A stretch of DNA of 64,000 nt from Candidatus Bathyarchaeota archaeon. GTDB lineage: Archaea > Thermoproteota > Bathyarchaeia > TCS64. The DNA lies in NCBI GenBank assembly GCA_963771885.1, contig CAVYVF010000023.1, positions 480,001 through 544,000 on the forward strand, given 5' to 3'. Made by a program: the position numbers and the translations under genes. The notes under the pieces are model-generated. The model did not search any database, had not been told where the DNA came from, and saw only the letters and a list, made by a program, of their open reading frames with translations. This document shows, in pieces, positions 1 through 64,000 of the stretch (position 1 is the stretch's first letter; the number at the start of each line of letters is the position of its first letter).

Positions 1-268
1 ATCGAAAATGGGGCTCGCCGGGTTTAGCAAGGCACTCGCAGAAGAACAAGCGCCGAACGGGATAGGCGTTCATCTGATCTCTCCCCACCCTATGGACACG
101 CCTATGCGCTGGGAGTCGACGCCGAACGCGGACAAACCCGCACTTATACGGCCCGAGATCGTTGCCGATCTCATGGCGACCATCGCCAGCCACCCCGAGC
201 TCCGCATAAGCGAGGCGATCGTCCCGGAGATCAACCTTCCCTATACGAGCAGCTACAAGAAGCGTTAG
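1..268 (+). CDS. Short-chain dehydrogenase/reductase, C-terminal part (truncated by window edge)
   Basis: SKMGLAGFSKALAEE..GIGVHLISP..MDTPM is a typical SDR C-terminal segment. Confidence 0.75.
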   Translation, partial: SKMGLAGFSKALAEEQAPNGIGVHLISPHPMDTPMRWESTPNADKPALIRPEIVADLMATIASHPELRISEAIVPEINLPYTSSYKKR

Positions 269-412
269 GCGGCTTTTTCTAACACATTTGTCTAGTCCTT
301 TGGGTGGATGCCCATTTTTTTTTCACGAGTATCGAAGCGATTCAAAAATTCACGCCACATGAAGCGTTGAACAATCCACTCATTTCTGAAGCCTAGACTC
401 AAAAAAACTGGA

Positions 413-763
413 TTACTCGGGTTGCTCAATCTCCTCGATGATGTGGAGGAGGGCACGAGCAATTATTGCATTTTCCCAGTTCTCCGTCTCGGACACCATC
501 AGGAGACCTAGCTTGACCGCCTCGACACCGCTCTCAGGCGGCGCCACTGGGTCGACGATGATATAGTTCTGAGCAATGAAGCTGACCCTGACCTCGACGA
601 GCATACCGGGTTCAAGGTCGCTGAAGATAGGGTTCTCGCGATTGAATAGGATGACTCTTCCATCACGCATGCGGCTAATTAGGCTGTCCGCCTTCCCCTT
701 CAATACGAGGACCGTGAATTGGTCCCCGAGACTCACTTCGGGCTTGGTTTCAATATTAGACAA
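413..763 (-). CDS. Hypothetical protein, possible OB/TRAM-like beta domain
   Basis: 116-aa ORF with protein-like composition; beta-rich N-terminus (DGRVILF..LEPGMLVEVRV). Confidence 0.6.
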   Translation of the reverse strand: MSNIETKPEVSLGDQFTVLVLKGKADSLISRMRDGRVILFNRENPIFSDLEPGMLVEVRVSFIAQNYIIVDPVAPPESGVEAVKLGLLMVSETENWENAIIARALLHIIEEIEQPE

Positions 764-1003
764 TTCAAATCCCGTTTCATATTAATTCTCATCATTTTAT
801 TAAATCTACTGCCTTCTCCGTCCAACAAACCCCGGAAACAGGCCGATTTTAGCCACTCAGGTTTTTGCTTGTATCATGCGAAGTAGGGGTCGCAGATCTA
901 CCTATACTACCATCGTTTAATCAATTTTCTACTATGTGGAAACAATCGGCTGAATCATCCTAGAACTTTTTAGGTCAAGACTCTGCGGCTCCAATGGTCC
1001 CTC

Positions 1004-1131
1004 ATTTATAATCTTTCCGTGGCAAATCATAAACTGGCATAAAAATACTTCGAGATCAAATTACCCACATTCAGCTTCACAGACGTCCCCGGGTAACTAC
1101 ACCTTGTTTAGAAAACATAACGTTTTTAACT
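1004..1131 (+). promoter_or_regulatory. Candidate rRNA operon promoter(s)
   Basis: TATA-like ATTTATAAT (~1004-1012) and TTTTTAAC (~1123-1130) upstream of a GC-rich structured leader. Confidence 0.4.
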
Positions 1132-1292
1132 ACACACAGATGTATGGCTGTTGGCGCGTCGAGCGTCTTCCGCCCATAGTCGGCGGCTTCGATCCGACGG
1201 AGGCGTTTGGCCTCAGGATGAAGGATCGGCTCCAGTGGCGGAAACAGGTATGACGACCTGAGCAAAGGGGTCACACCCTTCGGGTCGGATAT

Positions 1293-2903
<1,611 letters not shown>

Positions 2904-3003
2904 AAATCAAACTCACAATATGCGGCTCCCGAGCGTAAGCTTGCGGGGCTAAGGGCGAGCCAGGGGGGATGGAATCCCCTGAAGTGGCTATGAAGCCGTG
3001 CAC

Positions 3004-6083
<3,080 letters not shown>

Positions 6084-6246
6084 ATGTCCACGGCTTCACA
6101 GTTTTATTTGAAGCAACCAACCCCAGTGGGTACTGGGTTTATGTTTTCCATATTCGCGTTCGGAGTCGGAACCAGTTTCTTCCATCGAGTTTCTCGTAAC
6201 AGTGTTATACCCTTACCTGCTGTATCTCCCATTCAAGGGTGAAGTA

Positions 6247-8112
6247 ATGGTGCATGGAGCGGACCGTATTCATCTCCTCATGGGGAACGAGGCCGCTGCG
6301 AGGGGCGCCGTCGAAGCCGGGGTGAGGTTCGCGATAGGATACCCCGGGACGCCTTCGACCGAGGTAATAGAGACGCTGATTCAGGGATCTAGGGAGATCG
6401 GGGTTGCGCGCCGAGTGGGCGGTCAACGAGAAGGTTGCCTTCGACATAGCCACGGGTGTGAGCTTCGGAGGGCACCGCTGCCTCGTCACCATGAAGAGCG
6501 CTGGGCCTCAACGTTGCCAGCGACTCCATCCTGTCGGTGGCCTACGGGGACGTGATAGGCGGTCTCGTCCTCTACGTCGCCGACGACGCGGGCGCCCACG
6601 CGGGGATGGAGGAGCAGGACGCGAGGACCTTCACCGCGACCTGCCCCCTGCCGATGTTCGACGCCTCCGACCCGCAGACGAGTAAGGACATGGTTGCGGC
6701 GGCGTTCAAGTTATCGGAGGAGAGCCGCCTCCCCGTGATGGTGCGAACAACCTCCCGAGTAGCCCATGGCAAGGCCCCCGTCGCCTACGGCGCCGTCAAG
6801 GTGGCTGAGCCTAAGCCGCCGATGGTGAAGGACATCGCCCGATTCACGAGGGCTTCACCCGTCTGGGTGAAGAGCCAGCACCGAATCCTCAACGAGCGGG
6901 TTGAGGCTATCCGGGAGGGGTTCGAGTCCTCGCCCTTCAACGAGTGCGTCATCAAGCCGCGGTCACGGCTCGGCGTCATCGCCTCGGGTGCGCCGCTGGC
7001 CTACCTTCAGGACGTCGTCGCGTCGCAGGGATACCAGGTGTCCACGCTCAGGATCGGGACCGTGCATCCCCTTCCGTTGAAGTTGGTGAGGCGGCTCCTC
7101 GAATCCGTCGACTCCGTCCTCGTCCTGGAGGAGCTTGAGCCGTTCATCGAGCTTCAGGTGAAGGCCCTCATCGCGGATATGGGGAAGCAGGTCAGGGTCA
7201 TCGGCAAGATGGATGGGACGCTGTCACGTGTCGGGAGAGTACGACAGCGAGATAGTCGCCGCGGCGCTGGCGAAGCTCGTCGGTGAGACCCCGCGTCTAC
7301 CCGACCCCGCGCTCGAGGCGGCGCGTGCGGAGGCGAAGGCCCTTGCACCGGGTCGCAGCCTGCCCTTCTGCCCCGGGTGCCCCCACAGGGGAACCTACAC
7401 CGCCCTGACACGCGCATTGAGGGAGCTCGGGTACAGGAAGGACGAGGTCATAGTCACCGGCGACATCGGCTGCACCATCCTCGGCATGTACCCGCCGTGG
7501 AGCAGCTGCTGGAACGAGGTCAGCATGGGCGCCAGCATAGGGAACGCCATCGGCTTCAAGTACGCGGGCGTCAAGCTGCCCGTCGTCGCCACGATAGGGG
7601 ACTCGACCTTCTTCCACGCCGGCATCCAGCCAGCCGTCAACGCGGCTTGGAACGGCACACCAGTCGTCATAGCGGTCCTCGACAACGAGATCACAGGCAT
7701 GACGGGGCATCAGCCCTCGCCGGCGTCGGGGAGAACAGCTGTGAGCTCCGAGGCGCCAAGGATCAGCATCGAGGGCATGCTTAGGGCCGCGGGTATAGCC
7801 AACGTCGCTGTGGTCGACCCCTACGACCTCAAGGCGAGCACGGCGGCGCTAAAGGAGGCGCTATCCTCTGACGGTCCCTCGGGCGTCGTCCTGAGGAGGG
7901 TCTGCTCACTCGTCGCGAGGAGGATGGGCACACTCGGCAAGCCTCTGAAGGTTGACGCTGACAAGTGCACGGGGTGCCTAGCCTGCATAAGGACACTCAG
8001 CTGCCCCGCGATGCTCGTCGAGGAGGGCAGGATGGTGATAGATGGGGCTGCCTGCGCGGGCTGCGGCATGTGCGCTCAGGTCTGCCCCAGCGGGGCGATT
8101 GGAGGCGACTGA
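6247..8112 (+). CDS. iorA: Indolepyruvate:ferredoxin oxidoreductase alpha subunit (3 apparent frameshifts near 6403, 6504, 7236)
   Basis: LLMGNEA..GYPGTPSTE, EWAVNEKVA, FCPGCPHR, GDIGC, IGDSTFFHAG, C-terminal 2x[4Fe-4S]; spread over ORFs 6202, 6404, 6537, 7213. Confidence 0.9.
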
Positions 8113-8113
8113 C

Positions 8114-8707
8114 GTGGAGCATAACATACTCATCACAAGCGTCGGGGGACAGGGCGGGATCACCCTCGCCCGGGTCATCGCACACGCGGCGCTCAAGCAG
8201 AGGCTCAACGTCCGCGTCGGTGAGACCCTCGGCATGGCTCAGCGCGGAGGCTCCGTTCAGAGCCACGTCAGGATAGGGAAGAGCGTCCACTCCTCCCTGA
8301 TCCCGCGGGGCGAGTGCGATGTGCTGCTCAGCCTAGAGCCCAGCGAGGCGGTCAGGGTCCCAGAGTACCTCGGCCCCGGAGCAGTCGCCATCATCAACAC
8401 CACTCCGGTGTTGCCGATGCCCGTTCTACTGGGTGAGGCCAGGTACCCGCCGCTCCAAGTCATCACCTCGGCGCTGGAGAAGATTGGCTGCACAGTCTAC
8501 ACCATAGACGCGAAGCGTATCGCTGAGGAGGTTGAGGCGCCGACGAGCCTCAACGTCGTCGTCCTCGGAGCGTATTCTGCTATGTCGAGTGTCCTCAGCT
8601 CGGAGTCCCTCCGCTATGCGCTGGGCGAAGCACTCAACAAAAGGTTCCTGGACGCCAACCTGCGCGCCTTCAACGCGGGCTACGCCGAGATGAAGAAGAG
8701 AAAATAG
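8114..8707 (+). CDS. iorB: Indolepyruvate:ferredoxin oxidoreductase beta subunit
   Basis: VGGQG, ETLGMAQRGGSVQSHVRIG, LEPSEA; directly follows iorA. Confidence 0.92.
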   Translation: MEHNILITSVGGQGGITLARVIAHAALKQRLNVRVGETLGMAQRGGSVQSHVRIGKSVHSSLIPRGECDVLLSLEPSEAVRVPEYLGPGAVAIINTTPVLPMPVLLGEARYPPLQVITSALEKIGCTVYTIDAKRIAEEVEAPTSLNVVVLGAYSAMSSVLSSESLRYALGEALNKRFLDANLRAFNAGYAEMKKRK

Positions 8708-8715
8708 CCCGAAGA

Positions 8716-9468
8716 CTATACGCCGATGCAGGGGGCGAGGTAGTAGACGAGCTTACCCTTCGGGAGCTCGAAATCCATCTTGATGGGCATGTCGGTGCTC
8801 AGCTCGATGGTGGCGACCTCACTGCTGTTACCCGCCGCGTTCGCGATCTCGTTCAGGTAGCTCAGCGTGAATGTGGCGCTGCTGTCCTCCTCCACCTTGA
8901 GGTCGATGAGGTCGTCGCTGCCCTTCTCCCACTCGCTGTGGGCGCTCCCCATGTCCCCGGTTGCGCTGATCTTGAGCACCTCGCCCTCGACGGCGACCTT
9001 GACGTGCTCGCTGACGAGGTTCGCGTCCCTGATAGCGTTGCGGAGGCTGTCCGTTATGAGGCGGGCCTTCGCCTTGAAGAATATCTTCGGCTGAGGCACC
9101 TCGTCGTCCATCGGCTCGAGGACGGGCATCTCGAAGCGCCTGCTGTGGCCGCCCCGCTTGCAGAGGATAACGAGCCTCGCCTTCTCCTCGTCGAGGCGTA
9201 TCCGGGTCTCCTCATCCTTGTCGACGCGGTCGAGGAACTTGAGGAACTCCTTTATGTTTATGCTTAGGCGGGGCTCGCCCTCGCACTTGTAGGCGTCGAA
9301 GAAGTCGGCGGGGAGCTCGAAGTCGACCATCGCGACGTGGCTTGGGTCCATCGCGAGGAGCTTTATCTGTGCCTCGTTCATCACGAATGTGCCCTCCTCG
9401 ACTATGACGCTGAGGGCTTTGATCAGGTTGCGGAATGGGTCTATGCGGCTTACCTCTACCTCGAACAA
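8716..9468 (-). CDS. pcn: DNA polymerase sliding clamp (PCNA)
   Basis: AMDPSHVAMVD, DMPIKMDF, YYLAP; 250 aa. Confidence 0.97.
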   Translation of the reverse strand: MFEVEVSRIDPFRNLIKALSVIVEEGTFVMNEAQIKLLAMDPSHVAMVDFELPADFFDAYKCEGEPRLSINIKEFLKFLDRVDKDEETRIRLDEEKARLVILCKRGGHSRRFEMPVLEPMDDEVPQPKIFFKAKARLITDSLRNAIRDANLVSEHVKVAVEGEVLKISATGDMGSAHSEWEKGSDDLIDLKVEEDSSATFTLSYLNEIANAAGNSSEVATIELSTDMPIKMDFELPKGKLVYYLAPCIGV

Positions 9469-9629
9469 ATCACTGTCTCCTTAGGTTATGGATTGGTTGT
9501 CTTAGCCTAGGAGCAGGCGGATAAAAGCGTATTCACGGGTTCAAATAGGCTTCAGTGGATGTGGCTGAAACAGCTATGGAGGTGGGATGGTGGAACCTTT
9601 TTACGTGCCTGGGGTGGCTAAAGGATTGG

Positions 9630-9739
9630 GCGGGGGTACCCGAGACTGGCCAAAGGGGCGGGACTTAAGATCAGGCAGTCCCTGGGTAGAGATCCCGTAG
9701 CTCAGGCTTTCGAGGGTTCAAGTCCCTCCCCCCGCACCA
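9630..9739 (+). tRNA. tRNA-Leu(TAA) with 22-nt intron (9670-9691, position 37/38), encoded CCA
   Basis: GCGGGGG/CCCCCGC acceptor, CGGGA-CT-TAA-G[intron]A-TCCCG, long variable arm, TTCAAGT T-loop, A73. Confidence 0.92.
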
Positions 9740-9945
9740 AACCTCAGGCTTGAATGGGACGGTTTTACGGGGTGTTTTACCCGTTTAAGCCATTTTCTGC
9801 CCCGTTGTTTGCCGGGTGAGTGTCGATTTCTCTGCTGCGTTTTTATGCTTGTTTCAAGAGTGTAAAATTTGCTGTTACACGCGCGCATTAGCTCGCAGCC
9901 TAATCCATTTTCCCTCACGTCCCACCTCTCACAACCTGAATCCGG

Positions 9946-9951
9946 TTTAAA
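9946..9951 (+). promoter_or_regulatory. TATA box of the RadA-like/PolB2 operon
   Basis: TTTAAA about 27 nt before the TTG at 9978 (near-leaderless). Confidence 0.55.
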
Positions 9952-9977
9952 TCCCCCACAGGGCAGGGCAACATGCC

Positions 9978-10979
9978 TTGTCAGGTTTCACCCCCGCAAG
10001 CCAAATCGCCGTCGCCGCCGAGACGACAACAGTCTCCACCGGCAGCAGCGAGCTTGACGCACTAATCGGGGGCATCGCCGGCGGCGTCTTCTACCTATTC
10101 TACGGCGAGGAGGAGCTAGTCGAGGAACTATTCCCCCGACTCATGGTCTCATCCCTAACCCCACGAAAACACAACACACACCCCAGAGTGGTCTACGGCG
10201 TCTGCGGCAACTACAGAGTCGAGAGAAACATCATCGACGTAGAACCCCTAATGCGCCTCCTCGAATCAGCAGGACTCACACCCGAAGAAGCCCTGAGACG
10301 AGTCAGGATACTGACCGCCTCATCCGCAGACCAGCAGTCACTGCTCGCCGACTCTCTCGAGGCCGACCTCCATCGAGGCGGGGTCGCACTGGCGATGATC
10401 CGGGGCATCTACAAGCTCCAGCTAGACGACGCCCGCAAACGGGGCAGGGAGAAGGTCGCCATAGAGATGCAGACAAGCATCGCCAAGATGAAGCGAGCCT
10501 GCTCGACACACGGCGTCCCACTCGTCGCCTCCGCACGCGCCGTAGAAGCCAAGAGGATGCCCCGCCCAGAGGCGAGCAGCTACCTCGACCACCTCGCCAA
10601 CGTCATCGTCTACCTCCGCAGACGCGACAAGAAGGCCACCTACAACAAGGCGTTCCTTCTCAAGAGCCCGACAAGGCCGATGCAGTCAACAGAGTACAGG
10701 TTCAAGGAGGTGAAAGAAACGGGAAGAATAACGCCGCCGATAAGGATGAGCTTCAACGACCAAGTCGCAAGACTCCGCACCGAGTACAGGGAAGCCATAG
10801 TCAAACCCGCGAGAAAAGAGGCATTCGACAGACTCATCGAAGCCTGGTCGAGCGAACTAGGGGCAATCACATACGCCGAGTCCATCAGCATGTTCGACCT
10901 GATGCTCCTAACCGCCATCGTCGAAAACCGCCGACTCATCGATGACCTCACGGACAAGCTCCAAAACCGCACAGGATGA
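9978..10979 (+). CDS. Inactive RadA/RecA-like protein fused to arCOG07300-like helical module
   Basis: VSTGSSELDALIGG RecA-family start but Walker A replaced by YGEEELVE; C-terminal 86 aa start TGRITP and resemble the small PolB2-associated proteins. Confidence 0.75.
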   Translation: MSGFTPASQIAVAAETTTVSTGSSELDALIGGIAGGVFYLFYGEEELVEELFPRLMVSSLTPRKHNTHPRVVYGVCGNYRVERNIIDVEPLMRLLESAGLTPEEALRRVRILTASSADQQSLLADSLEADLHRGGVALAMIRGIYKLQLDDARKRGREKVAIEMQTSIAKMKRACSTHGVPLVASARAVEAKRMPRPEASSYLDHLANVIVYLRRRDKKATYNKAFLLKSPTRPMQSTEYRFKEVKETGRITPPIRMSFNDQVARLRTEYREAIVKPARKEAFDRLIEAWSSELGAITYAESISMFDLMLLTAIVENRRLIDDLTDKLQNRTG

Positions 10980-13073
10980 CCCACATGATCCACCGCGGCT
11001 GGCTCCTCGACCCCTACCTCGACGGCAACCACGCCTACCTCTGGTTCAAAACCGAGGATGGGGAAACACTCAGGATAAAGGAAAGATACAGGCCCCACAT
11101 CCTCGCCGAGCCAAAGGGGGAAGCCAACACAGACGAGCTAAACGCAGCACTGGAAAGCCACCCCTACATCCACTCCGTAAAAACCGTCGAACGATACACC
11201 GACCTACGCCGAGAAATACCCAAGAAACTCATCGAGGTACGAGCCGACTCCATCAACTCCTACCACAAAGTCGAGGAGTACACCCGGGGACTCCGACAGG
11301 TCAGAGAGGTCTACAACACCGGCCTCGCACCCATCCAGTGGTACATGATAGAGAGGAGAGTCGCACCCAGCAGCCTATGCGAATTCAACGAGCAGGACGG
11401 ATTACTCCAGACCCTAAAAACACTCGACGACTCAGGGGAGGTCGCCCCGCCCCCATTCAAAGTACTCCGATTCCAAGCACCCGAAGACGGAGACAATCGA
11501 CACAATCAAGATCTACAACACCGATGGAAAAGAAACCGCCGCACACACCGGCTCCGAGAAGGATGTCCTCGAAGCCTTCAACCAGACCCTAACAACGGAG
11601 GACCCCGACGTAATCATCACCGACAACGTCGCCCAGACGACGAAGCGGCTACTGAGGCGAGCACAGGGAAACGATATCAAGCTCAGCCTCGGCCGCGGAG
11701 GCGACCCCAGACGCGGCAGGATACTCCTCGGCCTATACAGCTACCTCGACATGGGCCTAGCCGGCCTCGTAGAGAGCGCCCGCTTCACACTCGCCCCAAT
11801 GGGAATAAGCAGCGACTGGGAAGCCGGAAAAACAATCGACAGCCGCCAATGCTACGAGGCACACCGCCTCGACATCGCCGTCCCCGACATGAAGGGAGGA
11901 GTAGCCTACGAGTCCGACGCCTGGGACATGGTCCGCAGGGACCGGGGCGGGATGCTCTTCAGCCCACAGCCCGGCCTCCACGAGAACGTCGGCTGCCTCG
12001 ACTTCGAATCCATGTTCCCCAACCTCATAGTGAGGAGAAACATCAGCTACGAGACCGTCACAGACTCCGAAGTCGACACAAGCAGACCCGGCTTCATGGG
12101 AGGATTCACACGCGAGTTCCTGGAGAGGCGCCTCCGGTTCAAACACCTCCGAGGCGAATACCCCCAGGGGAGCCAAGAGTGGGAGTGGTGCGAGCAGCGG
12201 CAGAGCAGCCTCAAACTCATGCTCGTGGTCATCTACGGCTACAGCGGCTGCTACGCCAACAGGTTCGCAAACGTCCGCGTCTTCCAAGAGATAAACAGGC
12301 AGGCACGCCGAACCCTCGTCAGAGCCATGAACATCGCCTCAGATAGGGGCTACGAGGTCGTCTACGGCGACACCGACTCTCTATTCGTAAAGAAGCTAAA
12401 CGCCACAAAGAGGGACTACGAGAACCTGGCCGCCGAGATCAGGGAAGACGTAGACCTCCCCATCAAGCTGGACAAGCACTTCAAGTTCCTCGTTCTCCTC
12501 CACAAGAAACAGGACCCCCAGCAAGCGGCAACCCGCAGATACTATGGCCGACTCACGGACGGCTCCCTCTTCTGCCGCGGCATCGAGGTCCGAAAACACG
12601 ACACACCCCCCTACATCAAGGCTATGCAGGAGAAGACGATGACCGCTCTCCTCGACGCCGCCGACTCAGACGACGTAATACGGCACGGCGTCCCACGCGC
12701 CAGAGCCATCGTCAACAGGGCTCTCGGCGAAATAAAAGCGAGGAAGATCGAGTCGCGAGAACTCGTCGTCTCCAAGAGGCTGCGCAGGGAGCTAAGTGAA
12801 TACAGGAGCCTCCAAGCCCACGTCGTCTCCGCCCTAGTCGAGGGTGTTGAGGATGGGGACTCCCGCTTCATCTACATGGGCGCAACGAGAAGTAACCCAT
12901 ACACCCGGGTAACCCCGGCCTCAATGCTTGGCGAAGATGCGAGGAATTACGACTGGCGGAGATACGTCGCGCTGGCGAGGCGAGCCGCATCCAACGTCCT
13001 CGAACCATTCACAGACGAATACGATGTTGAGGGGAGCGTGCTCAGGATGACTCAGCTGACGATGTACACCTAG
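10976..13073 (+). CDS. polB2: Family B DNA polymerase, PolB2 group (apparent frameshift near 11490)
   Basis: Motif A LDFESMFP, motif B KLMLVVIYGYSG, motif C YGDTDS, RGIEVRKHDTP; degenerate exonuclease region; ORFs 10976 and 11751 join via a one-base shift. Confidence 0.88.
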
Positions 13074-13319
13074 CCAGATACGAGGAATTCTTTAGAGTAG
13101 TTCTTCTACGCCTCTTAAGCGCCGCGCACGCGTCAAGCTGCTTCAGGTTCGTCGCCTGGAGAACAAGCTTCTGAAGCTGCAAGCGCATTCTGGGGAAAAC
13201 TCAAGCAACACCGAAGATACATTAAAGAATCTAAAATCGACGGCACGCGCGGTCCTATTCCTAGCATCTTTCCGTTCTAAAAAGTAGTCTTAAGTCGGAG
13301 CAGACCCTAGTTTAGTCCC

Positions 13320-13658
13320 ATGAATACAAAGTATCTCGTCATAATGATTGCGTGCATCATTGGAGGCCTCGCGGGTGGCTACCTGATCGCGAACAACCTA
13401 ATGCAGAACCAGCTAGCCTCATACGATCTTCAGCTACAGAGCGCCGAGGCAGCGCTGAATGCGAGCCAGGCACAACTCCTAGCGAAGGACGCCCTCCTGC
13501 AGGCGCAGGAGGCGCAGCTCCAAGCCCAGTACGCCGTCATACAGGCAAACCTGGCTCAGTCCGACGCACTGACCGCCCAGATACAGCAATTACTTGCACT
13601 CACCCAGAGCCAGGACGCACTAATCAAGCTCCTGCAGGCTCAACTGGGCATCCCATAG
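13320..13658 (+). CDS. Membrane-anchored Gln/Ala/Leu-rich coiled-coil protein
   Basis: N-terminal TM helix, then heptad Q/A/L repeats; TATA-like CTTAAG about 27 nt upstream. Confidence 0.75.
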   Translation: MNTKYLVIMIACIIGGLAGGYLIANNLMQNQLASYDLQLQSAEAALNASQAQLLAKDALLQAQEAQLQAQYAVIQANLAQSDALTAQIQQLLALTQSQDALIKLLQAQLGIP

Positions 13659-13835
13659 CCATCTCATTCGTCACGAGTCACCGCTATATAATCAAAATGA
13701 AAAATGATTCGCGAGCGCCCTCACCTACTCTATGTGCGCATAAGCAGATAGTCGACGCGATCACATGCCCCGAGTCACTCGGTGATCATGCTAACTCTTT
13801 TGAGGCACGAATAAACGTGTTCTCCATAGGATGCT

Positions 13836-14597
13836 ATGAGCGCCAGCGAGAACTATATGCGCGTCGAGGCGGCACTGACTGAAGAGGGTGCACGACGAGG
13901 ACTCCGACACGCCATGGGCGTCGCCCCCTTCAAGGCAGTGCATGATACGTTGCTGTCGGCACAGAAGGAGACACTCAAAGGCATCTCCGAAAACGGCTTC
14001 GAGGAGCTGATGCGCGACGGCTCCGTCATAAGCATCGCCTACGCCTATCCTCACTACGCAGTGGAGGCCATCGCCTCCGGGGCAGAGGGCAAGTGGAACA
14101 AGGAGCGCTGGAACATCTACTCTAGGGCATACGCCCGCCTAAACAAGGCGCTCAACGAGACGTCCTCCGCCATAGCAGCGGTCGTCGGCGGCATCGCCAT
14201 CCCCGCTACCATCGAGGGCATAGCCAGCAAGGTCGACACCGTCGAGGAGTACTACGCCTCGCGTGTCAGCCACCGCGTCGCCGCAGAGCTTAGCGGCGTC
14301 GGCTGGAGGGGGCGGCACGAGCTGATCATCCACCCCGTCTACGGCCCCGCGATAAGGCTCGCCAGCATCCTGACCCCACAACCCATAACCCGCACGCAGC
14401 CTCTCAATAAGAGCTGCAACGGGTGCCACGCCTGTGAGGATGCTTGCAAGTTCCTGAAGCACAAGGACAAGCTCGACAACTACCGGGAGCAATGCCGCAG
14501 GTACATCAACTACCTCGGCCTCGAGGACGAGGTCTGCGGCAAGTGCATAAAAGCATGCGTCAGGGACGGCGTATACGCGGCGAGCTTCAATCTCTAA
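13836..14597 (+). CDS. QueG/reductive dehalogenase-like Fe-S protein
   Basis: SHRVAAELSGVGWRGRH..YGPAIRLASILT, CNGCHACEDAC and CGKCIKAC. Confidence 0.8.
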   Translation: MSASENYMRVEAALTEEGARRGLRHAMGVAPFKAVHDTLLSAQKETLKGISENGFEELMRDGSVISIAYAYPHYAVEAIASGAEGKWNKERWNIYSRAYARLNKALNETSSAIAAVVGGIAIPATIEGIASKVDTVEEYYASRVSHRVAAELSGVGWRGRHELIIHPVYGPAIRLASILTPQPITRTQPLNKSCNGCHACEDACKFLKHKDKLDNYREQCRRYINYLGLEDEVCGKCIKACVRDGVYAASFNL

Positions 14598-14656
14598 CGC
14601 CACCAAACGGTTTGGTTCATAAATCAACGTTCCCATAAATAATTCCGGAGATCGCT

Positions 14657-15070
14657 TTGCAGGAGATACCCGGGCTCAAGGAGAGCTTCAAGAAGGCCAA
14701 GATAGTTTTACTCACGACGTTCTCGCCAGCTGGCGAGAAGCATATCAGACAGATGACGAACCTTAACGAGGACCCCTACTCGGTAATGTGGTTCACGAGC
14801 TACACCGACTCACGGAAGGTCGCGGACGTGAAAGGCGACCCAAGGGTCGTCATATCGTTCCCCTCCGGGAGACCCGGTGAGGTCTTCGAGATAGAAGGAA
14901 AGGCGAGCCTGGAGAGTCAGAACGTCGTGAATAATAGGTGGAGCTGGTGGTACCTCTACTGGCGACCCGAGCAGTCAGATAGGTTCTGGTTCCCCCGTGG
15001 TGGTGACCACCCAGAGTGGGCTATCCTAAACGTAGAGCCTGTCTCTGCAAATCGGGTTCTGCGTGGCTAG
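14657..15070 (+). CDS. Pyridoxamine 5'-phosphate oxidase-like (general stress protein 26) flavin-binding protein
   Basis: RQM..WFTS.TDSRKV.DVKGDPRV, WFP.GGDHP. Confidence 0.8.
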   Translation: MQEIPGLKESFKKAKIVLLTTFSPAGEKHIRQMTNLNEDPYSVMWFTSYTDSRKVADVKGDPRVVISFPSGRPGEVFEIEGKASLESQNVVNNRWSWWYLYWRPEQSDRFWFPRGGDHPEWAILNVEPVSANRVLRG

Positions 15071-15423
15071 AATGTCACTACCCTATCTGCTTCCTTGACC
15101 CAGTTAGCGAGGATCATCATTGTGCCCCTCTGGGCGCCACCTACGAGTTCCTCGTCCTTTATTCCGCGTGCCTTGAGGCAGGTGCCGCAGAGCTTGACCT
15201 CGACGCCCTTCGCGACGAGGTCGGCTGTCATCTTCTCGAGGTTGTAGTAGCCCTCGGGTGTGACCTGACCCTTCTTTGCTGCACCGACGGAGTCCCCCAT
15301 GAGGAAGACCCTGACCTGCATCCCTATCTCGGCCGTCGCGGATGCCCCGGCGAGGCGCAGGGCGTTCCACGTCTTCTCGCCTCCATAGGGGGCGTCATTC
15401 GCGATAATCAGTAGCTTTACCAT
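15067..15423 (-). CDS. DsrE/YchN family sulfur-relay protein
   Basis: APYGGE..NALRLA, VFLMGDSV, CGTCLKARG. Confidence 0.9.
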   Translation of the reverse strand: MVKLLIIANDAPYGGEKTWNALRLAGASATAEIGMQVRVFLMGDSVGAAKKGQVTPEGYYNLEKMTADLVAKGVEVKLCGTCLKARGIKDEELVGGAQRGTMMILANWVKEADRVVTF

Positions 15424-15458
15424 GGATGTACGGAGGCACCTTTAGCGTAAAACGGTAA

Positions 15459-16208
15459 CTATTTGCGCCCGACGAAGAGTGTTATCATCTCATCGTTACG
15501 GATAGGCTCATCGGGGTGTTCTGCCTTCCATTTCCTGAGCATCGCGACGCCCCTCTCCAGCCCCTCCTTTGTGATGGGGCGGAACATACTCCACAACTTC
15601 CCCTCAGCGATCTCTATGAACTCGTCCGCCGTCTGGTACCTCTCAATGAGGTAGGGGTGTACCTCAATTTTCAAGCCTGCGGCGGCGAAACACTTCTTGA
15701 ACTCCTCGTCGCTCGGGTAGGCGTCGAGTTGGCCTTGCTTTATCTCGGGGAAGAACTTGAAGACTACCTTTTCGTGCAACTGCGCATGACCGATGGTGTG
15801 GGCGATCTTCGTCCCACCCCTCCTGAGCACTCGCCCGCATTCCTTCGCTGCGAGCGCTCTGTCGCGTACGTGGTGCCAGACCTGTGCCGCGTAAATGAGG
15901 TCGACAACGTCATCCCTGTAGGGCATATACTCGCCCACCGCCTGCACAATAGGAAAATCTGGCGTCTTCTCATGCGCCTGCTTGAGCATCCCTATGCTAG
16001 GGTCGAAGCCGACGACAGTGCAGCCCGTTCGTGCCTGTATACCAAGGCCGTAATTGCCCGTACCGCAGCCCATATCGACGACAAGTGAACCCGCGTCGAG
16101 TCGCGCAATCTTCTCCGCCTCACCCGCCCAGAACCAGATGTCTTCGCTCACGCGTCCCCGGTCGTAGTTCCCACTCACCTTGTTGAAGTGTGGGTTGCTG
16201 ATGGCCAT
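15459..16208 (-). CDS. Class I SAM-dependent methyltransferase
   Basis: VVDMGCGTG, GFDPS.GML, RVLRRGG; start chosen at MAISNP. Confidence 0.88.
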   Translation of the reverse strand: MAISNPHFNKVSGNYDRGRVSEDIWFWAGEAEKIARLDAGSLVVDMGCGTGNYGLGIQARTGCTVVGFDPSIGMLKQAHEKTPDFPIVQAVGEYMPYRDDVVDLIYAAQVWHHVRDRALAAKECGRVLRRGGTKIAHTIGHAQLHEKVVFKFFPEIKQGQLDAYPSDEEFKKCFAAAGLKIEVHPYLIERYQTADEFIEIAEGKLWSMFRPITKEGLERGVAMLRKWKAEHPDEPIRNDEMITLFVGRK

Positions 16209-16325
16209 GCAGGTAGAGTTGCACTCAAGTGGGATAAATCCTGGCACTGCGCGTGCGAGAATAGTTTAGCGTACCATCGCCTAATCCTACAATATTCTAA
16301 ATACCGAGGCGGAGAGAGTTAATTC

Positions 16326-16715
16326 ATGCCTGACTACGGAGTACGCGGCACGATAACTTGGCTCTACTACCGGGACCTACCCCGGGCGATGAGGTTCTAC
16401 GAGGATGTCATGGGCTTCAAGATGACAGTCGATCAGGGCTGGAGTAAAATTTACAAGACTTCACAAGACGGTTATCTTGGCCTCGTCGATGGCGCCCATG
16501 GGCACCACAAAGCAAACAACATCAAGCCAGTCATCTTCTGCCTCAACGTTGTTGACGCCGAGGCGTGGTACAAGCGGGTCACCAAGGCGGGTGTTGAGAT
16601 AGAGGAGAAGCTACAGGAGTCGCAGCGCCTCAAGGTCAGGGTCTTCATGTTCAAGGACCCCGAGGGCTACGTCGTCGAGATACAACAGAGCCTACCCGGG
16701 GCGCTGAGCATCTAG
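16326..16715 (+). CDS. VOC/glyoxalase family protein
   Basis: AMRFYEDVMGF, FMFKDPEGYVVEI. Confidence 0.9.
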   Translation: MPDYGVRGTITWLYYRDLPRAMRFYEDVMGFKMTVDQGWSKIYKTSQDGYLGLVDGAHGHHKANNIKPVIFCLNVVDAEAWYKRVTKAGVEIEEKLQESQRLKVRVFMFKDPEGYVVEIQQSLPGALSI

Positions 16716-16766
16716 CCGGGTGCATCCAAACCTTAATATTTCAATCCGGGGGATTCCTGTTGTCGT

Positions 16767-16843
16767 GCCGCCGTAGCTTAGTCAGGTGGAGCGTCTGGCT
16801 GTTAACCAGTTGGTCAACGGTTCAAGTCCGTTCGGCGGCGCCA
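16767..16843 (+). tRNA. tRNA-Asn(GTT), encoded CCA
   Basis: GCCGCCG/CGGCGGC acceptor, CT-GTT-AA loop, TTCAAGT; TATA CTTAATAT upstream. Confidence 0.95.
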
Positions 16844-16933
16844 ACCTCCTAAAAAGGAATCATTTATAGCCCCAAGCACCCGCATGAAGTAACTAAGTTT
16901 CAGAAAACCTGTTAAGGAGTATGTGAGCGGTGG

Positions 16934-18910
16934 ATGGACCTTATTCTTCTGGCGTTCTCAGTCGGGCTTCTATCGTTGCTTGTCGTCGCCTATCTTAGTC
17001 ACTGGATTCTCAAACAGTCCGACGGTCCGCCCGAGATGCGTGAGGTCGCCTCCGCCATACAGATCGGCGCAAACGCGTTCATCAAGAGGCAGTACACAAC
17101 AATCGCAATCGTAACCGCAATCGTAGCCATCCCCATCGGCTACTTCTACAGGGACCCACGCGTCGTCGCCACGTTCCTCGCAGGCGTCGCCATGAGCCTC
17201 TCCGCCGCCTACGTCGGCATGAACATCGCAGTCAGGGCCAACGTGCGCACAACCGCCGCGGCGCAGACCTCCTCCTCACTCGCCTTCAAGATCGCCTTCA
17301 GGGGCGGAGGCGTCATGGGGCTGCTTGTCACGGGGCTCAGCCTCACCGGCATCAGCCTGCTCACGTGGCTCTGGGGCGACCCGAACGCCATAATCGGCTT
17401 CGGCTTCGGCGCAAGCCTCGCAGCCCTCTTCGCGCAGCTCGGCGGCGGCATATTCACGAAAGCCGCCGACATAGGCGCCGACCTCGTCGGTAAGATAGAG
17501 CAGAGAATACCCGAGGACGACCCACGAAACCCCGCCGTGATAGCTGATCAGGTCGGGGACAACGTCGGCGACTGCGCCGGCAGAGGCTCAGACCTCTTCG
17601 AGTCGATAAGCGACGACTACATCACCGCGATGCTTCTCGGAACCACCGTCATGAGCCTCATGGGGGGCCTGGCACTCATCTTCCCGCTGCTGCTCGGCGC
17701 CGTCGGCATCATAGCCACAATCGTAGGCGTCTTCGTCACGACAGCCCTCTCAGGTAAGCCCATGAGAAGCTTCAACCTCGGACTGGGCACATCATCCCTC
17801 CTCAGCATCATAGGGGCTTACATCGTGTGCACGATGGTGCTCGGGGACATTCACGTATTCTACGCCGTGACCGCGGGGCTGCTCGCGAGCCTCGCCGTCG
17901 GACTAACCGTGCAGTACTACATAGGAATCAACAGCGGCCCCATAAAGGACGTAGCATCCTCCAGCCAATATGGCCCCGCGATAAACATAATCACCGGCCT
18001 CGGATACGCCCTCCAGAGCCCCTTCCTACCACACATATTCGTCCTCGCCACCATAGTCTTCGCCCTCTGGGTGACCGGCGGGAGCCTCTACGGACTCGTC
18101 GGCGCCAACATAGGCACAGACCTCGCCATCGGCATGATCATGTCAAGCGACGCCTTCGGGCCAATAAGCGACAACGCCGCCGGCATCGCTGAGATGAGCA
18201 AGGCAAAGGTGAACAACGACGCCCTCGAGGAGCTCGACGCTATGGGGAACACGACGAAGGCGATCACAAAGGCCTTCGCCTCTGGCAGCGGCACGTTCTC
18301 GACACTCGTCATCTTCATGACCTACGCCGAGCTCGTCGGCCTGACGAAGGCGAGCGTTGGGCTAACCGACCCGATACTCATCATCGGCCTGCTGCTCGGC
18401 GGCGCCTTCCCCTTCCTCTTCAGCAGCTTCGCGATACAGGCGACCGCAAAAAGCGCCTACAAGATAATGGAGGAGGTTAGGCGCCAGTTCGCGGAGAACC
18501 CACGCATAATCAAGGGTGAGGATAAGCCAGACTACGCTACCTGCGTCGATATAGCGACGAAGGAGGCCCTGCGCCAGATGGTCGCTCCTGGCCTGCTCGC
18601 CGTCGTCGCCCCAATAGCAGTCGGACTCCTCCTTGGTAAGTTCGCCCTCGGCGCCATGTTGCTCGGCGGCCTCGGCACCTCGGCGCTGCTCGCCCCCTTC
18701 TTCACCTTCGGCGGCGGCATCTGGGACAACGCCAAGAAGCAAATTGAGCGCGAGTTCTGGATGAAGGGCACGCCCACCCACGAGGCGGCCGTAGTCGGTG
18801 ACACCGTCGGCGACCCACTCAAGGACGTGGCAGGTCCGAGCCTCAACATCTTCATGAAGCTCACGAACATGACGGCGCTCATCCTCGTGCCTCTACTTCT
18901 CCTGCTCTAA
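16934..18910 (+). CDS. hppA: Membrane-bound ion-translocating pyrophosphatase
   Basis: GGGIFTKAADIGADLVGKIE, EDDPRNPAVIAD.VGDNVGD, GDTVGDPLKD. Confidence 0.97.
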   Translation: MDLILLAFSVGLLSLLVVAYLSHWILKQSDGPPEMREVASAIQIGANAFIKRQYTTIAIVTAIVAIPIGYFYRDPRVVATFLAGVAMSLSAAYVGMNIAVRANVRTTAAAQTSSSLAFKIAFRGGGVMGLLVTGLSLTGISLLTWLWGDPNAIIGFGFGASLAALFAQLGGGIFTKAADIGADLVGKIEQRIPEDDPRNPAVIADQVGDNVGDCAGRGSDLFESISDDYITAMLLGTTVMSLMGGLALIFPLLLGAVGIIATIVGVFVTTALSGKPMRSFNLGLGTSSLLSIIGAYIVCTMVLGDIHVFYAVTAGLLASLAVGLTVQYYIGINSGPIKDVASSSQYGPAINIITGLGYALQSPFLPHIFVLATIVFALWVTGGSLYGLVGANIGTDLAIGMIMSSDAFGPISDNAAGIAEMSKAKVNNDALEELDAMGNTTKAITKAFASGSGTFSTLVIFMTYAELVGLTKASVGLTDPILIIGLLLGGAFPFLFSSFAIQATAKSAYKIMEEVRRQFAENPRIIKGEDKPDYATCVDIATKEALRQMVAPGLLAVVAPIAVGLLLGKFALGAMLLGGLGTSALLAPFFTFGGGIWDNAKKQIEREFWMKGTPTHEAAVVGDTVGDPLKDVAGPSLNIFMKLTNMTALILVPLLLLL

Positions 18911-18960
18911 GAGGCCTAATCCTTATAGCGGCTGGGCTTGGAACGAGTCTGGATCGTGGC

Positions 18961-19746
18961 TTGCTCGACGGCGTCCTGCTCCTGAAGATAGGGCTCGCCC
19001 CCCTTCTCATCGTCGCAGCTAGTGTTGCTGGGCACCGTTGGGGCAACACGGTCGGCGGCTGGGTAGTGGGGCTCCCCCTAGTCTCCGCCCCCGTCATATT
19101 GCTCCTCGCCATTGAGAGGGGGAGCGAGTTCGCAGCCGCGTCGGCGCAGGGTTCCCTGCTGGGAATAGTATCGCTGTCGGCATTCAGCCTCGCCTACGCT
19201 TGGCTATCGCTACGCAAAAGCCTAAACTGGCTCCCCTCAATGCTTCTCGGCTGGGGCGTCTACTTTGTCACCACGTTTGTCCTCGGCTTCTCGGCGGTTT
19301 CCATCATTGCGGCGTTCATCGTGGTCGCCGCATGGCTGCGCCTCGTAACAAGAGTCTTCCCGGAGACGCACGCATCCTTGGCGCCGAAGCCCAGTGGGTT
19401 CCCGTGGGGCGACGTCGCGGTAAGGATAGTCGCGGCGGTCGGGCTGATATTCGCAATAACCGAGTATGCCCCAGCGCTGGGGCCGACGCTCAGCGGGCTA
19501 CTCACACCCTTCCCTATATACACGAGCGTAATGGTGACATCTATACATCGCCGGCAAGGCGCCGAGTCGGCGTCGCAGTTTGTGCGCGGAGCCATAGTAA
19601 GCTCATACACACCCGCGTTGTTCTGGCTGATAGTCGGCTCGACGATCATTTCGTGGGGCATCGGCTTCTCATACGCCCTCGCCATAGCTGCGTCGGTTGT
19701 ACTGCACTATGTTCTTCTCAGAACGCTCAGAAAGAGCGTTACTTGA
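18961..19746 (+). CDS. Multi-pass membrane protein with internal duplication
   Basis: About 8 TM helices; GGWVVGLP and SGLLTPFP repeats. Confidence 0.7.
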   Translation: MLDGVLLLKIGLAPLLIVAASVAGHRWGNTVGGWVVGLPLVSAPVILLLAIERGSEFAAASAQGSLLGIVSLSAFSLAYAWLSLRKSLNWLPSMLLGWGVYFVTTFVLGFSAVSIIAAFIVVAAWLRLVTRVFPETHASLAPKPSGFPWGDVAVRIVAAVGLIFAITEYAPALGPTLSGLLTPFPIYTSVMVTSIHRRQGAESASQFVRGAIVSSYTPALFWLIVGSTIISWGIGFSYALAIAASVVLHYVLLRTLRKSVT

Positions 19747-20734
19747 GCCCCTTGAAGTGCTCCCAACCGCCCTTGCCGACTGGCTTCTCCACCCCATCCT
19801 CGATGTATACGATCCTCTTTTCCTTCGTGACGACCCCGATTTCCAATAGATCGGCACCCGCGCCTCGCAGTGCCCTCTTCGCCTCCTCAACCATCCCCGG
19901 CTTGACGGTGAAGACCAGTTCGTACTCCTCGCCGCCGTAGAGGGCAAGGCAGGCGCGGTCCACGCCGATCTCCTCGGCGAACCTCTCCGCATCCATCGTC
20001 AGCGGGACGTCGGTGAGTCTAAAACCGTTCCCGCTGCTCCTCTGGAGATCGTGAAGACTTACGGCGAGTCCATCGCTCGAGTCCATACTGCTCGTGGCAG
20101 CCCCGGATTGGGCGAGAGCGATGCCCGCTTTGACGCGTGCATGGGGCATGTATACGGATTCTACAAGGCGATCCCGGAGCAGTTTCGATACCTCCATGTT
20201 CTCTAAGATTATCTTGAAGGCTGAGGTCGTGTTTCCGAAACCACCCGTCGTGGCCAGTACGTCACCGGGCTTGGATGTGCCCCTGAGGACGAGCCTCCTC
20301 TCCTCGGCAAGGCCGTATGCCATCCCTGAGATTACTATGTCGCATGCCTCATTCGTGTCGCCGCCAACCATGTAGCCGCCGTACTCCCGGGCGCCGGCCT
20401 CGAAGCCGCGGGCGATGTCTTCGACCCAGTCGGCTGGGGTTGTATCGGGGGCACCTAGGGCTGCGAGGAATGCTTGGGGCTGGACGCCCTTTGAGCCGAG
20501 GTCGCTAAAGTTCATCACCACCGCTTTGCGCCCCGCTTGGAAGGGGGTCATGCCCTTGGGTATGTCGGTCTTCCAGACGAGCATATCCGTCTTGAGGACG
20601 ACGCAGCGCCCGTCGCCGAGGCTTATCGCGTTTACATCGTCCCAGTTGGGCACGGGCATCCCCGGCATGATCGTAAGGTGTTTCATTATACGGCTGATGA
20701 GCTCCCGCTCCCCGACTTCGGCTATGGTCGCCAC
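19739..20734 (-). CDS. thiL: Thiamine-monophosphate kinase
   Basis: GERELI, NFSDLGSKG, VGGDT, MDSSDGL, GGEEYEL, GWEHF. Confidence 0.95.
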   Translation of the reverse strand: MATIAEVGERELISRIMKHLTIMPGMPVPNWDDVNAISLGDGRCVVLKTDMLVWKTDIPKGMTPFQAGRKAVVMNFSDLGSKGVQPQAFLAALGAPDTTPADWVEDIARGFEAGAREYGGYMVGGDTNEACDIVISGMAYGLAEERRLVLRGTSKPGDVLATTGGFGNTTSAFKIILENMEVSKLLRDRLVESVYMPHARVKAGIALAQSGAATSSMDSSDGLAVSLHDLQRSSGNGFRLTDVPLTMDAERFAEEIGVDRACLALYGGEEYELVFTVKPGMVEEAKRALRGAGADLLEIGVVTKEKRIVYIEDGVEKPVGKGGWEHFKGLK

Positions 20735-20833
20735 GTCTAAGGCTAATGACTATGCCATTATAAGCATCTGCCCGCGCTAATTGTTCTATAAACCTTAAAC
20801 CAGATCTAAGGGTTATCATGATCAGAGGTCAGC

Positions 20834-21901
20834 ATGGTCCTCGGACTTCAATACCTGGAAAACACCATTCTCTTAGGCGGAATGGTCGTCATCGTCGCCT
20901 TAGCGTTCGACCACATGCTGAACCACGCTGGCATCCCCGCCTTCGTCAACAGGATACCCGTCATGCTCGGCGCATTTTCGGTCAGCGCCGTGTCGATGAG
21001 GCTCGTGTTCGCCGTCGCCGCGTCAGCGGGGGTGCAGCTGCTCGACTGGGGCAGCATGCAGGGCTGGATCTACAACAATAAGGAGAACACGCAGCTCGTG
21101 AACTTCTTCCTAGCTGATAACCCTGCGCTCTGCATAGGGTTGATCCTGTTCACATTCGCCGCCTCTATGGTGCTCGGGGGACTGGGCGGTTGGCTACTGG
21201 CTAGGGTCGCCATTGGGTTAAGCCCCGCCTTGATGCTAATGGTGACACTTAGCTTAACCGACCTGGGTTGCATCTTCGGGAGGAACGTCACATGGTTAAG
21301 CGCCGGCACTCTGGGGCTTTTCGTGCCTGACTTTCTCGCCTTCGCACAGGGGTATCAGGGCATCTTACTCATGGGCATCACGGCCGCCGTCGTCGCCGCT
21401 ATCTACCTTCTCTTGGATAGGCTGGAGGCTTCTCCCTGGGGGCGGCTTGTCGCCGCGGTCGCAGACGACCCGGTCGCCGCGGCGAGCCTCGGGAAGGACA
21501 TATTGTCCGTGAGGGGGCAGGTCGTGTTCTTAACATCCGGTTTGATGGCTCTCGCGGGGGGGCTTTGGAGCTTTTACACTTTGTTCGTAGTCGAGTCGTC
21601 CTTCCATAACGGGTTGTGGCTCTTCTGGCCCATGATGGCCGCCATCCTCATAGGGGGATCGGGTGGCAGGTGGAGGATCATATTCGGAACAGGTGTGTTT
21701 TACTCCGTTAACTTACTCATCATATCCTTCAAGTTTGAGATACAGAACGTTTTACCCTTTCCCGTCAGCTACGTTCAGGACATTCTACTCTCACTGATCA
21801 TTCTTCTCGCCCTTACCCGGCTGCCCCGTATCATGGCTCGGCGCAGAACCATGAGCATGAGAGGCATCTGGTACGAGGACGAAGTTGGCAGCGCAGCCTG
21901 A
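20834..21901 (+). CDS. LivM-like branched-chain amino acid ABC permease (orphan)
   Basis: SPWGRLVAAVADDPVAAASLGKD, MALAGGLW, ILIGGSG. Confidence 0.75.
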   Translation: MVLGLQYLENTILLGGMVVIVALAFDHMLNHAGIPAFVNRIPVMLGAFSVSAVSMRLVFAVAASAGVQLLDWGSMQGWIYNNKENTQLVNFFLADNPALCIGLILFTFAASMVLGGLGGWLLARVAIGLSPALMLMVTLSLTDLGCIFGRNVTWLSAGTLGLFVPDFLAFAQGYQGILLMGITAAVVAAIYLLLDRLEASPWGRLVAAVADDPVAAASLGKDILSVRGQVVFLTSGLMALAGGLWSFYTLFVVESSFHNGLWLFWPMMAAILIGGSGGRWRIIFGTGVFYSVNLLIISFKFEIQNVLPFPVSYVQDILLSLIILLALTRLPRIMARRRTMSMRGIWYEDEVGSAA

Positions 21902-21944
21902 AAAATATCTTATACGCCCATCCAGATGGATATAGAACCACCCG

Positions 21945-23108
21945 GTGAATGGCTTGATGCGTAAACCCCTCGAAGACATAAGGGTCGTCGACATGACCCA
22001 CGTCTGGTTCGGCCCTTGGGCTACCATGAACCTCGCGGACATGGGCGCCGAGGTTATAAGAGTCGAGCCACCGTGGGGCGCCATAGATAGGATCAGTGAG
22101 GGCATGCTCTACGGTAGAGCCCCCTATACCTTCCACCACCTAAACCAGAACAAGAAGGACCTCACCCTAAACCTGAAGAGCCCAGAAGGTATGCGCCTCC
22201 TCAAGGAGCTCATAAAGAAGAGCGACGTTGTCGTCCAGAACATGAGCACAGGCACCATGGAGAAGCTAGGCCTCGGCTACGAGGACCTGAAGAAGCTCAA
22301 CCCAGGCATCATCTACGCGGCGCTGAGCGGCTTCGGCCAATACGGGCCCTACAAGAACAGGAACTGCTACGCCGTCTTCGCGGAGGCGATGAGCGGCCAC
22401 ACACGTATGACGGGGGACGGTGTCGACCCAGAGGGTCCGCCGATCGAGATGGCGATGGCTCTCGGTGATACGCTGCCGGGGAGCCTCGCCGCGATGGCGA
22501 TCCTCGGCGCAATCCGCTACCGCGACAAGACTGGCCTCGGCCAGATGATCGACGTCGCCCAACTCGACTGCATGGTCGCCGTCAACCCAGGCATAACAGG
22601 CTACTTCCTCAGCGGTTTGACTAACTGGGAGATGAGGAAGAAGTTCCCCACCGGAGGCATAGGCGGTATTTTCAAGGCTAAGGACGGCGGCTGGGTCCGC
22701 ATCGGGGCATATAGCCCGAGCGCGTTGGAGAACCTGAAGAACTTCCTCGGAGTCGAGGAGCCGACGAAGGAGGACTGCGCCAAGTACATCGCCACGAAGA
22801 ATAGGGACGAGGCGGTTACCGAATTCGTAGCCGCCGACCTCCCCTCCTCACCCATCTACCAGATCGACGAAACGGTGAAGGACCCCCACCTCGCGGCAAG
22901 GGGCATGTTCATCGAGGTCGACCACCCCCTCGCAGGGAAGTATAAGACGGTGAACAACCCCATCAAGTTCAGCCTTACCCCCGTCGAGAGGAAGACCGCG
23001 GCGCCGACGCTAGGACAACACAGCAGGGAAATTCTCACGAATGTGCTGGGGCTCACCGACGCGCAGGTAGACGAACTGATCAACGCCGGTGTCGTAGCAC
23101 CCACATAG
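21945..23108 (+). CDS. CoA-transferase family III (CaiB/BaiF)
   Basis: GPWATMNLADMGAEVIRVEPP, SGFGQYGP, APTLGQHS; putative catalytic Asp in ALGDT. Confidence 0.93.
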   Translation: MNGLMRKPLEDIRVVDMTHVWFGPWATMNLADMGAEVIRVEPPWGAIDRISEGMLYGRAPYTFHHLNQNKKDLTLNLKSPEGMRLLKELIKKSDVVVQNMSTGTMEKLGLGYEDLKKLNPGIIYAALSGFGQYGPYKNRNCYAVFAEAMSGHTRMTGDGVDPEGPPIEMAMALGDTLPGSLAAMAILGAIRYRDKTGLGQMIDVAQLDCMVAVNPGITGYFLSGLTNWEMRKKFPTGGIGGIFKAKDGGWVRIGAYSPSALENLKNFLGVEEPTKEDCAKYIATKNRDEAVTEFVAADLPSSPIYQIDETVKDPHLAARGMFIEVDHPLAGKYKTVNNPIKFSLTPVERKTAAPTLGQHSREILTNVLGLTDAQVDELINAGVVAPT

Positions 23109-23153
23109 ACACCGATTTTCTTAAAAACAGGGGCTTCACCCGTATGGTGGAGT

Positions 23154-23229
23154 GGCCCGGTAGCTCAGCGGTCAGAGCGGCAGCCTCGTAAGTTGTAGGT
23201 CGCGGGTCCGAATCCCGCTCGGGCCTCCA
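23154..23229 (+). tRNA. tRNA-Thr(CGT), encoded CCA
   Basis: GGCCCGG/TCGGGCC acceptor, CT-CGT-AA loop, T-loop TCCGAAT, U73. Confidence 0.9.
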
Positions 23230-23267
23230 TCTTTTAACCAACTTGCCTCCAATCAGTTTGGGCCGCG

Positions 23268-24605
23268 TTGAGCGTCACTATCGTTAATGCCAGGGTTTTC
23301 ACAGGTGGGGGACTCAGGGAAGGCACAGTCGTCGCCGAGGACGGCGTGATCACGGCGATCGGGCGGAACCCGAGCCCCGTCGGTGAAGTAATCGACGCCA
23401 GAGGAAACCTCCTACTCCCCGGGCTCGTTGACCTGCACGTCCACTTCCGCGAGCCCGGTGCGACGCAGAAAGAGGACTTCTACACAGGTGGCTGCGCCGC
23501 GGTCGCAGGTGGCGTTACCACAGTACTCGACGAACCAAACAACACACCTGTCATCGAAACCCCCCAAGCGCTCAAGCTGAAGCTTGACACGATCCGAGGC
23601 AAGTCGCTCATTGATTACGGTGTCACCGTAGCCCTCAACGACCACAACCTCGACGTCCTCACCGAGTTCGTAAGGCTGGGCGCCACGGCCTTCGCCGAGT
23701 TCGACGAGCTGGGGGACAAGCCCACAGGACTCACCAACGCCGGCGCCTTGCTCGACGCGATGAAAGCTGTCAAGGCGGTCAGCGGACTCCTACTGATGAA
23801 CTGCAGGGAGGCTGAGATCGTAGACCACGAGATGGCGAAGATACGGCGTGAGGGAAGGAAGGGCTTCAGAGACTACAACGCGTCCTTCCCACGAGTCGCA
23901 GAGTCAGCCGCCGCGGCGAAGAGGCTGATCATGGCAGAGAGCGTCGGCGTCCGCGCGCATCTCCGCGAGGTATCTACCATCGAGACTCTCCGCGTCATCG
24001 GTGCGTTAAAGGGCAATGTTACAACTGAGGCAAGGCCCGACCACCTGTTCCTAAACGATGAGGACTCTGCGCAACTCGGACCACTAGCCCAGCAGTGGAC
24101 ACCGATACGGGGAAGAAGTGATAATAACGTATTGCTCAAGGCGCTCTCAGCAGGCCTCGTTGATGCCGTAGCCTCCGACCACGCCCCGCACACCCTCGAG
24201 GAGAAGCAGCCCGGCTACCAGAACATTTGGGGCTCTCCTCCAGGCATACCAGCGGTCGAGACGATGCTCCCTCTGCTGCTCACCGAGATCAACCGGGGCA
24301 CGCTCACACTGGCGCGCCTTGTTGAAGCGTCTTCCATAACACCTGCGAGAATTCTTGGCATCCACCCGCGAAAGGGGGAGATAGCTGTCGGCTCGGACGC
24401 TGACCTCGTCATCGTTGATCTGAACGAGGAGTGGACTATCAGGGGCGAGGTGTTGCATGGGAAGACCCGCTGGACGCCCTACGAGGGGCGCAAGGTCAAG
24501 GGAAGGGTCCTTAATACAATCGTTCGGGGCATGCCCGCCTACGACCACGGCGAGGTCATCGGCAAGCCAGGTCAGGGCAGACATCTCAAACTCGAAACCC
24601 ATTAA
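23268..24605 (+). CDS. Dihydroorotase/allantoinase-like cyclic amidohydrolase (divergent active site)
   Basis: PGLVDLHVHFREPG, AVAGGVTT, SDHAPH, GSDADLVI. Confidence 0.85.
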   Translation: MSVTIVNARVFTGGGLREGTVVAEDGVITAIGRNPSPVGEVIDARGNLLLPGLVDLHVHFREPGATQKEDFYTGGCAAVAGGVTTVLDEPNNTPVIETPQALKLKLDTIRGKSLIDYGVTVALNDHNLDVLTEFVRLGATAFAEFDELGDKPTGLTNAGALLDAMKAVKAVSGLLLMNCREAEIVDHEMAKIRREGRKGFRDYNASFPRVAESAAAAKRLIMAESVGVRAHLREVSTIETLRVIGALKGNVTTEARPDHLFLNDEDSAQLGPLAQQWTPIRGRSDNNVLLKALSAGLVDAVASDHAPHTLEEKQPGYQNIWGSPPGIPAVETMLPLLLTEINRGTLTLARLVEASSITPARILGIHPRKGEIAVGSDADLVIVDLNEEWTIRGEVLHGKTRWTPYEGRKVKGRVLNTIVRGMPAYDHGEVIGKPGQGRHLKLETH

Positions 24606-24637
24606 ACGTGGTCTATTAAACAATAGAGTGAAGCTCC

Positions 24638-25816
24638 ATGGGCGTCGACTTGGGCATCGAACCGGTCTGGCAGTTCATAGCCCGCGCATCATCCGCGAGG
24701 GACAAGGGCGACTACCCGGAGGCGGAGTTCTACGCGAGAAAGGCAGTCTTCTCCGACCAGAGCCTCGGCGCTGCATACGTCCTCCTCTGCGAGATACTCG
24801 AAAAGGAGGGGAAGAAGGACGAGGCAGAGAGGTGCCTAAGAGCGGGCCTTGATTAATGCCCCGGAGATGTCGCACTCACAAGCATGGGGGCGCAGTTCCT
24901 CATTAGGAACGGCCGCCTCGACGACGCCGAGAGGTTCCTCCGCAACGCGATAGCAGCCGAGGCGGACGTCGCCGGCTACAGGCTCCTCCTCTCCGTCGTC
25001 CTCCAGCAGAAGGGGGACATCGAGCACGCAGAGGAAGCAGTCCGTAGGGCAATACTCCTCGACGATACGAGTGGGGACGCCTACTCGATGTACGGTGTCA
25101 TACTCTGGAAGAAGGGACTGCACGAGCAGGCTATGAAGTACGTTGCCCACGCCCTCGAGCTCAAGCCGGAGGACGCGACAATCCACCTAAACCTCGCCAT
25201 AATCATGGAGGGCGCCGGCAAGTTCGCCGACTCCGAGGGGCATTACAAGAAGGCGCTAGAGCTCCACCCCAACTGGCCCGAGGTACAGGCACGCTACGAC
25301 AAACTCAGGTACAGGCTCAACGACCCCGCGGAGACGCTCAAGAAGGCAGCCGCCATCAAGGCAACGAGCCCAGAGGAGGCCGAGGCCCTCTATAAGAAGG
25401 CGCTTGAGATGCGCGCTGACTCCCCCGATGCCCACAACGAATACGGCGTCTTCCTCTGGGAGAGGAAAAGGCTCCCAGAGTCGGAGGAGCACCTCAAGAA
25501 GGCGGCGGATCTCAAGCCTAGCTGGGTAACGCCCCAGTACAACACTGCCCTCAACCTCATCAACCAGGGCAGGCTCTCCGACGCCGAGGTATACCTGAAG
25601 CGGACACTCGGCCTCTACCCCACCTTCACCGACGGACACCTCGTCTACGCCAACACCCTCTTCAAGCTCCGCCGCCTCCCCGAGGCCGAGGAGCACTACA
25701 AGAAGGCGATCGAGCTAAAGCCCGACAACAAGAAGGCGCACGAGAACTACGCCCAGCTATTAAAGGCGCTGGGAAGGCTCCCCGAGTCCGAGGATCAGGC
25801 GAAACTCGCTCAGTAG
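24638..25816 (+). CDS. TPR-repeat protein interrupted by in-frame TAA (24854-24856)
   Basis: ORFs 24638 and 24884 are in the same frame; multiple TPRs (AE.HYKKAIEL.P). Confidence 0.8.
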
Positions 25817-27009
25817 AAGGTAGGCTGCCCCTCGTAGACGAGCTTGGGGGGCTGCATCTTCGCCGTCACGGCCGGCGGGAGCACCTCGACGAGCCTATAC
25901 TTCCTTGTGCCGAGACCCAACTCCTCAGCATACTCTATCTGATCGTATGGATTCTTCATCGAGCCGAAGATGCGTTGGAACGGGTGAAGCCTTGGATCAC
26001 GGCTGAAGTCAGAGATGTAAGGGGGGATCATCTCAGTTAGGAAGGGGGCCTTGGCTATGAGGTCGAGAGTCGCCTGCTCCACGGCGCAGATGTCCCTGCT
26101 CGCCGTGACGCCGATGTCGGGGACTAACTGGGGCTGGATCATGCCGAGGCAGTTGCACTGCGGCGTCACATCCATGGCGAAGTTGAAGTAGAACCTCTTA
26201 TCGCGGTCGAAGTGGCTAAGGATCTCCTCCGTCGTGAAAGCCATGAGCCTGTTAAAGGCCTGGAAGAACTCTGGCTTGATTTCGAGGCAACCGATACCCT
26301 TGTCCACCTCGAGGCACTTGAGGCAGTTCGTGTTCGTGCATGTTCCCTCGGCGAGGCTCAGCTTGTGCTTTTTCTCATCGTACTTTAAGGCACCCTTAGG
26401 GCAGGACTTGACGAGTTCCTCGGCGTGAGCGGGGGTGCACTTCTCGGCGTCCCACCACTTAACACTGTTCTCGACGCCGTGAATCTTATGCCAACGGCTC
26501 CCCGCAACGAGTCCGCCTAATGCTAGGTTCTTGATGGCGCCACCGTACCCACTACATGCGTGCCCCTTAGCGTGGCTCACGTCAATCAGCACATCCGCGT
26601 CGCGGAGCACTCCGGCAAACCCTATGTCACCTACGCCGCCGAACTCGATGTCACGGTGATAGACGTACCTGTCCTTGATCCCCGCAATGGGAACGAGAGG
26701 GCAGCCGCAGGTCTCGCTCGTGTAGCCGCGGTCGACTGCGTTGTAGATGGCTGTGGGATTATCGGTGACGAAGGGGTAGCCTCCCACCTCCTTGACCGCC
26801 TTCACTATCTTGCGGACGAAGAAGACGGGGATGGTCTGGAAGTCATCCGCGAAGCCCAAATGCATCTTTAAGGCTACCTTGTCCCCCTTACCGATCGTGC
26901 AGAAGTCGAGCTGCTTAATCATCTCGTCGAACTTTGCGCCTAGACTGGCGAAACGCGCTGCCTGACCGTGTATCATAGAACCGTACCAGACGGTTGAAGT
27001 CTTGACCAT
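25810..27009 (-). CDS. DUF362 family Fe-S protein
   Basis: VALKMHLG, SHAKGH.CSGYGGAIKNLALG, DVTPQCNC, VPDIG..AS.D..AVEQA. Confidence 0.85.
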   Translation of the reverse strand: MVKTSTVWYGSMIHGQAARFASLGAKFDEMIKQLDFCTIGKGDKVALKMHLGFADDFQTIPVFFVRKIVKAVKEVGGYPFVTDNPTAIYNAVDRGYTSETCGCPLVPIAGIKDRYVYHRDIEFGGVGDIGFAGVLRDADVLIDVSHAKGHACSGYGGAIKNLALGGLVAGSRWHKIHGVENSVKWWDAEKCTPAHAEELVKSCPKGALKYDEKKHKLSLAEGTCTNTNCLKCLEVDKGIGCLEIKPEFFQAFNRLMAFTTEEILSHFDRDKRFYFNFAMDVTPQCNCLGMIQPQLVPDIGVTASRDICAVEQATLDLIAKAPFLTEMIPPYISDFSRDPRLHPFQRIFGSMKNPYDQIEYAEELGLGTRKYRLVEVLPPAVTAKMQPPKLVYEGQPTFY

Positions 27010-27070
27010 AGAGACACCTGAAGTTAAGGAATGGACATGTCGGACCTTATTAAACGAAACCAAGTCGCTG

Positions 27071-27460
27071 CTAGACGAGCTTCAGCTCCACCCTGAAATC
27101 GGGGGTGTTCTTTATGGTGTTGCTTACGAAGCAGCGCCCCGCCTCCCTAAGCATCTCCTGCCTCTGCTCCTCAGTGAGGTCCGCCTCCATCTCAACCTCC
27201 ATGGCGATCTCGGTGGCGCGGTTCATATCCTTGCTCACCTTGGGCCTGATGTTGACGCGGACGGCGCCCACCTCCCAACCCCGTCTTTCCATCTGCTCGA
27301 CGAGGCGCGTCCCCGTACAGAGCCCTATCGCAGCGAATAGGACCTGCCCCGCTGCCATACCCGACGGGGGCGAGTCCGCTCCCTCCCGGCCCGTGACGAT
27401 CTCGAACCCACCTACGTTCGCCTTAAACTTGGTTCCCTTTACTCGTCTCAATCTTGGCAC
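27071..27460 (-). CDS. OsmC-like protein
   Basis: AAIGLCTG and RCFVSNT cysteine pair. Confidence 0.85.
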   Translation of the reverse strand: MPRLRRVKGTKFKANVGGFEIVTGREGADSPPSGMAAGQVLFAAIGLCTGTRLVEQMERRGWEVGAVRVNIRPKVSKDMNRATEIAMEVEMEADLTEEQRQEMLREAGRCFVSNTIKNTPDFRVELKLV

Positions 27461-27518
27461 TCATAGCTCTACGAAAAAGTATCGGGCTGTAAGAACCTTT
27501 CCAGTCCCGCTAATCGGG

Positions 27519-28703
27519 CTATACCTTGGCGAGTGCCTGTTCGAGATCAGCTATTATATCGTCCACATCCTCGATGCCTACACTGAAGCGGACTAGGCCG
27601 TCAGTGATTCCCGCCTTTACGCGGTCCTCTTTGGGAACGACGGCGTGGGTCATCGTGGCTGGGTGGCTGATTAGGGACTCCACAGCGCCGAGGCTAACGG
27701 CAAGGCTACAAAGCCTGACGTTGTTCATAACCTTGCGACCTGCCTCTACTCCGCCCTTGAGCTCGAAGCTCATCATGCTGCCGAAGCCGTCCATCTGCCT
27801 CTTGGCAAGGGTGTGCTGCGGGTGGCTCTTGAGGCCGGGGTATTTTACCCACTCGACCTTGGGATGACCCTCCAGCCACTTTGCGATTTTCTCGGCACTC
27901 TCCGTCTGGCGCTGCATCCTGACGTGCAGCGTCTTTATGCCACGCAGGGTGAGCCACGCCTCGAAGGGGCCGAGGTTGGCGCCCATGTTCTTATACATGG
28001 GATCCATCGCCTTCAGGAACGCATTCGTGCTGACGATTGCTCCGCCGAGGACGTCGCTATGCCCGCTCAGGCTCTTCGTGATGCTGTGTACGACGACGTC
28101 AATACCATGCTCTATGGGGCGCTGTAGGTATGGGCTCATGAAGGTGTTGTCCGCCATCGTCGTGATGCTCTTCTTCTTCGCTATCTTGGCGACGGCTTTC
28201 ATGTCGGTGAGTTTCATCATCGGGTTCGACGGCGTCTCGATGTAAATGAGCTTCGTGTTCGGCTTGATAGCCTCCTCGACGGCGGCTAGGTTACTGGTGT
28301 CGACGAGCGTGCACTGAACGCCGTAACCCTTGAGTATGTCAGTGAAGACTTTGTGGGTGCCACCGTAGAGAGCATCCCCCGCCAGAATGTGATCGCCACT
28401 TTTACAGACCGCCATTGCGGCCGTGCTAATCGCCGCCATACCTGACGCGGTTACCCTACAGTCCTCGCCCCCCTCGAGATCTGCTATGCTCTCCTCGAGT
28501 GCTCGAACAGTTGGGTTGCCGAGCCTACTGTATATGTAACCCGGCTCCTTCCCCTGAAACCTCGCGGCCCCCTGCTCAGCATTCTTGAACACGAAGGTGC
28601 TCGAAGCGTAGATAGGGACCGAGACCGCCCCCGTCGCGGGGTCAGGGTGCTGCCCTGCGTGTACGGCTCTAGTAGCGAACTTATCCTTTGACCATACCAA
28701 CAC
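27519..28703 (-). CDS. Methionine gamma-lyase / cystathionine gamma-synthase family PLP enzyme
   Basis: YSRLGNPT, ETPSNP, DNTF, HSITKSLSGHSD, AVSLG, RFSVGIED. Confidence 0.93.
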   Translation of the reverse strand: MLVWSKDKFATRAVHAGQHPDPATGAVSVPIYASSTFVFKNAEQGAARFQGKEPGYIYSRLGNPTVRALEESIADLEGGEDCRVTASGMAAISTAAMAVCKSGDHILAGDALYGGTHKVFTDILKGYGVQCTLVDTSNLAAVEEAIKPNTKLIYIETPSNPMMKLTDMKAVAKIAKKKSITTMADNTFMSPYLQRPIEHGIDVVVHSITKSLSGHSDVLGGAIVSTNAFLKAMDPMYKNMGANLGPFEAWLTLRGIKTLHVRMQRQTESAEKIAKWLEGHPKVEWVKYPGLKSHPQHTLAKRQMDGFGSMMSFELKGGVEAGRKVMNNVRLCSLAVSLGAVESLISHPATMTHAVVPKEDRVKAGITDGLVRFSVGIEDVDDIIADLEQALAKV

Positions 28704-28810
28704 TACCTAGATTCCTATAGTAACTCGATTATCCTTCAGATAACGGCTTCTAAAAATTTGATGCTTGACACACTCTTATACGGGCAAGGTCAGATGAAAA
28801 TGGGATCGGT

Positions 28811-29354
28811 ATGAAGGTTCTCGGCATCGTAGGCGGTTCAAAGGGTAACGGCAACACAGTCAAGCTAGTGGAGGAGGTGCTCGCCGGGGCGCGTGAGGCG
28901 GGGCACGAGACCATCCTCTTCAAGTTGGCGGAGATGAGAATCGGCCACATCGGAGACAGGGGCGGCGAGGTCACCTTCCCCAAGGACGACTTCAATGATA
29001 TAATGCCCCACATTGAGTCGATGGGTGCACTCGTCCTAGGAGCGCCCAATCTGGTTCAGCACAGTCGACTCACGCACCCACGCCTTCATCCAACGCCTCT
29101 ACTACTATAGCAGCTACTACAGCGAAGAGAACAGAAAGAAGTGGCCAGCTGGCGCCAAGGCGGTCAACGTCATCACATACGGCTGGGACGACCCTCACAT
29201 CTACGATGGCGTACTCGAGTGGCTCAAGGACATGGAGAAGGGTTACGGTATGAAAAACATCCAGGGCATAGCCGCCGAGAACACCGGCGAGAAACCTGTA
29301 GAAACCCGCATTGCCCTCCTCAAGAAGGCACATGACGCAGGAAAAAAACTCTGA
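28811..29354 (+). CDS. Flavodoxin-fold FMN reductase (apparent frameshift near 29048)
   Basis: MKVLGIVG..GNTVKL; GAP continues in a shifted frame as IWFSTVDSRTHAFIQRLY to TGA at 29354. Confidence 0.75.
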
Positions 29355-29363
29355 AAAGAATAA

Positions 29364-29756
29364 TTAGACTGTCTTTACCTCGTAGCTGAACCGCGGGTAG
29401 CCGCGCATCGTGTTTCCTACGTAGCACCGCCTGACCTCGGTGAGAAGCCCCTCAATCTGCTTCTGGTCCAGTTTTGCTCCAACCTTCAGGGTGATGAGGA
29501 ACCCTGCCGCTCTGCTCGGCTCCTTGTCATTTGTCTCATCCACCTCTATCTCTAAGCGGGAGGCCTCTATGCTGTTCCTTTTCAGGAACCAGGCGGCGTG
29601 GAAGGCACTGCAGAGCCCCAGGCTCGCAACCATGAGCTTCCCCGGGGACATCCCCACAGGTGGGCTCTGCTCATTCAACCTACCGCTGACGACGACGTAC
29701 CCGTCCGACTCGGCACGGAACGTGTCACCTTCGGTGCGCACTATCTTGACTGTCAT
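29364..29756 (-). CDS. OsmC-like protein
   Basis: SPGKLMVASLGLCS and RCYVGNT; start moved to MTVKIV to avoid the tRNA. Confidence 0.85.
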   Translation of the reverse strand: MTVKIVRTEGDTFRAESDGYVVVSGRLNEQSPPVGMSPGKLMVASLGLCSAFHAAWFLKRNSIEASRLEIEVDETNDKEPSRAAGFLITLKVGAKLDQKQIEGLLTEVRRCYVGNTMRGYPRFSYEVKTV

Positions 29757-29849
29757 ATCGTGGACATGGGGGCGAGCCGGGATAAGTACCTTCCCGACAC
29801 GGTATAAGGTGAAACATTTATGTGGGCTTCGAGTGTTTTGTGGTGGTGT

Positions 29850-29927
29850 GCCCTGGTAGCTCAGCCTGGCCAGAGCGGCAGCCTTGTAAGCTGTAGGTCG
29901 CGGGTCCGAATCCCGCCCGGGGCTCCA
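29850..29927 (+). tRNA. tRNA-Thr(TGT), encoded CCA
   Basis: GCCCTGG/CCGGGGC acceptor, CT-TGT-AA loop, T-loop TCCGAAT. Confidence 0.93.
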
Positions 29928-29965
29928 AACAAGTGGTATCAGAATCAAGATGTTTTTTGGCGGGG

Positions 29966-30712
29966 CTACTTCGCCGCCTTTAGCGCCTGCTCGGCGCCGT
30001 AGGCAAGGAAGCCGTCGGCCTCGCCGACGGTGTTATAGATGAAGCCCTTCTCCACCGCCCACTTGATATTGCCCATATTCGAGTATAAGCCGGGCGCCTT
30101 GTCGTACTTGTCGCAGGCGTGGAGCACAGCCTCGATTGCTCCGAGGAAGCGGGGGTTATCCCACTGCGGCGGGATGCCGATGCCCATGTTGTTGCTCAGG
30201 TCATAAGGCCCGATGAAGAGAGCGTCGATACCATCGACGGATGCGATCTCCTCAAGGTTGTCAACCGCTGTCTGGGTCTCCACCTGCACGCTGACAAGTA
30301 TCTCGTCGTTTGCCGTGGCACGGTAGTCGGGGTCGAAGCGCGCCGCCCTACGGGGACCCCAGCCCCTGATGCCCTTCGGCGGGTACTTGCACGCCTGCAC
30401 TACTGCCTCAGCCTCCTCCTTCGTGTTGACCCACGGGACGAGTACGCCATATGCGCCAATGTCGAGGACACGCTTGATGATGACTGGGTCGTTCCACTGG
30501 ACGCGGACTATAGGGGTGCAGTTGCTCCCATTCATCGCCATGAGCATCGTCTGCATTGTCTCGAGTCCCAGCGGCCCATGCTCGCCGTCGATGAGCAGCC
30601 AGTCGAATCCCGCCCTGCTCAGCGTCTCAGTCACGTCTGGGTGTCCGAGTCCTACGAAAGCACCTACAACGGCCTTCCCCTTCTGCAGTTTATCCTTGAG
30701 TGGGTTCTTCAT
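29966..30712 (-). CDS. HpcH/HpaI (GarL-like) class II aldolase
   Basis: GFDWLLIDGEHG, KRVLDIGA, YPPKGIRG, QVET, FIGPYDLS. Confidence 0.93.
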   Translation of the reverse strand: MKNPLKDKLQKGKAVVGAFVGLGHPDVTETLSRAGFDWLLIDGEHGPLGLETMQTMLMAMNGSNCTPIVRVQWNDPVIIKRVLDIGAYGVLVPWVNTKEEAEAVVQACKYPPKGIRGWGPRRAARFDPDYRATANDEILVSVQVETQTAVDNLEEIASVDGIDALFIGPYDLSNNMGIGIPPQWDNPRFLGAIEAVLHACDKYDKAPGLYSNMGNIKWAVEKGFIYNTVGEADGFLAYGAEQALKAAK

Positions 30713-30758
30713 CCTATCATCAATCCCCTGAATGGAGGAGGGTTGGCGATATAAGCAC

Positions 30759-31547
30759 TCAGTCAAGGACTGCGTACAGGGCGGAGACGCGCCCCGGGTA
30801 CTTTTTAGCTATCCTTGCCTTTCCGAGATTCTCCTTGACGATGCTCCTCCAAGGCTTGACACCCGCCCTGATCCACACCTCGAACTGGTCCAGGTAGCTC
30901 TCGTCGGCTTCCGCCGCTACGGAGAGGGTAAAGCCCAGGCTCTTGGCCAGAACCTCTAGATTGGCTGTCTTCTCTGAGCTTGCGACAAGTTCCATTCCGA
31001 TATGATTGTATTTTTTCAATGCGTCGAGTTGCTCTACGCTATCGATTAACTGGTTTGGGTGGGCGAGGGCGACTATGGCGTTCCTAACGACGATGGGATT
31101 CGTTTCGGTGCACCACTTATCGATCAGGGTGAGGGAGAAGTTCCGCCTCCTGGATAGAAGTTCTTCTAGTGCGAAAGTTACGCCCTCGCGCGCCCTCCAG
31201 AGCTTGCTGAAGTTACCCTCATAGAGTATCGGCACCGCCCAAGGCTCTTCGGCGGGACACACCGAGAGTATATAACCAAGCGCCATGTGGGCGGTAAACA
31301 ACAAATATTCGTCGCCTGATGAGACCCAACTCTCGATTAGTGCACGTAGGAACCGCTCCTCAGCGCCCCAGCCACCAGCTATGAGCCTTGAAGCCTCTGT
31401 AGCGAGGGTGATATTCCCCCTTGGACCGGGTAGACCCGAGTGCCTCGACATAAAATCAGTCAGCGGCTCTGAACGACGATCAGCTACAAGCCTGCTCCAC
31501 GAGCGTCGTAGTTCCTCCGCCGACTCTATCTCCCCCATAGACACCAC
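30759..31547 (-). CDS. Hypothetical helical-repeat (HEAT-like) protein
   Basis: SGLPGPRGN, WRAREGV, IVKENLGKAR; long ORF, more AT-rich than neighbours. Confidence 0.6.
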   Translation of the reverse strand: MVSMGEIESAEELRRSWSRLVADRRSEPLTDFMSRHSGLPGPRGNITLATEASRLIAGGWGAEERFLRALIESWVSSGDEYLLFTAHMALGYILSVCPAEEPWAVPILYEGNFSKLWRAREGVTFALEELLSRRRNFSLTLIDKWCTETNPIVVRNAIVALAHPNQLIDSVEQLDALKKYNHIGMELVASSEKTANLEVLAKSLGFTLSVAAEADESYLDQFEVWIRAGVKPWRSIVKENLGKARIAKKYPGRVSALYAVLD

Positions 31548-31615
31548 AAACCAGTGAGGACAATCTATTTAATAAGAGACCGCAACCATTACTCGAAACA
31601 CTAGGGTGAAATAGA

Positions 31616-32002
31616 ATGGTACAGTATCTGAGCCTCGACTTCTGGAAGAAGGTCCAGGAACTAGCCAACGTCGATCAGGAGTTCGGTATCAAGGCGAAAC
31701 TCTTCGCCGCCACATTCACGTTCAAGGTCAGCGACAAAGCCGACCTCAAACCCGTCTACGTAAAGTTCGCCGACGGCAAGATAGCCGAGCTACGCAACGT
31801 CAACGAGGGAGAGAAGACAGACTTCAGCCTTGAGGGCACATACGATGTCTGGAGCAAGGTCAACAAGGGCGAGCTAGATGGCAGCAACGCCATCATGCAG
31901 CGCCAGCTACAGTTCAAGGGTAACATGAGTAACATCATCCGCTATAGCAAGAGCTTCCTCAGGCTCTTCCAGCTGATGCAAAAGGTCCCTGTCGAGTACT
32001 AG
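31616..32002 (+). CDS. SCP2 sterol/lipid-binding domain protein
   Basis: GELDG.NAIM..QLQFKGNM. Confidence 0.85.
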   Translation: MVQYLSLDFWKKVQELANVDQEFGIKAKLFAATFTFKVSDKADLKPVYVKFADGKIAELRNVNEGEKTDFSLEGTYDVWSKVNKGELDGSNAIMQRQLQFKGNMSNIIRYSKSFLRLFQLMQKVPVEY

Positions 32003-32038
32003 ATTTTTTTAAAAGCTTTTTCAGCCCCATGGGGCTCT

Positions 32039-32158
32039 TCATTTCCCTGCCGCGCACCGTGAGCACACCGATTCCGTATGCGCAATGAGGCTGGTGGATA
32101 AGGGCAAGATAGTGATAGAGGTCGCATACTGAGCCTCACTGCTCAACTTACTGGTCAT
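32039..32158 (-). CDS. Candidate 39-aa small protein with C-terminal CxxC (below ORF-track cutoff)
   Basis: MTSKLSSEAQYATSITILPLSTSLIAHTESVCSRCAAGK; SD-like GGGGTGATC upstream; hairpin and T/A tract after the stop. Confidence 0.4.
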   Translation of the reverse strand: MTSKLSSEAQYATSITILPLSTSLIAHTESVCSRCAAGK

Positions 32159-32240
32159 AGCCTTGATCACCCCATAATTTTTCTTCTAGTTGAGACGCCT
32201 TTTCGCCAATCGTCAACTTTAACCGTCGCTGAATCATCAT

Positions 32241-32699
32241 TTGATGGGACCAGGTTTGTCCGACGATGTTACTGCTAGGGTGCTCGAGGAGTACCTGAAG
32301 GACTCCCGCCAGTCAATAAGGGAGGTGGCGAGGAAGGTGGGCGTCTCCTCGGGGACCGTCGCCAGCCGTCTCAAGGAGATGCAGGATGCGGGTGTCATAC
32401 GCCGCTACTCCGCCATACTTGATTATGAAAAACTCGGCTACGAACTTACCGCCATAACTGAAGTGACCGTCTCCGATGGCAAGATGATAGAAGTCTGCGA
32501 GACTGTTGCCAAGATGAGCCAGGCTACCGGCGTTTACAACGTCACCGGCGACGCCGATATAATGATCGTCGGCAAGTTCAAGAACAGGAGGGAACTCAGC
32601 GACTTCACCAAGAAACTCCTCACAATCCCCCACGTGCAGAGGACGAAGACCCACCTCGTCCTCAACACGATGAAGGAAGACTTCAGCTTAATACCTTAG
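32241..32699 (+). CDS. Lrp/AsnC family transcriptional regulator
   Basis: DSRQSIREVARKVGVS.GTV..R, YEKLGY, YNVTGD.D, RTKT. Confidence 0.95.
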   Translation: MMGPGLSDDVTARVLEEYLKDSRQSIREVARKVGVSSGTVASRLKEMQDAGVIRRYSAILDYEKLGYELTAITEVTVSDGKMIEVCETVAKMSQATGVYNVTGDADIMIVGKFKNRRELSDFTKKLLTIPHVQRTKTHLVLNTMKEDFSLIP

Positions 32700-32702
32700 T
32701 CT

Positions 32703-32970
32703 TGGGGTTAATGGGGCGCCGCGCCGTGAGGCGCGGCAGAGAGAGTGCCCAGGCGTCGTCGCCGCGGGTGACCCCGTGTCTTCTTCCCGCCTCCGTTACC
32801 GGGGGCGGCCATGCATGCACCGGATTTCACCCGGGGAGTGCTCGTTCCTCGGCAAGCCAAAGCCAACCTTGGTCTTCGCGGCCCACTCCCCGCAGCTCTT
32901 CGGTTTCGGGGTTTTTCACCGCTTTTCCCCTTACCCGACTCCACCTGAGCAATATTTCCACGGAACCGCC
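32703..32970 (-). ncRNA. Putative large structured ncRNA of unknown class (strand probable, ends approximate)
   Basis: GC-rich space between convergent genes; 10-bp closing helix with adjacent K-turn, perfect 9-bp helix, three hairpins, two UGAAA loops, TATA-like TATTTATT at 32979-32972. Confidence 0.7.
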
Positions 32971-33061
32971 AAATAAATACCTAATCCGGCACACACGGGC
33001 GCTCAGATCCCTTACCACTAATGAAGGAAGCTTCTAGGTGCAGAAAACTGGAATATATGTT

Positions 33062-34120
33062 CTAGGGCTTAAGGTAGCCCTTGAGGTACTGCTTCATGGG
33101 CCTGCCTAGTGCGGCCTCGACGGGGTCGTATATCTCGGGGTACCTGTTGCCGTCGCCCACTTTTATCCGCTCCTTGGGCACGGTGACGACGTAGACGGTG
33201 TCGCCCTTCCTTAGAGCGGCGCTGGTGACGGGGTCGCCGTCGCCGTTGAATGTCGTCATGAGGTCGGGGAACGTCATTATGCGTTTCCCACCCTTCTCGA
33301 GGGTCATGTACTCATTAACGTAGCCAAGCTCCCACGTCTCCTTGCCCTTAACCGTCATGAAGCCGACGTCGAAGCCGCCGCGGGCCTCGTTAGTCATCTC
33401 CGTGATCTTGCCCTTCTCGAGGAGCTGGCCGCCGAGGAACTTTGCAGCAGCCTTGACGGCTGCCTCGCCCTTCTTCTCCTTTAGGTAGACGTTGCCGAGG
33501 TCTATCGCCTGCTGTATTGCACCAGGTGCGCCGTGCTCTAGACACCACTCAACGGGTATTGGGTCGCGCGCCATAGCGATGAGGGCCTTACAGTCCCCAG
33601 CCATAAAGCGTATCTGGTTACTCGTCCTCTGCAGGGTGCCCCAAGCTACCATTTCGGCTCCCTCCGTGGCGCCCGCCTTGACGGAATTGTACTCTATGCG
33701 GTGCATGCCCATGCTACCCATCATCGCGGTCGGGTGGGCGCGGCCGTCGCCGGGTATGTCGACGACCGGCAGCCCGAGCGCCGCGGCGGGTATCCAGCCT
33801 CCGAAGCTGTTCTGGCCCCCGTTCTCCGCGGCGATGACGCCATCGAACTCGACGCCCGCCTCCCAGAGCATCTGGACTGCGCGTATGAAGTGGCGAGACT
33901 TGGTCTCACCTTTCTGGGTCGGGGCGCCGAGAGCGGCGACGGTGATCACATTCCACTCGGGTGGCGTCTCCTCTGGGCTCCAAAGCTCGACTCCGCCGAG
34001 CTCCATCGCGAGCTTGCCCGAAGCGCGCCCCTCGTCTGGCCAACCTCCTCCGCCGCCTCCCAGTATGGTGCCGCCGATCGTGAGTGCCTCAACATCTTCA
34101 TATGTGATCTTTCTTGGCAA
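33062..34120 (-). CDS. DUF917 family protein
   Basis: GGTILGGGGGG, ENGGQNS, DGRAHP, NEYM, TFPDLM. Confidence 0.85.
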   Translation of the reverse strand: MPRKITYEDVEALTIGGTILGGGGGGWPDEGRASGKLAMELGGVELWSPEETPPEWNVITVAALGAPTQKGETKSRHFIRAVQMLWEAGVEFDGVIAAENGGQNSFGGWIPAAALGLPVVDIPGDGRAHPTAMMGSMGMHRIEYNSVKAGATEGAEMVAWGTLQRTSNQIRFMAGDCKALIAMARDPIPVEWCLEHGAPGAIQQAIDLGNVYLKEKKGEAAVKAAAKFLGGQLLEKGKITEMTNEARGGFDVGFMTVKGKETWELGYVNEYMTLEKGGKRIMTFPDLMTTFNGDGDPVTSAALRKGDTVYVVTVPKERIKVGDGNRYPEIYDPVEAALGRPMKQYLKGYLKP

Positions 34121-34203
34121 TGCTATCAGGGTAGAAGACCCCTATTGTGGATATAACGTCAACCATCGAATACGCTAAACGCGCGTGAGGCACAGAATCC
34201 TTC

Positions 34204-34488
34204 ATGGTCGGCACACGTAGGTACGTCGTCATTGATGACCGCGACAACGTCGCCACGGTCGTTGAGACGCTCAGGAAAGGTGAGGTCGTCGAGGTTGGCG
34301 GCGCCAGGCTCAGGCTGCTAAGGGACATCCCTGAAGGGCACAAGTTCGCGCTCGCCAAGATACCGAAGGGCGACTACGTCGTCAAGTACGGCGAGTGGAT
34401 TGGTAGAGCGACCGCAGACATAGCCGCAGGCGACCACGCACACGTCCAGAACGTCGAGGACATAGTCGACGAGGTGAGGAAGCTATGA
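34204..34488 (+). CDS. SAF-domain small subunit of UxaA/SuyA-type lyase
   Basis: DNVAT, IPEGHKFAL, VVKYGE.IG.A, HAHVQN. Confidence 0.9.
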   Translation: MVGTRRYVVIDDRDNVATVVETLRKGEVVEVGGARLRLLRDIPEGHKFALAKIPKGDYVVKYGEWIGRATADIAAGDHAHVQNVEDIVDEVRKL

Positions 34489-35637
34489 GAACCACATTCA
34501 AAGGCTATCGCCGTGCAGACGGGCGGGTAGGCGTCCGCAACTACGTTGCTGTGGTACCAACTGTCCTCTGTAGCGTCTCAGTCGCGAGAAGCATCGCCGA
34601 GGCGACGAAGACAAACGCCTTCCCACACGAGGGGGGATGTGGGCAGGTCGGCCCAGAAAAGGATCACACCCTACGGGTACTGCAGGGCGTGGTCAGCCAC
34701 CCCAACATCGGTGCTGTCCTCACCGTCGGGCTGAGCTGCGAGCAGATAGATGCCAAAAAACTCGCCGAGGCGGCAGGGGATAAGCCGACCCGCAATATCA
34801 GGATACATGACGCCGGCGGCAACATGAAGGCGGTTAAGAAGGGTATAGAACTCGTCAAGGAGCTCAAGACGGAGATATGCGGGCGCCAAAAGGACGCGGA
34901 TAGACGTCGCGGAGCTCACCATCGCCACACAGTGCGGGAGCAGCGACACCGGCTCAGGCATCGCCTCCAACCCTGCGGTAGGTGCCATGGCGGACAGGCA
35001 CATCGAGCATGGAGGCGCCGTAATCCTCGGGGAGACCGGTGGACTCTACGGCGCAGCAGGCCTCATGGCGAGGAGGGCCGCCACCAAGGAGATAGGAGAC
35101 GAGATAATCGCGATGACCGACAGGCTCGAGGAGTACTACAGGCGGATGGGTCGCAGCCTCCGTGAGGGTAACCCGACTCCAGGCAACATCGCAGGCGGCC
35201 TCACGACGCTAGTGGAGAAGAGTCTCGGCGGCGTCAGGAAGGGCGGTACAACCATGATACAGGGCGTCCTCGGCCCCGGCGAGAGGATAACGGGCAAGGG
35301 GCTCTGGGTGATGAACACTAGCCACGGCATCGGCAGCTGCGCCGCCGCTGACATGCTCGCTTCAGGGGCACAGCTACTCGCCTACACGACAGGCGGCGGA
35401 AACCCCATAGGTAACCCACTCGCCCCCGTCGTCAAGATCACAGCCACGAGGCGGACCATAGAACGCCTCGACGACATAATCGACTTCGACGCGAGCCCGG
35501 TCCTCCGAGGAGATGAGACAGTCAAGCAATGTGGCGACCGCCTCCTGAACTCCATAATAACATTCGCAAATGGGAGGAAGGTGCAGGCTGAGAAGACGCG
35601 CCACACAGCCTTCGCAATCGGCGACGTGACGCTATAA
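34485..35637 (+). CDS. UxaA/GarD/SuyB family dehydratase large subunit (apparent frameshift near 34882)
   Basis: GYRRADGRVGVRN, HPNIG, QCGSSD..SGIASNPAVG, NPTPGNIAGGLTTLVEKSLG. Confidence 0.88.
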
Positions 35638-35651
35638 GAAAAATGAGTCAG

Positions 35652-37751
35652 CTAGTAGCCGGGGAAGCGTCCCCTTTTTTCGAGCTCGAGGAGGGCCGCC
35701 CACTCCGTCGCGGCGTCCTTCTGCAGGAACTCAAGCTGCCCCTCGGTCAGGTGACGGAAACGCCCCTGAGGTTTAAGGTACTCCGCGATTGGGCGGAGCT
35801 CCTTAGGCTTAAGGTTGAGCTTGAAATTGCCCTCATCGATCTCCATCAGTGGCCAGGCCCCCGTCTGGACGGCGAGCTTGCCGATCTCCACGGTCTTGTT
35901 CTCTGGGAAGTACCAGCCGGTCGCGCATGGTTGGTGGACATGGAGGAAGGCGAGGCCTTTCCCCGCCTTCGTCACCTCGACCGCCTTCTTTATCTTCCTC
36001 TCTAGGTCGGGGAGGTAACTGAGACTCGCGGTGGCGATGTAGGGGATTCTGTGTGCCGCCATTATCATCTCGAGGTTCTTGCGCCTCACCTGCTTTCCGA
36101 GAATCACCTTGCCCGCCGGCGTCGTCGTGGTGGCGCTGAAGAGAGGCGTAGAGCCGCTGCGCTGTATGCCCGTGTTCATGTAGGCCTCGTTGTCGTAGCA
36201 GAGCCACATGATTGGCTCACCGCGCTCCGCTGCGCCGGATAGACTCTGTAGCCCGATGTCCGCGGTTCCGCCGTCTCCAGCGAAGCTGGTTATATAGACC
36301 TTGTCCGCCTTGCCCTTCTTCTTCATGGCGCGATAGACGCCTGTCTCGTAGGCTGCCGCTGCCGCGAAGTTTGCGAGTATCCAGGGGACGCGTACGGCTT
36401 GGCCGTAGTTGACTCCGCTGCAACTCGGTGGGTTGATGACTATCGTGTTGGGGCCGAGTACCTTGAGGAGGTGTCTGACGATTATGCTGGCTCCGCAGCC
36501 CGCGCAGCCATCGCTTGCAGGGTATATGGGCTCGTCCCAGTCGAGCTGGACGGGCTTGTTCATCGGCGACATCTTGTGCTCGATGAACTCGACCTCCCTC
36601 TCGACCTTCTTCGCTTTGGCGACCGCGAGAACCTTCTTACCCATAAGGTACATGTCATCGATTGGTATGTCCTCGCCGCCCATGCCGGTGACGAAACCCT
36701 GTATCGGGATCTTGACGCCGCTGTTGTAGAGGGCACCTTTAACATCCTGGAATGCTCCTCCACCGCGGGTGCCGTGGTTCATCATGCGGTCGACAACGCC
36801 TATCGCCTTGGCATTGCTTGCGATCTCCCTGATCTCTGTGTCGGGGAACGGACGCATGAAGCGGAGCTTGACTAGGCCTATCTTCTCGCCCTCGGCGCGT
36901 AGCTTGTCAATGGCGCGGCGACCTGCGGTCGTCATGCTGCCCATCGTTACGAGTAACGCCTCGGCGCCCTCAGTCTTATACTCCTCAACGAGTCCGCCGT
37001 AGCTACGACCGAAGGTCTTGGCGAAGCTCGCATCTACCTCCTTGATCACTTGCCTACTGTCCTGGAGTATCTCCTCGTAGATGCGCCTCATCGGGGTGTG
37101 CATCGTCGGTGGGATGCTGGCGGTGGGGAATTTGTCATTGATTGTGGGGTCAATTGGGTACGGCGCCTTGTAGGGTGGGAGCCACTTGTCGACGACCTCC
37201 TGGTCGGGCATCCAGACTCTCTCCTGGCTGTAGCTAAGGAAGAAACCGTCAAGGCTCATCATCGTCGGGAGCAATACGCGATAATCCTCCGCAATCTTGT
37301 AGAGCTGGAGGGTCATATCTAGAACCTCCTGGTTGCTCTCGGCGAAGTTTACTAGGTAGCCGAGGTTTAACTCGGGCATGATGTCGCTGTAATCAGGGCC
37401 TAGGCTCCAGTACCAACCGAGAGTCCTGTTGCTTACGCCTAGCAGTAGCGGGGTGCGGTAGTTGACCGCCTGCGCCACGCACTCATGCATGTAGGCGAGG
37501 CCTTGGCTGCAGGTGCTGGTAAAGACACGCGCCCCAGCAAGGGCGGCGCCCACCGCCATCGCCATACAGCTATGCTCGCCGTCTGCATGTATGTACTCGG
37601 CGTCGAGCTCACCGTTGGCGACGAACTCGGCTAGGTACTCAATGATCGTTGTCTGGGGCGTGATTGGGTAGGCGGGTATGACCTCCACCCTCGCGAGCTT
37701 GACGCCGTATGCCAGTGCCTTGTTGCCCTGTATTACGTCAAAGTCTGCCAT
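35652..37751 (-). CDS. 2-oxoacid:ferredoxin oxidoreductase, fused alpha+beta subunits
   Basis: Alpha AYPITPQT and TCSQGL plus beta GCAGCG, GDGG, DNEAYMNTGIQRS in one 699-aa ORF. Confidence 0.92.
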   Translation of the reverse strand: MADFDVIQGNKALAYGVKLARVEVIPAYPITPQTTIIEYLAEFVANGELDAEYIHADGEHSCMAMAVGAALAGARVFTSTCSQGLAYMHECVAQAVNYRTPLLLGVSNRTLGWYWSLGPDYSDIMPELNLGYLVNFAESNQEVLDMTLQLYKIAEDYRVLLPTMMSLDGFFLSYSQERVWMPDQEVVDKWLPPYKAPYPIDPTINDKFPTASIPPTMHTPMRRIYEEILQDSRQVIKEVDASFAKTFGRSYGGLVEEYKTEGAEALLVTMGSMTTAGRRAIDKLRAEGEKIGLVKLRFMRPFPDTEIREIASNAKAIGVVDRMMNHGTRGGGAFQDVKGALYNSGVKIPIQGFVTGMGGEDIPIDDMYLMGKKVLAVAKAKKVEREVEFIEHKMSPMNKPVQLDWDEPIYPASDGCAGCGASIIVRHLLKVLGPNTIVINPPSCSGVNYGQAVRVPWILANFAAAAAYETGVYRAMKKKGKADKVYITSFAGDGGTADIGLQSLSGAAERGEPIMWLCYDNEAYMNTGIQRSGSTPLFSATTTTPAGKVILGKQVRRKNLEMIMAAHRIPYIATASLSYLPDLERKIKKAVEVTKAGKGLAFLHVHQPCATGWYFPENKTVEIGKLAVQTGAWPLMEIDEGNFKLNLKPKELRPIAEYLKPQGRFRHLTEGQLEFLQKDAATEWAALLELEKRGRFPGY

Positions 37752-38027
37752 CTACGCAACCTCCTTCTTCATTTCTATCGCCTTTGAGGGACACTCGTTG
37801 GCGCATACGCCGCAGCCCTTGCAGAAGCGCATGTCGATCTTGGGCTTGACCTTCGGCTTGCCAGTGATGGCTGCCTCGGGGCAAATGGTGGCGCATAAGC
37901 CACATGCGACGCACTTCGACTCATCGATCACTGGCATTAGCACACGCCAGTTCCCAACGTACTGGCCTCCCCTAATGGATGTGTCCATCAGGGCGAATCC
38001 CTTGATTACACTCTTATCCTGGCTCAC
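37752..38027 (-). CDS. 2-oxoacid:ferredoxin oxidoreductase delta subunit
   Basis: GNWR..PVID, CVACGLC..CP, CKGCGVCANECP. Confidence 0.92.
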   Translation of the reverse strand: MSQDKSVIKGFALMDTSIRGGQYVGNWRVLMPVIDESKCVACGLCATICPEAAITGKPKVKPKIDMRFCKGCGVCANECPSKAIEMKKEVA

Positions 38028-38584
38028 AGCGTCTTCACCTCAACCGTATCGTACCCCATCTTTACCGCGCCCTTGTTCGTCGCGGCGAGCTTCGCGGGGA
38101 ACCTCTTATCTATCGCCTTGTCGATGGACTCAATTTTCAGGAGACCGGTCGCTTTGGCGAATGCACCTAGCATCACCGTGTTAGGGATGGGGCGCCCTAT
38201 GACGCGCTGGGCTATCCCCGTCGCATCCACGACGGCAATCTTTCCTAGCTTCGCTTTGAATAGCTTCACAGCCTCGTCCGCTTTCTTCGTAGTATTGTAG
38301 ATAACAACACCACCTGGGACTAAGCCAGTTGTGACGTCCATGATCTCCGGCATCGGTGGGTCAAGCACAATAAGGTACTTGGGGTAGTAGATCATGGATC
38401 GGGTCGCCTCTGACTCATCCCCTATCTGGGCGAAGGCGAGCACCGGGGCGCCACGCCTCGCGGACCCGTACATGGGGAAAGCTCTGCAGAACTTGCCCTC
38501 GTAAGAGGCGGCAATCGCGATGAGCTCACCGGCAGCGACGACGCCTTGGCCGCCCTGACCGTGGAGCCTAATTTCCTCTACCAT
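38024..38584 (-). CDS. 2-oxoacid:ferredoxin oxidoreductase gamma subunit
   Basis: EIRLHGQGGQG, YGSARRGAPV, PNTVMLGA. Confidence 0.92.
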   Translation of the reverse strand: MVEEIRLHGQGGQGVVAAGELIAIAASYEGKFCRAFPMYGSARRGAPVLAFAQIGDESEATRSMIYYPKYLIVLDPPMPEIMDVTTGLVPGGVVIYNTTKKADEAVKLFKAKLGKIAVVDATGIAQRVIGRPIPNTVMLGAFAKATGLLKIESIDKAIDKRFPAKLAATNKGAVKMGYDTVEVKTL

Positions 38585-38792
38585 GGTTCAAACCTCATAA
38601 ACAGATACGGGTCGAGGCACAGGACACGGCGAGGCTATGCGGGGCTGCCTTGACCATCCTCGACTCCTTGTGACTTCGATTGTAGGGGTTATAAGGTTTC
38701 TCAGAGTCTGAATATACACTAATTATTCCTAGAGGACTTATGAGGTGGGCGTAACCGTTATTATCGCGGCGGCGTTAGCGTCTTCGATCGCC

Positions 38793-39998
38793 TTGCTAGA
38801 CTCCAAGAAGTTCTACTCGAAGCTCGGCAACATGTTCCCGCCTGGTGAGATGAATTCGATACTCCTCCCCAAGCCCGGGGTGAAGATGATCAGGTTCACC
38901 GGCGGCAGCTATGACGTCCCCAGCCTCCCCACGGCGGAGGTTAAGCAAATATTCGCCGAAGCCTCGCCGCAGGCGTGGGCCGAGATGCTCCAGTACGGAG
39001 GCACAGCGGGCATGCCCTCCCTCCTAAAGGAGCTATCAACGTTTATGGCGGGTCACAAGATCAAGGCCGACCCAGCAAAGGAGATCATAGTCACGACGGG
39101 CAGCCAGGAGGCGATCGAGCTCGTCAGCAGAGTCTTCGTCAACAAGGGGGACAACATACTCATCGGCGCCCCCACATACCTGCAGGCGCTATCCGCCTTC
39201 AAGGCCGAGTACCCAAAGTTCGTCGACATACCCATCGATGCCGACGGCATGGACACACAAGTGCTCGAGGAGAAGCTGAAAAAACTCAAGGCGAACGGCA
39301 AGAAGGCAAAGCTCCTCTACATAATACCCAGCTTCCAGAACCCGGACAGCAGCCTCATGACGATGGAGCGCCGTAAGGCGGTGCTAGAGCTCGCCGAGGC
39401 GCACGACTTCATAATCTTCGAGGACAACCCCTACGGCTACATTAGCTTCGAGGGGCCGATGCCGACGCCCCTTTCGGGGATGGACAAGTCGGGCCGAGTC
39501 ATGTACACGAGCACGTTCAGTAAGATGGTGTCACCGGGAATGAGGATCGGGTGGATCACGGCTAACCCCGACTTCACAGGTCACATGATAGAGGCGAAGA
39601 ACAATATCAGCATCTGCAACGACGGGCTAAGCCAGTACGCCGCCGCAGAGCTCTTCAAGCGCGGCGATGTCGACCGCCAGATACCTAAGGTCACAAAGGT
39701 CTACAGAAAGAAGAGGGACGTAATGCTCGAGGCTATGGAGACGAGCTTTCCCAGGAAAGCTAAGTGGGAGACGCCAAAGGGTGGCCTCTTCCTCTGGGTC
39801 AAGACGCCGAGGAGCTTCAACGCCTCGGCCATGCTGAAGGACGCCGTCGCCAAGGGCGTCGCATTCGTCCCCGGGAGCCTGTTCTTCTCCAAGCCTGTCC
39901 ACAACTACATGCGTCTCAACTACAGTCTCCCCACCGAAGAGGAGATAGTGACGGGCATACAGGTGTTAGGCAGGCTCCTCAAGGAGAAGCTCCAGTAG
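38793..39998 (+). CDS. Class I PLP-dependent aminotransferase (ARO8/aromatic type); start uncertain
   Basis: LQYG, TTGSQEA, PSFQNP, EDNPY, STFSK..PG.RIGW, GGLFLW. Confidence 0.92.
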   Translation: MLDSKKFYSKLGNMFPPGEMNSILLPKPGVKMIRFTGGSYDVPSLPTAEVKQIFAEASPQAWAEMLQYGGTAGMPSLLKELSTFMAGHKIKADPAKEIIVTTGSQEAIELVSRVFVNKGDNILIGAPTYLQALSAFKAEYPKFVDIPIDADGMDTQVLEEKLKKLKANGKKAKLLYIIPSFQNPDSSLMTMERRKAVLELAEAHDFIIFEDNPYGYISFEGPMPTPLSGMDKSGRVMYTSTFSKMVSPGMRIGWITANPDFTGHMIEAKNNISICNDGLSQYAAAELFKRGDVDRQIPKVTKVYRKKRDVMLEAMETSFPRKAKWETPKGGLFLWVKTPRSFNASAMLKDAVAKGVAFVPGSLFFSKPVHNYMRLNYSLPTEEEIVTGIQVLGRLLKEKLQ

Positions 39999-40007
39999 AG
40001 TCGGGGG

Positions 40008-40580
40008 GTGTTTCCCTTGGTAAGCGCCCTTATCGTCTATGGGACCCGCCTCGGCACGACGGCTGGCACCTCCGAGGAGATCGCCAATGTTCTCCGCGAG
40101 GAGGGGCTTGAGGTAAGCGTTGTTGACGCCAAGAAAGAGAAAGTCAAGGTGGTTGCCGAGTACGACCTCGTTATCGTCGGCAGCGGGATAGCGATGGGCA
40201 AGTGGACGAGCGAGCCCGAGGACTTCCTGAAGAGGTTCAGAGGGGAGTTAGCTAGTAAGAAAGTGGCGCTATTCGTCTCATGTGGTTCCGCATCTCCTTC
40301 GCCCACCGCTAAGCCCGAGGCACTTGCGCTTGCGAAGAAGAATTATCTCGACGACAAGGCAGCCCTGTACGGGCTGAACCCCGTCGCACTCGGCTTCTTC
40401 GGGGCCGCCTACGACTACAACAACATGCCATGGTGGGCGAGTATGTTCATGAACGCCGCAAAGAAGGACTTTATTGCATCCGGCGCAAAGGAGACGAAAC
40501 CCGGCTTCTACGACTCAAGGGACTGGGACGCCATCCGAAGCTGGGCGCGCGAACTCGCGGCTAAGGCACGCTCCCGCTAA
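40008..40580 (+). CDS. Flavodoxin (HemG-like) protein
   Basis: LIVYGTRLGTT, YDLVIVGSGI, DSRDWDAIRSWA. Confidence 0.88.
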   Translation: MFPLVSALIVYGTRLGTTAGTSEEIANVLREEGLEVSVVDAKKEKVKVVAEYDLVIVGSGIAMGKWTSEPEDFLKRFRGELASKKVALFVSCGSASPSPTAKPEALALAKKNYLDDKAALYGLNPVALGFFGAAYDYNNMPWWASMFMNAAKKDFIASGAKETKPGFYDSRDWDAIRSWARELAAKARSR

Positions 40581-40614
40581 CATCCTGATAAGCAACATAG
40601 AACCCTTTTCTCGC

Positions 40615-41193
40615 ATGGTCAAGGTCCTAGGTATATCTGGCAGCCCGCGAAAGGGCGGGAACACGGAGATTCTCGTCAAGACCGCACTCGAAGCGGCGAA
40701 GGGCATGGGTGCAGAGACGGAGATGATCAGGCTCAGCGAGAAGATCGTCGCGCCTTGCGACGGCTGCGCCAGCTGCGCCAAAACGAAGAAGTGTAAGACA
40801 AAGGACGACTTCGCCGAGGTCTTCGAAAAAATGACGGCCGCCGATGCGATCCTCTTCGCGAGCCCGAGCTACTTCGAGTCCGTCACCCCACAGATGAAGG
40901 CACTCATCGACAGGGCGGGCTTCTTCAACAACCGCGCCACGGGGAGGCACGCTTTCGACGGAAAGGTCGGAGGCGCCATGGCGGTCGCCTATAGGACCGG
41001 CCTCGCCACGACGTGGTGCCAGATGCTCATCTTCATACTCGCCCAGAGGATGATCGTCCCCGGAATAGCCAGCTTCCCAAACGCCATCGCCAGCGAGCCC
41101 GGCGACGTCCTAAAGGACAAGGAGGGCATGGATAAGGCAAAGGAGATCGGTGAAGCTATGGCCAAGCTGGCTCAGAGACTCGCCAAAGATTAG
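40615..41193 (+). CDS. Iron-sulfur flavoprotein
   Basis: GSPRKGGNT, CDGCASC..C..DD, ASPSYF, KALIDR. Confidence 0.92.
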   Translation: MVKVLGISGSPRKGGNTEILVKTALEAAKGMGAETEMIRLSEKIVAPCDGCASCAKTKKCKTKDDFAEVFEKMTAADAILFASPSYFESVTPQMKALIDRAGFFNNRATGRHAFDGKVGGAMAVAYRTGLATTWCQMLIFILAQRMIVPGIASFPNAIASEPGDVLKDKEGMDKAKEIGEAMAKLAQRLAKD

Positions 41194-41535
41194 TTACTTC
41201 TCGACCTCGAATTGCGGCTCAGGAATAGGAGCAGAGCGATAAGGACCCATCTTATCATAGAGGTCAACCACCGCATTCCTCAGGGCGAGGTCAAGCCTCG
41301 TGAACGGCTTAGCCTCCTTCTGGTACAGAACGGCGCGGTAGGGCTCCAACCTGGCGCTGAGGGTATCCGCGGCGACCTTCACCTCACCCCTCTCCCTCCA
41401 CTGGTAGACCAGACTCCCAACCTCATGCGGTGTCGTCAAGACAGTGACCCTGAAGGAGCCGCTTAGCATCGACTTCGTCCTCTCCAGATCGAGTGGCGTG
41501 TTCCACCTGAATCTGACATGATGATAGGGCTCCAT
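41194..41535 (-). CDS. Hypothetical protein, paralog of 41558-41941
   Basis: PYHHVRFRW..PLDLE, ADTLSA..PYRAVLYQ.E..PFT. Confidence 0.75.
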   Translation of the reverse strand: MEPYHHVRFRWNTPLDLERTKSMLSGSFRVTVLTTPHEVGSLVYQWRERGEVKVAADTLSARLEPYRAVLYQKEAKPFTRLDLALRNAVVDLYDKMGPYRSAPIPEPQFEVEK

Positions 41536-41557
41536 AACCTTCAAGTGATTCTTCTCG

Positions 41558-41941
41558 TCAAGGCGGGATAGGCTTTTCGGTGTCCCGCCCCTCAACCTCG
41601 TATCTGGGCTCGGAGTCTCCGCCCCAGGGGAAGGGTGTCGGAGTCGTCTTATCGTAGTTCTTGAGAACCCAGGCCCGGAGGCGGAGATCCTTCTCCGTGA
41701 ACGGCCTGCGCTCCCTCTGGTAGAGGACCGCCCTGTAGGGGCTCACGGCGGCGGAGAGCGTGTCGGCGTGGGCGATGACCTCGTCCCTCTGGTCGCCGTA
41801 GAGTGTGAGCTCGACGGCGTCCTTTGGCCGGACTCTCTTCGTGGCTGCGAAGTCGGCGCCCAGCTCCGCCGTGGCGGCCTCGAGGTCGAGGGGCCTCATC
41901 CAGCGGAACCTCGAGTAGTGGTATGGTCTCGACAAGATCAT
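41558..41941 (-). CDS. Hypothetical protein, paralog of 41194-41535
   Basis: PYHYSRFRW..PLDLE, ADTLSA..PYRAVLYQ.E..PFT. Confidence 0.75.
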   Translation of the reverse strand: MILSRPYHYSRFRWMRPLDLEAATAELGADFAATKRVRPKDAVELTLYGDQRDEVIAHADTLSAAVSPYRAVLYQRERRPFTEKDLRLRAWVLKNYDKTTPTPFPWGGDSEPRYEVEGRDTEKPIPP

Positions 41942-42030
41942 CTCCGTGATCCCTCAGAAGCGCTGCGTATAGGGATGACGCCTCTCTATATGCTAAACCA
42001 TTTATCGCATGCATCACACAGCGTATCCGT

Positions 42031-43620
42031 GTGAGGGTTTTGAAGTACGACATTTTATTCAAGGGTGGCAGAGTCGTCGACGGCTCGGGGAACACTTGGT
42101 TCCGCGCCGACGTCGGCGTAGTTGGGGACAAGATCGAGGCCGTGGGCGACCTGGGCAGCGCATCAGCGGCGAGGAAGGTGAACGTCAAGGGACACATAGT
42201 CGCCCCGGGCTTTATGGACATACACAGCCATAGCGACGTCCCACTCCTAGTCGATCCGCACGTCGAGTCCAAAGTCTACCAGGGCATCACTGTCGAGGTC
42301 GTCGGCAACTGCGGCAGCAGCGCAGCGCCGATGAACATGTCAGTGAAAGCGTACCGGGAGAAGTACGGCCGCGGCGGCGTCCCCGACGACTTCCAGTACG
42401 ATTGGTCCACGATGAAGAGCTACATGGACAGGGTTGACAGGCAGGGATGCTCTTTCAACGTTGCGACGTGGGTGGGTCACGGCACTGTGCGCCAGAACGT
42501 CATGGGATACGAGGACAGAGTACCCACTGACACCGAGTTGATGAAGATGAGGAAGCTGGTCGCCGACGCGATGCGGGACGGTGCCTACGGCATGAGCACC
42601 GGCCTCATCTACCCGCCAAGCGTCTACGGGAAGACCCCCGAAATAATTGAGCTGGCGAAGGAGTCGGCAAAGCGCGGCGGCATCTACGCGAGCCACATTA
42701 GGGGTGAAGAGGACTACTCCCTCATACCCGCAGTCAAGGAGGCTATTGAGATTGGCGAGAAGGCGAGTCTGCCCGTTCAAATAGCCCACTTCAAGGCATC
42801 CGGTAAGAAGGCGTGGGGTATGGTGAAGCAAAGTCTCGCACTCGTCGAGGAGGCGCGCGCCAGAGGCGTCGACGTCACATACGACCAGTATCCATATATC
42901 GCATCTAGCACGGGGCTCGCCGCGGTGCTCCCCCACTGGGCGCACGAGGGGGGACCCGAGAAGATGATGGAGCGCCTACGCGACCCCGAGCTCCGGAAGA
43001 GGATGTGGAAGGAGCAGAGGATTGACCGCGACTGGGATGGCGTCCTAGTCGTCTTCGCCAAGAACAACCCACAGTACAACGGCAAGACCATCGCCGAGAT
43101 CGCCAAGGAGCAGAAGAAGGCTCCGCAGGAGGCGGCATATGATCTGTTGCTCGCGGAGAACACGGTTGTCCCAGCCGTAATGTTCGGGATGAGTGAGGAA
43201 GACGTGAAGTACGTCATGAGTAGCCCCATCGGGATGATTGGGAGCGACGGCTCCGCCATCAGCCCGAAGGGCATCCTCGGCATAGGTAGACCGCACCCAC
43301 GCTTCTACGGCACCTTCCCCCGCGTCCTCGGCAAGTACGCGCGAGACGAGAAGGTCATCAGCATTGAAGAGGCGGTCCGTAAGATGACGAGCGCCCCCGC
43401 CCAGCGCCTCGGCCTCAAGAACCGCGGCCTGCTCCGCGAGGGCTTCAAGGCGGACATTGTCGTCTTCAACCCGGAGACGGTCAGGGACGAGGCGACCTTC
43501 GCCGACCCCCACAGATTCGCGTCGGGGATACCTTTCGTCGTCTGCAACGGCGTCTTCACCATCGACAAGGGGAGGCACACCGGCGCACTCCCAGGGAAGA
43601 TGCTTAGGAAGGGACAGTGA
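42031..43620 (+). CDS. N-acyl-D-amino-acid deacylase family amidohydrolase
   Basis: PGFMDIHSHSD, GNCG, STGLIYPP, SHIRGE, DQYPY, HPRFYGTFPRVLG. Confidence 0.93.
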   Translation: MRVLKYDILFKGGRVVDGSGNTWFRADVGVVGDKIEAVGDLGSASAARKVNVKGHIVAPGFMDIHSHSDVPLLVDPHVESKVYQGITVEVVGNCGSSAAPMNMSVKAYREKYGRGGVPDDFQYDWSTMKSYMDRVDRQGCSFNVATWVGHGTVRQNVMGYEDRVPTDTELMKMRKLVADAMRDGAYGMSTGLIYPPSVYGKTPEIIELAKESAKRGGIYASHIRGEEDYSLIPAVKEAIEIGEKASLPVQIAHFKASGKKAWGMVKQSLALVEEARARGVDVTYDQYPYIASSTGLAAVLPHWAHEGGPEKMMERLRDPELRKRMWKEQRIDRDWDGVLVVFAKNNPQYNGKTIAEIAKEQKKAPQEAAYDLLLAENTVVPAVMFGMSEEDVKYVMSSPIGMIGSDGSAISPKGILGIGRPHPRFYGTFPRVLGKYARDEKVISIEEAVRKMTSAPAQRLGLKNRGLLREGFKADIVVFNPETVRDEATFADPHRFASGIPFVVCNGVFTIDKGRHTGALPGKMLRKGQ

Positions 43621-43669
43621 GCAAGCGCCTTTTACTCCGGCGCGCCCCCCTTTCTCACAGGTACTTATC

Positions 43670-44689
43670 ATGCCTAGAGTCGAGTTTGACGACCGCCTCC
43701 TCGGTAGAATACACGGCTGCCTCGCCGGAGTGGCTGTCGGTGACGCCCTCGGGATGCCTATGGCGGGGTGGACGCCCGGGGAGGTCAGGCGCCGATATGG
43801 AAAGGTCACAACCCTCATCGCTCCCGCCAAGGACCACCCGCTTCACGGTAACCTCCCCCTCGGCTCGATAACAGACGACACCCAACTCACATTGGCGATA
43901 GTCGACATGATACTCGTCGACGGCGCTGTGAGCCGCAGAGGCATGGCGGACCGCATAGTCAACTGGGTCGCCCAGAACAACCTCCTCGAGACACGCATAC
44001 TCGGCCCGAGCACGAAGGCGGCAGTACGCGACTTGATAGCGGGACGCGACCCCTCCGAGACGGGGCGGATGGGAACGACGAACGGCGGGGCTATGAAGAT
44101 AACCCCCATCGGGGTAATCAACGTCGCCCGCCCCATGGCTAAACTCGTCGACGACGTCGAGGAGACCTGCATGCCCACCCACTACACGGGCGTCGCGATA
44201 GCTGCCTCCTGTGCCGTCGCGGCAGCCGTCGCCGAGGCACTCAGACCCGGCGCCACTGTGACTTCAGTAATCTCATCCTCAAGGCGCGCCGCGAGGCTCG
44301 GCGAGGGGCGAGGCGCGCAACTCGCCTACCCCAGTGTTGAGAAGAGGATCACAATGGCGACACGCATCGCACAGAGTAAGACGCCTGAGAGGGCGGCCGA
44401 GGAGCTATACGACAGGATAGGCGCTGACATCTCGAGCAGCGACGCGATACCCACCGCCCTCGGCCTATTCGTAGCCGGCGGGGGAGACCCTATGAAGACG
44501 ATCACACTTACCGCGAACATGGGTGGGGACACCGACACAATAGGCGCCATGGCCGGCGGTATAGCCGGGGCATACGCGGGCATCGGCGACTTCCCGAGGA
44601 GCATCCTCGACACCGTCGAGCGCGTCAACGGCCTCGACCTCGCCGATAAGTCGCGGCACCTACTCGAATACGCGAGGCGATACAGGTGA
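43670..44689 (+). CDS. ADP-ribosylglycohydrolase family protein
   Basis: AVGDALGMP, ITDDT, GPST, TNGGAM, GGDTDTIGA. Confidence 0.93.
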   Translation: MPRVEFDDRLLGRIHGCLAGVAVGDALGMPMAGWTPGEVRRRYGKVTTLIAPAKDHPLHGNLPLGSITDDTQLTLAIVDMILVDGAVSRRGMADRIVNWVAQNNLLETRILGPSTKAAVRDLIAGRDPSETGRMGTTNGGAMKITPIGVINVARPMAKLVDDVEETCMPTHYTGVAIAASCAVAAAVAEALRPGATVTSVISSSRRAARLGEGRGAQLAYPSVEKRITMATRIAQSKTPERAAEELYDRIGADISSSDAIPTALGLFVAGGGDPMKTITLTANMGGDTDTIGAMAGGIAGAYAGIGDFPRSILDTVERVNGLDLADKSRHLLEYARRYR

Positions 44690-45636
44690 CCCTGGAACTC
44701 GTAGCCGTCGGCGACAGCACTGTCGACGTCCTCATCCCTGTCCCCCGCTTCCCCACGGCGAACGAGGACAGCGTCCACAGTAGCGGCATGGAGCGGCATA
44801 TGGGGGGTTCGAGCAACTACCTGATAATGGCGAGTCGCCTCGGTCTAAGGGTGGGGATCGCCGACGCGGTGGGAGACGACGACCTTGGCACCTACTATGT
44901 GGCAGGCCTCGAGGCGGAGGGCGTAGACACGACATGCATCAAGACGAGGCGAGGTGGAAGGACGACGGGCTGCGTCGTCCTACTCACCAACACAGGGCAG
45001 CACGCCTACATTGGGCTCGAAGGAGCCTCGCGGACATTCACACCAGCCGAGCTAGACGAGTGCTATATAGCCTCCGCGGGGGCGTTCTTCATGAGCGGCT
45101 ATCCGCTCGCCGAGGAGCCAATCTCCGGCGCGGTGATGAAGGCGCTCAAGGCCGCTAAGGGTGCGGGGAGGCACGTCTTCTTCGACCCCAGCCCCGTTGC
45201 CGACGCAATCAAAGGGGAAGCGCTCCGCGAAGCCGTGAGGTCCACCGATACGCTTATGCTGAATAACAGGGAGCTCGGCCTCGTCGCCTCCGTGCTCGGC
45301 GTAAAACCTGAACCGGGGAGCCTGCTCCGCCTCGGGGTCGGCACAGTCGTGTTGAAGATGGGCGCCGACGGCTGCTCCTTCCACACACAATCGGGTTCCA
45401 AGCACTACGCCGGGTTTAATGTGGACGTCGTAGACACGACCGGGGCGGGCGACTCTTTTGATGCCGCCATCGTCTATGGCACCGTCAAGGACTGGCCGCA
45501 CGTCGACATGGCTACCCTCGCGAATGCCGTGGGCGCCATAAAGGTCGGGAAACGCGGCGCGGGTAGGAACGTGCCGACGCTCGCCGAGGTCAGGGAGTTC
45601 CTGCGGGAACGCGGAGCTTTACCGGACAGGCTTTAG
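44686..45636 (+). CDS. PfkB/ribokinase family sugar kinase
   Basis: VGDDDLG, FFDP, KMGADG, VDTTGAGDSF. Confidence 0.93.
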   Translation: MTLELVAVGDSTVDVLIPVPRFPTANEDSVHSSGMERHMGGSSNYLIMASRLGLRVGIADAVGDDDLGTYYVAGLEAEGVDTTCIKTRRGGRTTGCVVLLTNTGQHAYIGLEGASRTFTPAELDECYIASAGAFFMSGYPLAEEPISGAVMKALKAAKGAGRHVFFDPSPVADAIKGEALREAVRSTDTLMLNNRELGLVASVLGVKPEPGSLLRLGVGTVVLKMGADGCSFHTQSGSKHYAGFNVDVVDTTGAGDSFDAAIVYGTVKDWPHVDMATLANAVGAIKVGKRGAGRNVPTLAEVREFLRERGALPDRL

Positions 45637-46748
45637 CTCCTAAACTGGAGCTTGTCCTGTATTGCGCGGGCGAAGTCGCTACGTGTGATAATGCCGACGA
45701 GCTTGCCTTCCTCTATGACGGGTAGTCTGCCGACGCCAGCCTTCGCCAGTTTTATCAGGGCATCCACGGCAGCGTCCCCTGGCCTCGCCCAGATGAGAAC
45801 ATCTGTCCTCTTCATGATGTCACTCACCTTCTTCTCATCCCAGAGCTCCGGTTTGACGCCCCTGAGGTCCTCGTCGGTGATTATACCAAATAGTTCTCCG
45901 CCCTTCATGACCGGAAAGCCGTGGTGCTTCAGCGGCGTAAGGGCGTAGTCCTGAACCTGCTGCAGAGTCATGTCGGGGTCGACCGTCTTGACGTCCCGTG
46001 TCATTATCTCGCCGACTGTGACGCCCGTCAGCGCCTGACTGATGCGGGTCTCATTCATACTCGCCTGAGCGCTACTGTTGATGAAGAGGCCGATGAAGAG
46101 TAGCCAGATGCCGCTAAAGTCGGCGTAGAAGAGTGTCTGGGCTAGGCCGAGGCCTATGAAGCCGAAGCTAATGAGCCTCGAGATGCCGGTGACCGTCCTC
46201 GTCGCCTTCAGCACGTCCTTGTTCCGGCCCCAGATGAAGCCCCTAAGGACTCTACCGCCGTCCATGGGAAAGGCGGGGATGAGGTTGAAAAGCGCGAGAA
46301 TTATGTTAATGTAACCGGCGTACTCGATAACCGCCGAGACGGCGATGGGAAGGATGCTCCCAGCATACGTATGGATGGCTGTGAAAACGACGCTGAGAAG
46401 GACGCTTGTGAGCGGCCCAGCCGCGGCCATCCGGAGTTCGGCCCCTGGCTCGTGGGCTTCCTCCGCTATCTCGGAGACTCCGCCTAGGAAGTAGAGGGTG
46501 ATGCTGTTTACGGGTATCTTGTACCTCTGAGCCACGACGCTGTGGGCGACCTCATGAATGAGCACGGATATGAATAGCATGAGGGCGGATGCGGCGCCGA
46601 CGCCCCAATAAAAGGTGTCGCTCTGCCCAGGGTAACCAAGGGGAAGGTAGCCCCACGCCAGTGACCACGTCAGGAAGGCGAAGATTAGGAACCACGAGTA
46701 GTGTAGGCGAACTTCGACACCTGCGAGGCGGCCGATCTTCAACGACAA
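45633..46748 (-). CDS. Site-2 (M50) intramembrane metalloprotease with CBS pair
   Basis: HEVAH, AAAGP, FNLIPAFPMDGGR, C-terminal CBS domains. Confidence 0.95.
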   Translation of the reverse strand: MSLKIGRLAGVEVRLHYSWFLIFAFLTWSLAWGYLPLGYPGQSDTFYWGVGAASALMLFISVLIHEVAHSVVAQRYKIPVNSITLYFLGGVSEIAEEAHEPGAELRMAAAGPLTSVLLSVVFTAIHTYAGSILPIAVSAVIEYAGYINIILALFNLIPAFPMDGGRVLRGFIWGRNKDVLKATRTVTGISRLISFGFIGLGLAQTLFYADFSGIWLLFIGLFINSSAQASMNETRISQALTGVTVGEIMTRDVKTVDPDMTLQQVQDYALTPLKHHGFPVMKGGELFGIITDEDLRGVKPELWDEKKVSDIMKRTDVLIWARPGDAAVDALIKLAKAGVGRLPVIEEGKLVGIITRSDFARAIQDKLQFRS

Positions 46749-46855
46749 TGGGATCGTGGGCTGGTTTGGAAGCGATTATTATGAACCTTACCCGGTGCGC
46801 CGGGCGTACTCGTAAATGTCTTATCCGCGAAAAGGCGAGTATCAACCGGATTTTC

Positions 46856-47221
46856 ATGGCAAAGATCGTGATGCGCAAGGATGCCCCGAGACTGGAGACG
46901 GTGAAGGGGCGCCACGGCGAGATACTCATCGCCGGCGAGAAATGTATGATGATGATCAACACAATAGAGCCAAACCTCCCCACGCCGCCTCACAGTCACC
47001 CCCACGAGCAGATAGGCTACCTACAGGAAGGCGAGGGCGACCTCTACATAGGCGACGAGAAGATACACATCAAGGCGCAGTGCAGCTTCGTCGCTCCCGG
47101 AGGCGTCCCCCACAACTTCGACGCAACCGGCAACAAACCCGCCGTCCTCATAGAGTGCTTCGCGCCCCCGAGGGAGGACTACCTCGAACGAGTAGCGAAA
47201 GATGCTAAGAAGAAAAAGTAG
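46856..47221 (+). CDS. Cupin domain protein
   Basis: PHSHPHEQ, PGGVPH, FAPPREDY. Confidence 0.9.
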   Translation: MAKIVMRKDAPRLETVKGRHGEILIAGEKCMMMINTIEPNLPTPPHSHPHEQIGYLQEGEGDLYIGDEKIHIKAQCSFVAPGGVPHNFDATGNKPAVLIECFAPPREDYLERVAKDAKKKK

Positions 47222-47680
47222 CTACTTCAGGTTGCCCAGCATCCTGAAGTCCTCCTTCACGGTATTGAGGACGACGTGGGTGTTCGTCCTCTCGATGTCC
47301 GGCATGCTTAGTAGGGCCTTGGGGAACTCGCTTAACTCCTGCCTGTTCTTGAACTTGGCTATAGCTATGCTATCTATCTCGCCGGTGATGTCGTAGACGG
47401 CGCAGACGTAGGGTAGCTTGCTGATCGACTTTTGGACCTCGATGAGCTTGCCGCGAGCCACTGTGATCTCTATGATTACAGTGAGCTCGTAGCCTAGGCG
47501 CTCCCAGTCCACCATAACCGTGTAGTCCTTGACGACCCCCGCCGACTCCAGCCGGCTGATATGGTTGATCACTGTGGCCGTAGAGACGCCTATCGCCTTA
47601 GCCAGCTCCCTCTGGCTTCTCTTCGAGTCCTTGAGCAGTTCCCCTAGGAGCTTCCTGTCTATCTCGTCGAGCATGAACAT
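47222..47680 (-). CDS. Lrp/AsnC family transcriptional regulator
   Basis: LDEIDRKLL..L.KDS, VYDITGE.D, RTNT; close paralog of 32241-32699. Confidence 0.95.
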   Translation of the reverse strand: MFMLDEIDRKLLGELLKDSKRSQRELAKAIGVSTATVINHISRLESAGVVKDYTVMVDWERLGYELTVIIEITVARGKLIEVQKSISKLPYVCAVYDITGEIDSIAIAKFKNRQELSEFPKALLSMPDIERTNTHVVLNTVKEDFRMLGNLK

Positions 47681-47710
47681 TGCTGTTTTACACCTTTAAG
47701 GGTGTACAAG

Positions 47711-47724
47711 TATACACATGTATA
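47711..47724. promoter_or_regulatory. Palindromic operator candidate TATACA-CA-TGTATA
   Basis: Perfect 6-bp arms, 16 nt upstream of TATA-like TTTAATA of the EamA gene. Confidence 0.6.
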
Positions 47725-47776
47725 TGAAACTTGTCATAAGTTTAATATATGTAGATGATAGAAGCGCTTTTCATTA

Positions 47777-48679
47777 ATGGGTGTCGTCTTGGCGTCTGAG
47801 AGAGGTTACGGAACCGCGACCGCGATAACTGTCGCCATCATCTGGGGTCTGAGCTTCGTCGCGGCGAGCGCTATCCTTACGACGATCGCGCCGCTGATAC
47901 TGGCCACTATCCGCTTCATCATAGCAGCGTCTCTCTTCTCACCCGTCATCATCTGGGAGTACCGTAGGGGCAACAGGCCATCTATAACGGACCTGAAGGA
48001 GTTAGCGCTCCTCGGCCTCCTAAGCATGAGCATCTACTTCTGGCTCCAGTACACGGGGGTGCAGTACGCAGGAGCGGGTATCTCGGCGGTGCTCGCTACG
48101 GGTTTCACACCCGTCCTCACCGGAATAGCCGGCACCGTACTGTTGAAGGAGAGAGTCACCGCCAAGAAGGGGGCGGGAATTGCCCTCGGGCTCACGGGAG
48201 TCGCGCTCATAGCCCTACCGAAGATCGTCATCGGCAGCGTCGACTGGCTCTTCCTCCTCGGGGTCGCGTGCCTGCTCGGAAACGCAGTCTGCTGGAGCAT
48301 GTACTCAACGCTGAGTAGGCGGCTGATGAAGAGGATCGGCAACCCCCTCATGGTGACGGCATACACAACCATGTTCGGCCTCCTGTTCCTCATACCGCTC
48401 AGCCTCACCTCGGACTGGGGCGCCGTGGCGCGGCTGACGACGGATCAGTGGTTGAGCATACTATACCTCGCCGTCGTCTGCAGCTGTGTCGGCTACTTCC
48501 TCTGGAACTACACCCTAAGTAAGCTCGAGGCTGTCAAGGCGACGGTGTGGCTCTACCTCGAGCCCGTCGCAGCCTTCATCGGTTCCTTCGCCCTCTTCGG
48601 GCAGGTCCCCACCGCCTTGACCATAGTAGGGGGAGCCGCTATCATCATCGGCGCGTTCCTCACGAACAGGTCCAAGTAA
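47777..48679 (+). CDS. DMT/EamA family transporter
   Basis: IWGLSF, RFIIA, LKERVT, YLEPV; about 10 TM. Confidence 0.92.
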   Translation: MGVVLASERGYGTATAITVAIIWGLSFVAASAILTTIAPLILATIRFIIAASLFSPVIIWEYRRGNRPSITDLKELALLGLLSMSIYFWLQYTGVQYAGAGISAVLATGFTPVLTGIAGTVLLKERVTAKKGAGIALGLTGVALIALPKIVIGSVDWLFLLGVACLLGNAVCWSMYSTLSRRLMKRIGNPLMVTAYTTMFGLLFLIPLSLTSDWGAVARLTTDQWLSILYLAVVCSCVGYFLWNYTLSKLEAVKATVWLYLEPVAAFIGSFALFGQVPTALTIVGGAAIIIGAFLTNRSK

Positions 48680-48705
48680 AGCCGATTTAAACAACACTAT
48701 TATCC

Positions 48706-48719
48706 TATACAAATGTATA
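48706..48719. promoter_or_regulatory. Palindromic operator candidate TATACA-AA-TGTATA
   Basis: Same arms as 47711, 17 nt upstream of TATATA of glnA. Confidence 0.6.
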
Positions 48720-48768
48720 GATAAAACGGGATAAAGTATATATTAAACGTCCGCAACGTACAGGTATT

Positions 48769-50128
48769 ATGACCAAGTCCGATTTGACCCACCCGGACAG
48801 CATCGAGTCCATCATGTCCGAGGTGAAGAGGCGCGATATCCGATACATTCGTCTAATAATCGTCGACCTGAATGGCATGCCGCGCGCCATGCTGATCCCC
48901 GAGTACCAGCTGCCCACCGCCCTCAAGGAGGGTATAGGTTTCGACGGCTCTAGCATGGGACTGGTCAACATCGAGCACAGTGACCTGACCCTACACCCAG
49001 ATCCAGCGCACCTTCATCGCGCCGATGTGGGAAACCCCCGGCGTCGCCGTCATGTTCACCTACCTTAGTAACCCGGACGGCACCCACTTCGAGGGCGACT
49101 GCCGTGGCCGCCTCAAGATGACCCTCGACGAGCTCGAGGAGAAGAACATGGGCCTCAACACGGGTCCGGAGCTCGAGTACTTCTACATCAGCAGGAGCAA
49201 TGGCAGCGTCGCCCCTTACGGGGCGGGCGGCTACTTCTACATACCCCCCATGGACCCGACGGAGGACCTCAAGCTCGACACAATGATCAACCTCGAGGCC
49301 GCTGGGTTCCAGCTCGACAAGATACACCACGAGGTGGGTCAAGGGCAACAGGAGATTAACTTTCGCTATGCCGACGCCCTTAAGACGGCGGATAATGTCG
49401 TCCTCTACAAGCTCGTGGTAAAGACGATCGCTGAGAAGAAGGGCGTCTCCGCGACCTTCATGCCGAAACCATTCTGGGGGATGAATGGGAGCGGCAGCCA
49501 CTACCACCAGAGCATGTTCGACCTGAAGAACGGCAGGAATCTCTTCGGTGACAGGGACAGCGATACAGGTCTGAGCAAGATGGCGTTCCAGTACGTGGCG
49601 GGCATACTCAGCCACGCGAGGGGTATGAGCATGGTCGTCGCCCCCATAGTCAACAGCTACAAGAGGCTCGTGCCCCACTACGAGGCGCCCGTCTACATAG
49701 CCTGGGGCCTCGGCAACAGGTCCGCCATAGTACGCGTGCCCCTCTACCCCGGTGACAAGGCGAAGGTCAGCCGCATCGAGTACAGGCACCCTGACCCAAG
49801 TTGCAATCCCTACCTAGCCACGACCGTTATGCTCAGGGCGGGACTCGACGGCCTGAAGAGGAAGGCGGATCCCCCGGAGATATTCGACGAAAACGTATAC
49901 AACGCATCGGGGCTGGAGACGCTGCCAGAGCACCTCGGCGAGGCCGTCAACGTCTTCGAGAAGGATAAGGTCCTCACGGACGCCCTCGGCGACTACATAA
50001 GCAACAACCTCGTCAAGGCGAAGAGGGCGGAACACGAGGCGTACCTCAAGTACGTGGGCACCGACTGGACCTCGAGCCGCCCACGCATCACACCGTGGGA
50101 GATAGACCGATACCTCGTCACCTGCTAA
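48769..50128 (+). CDS. glnA: Glutamine synthetase type I (apparent frameshift near 49008)
   Basis: FDGSS, GPELEYF, HHEV..GQQEI, ATFMPKP..G.NGSG.H, NSYKRLVP.YEAP, NRSA, RIEYR.PD..CNPYL. Confidence 0.93.
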
Positions 50129-50525
50129 ATCTGCGGGGGCATCCCATCTCCTCAATCTTCGAGGGGAGATCCTCCAGCTCCCCAACCATCTTTGAATACC
50201 ACTTGTCAAGCATGCCCTTGATAGCCGCCTTGAGCTTCTCCGGGGGCACCGCCGCGTAGACAAATTTGTAGCCTCCGAGGCCTATGAGCTCCTCCTCACG
50301 CGTCGCGAGCCCTTTCTCCACGAGCGACTGTAGGAGCCTCTGCGTTGTGGGACGGCTCTTGTCGAGACGGTCTGCAACCTCCTGGACTGTAGTCTTGCCG
50401 AGACCGGAGAGGGCGCAATATGCCTCGACCTCCGCCGTTTTGACACCGAGGGCGCACCTCATCAGCTCATCGGCGCCTAGCTCGGGGGCGTTTATTATGC
50501 TGCTAAGCTCCCTGAGACTCATCAT
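50118..50525 (-). CDS. TrmB-like winged-helix transcriptional regulator
   Basis: TVQEVADRLDKSRPTTQR.LQSLVEKGL, GGYKFVY. Confidence 0.85.
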   Translation of the reverse strand: MMSLRELSSIINAPELGADELMRCALGVKTAEVEAYCALSGLGKTTVQEVADRLDKSRPTTQRLLQSLVEKGLATREEELIGLGGYKFVYAAVPPEKLKAAIKGMLDKWYSKMVGELEDLPSKIEEMGCPRRFSR

Positions 50526-50594
50526 GTTCAATGATGTTGAACACCTTAAAATATCTTTATATCGTCGTATCCCTCTGAGGAAATACGAGAAGAA

Positions 50595-50921
50595 ATGGCA
50601 GAACACAAAACAGTAGAGGTAACCGACGCCTCATTCGACGAGTTCGTCGCGAAGAACAAATTCGCCGTCATAGACTGCTGGGCGGCGTGGTGCGGTCCAT
50701 GCAATATGCTCAGCCCAGTCATCGAGCAGCTCGCAGGCGAGAAGCCCAATATAACCTTCGCCAAGCTAAACGTCGACCAGAACCGGAGCATACCCATGAG
50801 ATACGGAATCATGAGCATACCTACTCTCCTCTACTTCAAGGACGGCAAGCTCGCAGACAAGACCCTCGGCGCCCTGCCGAAAAAGATGCTTGAGGGTAGG
50901 TTAGAGAAACTTACCTCGTAA
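50595..50921 (+). CDS. trxA: Thioredoxin
   Basis: WAAWCGPC, KLNVD, SIPTL. Confidence 0.95.
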   Translation: MAEHKTVEVTDASFDEFVAKNKFAVIDCWAAWCGPCNMLSPVIEQLAGEKPNITFAKLNVDQNRSIPMRYGIMSIPTLLYFKDGKLADKTLGALPKKMLEGRLEKLTS

Positions 50922-51006
50922 CCCTACATATTCGCACTCGACAGAGGGGTATAGTCGACGATTAGTATCCACGTATCAGGTATGCACACATGGGTTTCTT
51001 AGTGTG

Positions 51007-51306
51007 CTAGTTGTTCCAAATATATGATATGTTAATGGATAATTGATGCAACTTATCAGGGATGTCAAGAGCCAAGAGTATCTCCTGAGTGCTCAATACA
51101 CCCTTGTACGGCTTACCATTTATGAGTAAGGCGGGCACTGTAAGGAGACCGCTCCTCTGGGCGAGCCCTATGTGGTCGGGAAGGGTGTAAATCTGGACCT
51201 TGACGGCAGGGCGATCTTTCTTCACCTGAGCTAAGTTTGCGACGACCTGCTTACACTTCCCGCAGAGTGGGATCCTGAATAGGACTATGTCAGCGTTCTC
51301 CGTCAT
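51007..51306 (-). CDS. Small thioredoxin/glutaredoxin-like protein
   Basis: CGKC and TVPALLING. Confidence 0.7.
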   Translation of the reverse strand: MTENADIVLFRIPLCGKCKQVVANLAQVKKDRPAVKVQIYTLPDHIGLAQRSGLLTVPALLINGKPYKGVLSTQEILLALDIPDKLHQLSINISYIWNN

Positions 51307-51400
51307 GGATATAGGATCTCGGAGGGGAAATAAAACGGCATCCACGGCGGTAAGGGTTTAATAGAGACACGATCGATTCGAGTGGATAGCTGGCGCAGGC

Positions 51401-52600
51401 ATGATTGAGCTGCTCGGTTTACTACTCGCCTTCATCGTAATCTTCTATCTCCGGTTCAAGGAATTCGACTTCGCCGCGAGCATACTGATCGCCGCGGGGA
51501 TAATCGGCATAACCTCGGGGAAGCCTCTCGGAATCTTCGTCGACGCCTTGCTTGAGACTGTTGGGGACAAGACGACGTGGGAGCTCTGCGCCGCCGTGGG
51601 TTTCATCACTGTATTCGGCTACGCGTTGAAGGAGACGGGTCATATGGTGGAGCTGATCGACAAGCTCCGCGGCTTTGTGCCGAGTAGGTTCCTGTTGGCG
51701 CTAATTCCGGCGCTTTTTGGGATACTCTCGATGCCTGGTGGGGCGCTCATGTCGGCGCCTTTCAACGAGCCCGAGTCGGAGCGCCTCAAGTTGAAGCCCG
51801 AGCACAGGACATTCATCAATGTCTGGTTCCGTCACGTCTGGTACTGGGCGAGTCCTATCAGCCCCTCGACGCTCGTCGCCTGTAGCATCGCTGGCATCGC
51901 CATCACCGACTTCATCAGGGTCAACTTCCCCCTCTTCATCGCGACATGGGTCATAGGCTTCGCGATAAGTTGGAAGTGGATTCAAAAGGAGGAGACGTTG
52001 GTGGGCGGCACCAAGGACTACGTGGGCAGCCTCGTGGGGCTATCCCCGATACTCATAACGGTCTTCCTCACGCTTATCGCAATACCCGTCTGGATATGCG
52101 TGGCCATCGGCATCGCCATGTTAATAGTGATGAGGAAGGTGAGCCTCAGCCGAGCCAAGACCTATGTAACCAAAGGGTTGAAACTTGACCTCGTCGCTGC
52201 CGTCTTCGCCACTCTCTATTTCAGGTACATGGTTGTCTCATCGGGGAGTGTGAGCACCCTCCTCAGCAACATACTAAACATGGGCGTGCCGCTTCTCGCA
52301 CTCTTCATCGTTGTGCCCCTACTCGTCGGCGCCATCTCGGCCCAACCCACGCTGGGCATCGGTATCGTCTTCCCCATTCTCATGCCCCTCGTCGCCCCCA
52401 TCGACGTAAACTGGATGACAATCATGTTCGCCGGCATAGTCGCAGGTTACACGGCATCCCCCCTCCATCTCTGCCTCATATTAACCAACCAGTACTACAA
52501 GTCCGACCTCAACAAGGTCTACAAATACCTCATACCGGGTCTGCTGATCCTCGTCTCGGCGATGGTTCTCTACCACGTCGCCCTCGGTGGCCTGTGGTAA
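51401..52600 (+). CDS. DUF401 family membrane protein
   Basis: MPGGALMSAP, NVWFRH, SPLHLCLILT..YY. Confidence 0.85.
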   Translation: MIELLGLLLAFIVIFYLRFKEFDFAASILIAAGIIGITSGKPLGIFVDALLETVGDKTTWELCAAVGFITVFGYALKETGHMVELIDKLRGFVPSRFLLALIPALFGILSMPGGALMSAPFNEPESERLKLKPEHRTFINVWFRHVWYWASPISPSTLVACSIAGIAITDFIRVNFPLFIATWVIGFAISWKWIQKEETLVGGTKDYVGSLVGLSPILITVFLTLIAIPVWICVAIGIAMLIVMRKVSLSRAKTYVTKGLKLDLVAAVFATLYFRYMVVSSGSVSTLLSNILNMGVPLLALFIVVPLLVGAISAQPTLGIGIVFPILMPLVAPIDVNWMTIMFAGIVAGYTASPLHLCLILTNQYYKSDLNKVYKYLIPGLLILVSAMVLYHVALGGLW

Positions 52601-52638
52601 CCATTTAAACCCCCTCTACCACTCCTTATCCGATTCAT

Positions 52639-53664
52639 TTGGGCGTAAACCTCACCCCGATAGTCGAGAGGAGGGTGGTCACCCTCGACGACCTGAGGGG
52701 GAGGAGCTTCGCCGTCGACGGCTTCGTCGTGCTACATCAGTTCCTCGCCCTCATCAGGGCGCGTGACGGGACGCCACTGATGGATAATAAGGGCAGGACG
52801 ACGAGCCACCTCGTCGGACTCGCCTTCCGAACTACGCGACTAATCGCTGACTACGGTATGAGGCTCGCCTTCGTCTTCGATGGGTGCCCGCCACAGCTCA
52901 AGCGCGCCGAGGTCGAGAAGCGCCGAGAGATCAGGCAGAGGTATGAGAAGGAGTACAGGGAGGCGATCGCCACTGGAGACTACAAGACCGCCATGTCCAA
53001 GGCAGTTATGACGAGTCGCCTCACTGGAGAGGCGATCGCCGACGCGAAGAGGCTCCTCGACCTACTCGGTATCCCCTGGGTACAGGCACCGAGCGAGGGG
53101 GAGGCCCAGGCAGCATACATGGCGGTGAAGGGAGATGTCTGGGCGGTCAACAGCCAAGACTACGACAGCCTGCTCTTCGGTACGCCGCGGCTTGTCCGCT
53201 ACATAACAATACAGGGGGAGGAATGGCTCCCAAGCAAGGGGCGCGCACGAAAACTCCAACCCGAGATAATCGACCTCGACGCCCTCTCCCAGGCGTGGGG
53301 ACTGACGCGCCTCCAGATGATTGACCTCGGCATACTCATCGGCACCGACTTCAACACCGGCATCAGAGGCATTGGCCCCAAGACAGCGCTCAAACTCATC
53401 AGGAAGCACGGGCATCTCGAGGAGCTGCCCCCCGAGATAAGGGAACAGTTGACCCCGGACATCGACGCGATCCGCGATCTCTATTTGCATCCCCCAGCCA
53501 CAGACGACTACATACTGGAGGAGAAGCCGCTCCAAGAGGACGAGTTCGTAAGGTTTCTCTGTGGCGAGCACGACTTCAGCAGAGAGCGGGTCGAGACGGT
53601 TATACAGAGGATGAGGAAGGCGAGGGGGCAGAAGAGCCTTCGCGACTGGTTCGGAGGCGTATGA
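52639..53664 (+). CDS. fen: Flap endonuclease 1
   Basis: MGV, QFLALIR..DG, APSEGEAQAA, SQDYDSLLFG, GTDFN; PIP box QKSLRDWF. Confidence 0.97.
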   Translation: MGVNLTPIVERRVVTLDDLRGRSFAVDGFVVLHQFLALIRARDGTPLMDNKGRTTSHLVGLAFRTTRLIADYGMRLAFVFDGCPPQLKRAEVEKRREIRQRYEKEYREAIATGDYKTAMSKAVMTSRLTGEAIADAKRLLDLLGIPWVQAPSEGEAQAAYMAVKGDVWAVNSQDYDSLLFGTPRLVRYITIQGEEWLPSKGRARKLQPEIIDLDALSQAWGLTRLQMIDLGILIGTDFNTGIRGIGPKTALKLIRKHGHLEELPPEIREQLTPDIDAIRDLYLHPPATDDYILEEKPLQEDEFVRFLCGEHDFSRERVETVIQRMRKARGQKSLRDWFGGV

Positions 53665-53665
53665 G

Positions 53666-55246
53666 TTGGTGACACCCTTCTCTAAACTCGTACAGCTCTG
53701 CAAGGCGCTCGAGGCCACCACGAAGCGAACCGAGAAGACGCGTCTCATCTCTGAGTTCCTTAGATTGCTCGAGCCCGAGGAGATAGCCCCCGCCGTCCTC
53801 CTAGTCGTCGGCCAGATCTTCCCAGAGTTCGACCCCCGGACACTAGACGTCGGCTGGAACACTATGAAGCGCGTCCTCGAGAAAGCGAAGCAGACCACGC
53901 TTCTAAGGGACCAGCTCACGATACGCCGCGTCCACTCGACCCTCGGAGAGATAGCAGTATCACGCGGCGCCCAGTCGCGGAAGCAGAAGGAGCGCCTTCT
54001 CACCGGTCTCCTCAGCGACGCGGGGCGGGACGAGGTAGAGATACTCGCACGGATCATCTTCGGGGAGATGAGGATAGGCGTCAACGAGGGGGTTATGCTC
54101 GATGCCCTCGCCGTGACATCAAACGTGAAGCTCAGTGTTGTTCGCCGGGCGCTCATGCTCACGGGGAATCTCGGCGAGGTCGCATTAGTCGCCCTCACCC
54201 AGGGCGAGAAGGGGCTGGAGGGCATAAAGCCGGAGCTATTCGTCCCCCTGAAGCCGATGCTCGCCGAGACCGCAGACGACCCCGAGGAGGCGATAAAGGA
54301 GCATGGGGGCAGGACCGTCTTCGAGTACAAGTTCGACGGTGCGCGCGTCCAGATTCACCGCCTCGGCGAAGAGGTCCGCGTCTACAGCAGACGCCTCAGC
54401 GACGTCACCGAGAGTGTACCCGACATCGTCAGTCTCGTGCAGAGGTTCCTCCCCAAGGTGGGTACCATCGTCGAGGGGGAAATAACCGCCGTCGGCCCCG
54501 GGGGAAAGCCCCTCCCCTTCCAGGACCTAATGCGCCGATTCACACGCGTTAAGGACGTCCAACAGGCGACGGAGCAGATACCCCTCAGGCTCCACCTTTT
54601 CGATATCCTCTACCTCGACGGCACCCTGCTCATCGACGAGCCCTACGAGACCCGATGGGCCATACTCGTCAAGATCACGCCCTCGGAGCTCCTCGCCGAG
54701 CACACCATCACAAACAGCGTGAAGGAGGCGTCTGCATTCCTCAAGGCGGCGATGAAGGCAGGACACGAGGGTCTGATGGCGAAGCGCCTCGACAGCCACT
54801 ACAACCCCGGCGCACGCGGCAAGGACTGGCTCAAGCTTAAGCCAGTCGAAACCGTTGACCTAGCCATAGTCGCCGCGGACTGGGGCTCGGGGCGCCGCAG
54901 GGGCTGGCTCAGTAACTACCACCTCGCGGCCCGCGACGGTGACGAGTGGAAGGTCGTGGGGAAGACCTTCAAGGGGTTGACAGACGAGGAGTTCCGCTAC
55001 ATGACAAAGCGGCTACAGGTCCTCAAGGTGAGCGAGACCGACTACACGGTCTCTGTGCGCTCCGAGGTCATCGTCGAAGTCGCCTTCAACGAAGTACAGC
55101 GTAGCCCACACTACAAGAGTGGATTTGCCCTACGCTTCGCACGCATAACGAGGATACGCGACGACAAAGGGCCTCAGGATGCAGATACACTCGACCAGAT
55201 AAGGGCACTCTACAAGAGGCAGTTCAGGGTCAAGGACCAACTATAG
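53666..55246 (+). CDS. lig: ATP-dependent DNA ligase
   Basis: EYKFDGAR, EGE, FDILY, EGLMAK, WLKLK, ALRFAR..RIRDDK. Confidence 0.96.
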   Translation: MVTPFSKLVQLCKALEATTKRTEKTRLISEFLRLLEPEEIAPAVLLVVGQIFPEFDPRTLDVGWNTMKRVLEKAKQTTLLRDQLTIRRVHSTLGEIAVSRGAQSRKQKERLLTGLLSDAGRDEVEILARIIFGEMRIGVNEGVMLDALAVTSNVKLSVVRRALMLTGNLGEVALVALTQGEKGLEGIKPELFVPLKPMLAETADDPEEAIKEHGGRTVFEYKFDGARVQIHRLGEEVRVYSRRLSDVTESVPDIVSLVQRFLPKVGTIVEGEITAVGPGGKPLPFQDLMRRFTRVKDVQQATEQIPLRLHLFDILYLDGTLLIDEPYETRWAILVKITPSELLAEHTITNSVKEASAFLKAAMKAGHEGLMAKRLDSHYNPGARGKDWLKLKPVETVDLAIVAADWGSGRRRGWLSNYHLAARDGDEWKVVGKTFKGLTDEEFRYMTKRLQVLKVSETDYTVSVRSEVIVEVAFNEVQRSPHYKSGFALRFARITRIRDDKGPQDADTLDQIRALYKRQFRVKDQL

Positions 55247-55303
55247 ACGCGTGTCGGTCAAATTATTCTTAGTTCATTGGGTGGTATAAGGAAAACAACA
55301 TGG

Positions 55304-55723
55304 TTAGGGAGTCAGGAGTGGTATCTTTGACTGAGCCTTGAGCTTCTCGTAGACGGGGCCCAGCATCTTCCCACCCGTACCCGTGGTACCGATGGCTATC
55401 GCATCGAAGCCCTCCTTCTGGGCGACGGCGAGTATCCCTTCGGGTATGTCGCGCTGCTGCTCGACACGCATATCATACTCCAGCTTGCTCCTCTTGAGTA
55501 TGGGCTCGATGTCCCTGAATATCCTGCTCCCCGCGTCCTGCTCCGCATTCTCGACACTGTGCATGAGAAGGTCGCTCTTCCTCTCCTCGGGATCCCAATA
55601 GACGTGTAGCAGAGTCACTGAGCCCTTTGGCTTCGCCGCCTCTATCGCCTTAACGACCGCGGCGTCGGCGCTCTCTGAGCCGTCGTATGCGACCAGAATC
55701 TTTTTTCCTTCCATTTCCAACAC
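55304..55723 (-). CDS. Universal stress protein
   Basis: KILVAYDGS, LLHV, IAIGTTG. Confidence 0.85.
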   Translation of the reverse strand: MLEMEGKKILVAYDGSESADAAVVKAIEAAKPKGSVTLLHVYWDPEERKSDLLMHSVENAEQDAGSRIFRDIEPILKRSKLEYDMRVEQQRDIPEGILAVAQKEGFDAIAIGTTGTGGKMLGPVYEKLKAQSKIPLLTP

Positions 55724-55792
55724 CAGAAGTGGGTGGGGAAGCTCTGTTAATAGAGGTTACCCGCGGCGCGAACGCGCCGGGTCATTGGGGCT

Positions 55793-57212
55793 TTAAAACT
55801 GCTTAAGCGGTGGCTTCAGGTCGAGCGGGATCGGGGGCTTGTACTTCCTCCCCGCGAGGCGTGTCTTGAACTCGGCCTTTACGTCCTTGAGAAGCTTTGG
55901 CTTCGTCATGAGGTCGAGTGCGGAGCCCGCCATCGTCTTCGTGGCGAATAGCAGCCCCTTGTGGCCGATGCTCATGCCACCTTGGGCGGTGAACTGCCAG
56001 CTATGCCCCGGGGTGCCGAGCATACATGTGACTGTGCTGAACTCCTTCGTCGGCGTGACCCAACTGACGTCCGAGACGTCCGTGCTGCCAGCGCCGACCA
56101 TGCCGGCCTGATAGTCGTCGAGGATGCGCTCGTCGAACAGCTCGTCTACGAGCTTCTCCCAGCCGGGCCGATTGCCCTTGCGGAGGCCCTCCTTCTTCTG
56201 GGCGGGATCGATGCTTTTGTTCATCTCCTTTGCGAACTTGAGGTCGGACTCGTCGTGGACGGGTGCACCGACCTCGCGCATATTAGCAACGATTGTTTCA
56301 CAGAGTTTACCGTTGGGTAACTCATTGTAGCACCCGGTTAGGAATTCTACCTTGTGGGTGGTGCGCGCCATCTTGTCGGCGCCGTCTGCGATCTGTAAGA
56401 CCCAGTTGTAGATGGGCTCCATCTGCTCCCTCTCGGGGGCACGTGTGTAGTACCAGACGCGTGCGTATGCGGGGACAACGTTCGGCTGGCCTCCACCGAC
56501 CTCAGTGACGTAGTGGACGCGAGCCTTCTCGATTATGTGCTCGCGCATGAAGTTGACACCGTTACTCATGAGTTCTACAGCGTCCAGTGCGCTGACGCCA
56601 TTCTCGGGGTCACCAGCGCTGTGCGCGGTCTTACCGTAGAAATGGAGCTTGAAACTGTTCATCGAGTTGCTGCTGCCGGTGCCCGCGGTGTTGGCACCAC
56701 CAGGGTGGTGGCTGAGGCAGGCATCGACACCCTTGAAAAGGTTGTGGCGGGTCATCCAGACCTTGCCAACCAGCGTCTCCTCGGCGGGGCACCCATACAT
56801 CTTGATGGTGCCCTTGATCTTCTTGTCTTCCATGGCCGACTTGAGGGCGACGGCGGCGGTGAGTGCGGTTGTGCCGTGCATATTATGGCCGCAGCCATGT
56901 CCTGGAGCGCCCTCTTTGATGGGCTCCTTATAGGGGACAGCCTTCTGGCTGAGCCCCGCTAAGGCGTCTAGCTCTCCCATGAGACCAATCGTTGGGCCAT
57001 CCCCGTTGCTCCACGTCGCCACGAATGCGGTGGGCATGTCAGCGACACCGCGCTCAAGTTTGAAGCCCTTCTTCTCAATCCAGTCTGCGAAGAGCTTGCT
57101 GGTCTTCGTCTCCTGAAGGCCGACCTCGGCATATTCCCAGGCGGAGTTGCTGAGTCTTGATTATCTCCTTCTCGTTCTCGTCTACCCAGTTCCAGGCTGT
57201 CTTCTTCGGCAT
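55793..57212 (-). CDS. M20 amidohydrolase, AbgB-like (apparent frameshift near 57155)
   Basis: GELDAL, GHGCGHN, PAEE, STDVSDVSW, HSWQ; N-terminus MPKKTAWNW lies in a shifted frame. Confidence 0.88.
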
Positions 57213-57256
57213 GATAATCGGTCTCTAGTTGCCTTTAGGGTGTATAAAACCAGCGA

Positions 57257-57811
57257 CTAGGCTTGGGGAGCGGGGAACCTGCGCTTTATCGCCTCGTGTA
57301 GTGTAGCACCGAGGAGGATGGTGATAGCACCAGAGACGACGTTGAAGGCGGCTATGAGGGGGAGCATGCCGTAGACGACGAGGTCAGGGTAGCCGTAGAG
57401 AGGGAGGACAAGTATGTTGGCGGCGCTCATGGCAACGACTCGGAATGCGACTCCGAGTGCAAGACCCGCACCCTTCTGTACGAGGGGCGCGAATCGCTCC
57501 GCCGCCTTCATGCCTAGCCCCAGCCCGAGTACCGTCGAGAACTCCGCTGCGAACTTCATCGAGGCGCCAATCACATCTCCGCTCCTCGCCAAAATGCCGA
57601 CAAAGGCGACGAGGCTCGTCGTCAGCGCCGAGGGCGGTCCATACATAAAGAGGCTAAGGGCGATGGGTATCCCTGTGAAGTCGAACTTGAGCGTCGGCAT
57701 CCAGGGGAACGGTATCTTGAGCCCGCTGAACTTGAGGGCGTAGTCGAAGACGATGACTAGCGCCGCGAGTAGAGCGGTGCCGGTCAGCTTCGATGACTTC
57801 GAGGCAGACAA
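57257..57811 (-). CDS. ECF transporter S component
   Basis: KIPFP..LKFDFTGIP..L..YG; about 6 TM. Confidence 0.82.
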   Translation of the reverse strand: MSASKSSKLTGTALLAALVIVFDYALKFSGLKIPFPWMPTLKFDFTGIPIALSLFMYGPPSALTTSLVAFVGILARSGDVIGASMKFAAEFSTVLGLGLGMKAAERFAPLVQKGAGLALGVAFRVVAMSAANILVLPLYGYPDLVVYGMLPLIAAFNVVSGAITILLGATLHEAIKRRFPAPQA

Positions 57812-58118
57812 AGAGACACCGGGAAGAACCCGCCACCGGATAAAAACATAGCTACCTGCATGAAAGGGAGGGAGGGATTAAGACAATCCGAGTAAAACAA
57901 CTCATTCCCGAAAACAAGCCCGAAATCGAGCTCAATCAGGGGTGCAAAGTGATTACGAAAAAGCACATTAAAAGGACGATTTACGCTCGAATCATTACCT
58001 AAAAGGAACACAATAACTAAATAGGCAGCAGTATCCCTGCCCAAAGGGCTTTTTAACATTAGGCAACACTCGCGTTGGTGAACTGGGGAATGACGCACCT
58101 CCAATATCTACAGGCGGA

Positions 58119-58412
58119 GTGGAAGACCTCCGCAGACTCCTTCTAAGGACCCTAAACGATAACCAACTCCTGATACTCAGCCGGGTGGCTGCGAATGAAC
58201 GTCCACTGACGGGGCTGCTGATCAATCTCTCCCGGGAGACAGGTGTTCCGCTATCGACACTGAAGCTGAACGCCCGCATCCTCCGCGAGTTAAATCTGAT
58301 CAGCTATGGCTCAGTCGGCGAGAGACGGCAGGCTGAGGTAGAGCCAGTGGGAAACCTTGTGCTGCGCCTAATGGATGCTCCTGATAACGCGAAGATACGG
58401 CTTTATGATTAG
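58119..58412 (+). CDS. Winged-helix DNA-binding protein
   Basis: LSRETGVPLSTLKLNARILRELNLI. Confidence 0.7.
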   Translation: MEDLRRLLLRTLNDNQLLILSRVAANERPLTGLLINLSRETGVPLSTLKLNARILRELNLISYGSVGERRQAEVEPVGNLVLRLMDAPDNAKIRLYD

Positions 58413-58505
58413 CCGGTGCCGGTCCTAGCCACCCTTCACCCCGTTTTAACCCTCACCCATTTAAGCCCGTGGGGTAAATATCCGTTACTCTCGGCTGGTG
58501 AGGAT

Positions 58506-60226
58506 ATGGGCGAGATCAAGATACTCCTGGGCTTCGAGGTCGGAACCGGCAAGGAGGTAAACATGGGACTCCACCACACAATAATCACCGGAATGACCCA
58601 GTTATCGGGCAAAACGACCACCATGGAGGCTATCATCAGCCGCGCCAATAGGCGCGCCATCGCCTTCAAGACCAAGCGCGGCGAGTCCGGCTTTAACAAC
58701 TACCGCGAGATACCCCCATTCTTCGAGGAGCGCGCTGACTGGCAATACGTATCCACACTCCTCGAAGCCGTGATGCGGGAGAAGATGAAGTTCGAGCGTC
58801 CATGGATCATGAAGGCGACCCAGGGCACAAATAGTCTCCGCGAGGTCCTCGAGAACGTTCAGATGCTACGCGCTGAGACGACCACAGTCACTACCCGAGA
58901 ATGTCTACACCGCCCTCGAGGAGTACCTTAAGATTGTCGTCCCCCAGATAGAGAAGTTCAGGTTCAGCAAGAACCTCAGCCTCATTGACGGAATCAATGT
59001 TATGGACCTCACCGAGATGACGCTGGAGCTCCAGGGGCTCGTCATCCAGAGCACCATGGAGTACGTCATTAACAACCTCCACGAGACTATACTCATCGTC
59101 CCGGAGGCTTGGGAACACATCCCACAGGGGCGCAACACACCGGTGAAGCTCTACGCGGAGACATTCATCCGCAAAGGAGCCGCCATCGGCAACTATCTCT
59201 TCATCGACTCCCAGGACATCGCGGGCATCGACAAGATGCCCCTCCGCCAGTGCAACAACTGGATACTCGGGCGCCAGCGCGAGGGGCACGAGGTGGAGCG
59301 GGTACGCGAGCAGATAGGACGCAACAAGATAGACGCCGAGGAGATCAGGACACTCCCCTCGGCCACTTCCTCGCCATACTCGGCGACGACATGAAGAAGG
59401 TCTACGTTCTCCCCGCTGGCGTTCCATCGAAGATAGGGCGTCAGCGTTGCGATGGGCGAGATTAGCCGCCACGGAAGCGGGCAAGTACATGAACAACACC
59501 GGCAGCAATGAAGAGGAGCACATCCGGACCAGCAGACGGGTATCCGCAGCTTCCTCCAGGTGCCGACGAGCGACCGCACAATGCGCCGCATAGAGGAACT
59601 CGACATGAAGCTCGACCCGCCGCGACAACGAGATATCCTTACTGCGCATCCGAGCTCGACGGACTCAGAACTGAGTTCATCACGAATACAGCAAAGCTTG
59701 AGCAGTTAATCCATCAGCAGGAGGCGCGGAGCAACGCGCCGCAAAGAGTCAGGTACCCGCGGTCCGCCCCGGTTTCACAGTAGACGACCTCAACCAACTC
59801 ATCGACCAGCGAATGCACCAGATAATCCAGTACGATAAGCCCACGTTCTTCACCCAGACCGATGTCTCAGGAGCGGTTCAAGGAGATAGTTAAGGAGCGC
59901 TTCGTCCGGGAGCTGGGGCTTCAGGATAAGGGGCTGCCCGCCGCACGTTGATACATACGGCTATGATCGTCCACGAGAGAAAGGGCATCAAACGCGGCGA
60001 GCTCTACAGCTTCCTCCACGGAGGAAACACGAGGATCACCGACGACTTCTACTCTGACCTTCAGAGGCTGGAAGAGGTTCGCCTCGTCGTCTATAGCAAG
60101 GAGACGGGCATCGTCCACTGGGCGCTGGGCGAGTACCTGAAGCATGAGCTCGGGAACATGTACGACGAGGCGGCGGTGAAGCAGGCGGAGGACTACCTCG
60201 CGAGCCTGCTCCTGCCCTCTAGCTGA
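58506..60226 (+). pseudogene. HerA/FtsK-like P-loop ATPase with coiled-coil and C-terminal wHTH, multiply frameshifted (pseudogene or assembly error)
   Basis: Walker A GMTQLSGKTT, Walker B ILIVPEAW, RKG, IDSQ, LRQC; fragments in ORFs 58416, 59002, 59109, 59948. Confidence 0.7.
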
Positions 60227-60683
60227 CCCTGTGGTCGTACTCCATGTCGGGGGTGACGACGGGGCGCGTCGTTAGGGAACCGTCCTCTATGTTCCACTCG
60301 CGGAGACCAGCGTACTCGATCTTATTATCTTCAAGGAGCTTCCGCGCCTTCGCGCCTTCCCCGGCTGGGACATAGACGAAGAACTTCTTGAACTTCTCAC
60401 CCATACTCGTCTTCTCGGAAAGCAGCCTCCACTTCTCAACGAGGTCCGGAGTGACCTCCATCTCGACCTCACCTATCTCCCTGACCCTGCCATCGGGATT
60501 GAGGACGATGACGCTCGGGTAGACGTCGCCCATCGATCCATTTATCGGAAAAGACCTCTCTTTCATGGTGTTGACGAGTGTCTTCCTTTCTTCGTCCCAT
60601 GTGATCTGGTCTACGAAAGGGAATCGTGTTGCTGCTATGATTCGTGCAATGCGGTCCCTGAGAACTTCCTTTGGCGGGAGCAT
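60219..60683 (-). CDS. Hypothetical protein
   Basis: 154-aa ORF with host-like codon usage downstream of the acyl-CoA ligase. Confidence 0.7.
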   Translation of the reverse strand: MLPPKEVLRDRIARIIAATRFPFVDQITWDEERKTLVNTMKERSFPINGSMGDVYPSVIVLNPDGRVREIGEVEMEVTPDLVEKWRLLSEKTSMGEKFKKFFVYVPAGEGAKARKLLEDNKIEYAGLREWNIEDGSLTTRPVVTPDMEYDHRVS

Positions 60684-60705
60684 GGAGGATAAACGCGTGG
60701 GTTGC

Positions 60706-62401
60706 TTATGATTTCTGCGTCCCTTGCTCAGGGGCGTAGTCTTCCATAGCCTTCTGAACGCGACGCTCGATCTCCGCCTCGACGGCAACGCGGTCGACCT
60801 TTCCCATGCCCGTCATCGGTAGACTAGAAACTATTTCTATCCTCCCAGGGACTTCGTAGGGCTCCAGCTTCTCCCTGCAAAGTTGTATCAGCTTCGCCTC
60901 GACTCCCACCTTTGGGGAACCTCTCCTGAGGACGACGAGCGCTTGTATGTCTGTGTTGCATCTGAGCGGGTCGGGAGCGCCGACAGCAACCGCCGCCTCC
61001 ACCTCGGGACTGCCGAGGAGAACTTCCTCGACCTCCGTGGGCCAGACTATATGACCGCTAGCGACTATCCGGTCCCGCTTGCGCCCGACGACGTAGAGCC
61101 AGCCTGCCTCGTCGACGCGGACGACATCGCCAGTGTGGAGCCAGCCGTCTGCGAGGACTTTCGCCGTTTCCTCGGGTGCCTTCCAGTAACCCTTCATGAT
61201 CTGGGGACCACGAACGAGGAGCTCACCCTCCTTGCCGACAGGGACCTCTACCTCGCTGATCTGGGTGTCGACTACCCTGATCTCGGTGTCGGGGTAAGCC
61301 ATGCCCGGGCTGAGGTAGTTGCGATCTCCCTCGATGGGCGTCGCGTGGGTCGCGGGTCCTGCCTCGGTGAGCCCATAGCCCTGGTAGAACTTGGCGCCAG
61401 TGATCGCCTCGAATCTCTTCATGAGCTCGGGGCTAATCGCCGCGCCTCCACTCGACGCGGTCGTTACGCTGTTAAGGTCATAGCTGTTGATCTTTGGATG
61501 TGCTAGTATCTCGGAGACGAAGCGGGGGATAAGGGGCATGTGTGTAACCCTATGCCTCTGGGCCGCCTCTAGGATCGCCTCCGCCTTCGGGTCGGGCACC
61601 AGCACGAGGGTGCAGCCGAAGCTCACGGCCTCGTTCATAATGTTCAGTCCATAGCTGTGGAAGAATGGAACGGCGCATAGGATGAGAGGCCAGCCTGCGG
61701 GCTGAGGTTTGGCACTGTAGCCCCAGCCGCGGAGCCAGTAGTAACTCTGCAGCGCGTTCGCGGTGAGCGAGTAGTGGGTGAGCATAACACCCTTGGGCTG
61801 TCCTGTTGTGCCGGATGTGTAGAGTATGGCAGCGAGGTCCTCTCTCCCCTCAATCCCTACTGGATTCGCCTCCTCCCCCGAGGTCGCCTCTGCCGAAACC
61901 AATAGCTCCAGCGGGGCTTGTCCCCCTGTAGGCTATTGAACCCAGCAGTCTCAGACCTGCAGGCGCATACTCCGCCGCGTCTGCGACGACGACCTTCCCC
62001 GCGAAGCCGGAGGGCAGCGTACCGAGCAGCCTGTCGAGCACGACGAGCACCTTGCACTCCGTCTCGGCGAGCTCCCGCCCTATCTCCTCGACAGGGTTGA
62101 GTGGGTTCACGGCTACGACGACTCCCCCCGCGGCGAGGACGCCATTGAAGGCGATGATGAACTGTGGTGTGTTGGCGAGGAGTAGCCCGACGCGGTCACC
62201 CTTCTCCACTCCTAGTTGCCTCAGGTACCCAGCGAAGCGGAGCGTCCTACTCCAAAGCGTCGAGTAGGTTATCCCGTTGCCGATGTAGACTGCCCCAACC
62301 CTCCTGGGGAACTTGCGGGCGCTGTTCTCCAGAAAGCTGTAGAGGGGCATCACTGGGTACTCTATGCTCCGGGGCACTCCGGGGGGGAAGAAACGGGTCA
62401 T
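60706..62401 (-). CDS. Long-chain acyl-CoA synthetase (AMP-forming; apparent frameshift near 61890)
   Basis: YTSGTTGQPKG, QGYGLTE, GWLHTGD, GKVDR; N-terminus in ORF 61850-62401. Confidence 0.9.
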
Positions 62402-62481
62402 CGTGGATCGGATTTATGCAGGACGCCTATAAACCTCGGCCTCCGAATCCAGTTTTAACCACGACTCCCCAATCACTACCC

Positions 62482-63375
62482 ATGGCTAGGCTGAAGCTAG
62501 AGGGTGTCTACGTCCCAAACGTCACACCCTTCGACGCGAAGGGAGAGGTACAATACGATGCACTCGCCGACCTTATCGAGTACTGGATACAGGCGGGCGT
62601 CTCCGGCGTCGTCGCGAACGCGAGCACGGGAGAGTCCCCATACCTGAGCAGAGGCGAGCTGCAGGAGGTTCTTCGCTTCGTCATCGATCACATAGACGGG
62701 CGCGTGCAGGTCCTAGCCGGGACAGGCGCCATGGCAACCCGTGAGACCATAGAGCTCACACGGGATGCCTCCAACGAGGGAGCTGACGCCGCTCTCATCA
62801 CATCGCCGTGGTTCTTCCGACCAAGTGAGGAGGAGCTATATCGCCACTATTACACCGTGCTCAACGCAGTCGACCTCCCCGTCGTCCTATACAACGTCCC
62901 AAAGTTCACAGGCTACAGCATCGCCCCCAAGACCATCGCTCGCCTCGCCGAGGACTGCAGTGGTCTCGTCGGTGTCAAAGACAGCAGTGGGGCTCCCGGC
63001 AACATGGCGGAAATAATACGCCTCTGCGGCGACAAGATAGCCTCTCTCAGCGGCGCCGCCGACATGTTCCTCCCCACACTCAGCCTCGGAGGCAAGGGCG
63101 CAGTCCTCGCAATCGCCAACGTTGTCCCCGGCACATGCGTCGAGTTATTAAACGCGTTCAAAGCTGGCGACATCGCCACGGCGGGGAGGAGGCAGCGCAC
63201 TGCCAGCCACGTAAACAACGTCCTCGTCGCAAGCCACCCACAGGTCGCTGCCATAAAGAGCGCGCTCAACCACATGGGTTACAATGCAGGGATCCCCCGC
63301 CCCCCACTCGGGCCACTCAACGAGGCACAGGAGAAATCGTCTACCGAAGCCCTCAAAAACACGAAGCTGTACTGA
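62482..63375 (+). CDS. dapA: Dihydrodipicolinate synthase (DapA) family lyase
   Basis: VTPF, STGES, LYNVP, GVKDS. Confidence 0.85.
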   Translation: MARLKLEGVYVPNVTPFDAKGEVQYDALADLIEYWIQAGVSGVVANASTGESPYLSRGELQEVLRFVIDHIDGRVQVLAGTGAMATRETIELTRDASNEGADAALITSPWFFRPSEEELYRHYYTVLNAVDLPVVLYNVPKFTGYSIAPKTIARLAEDCSGLVGVKDSSGAPGNMAEIIRLCGDKIASLSGAADMFLPTLSLGGKGAVLAIANVVPGTCVELLNAFKAGDIATAGRRQRTASHVNNVLVASHPQVAAIKSALNHMGYNAGIPRPPLGPLNEAQEKSSTEALKNTKLY

Positions 63376-63727
63376 TTGGAAAAATGAGATCAGCCGAATA
63401 AGCTGTTCCATCGAATATTTTTCCAAAGAAGACTAGAAATCGCCCTTATCGTGATCAGATCTATTCAAGAGGAGCACGTGTTCGCTACATAACCCGCGTA
63501 TCGAAAAAAAGAGGGAGTATTATGGATGCATGGAAAAGGCGCGACTCTGAAACGAAGCCGCAAGTTCGGTCAGCTCGCCGATCATTGAGCTATAACTGAG
63601 ACACTTCGAGTCTAATCACCCTGAACTTCCCGACACAGTCACTTCTACCCCATACGAACAACGCCGAACCCACCTCCCCCAACTTTTTAATATGGAAGAC
63701 AGCAGAGTTACACGAACTATCTCCGAG

Positions 63728-64000
63728 ATGATCGTGATGGATACGAAGGAGTCTCTAAACGCCATCTTCAACCCCAAGAGCGTAGCACTCATCGGCGCCA
63801 CCGCCGACTCGAGTAAGTGGGGCTACATGTTCGTAAACGCCGTCAAAGTAGGCGGCTACCAGGGTAAAGTCTACCCCGTCAACCCCAAGGCTGCTGAGAT
63901 CGGCAGCATCCTCGACTACAAGGTGTACCCGAGCCTCAGCTCTATCCCAGACGAGGTCGACTGCGCCATCATACTCGTCCCTGCCCGGGTCGTCCCCAAC
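63728..64000 (+). CDS. ADP-forming acyl-CoA ligase, CoA-binding N-terminus (truncated by window edge)
   Basis: LNAIFNPKSVALIGAT..SKWG..VYPVNP..VYPSL..IPDEVD. Confidence 0.9.
   Translation, partial: MIVMDTKESLNAIFNPKSVALIGATADSSKWGYMFVNAVKVGGYQGKVYPVNPKAAEIGSILDYKVYPSLSSIPDEVDCAIILVPARVVPN

Follow-up and report, generated by a model that had tools for sequence, protein, structure and literature searches.

The stretch of Candidatus Bathyarchaeota DNA analysed here (64,000 nucleotides; the window) encodes archaeal SSU and LSU rRNA genes and contains a pair of convergent genes, for an Lrp/AsnC regulator and a DUF917/S-Me-THD-like protein, whose stops lie 362 bp apart. What occupies this gap, which a first-pass annotation had put at about 360 bp? 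That annotation, made from the letters of the window, proposed an independent non-coding RNA of undescribed class, about 270 nt long and bound by L7Ae through a K-turn, with paired T-loops gripping tRNA. The independent RNA was supported by homologues, covariation, a promoter signal of its own, RNA contigs confined to the element and the lack of an Rfam family. Conversely, the K-turn and the tRNA-gripping T-loops found no support as a family trait. We conclude that the element belongs to a real, uncatalogued, lineage-restricted RNA family; the novelty lies in the family and its fold, and the mechanism may be of a familiar type, for example a protein decoy.

The intergenic RNA gene and its putative transcription signals

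The RNA spans 206 nt of the minus strand rather than about 270 nt, and represents the long, P5-bearing form of its family (Table 1). The minus strand is more stably folded than shuffled versions of itself (z -2.43, 0/200), whereas folding of the plus strand falls within the shuffle range (z -1.19, 24/200). The closing helix, the 9-bp helix P4, the 8-bp hairpin, the TATA-like box and a hairpin at 32808-32787 were all present where the first-pass annotation had placed them. A hairpin drawn as CCAAGG-UUGG-CUUUGG takes a different, family-conserved form, GGC-UUUG-GC, with its core at 32863-32856. The suggested back-pairing of the 3' tail was absent at the orthologous site of genome G003 and was not seen after other members.

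Table 1. Coordinates of the RNA gene, its parts and its neighbours in the window
Feature	Position	Strand	Remark
Lrp/AsnC regulator gene	32241-32699	+	flank, outside the element
8-bp GC hairpin 3' of the RNA	32718-32737	-	not a family feature
RNA gene, long P5-bearing form, 206 nt	32746-32951	-	RNA contigs of 4 runs within 32746-32936
P1 3' strand, likely RNA 3' end	32746-32755	-	X3 contig end at 32746
J3/1, GAC-GA	32756-32760	-	tandem G-A/A-G with 32941-32940 possible; k-junction candidate
P5 domain	32766-32831	-	medium and long forms only; branched in long
8-nt palindrome CAUGCAUG in P5	32810-32817	-	candidate dimer site
Arm 2: P4, pseudoknot loop, distal hairpin	32832-32892	-	P4 = 32892-84/32840-32
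Distal hairpin	32851-32868	-	invariant GGC-UNNG-GC cap (UUUG in window)
Pseudoknot 3' strand GCCGC	32878-32882	-	internal loop above P4
P3 5' strand	32893-32896	-	partner CGGC 32764-32761
Arm 1	32900-32941	-	J1/2 GAG 32941-39, P2a, internal loop, P2b, loop L2
P2b in arm 1	32930-27/32911-08	-	
Pseudoknot 5' strand GCGGU	32918-32922	-	within L2
P2a in arm 1	32938-35/32903-00	-	U-A in window, G-C in others
P1 5' strand, 10-bp closing helix	32942-32951	-	partner 32755-32746
TATA-like box, -28 to -21 from first P1 base	32972-32979	-	in register with family AT-rich box, -27 to -23
DUF917/S-Me-THD-like gene	33062-34120	-	flank, outside the element

Copies of the RNA have in common a TATA-like box 23-27 nt upstream of P1. 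Across 80 members, A or T made up 96-100% at positions -26 to -24 relative to P1, and T dominated positions +6 to +9 past P1; among held-out members, the AT box recurred in 50 of 52 and the T-run in 47 of 52. The window copy has its AT box in register, but possesses neither the T-run nor the 150-nt upstream module of the medium forms. A scan for sigma-70 promoters and terminators, a model unsuited to archaea, returned nothing useful. The nearest long downstream frame at 74 loci was on the same strand in 35, on the opposite strand in 34 and missing in 5, and no recurring partner emerged from the 97 of 140 flank ORFs scanned for gene families. The RNA is therefore not a cis-acting leader. Identity as a cis riboswitch was likewise rejected, as no consistently related gene lies downstream and the T-run follows straight after P1.

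Part of the region 32500-33200 was contained in 20 of 23 listed sequencing runs, 11 of which are recorded as RNA. We aligned four RNA runs from four studies, chosen from the 23 for holding words of this region; each of the four yielded one contig within the element and none crossing into the flanks (32776-32936, 32746-32931, 32758-32930 and 32755-32915; three at ≥99% identity), the contigs carrying no strand, true ends or level. The contig of run X3 stops at 32746 against 21 loose letters, which we take to be sequencing adapter, and has a depth of 103 versus 2.8 on a contig of the Lrp gene. These contigs hint at a discrete, stable transcript from the element.

Rfam 15 gave no match to the element at the gathering score, and only four chance-level matches at E ≤ 10; a short form (L065) had none at E ≤ 10, and seven weakly matching loci had none. 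Nor is an open reading frame conserved across the element, a finding that would have spoken against an RNA gene: lengths modulo 3 divide 51/53/27, and the best frame is free of stops in 61 of 131 sequences. The RNA had been said to lack the hallmarks of RNase P, SRP and 5S RNA, and identity with any of these was rejected on the further ground that each is encoded elsewhere in the window's own genome (G000, 92% complete). HMMs of the family found no match in the genome's rRNAs or RNase P RNA (best E 2.7) and the short-form covariance model was scoreless on 5S rRNA, leaving a resemblance to the L1 stalk or to 5S without support.

Two further observations concern the window at large. ARAGORN calls anticodons CGU and UGU for the tRNA-Thr genes at 23154-23229 and 29850-29927, whose anticodon loops read CUCGUAA and CUUGUAA in the Rfam alignment. 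At 34485-35637, two overlapping frames of 226 and 216 aa resemble halves of one gene, presumably a UxaA-type dehydratase; the split, near 35000, suggests a frameshift or sequencing error.

Distribution of the family

BLAST detected matches in 10 of 61 related genomes. Covariance model R1, built on the core, matched 26 of 150 genomes of the class, every one in a single family (f1), and model R2, built on the short form, matched 25 of 150; on a phylum-wide draw, R2 matched 1 of 150, the window's own genome. These larger searches scored about 22 candidates per genome under strict filters, so distant forms may escape them. In a draw of 40 genomes from family f1, 23 genomes had matches at E < 1e-9, in genera g1, g5, g6, g8 and g9; no match beyond E 0.3 was obtained in genera g2, g3, g4, g7, g10, g11 and g12. 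Genomes G007 and G033 likewise yielded no member. From the lack of matches in these seven genera and two genomes it follows that the RNA is not universally needed. Among the genomes searched, members were confined to five genera, all belonging to a single family of Bathyarchaeia, with one to six copies per genome and five in the window's own.

A pattern scan of GTDB returned at least 118 loci, of which R1 confirmed 34 of 80 and 19 of 38. Of the confirmed loci among the matches listed, 50 bear the title Bathyarchaeia or Bathyarchaeota, one is entered as 'uncultured archaeon' and two have bacterial titles; the last two were not counted as bacterial because their 900 nt align along their length at ≥90% with loci of family f1. 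In metagenomes, 56 of 80 tested loci proved to be members (at least 120 loci reported). Viral scans produced 1 + 31 pattern matches, and 0 of these 32 loci were members; BLAST found no match to the window RNA in plasmids or to the short form in phages. Six of the seven weak model matches from the draw of family f1 were fetched and viewed, revealing no clear member, and at five of these six, frames lie open across nearly the whole 700 nt. One weak match, L285 (G017:C112), has a possible pseudoknot pair and lacks the UNNG hairpin, and may be a decayed or distant member or a chance match.

Members range from 127 to 208 nt and fall into three size classes: short forms of 127-143 nt, which have no P5, medium forms of 166-169 nt and long forms of 200-208 nt. 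Before alignment, we removed five rows that were partial or spurious.

Comparative evidence for the fold

Covariation, which the first-pass annotation had proposed to check, extends over the whole fold. When 47 short forms were aligned without structure, 89.8% of cells were paired, with 200 two-sided cells against 70.8 in shuffled alignments, and slid controls reached at most 42%. In P1, 98.7-99.1% of cells were paired and 4 to 7 of the 10 pairs carried two-sided changes. This 10-bp helix closes a three-way junction with two arms, the first running through P2a, an internal loop and P2b to loop L2, the second through P3, P4 and an internal loop to the distal hairpin. A 5-bp pseudoknot between L2 and the internal loop above P4 ties both arms together; it is 98.3% paired in alignment A5 and 100% in alignment A4, one pair being G-C in the window and A-U in 25 of the 27 rows of A4. 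The pseudoknot was then tested on 56 distinct sequences, which, with the exception of the window copy, had been collected afterwards from metagenomes and additional genomes. Aligned with a model that contains no pseudoknot, they show it 98.9% paired with 23 two-sided cells against 6.4 shuffled; kinship can beat shuffles, and slid controls were all ≤53%. Thus, a Y-shaped fold with pseudoknotted arms is supported by the covariation of these predicted pairs.

The columns of the GGC-UNNG-GC cap are invariant in both A4 and A5. The UNNG hairpin is never UUCG in 131 distinct sequences, a count that includes later members selected partly on the UNNG motif, which is invariant in the model-found sets also. 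Internal loops vary in length and sequence, and the P1 end and distal hairpin remain constant; unpaired purines that are invariant cluster around the junction and next to the pseudoknot. We rejected a kissing interaction of L2 with the UNNG hairpin, as the pseudoknot already occupies L2.

The compact pseudoknotted fold and its invariant unpaired purines would also suit a ribozyme of a new class, self-cleaving or acting in trans. We consider this highly improbable, since no ribozyme model scores, the RNA contigs are unbroken over 161-186 nt of the element, and both ends are already set by promoter and T-run.

The fold conflicts with the K-turn drawn earlier. Its C-stem, CGGC/GUCG, has a pair probability of 0.00, and homologues pair those bases in P2a and P3. 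Forcing the C-stem in the window RNA gave -89.8 kcal/mol, compared with -97.4 for the free fold, a cost of 7.6 kcal/mol, and -95.6 with the comparative P2a. A standard K-turn, with its C helix, its bulge of 3 nt and its G-A and A-G pairs within a duplex, was rejected on this probability. The two T-loop-like UGAAA motifs fared no better: that at 32829 overlaps helix P5 and is present in 1 of 9 long forms, and that at 32918 gives its first base to the pseudoknot. T-loop-like segments proved to be pseudoknot strands or their neighbours, an internal-loop motif included, and the reading of two T-loops or a tRNA-like elbow fell upon the pseudoknot test. Binders of the tRNA elbow, such as T-box stem I, RNase P and the L1 stalk, were rejected as models since conserved, unpaired, interlocked T-loops were not found.

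Elements of a different arrangement survive at the junction. Tandem G-A letters occur there in 62 of 95 short forms, with A-A/G-A in 22 more; in the window copy they are shifted by one base, and the letters fit 1 of 9 long and 0 of 27 medium forms. All 27 medium forms and 6 of the 9 long ones have Watson-Crick pairs in place of the junction G-A. A k-junction, as described in the part of the source drawn on here, is a K-turn whose non-bulged strand accommodates a third helix, and is known from TPP riboswitches and rRNA (PMC4005666). The short forms and the window copy resemble it in having a three-way junction, in placing tandem G-A beside one helix and in inserting the third helix into the non-bulged strand; they differ from that description in a short-form loop of 2 nt, in the Watson-Crick pairs of most P5-bearing relatives and in giving no match to the TPP aptamer (PMC4005666, in part). 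A k-junction is possible in the short forms and the window copy, judged by these letters, and would be missing from the 168-nt form. As most P5-bearing forms have Watson-Crick pairs at the junction, L7Ae binding would not be a family trait, though the window copy may bind L7Ae by the look of its junction. That the RNA both binds L7Ae by a K-turn and grips tRNA elbows through two interlocked T-loops appears quite unlikely. The tandem G-A letters in short forms and, shifted, in the window would fit a k-junction in which P1 is the NC helix, P3 the C helix and P2 the third helix (following the part of PMC4005666 used here), and YGRAA stands next in L2 in 71 of 131 sequences; weighing against it are the zero probability of the drawn C-stem, the Watson-Crick junctions of 33 of 36 P5-bearing forms and the overlap of both T-loop candidates with helices.

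Paralogues, possible function and known systems

A tree of 80 cores (144 columns, with many forks open) resolved three classes in genus g1, of 142 nt (support 99/98), of 132 nt (100/100) and P5-bearing (99/93); the window copy forms a long branch in the last. Clustering by flanks, which misses small shared frames and so overstates dispersal, placed 81 elements in 40 groups, with short forms in groups of 13, 11 and 6, and 15 of 19 medium forms sharing no flank with another locus. The two short paralogue classes sit at fixed loci throughout the genus and survive in G003. At the site orthologous to the window locus in that genome, a deletion of about 124 nt has taken away the promoter together with the 40 nt at the start of the RNA, and what remains of the RNA carries many pair-breaking changes between flanking coding ends that are almost identical. 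Judged from these sequences, the core of the family would be its short classes, whereas the P5 class has the look of a mobile and dispensable addition, whose fold is nevertheless preserved in intact copies; the window copy would be a paralogue that evolves fast, can be dispensed with and has gained a P5 domain.

An 8-nt palindrome occupies one place in P5 in all nine long forms (7/7, then 2/2 held out). It reads CACGCGUG in eight and CAUGCAUG in the window, and both differences preserve its ability to pair with itself; given the close kinship of the eight, this amounts to essentially one compensatory event. The palindrome may allow the long form to dimerise. Palindromic pairing dimerises some natural RNAs, and the homodimers HYER1 and HYER5 likewise carry a palindrome in a peripheral domain of some members only; as the part of the report used here describes them, these are ribozymes about 600 nt long that derive from group II introns, whereas dimerisation is a candidate property here (PMC12990946).

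Medium forms have about 150 nt of upstream DNA in common at unrelated sites. A dispersed 21-nt repeat with the core CTTATCC...CCACCTGA has 12 copies in the window's own genome versus 1 in a shuffled genome, on contigs C1, C2, C3, C7, C10, C17 and C22 (e.g. C2:27140 and 27947) and not on the 1-Mb C23; it occurs also at L015, L027, L043, L049 and L084. It is found near 5 of 26 medium or long copies of the RNA and 0 of 55 short ones. Often the repeat lies 20-35 nt ahead of a start codon, and it can bracket single genes or an RNA module in direct orientation (at L043: -197, +51 and +631). It may serve several genes as a common promoter or operator, or mark the boundary of a cassette. The resemblance of its reverse complement to the P1 5' strand of medium forms is probably due to chance.

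Could the element then be a selfish, non-autonomous module, in which promoter and RNA are copied as DNA by a helper enzyme and the fold serves their spread? The multiple copies per genome, the upstream DNA and unshared flanks of the medium forms, the repeat beside medium and long copies and the decay of the window-type copy in G003 would all be consistent with this. We nevertheless judge it unlikely, since the short classes stay at fixed loci in genus-wide clades, no terminal repeats or target duplications are apparent by eye, the 97 flank ORFs include one TnpB-like and one integrase gene, no helper was seen in the window's own genome, and none of the 32 viral loci is a member.

Some neighbours recur within particular subsets of loci. 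A small frame that begins MK(I/M)K(D/E)xKKGYR lies about 75 nt downstream of the medium RNA at L004, L008 and L016, in three genomes. In 5 of 6 loci of the 132-nt class (L121, L123-L127), the RNA is two genes from one small gene, which we take to be Alba. In genus g8, the RNA at the commonest locus (L089, L074, L108, L110, L113 and kin) is followed after 80-150 nt by an SPFH/Band 7 gene with the same orientation, the T-run lying between RNA and gene. A TnpB/Cas12f-like gene ends 361 nt upstream of the long form at L011 in G016; none was seen at other loci.

What might the RNA do? That the internal loops vary when the P1 end and the distal hairpin do not best fits a rigid RNA that binds protein by two surfaces, and we tentatively favour a stable, trans-acting RNA that serves as scaffold or decoy for a protein partner. 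The gene would have an archaeal promoter to itself, with transcription beginning near the first P1 base and stopping shortly past P1, as proposed from the conserved TATA-like box and T-run and hinted at by the RNA contigs. The RNA would fold into the three-way junction, its arms locked by the 5-bp pseudoknot, and the rigid fold would display two invariant surfaces, one at the UGCCC/GGGCA end of P1, the other on the GGC-UNNG-GC hairpin. Both would most likely bind a protein that is held (scaffold) or titrated (decoy), with several paralogues perhaps tuning dose or conditions. Screens of the window's own genome, at 92% completeness, gave 0 matches for TROVE/Ro60, did not find a reverse transcriptase or IS110 transposase, and found TnpB below the cut-off only. 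Against the scaffold or decoy, the invariant bases would be just as compatible with a catalytic core or with a pocket for a small molecule.

SAM-I and lysine aptamers have a multi-helix junction braced by a hairpin-loop pseudoknot, a design resembled here by the pseudoknot of loop to internal loop across two arms. If the RNA were a stand-alone aptamer of riboswitch type, sensing or soaking up a metabolite or ion in trans, it could have its pocket at the junction or under the pseudoknot, where the invariant unpaired purines cluster. The k-junction, too, is known from TPP riboswitches (PMC4005666, in part). Unlike those aptamers, however, the family has no expression platform and no consistent downstream gene, no riboswitch model in Rfam scores on the window or short form, and junction letters differ across paralogue classes; we think this explanation rather unlikely. 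Bolder, and somewhat less probable still, is the conjecture that the paralogous pseudoknotted RNAs form an abundant machine of a new kind, which binds a small molecule or catalyses in trans, with palindrome-mediated RNA-only dimers of the long form, in dormancy or resource sensing by slow-growing sediment archaea.

Internal loops that differ between paralogue classes and are constant within them might instead pick different RNA or DNA targets, making each paralogue a base-pairing guide or antisense RNA. This seems very unlikely: the loops are rich in purines, unequal and span 4-7 nt, the window RNA matches the rest of its genome perfectly over 15 nt at most (shuffles, 13-16), and no C/D or H/ACA box layout was seen in the consensus or reported by Rfam. 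Guides of TnpB or IS110, retron and retroelement RNAs were rejected, there being no recurrently linked enzyme among the 97 flank ORFs scanned and both RNA ends being conserved. The gene for Ro60 (TROVE) is usually adjacent to that for Y RNA, and this pairing was rejected on 0 TROVE matches in the 92% complete genome and none among the 97 flank ORFs.

Beyond rRNA, tRNA, SRP, RNase P, guide and CRISPR RNAs, few stand-alone structured RNA families of archaea are known to us. A literature search that covered few subscription papers found no description of this RNA. A survey of 224 motifs makes no mention of Bathyarchaeota in the part of its main text consulted (PMC5737381). With strong covariation, a tested pseudoknot, three size classes, retained paralogues and presence in RNA libraries of at least four studies, the RNA can be made and probed in vitro at once, and the family marks a clade inside widespread sediment and soil archaea.

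5S rRNA (RF00001) shares with the family the size of the short form, the Y shape and a 10-bp helix joining the ends. It differs in having its own gene in the genome, on which R2 gives no score, and no counterpart of the pseudoknot, UNNG hairpin or P5. Multi-copy intergenic RNAs of 130-220 nt with their own promoter are known in archaea from Pyrococcus abyssi (sRk48/sRk52 and sRkB/sRkC), where sRk52 binds L7Ae by a K-loop; the part of their text description drawn on here, with serial stem-loops P0-P3 and several members tied to relics of OrfB transposase, differs from that of the present family (PMC3124441). No Thermococcales records were among the at least 118 loci of the GTDB scan. The raiA motif RNA is abundant, with a pseudoknotted, conserved core, a conserved closing P1 and subtypes distinguished by extra peripheral stems, and a section heading in the part of the report used here gives it as bound by KhpA/KhpB (PMC12968392). 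It is a stand-alone structured RNA of the same general make-up as the present family, but is bacterial, has two pseudoknots and another fold, and gives no Rfam match here, making the relation one of analogy and not kinship (PMC12968392, in part). By that analogy, the raiA motif would be the nearest analogue in profile, and a precedent for the profile of this archaeal family.
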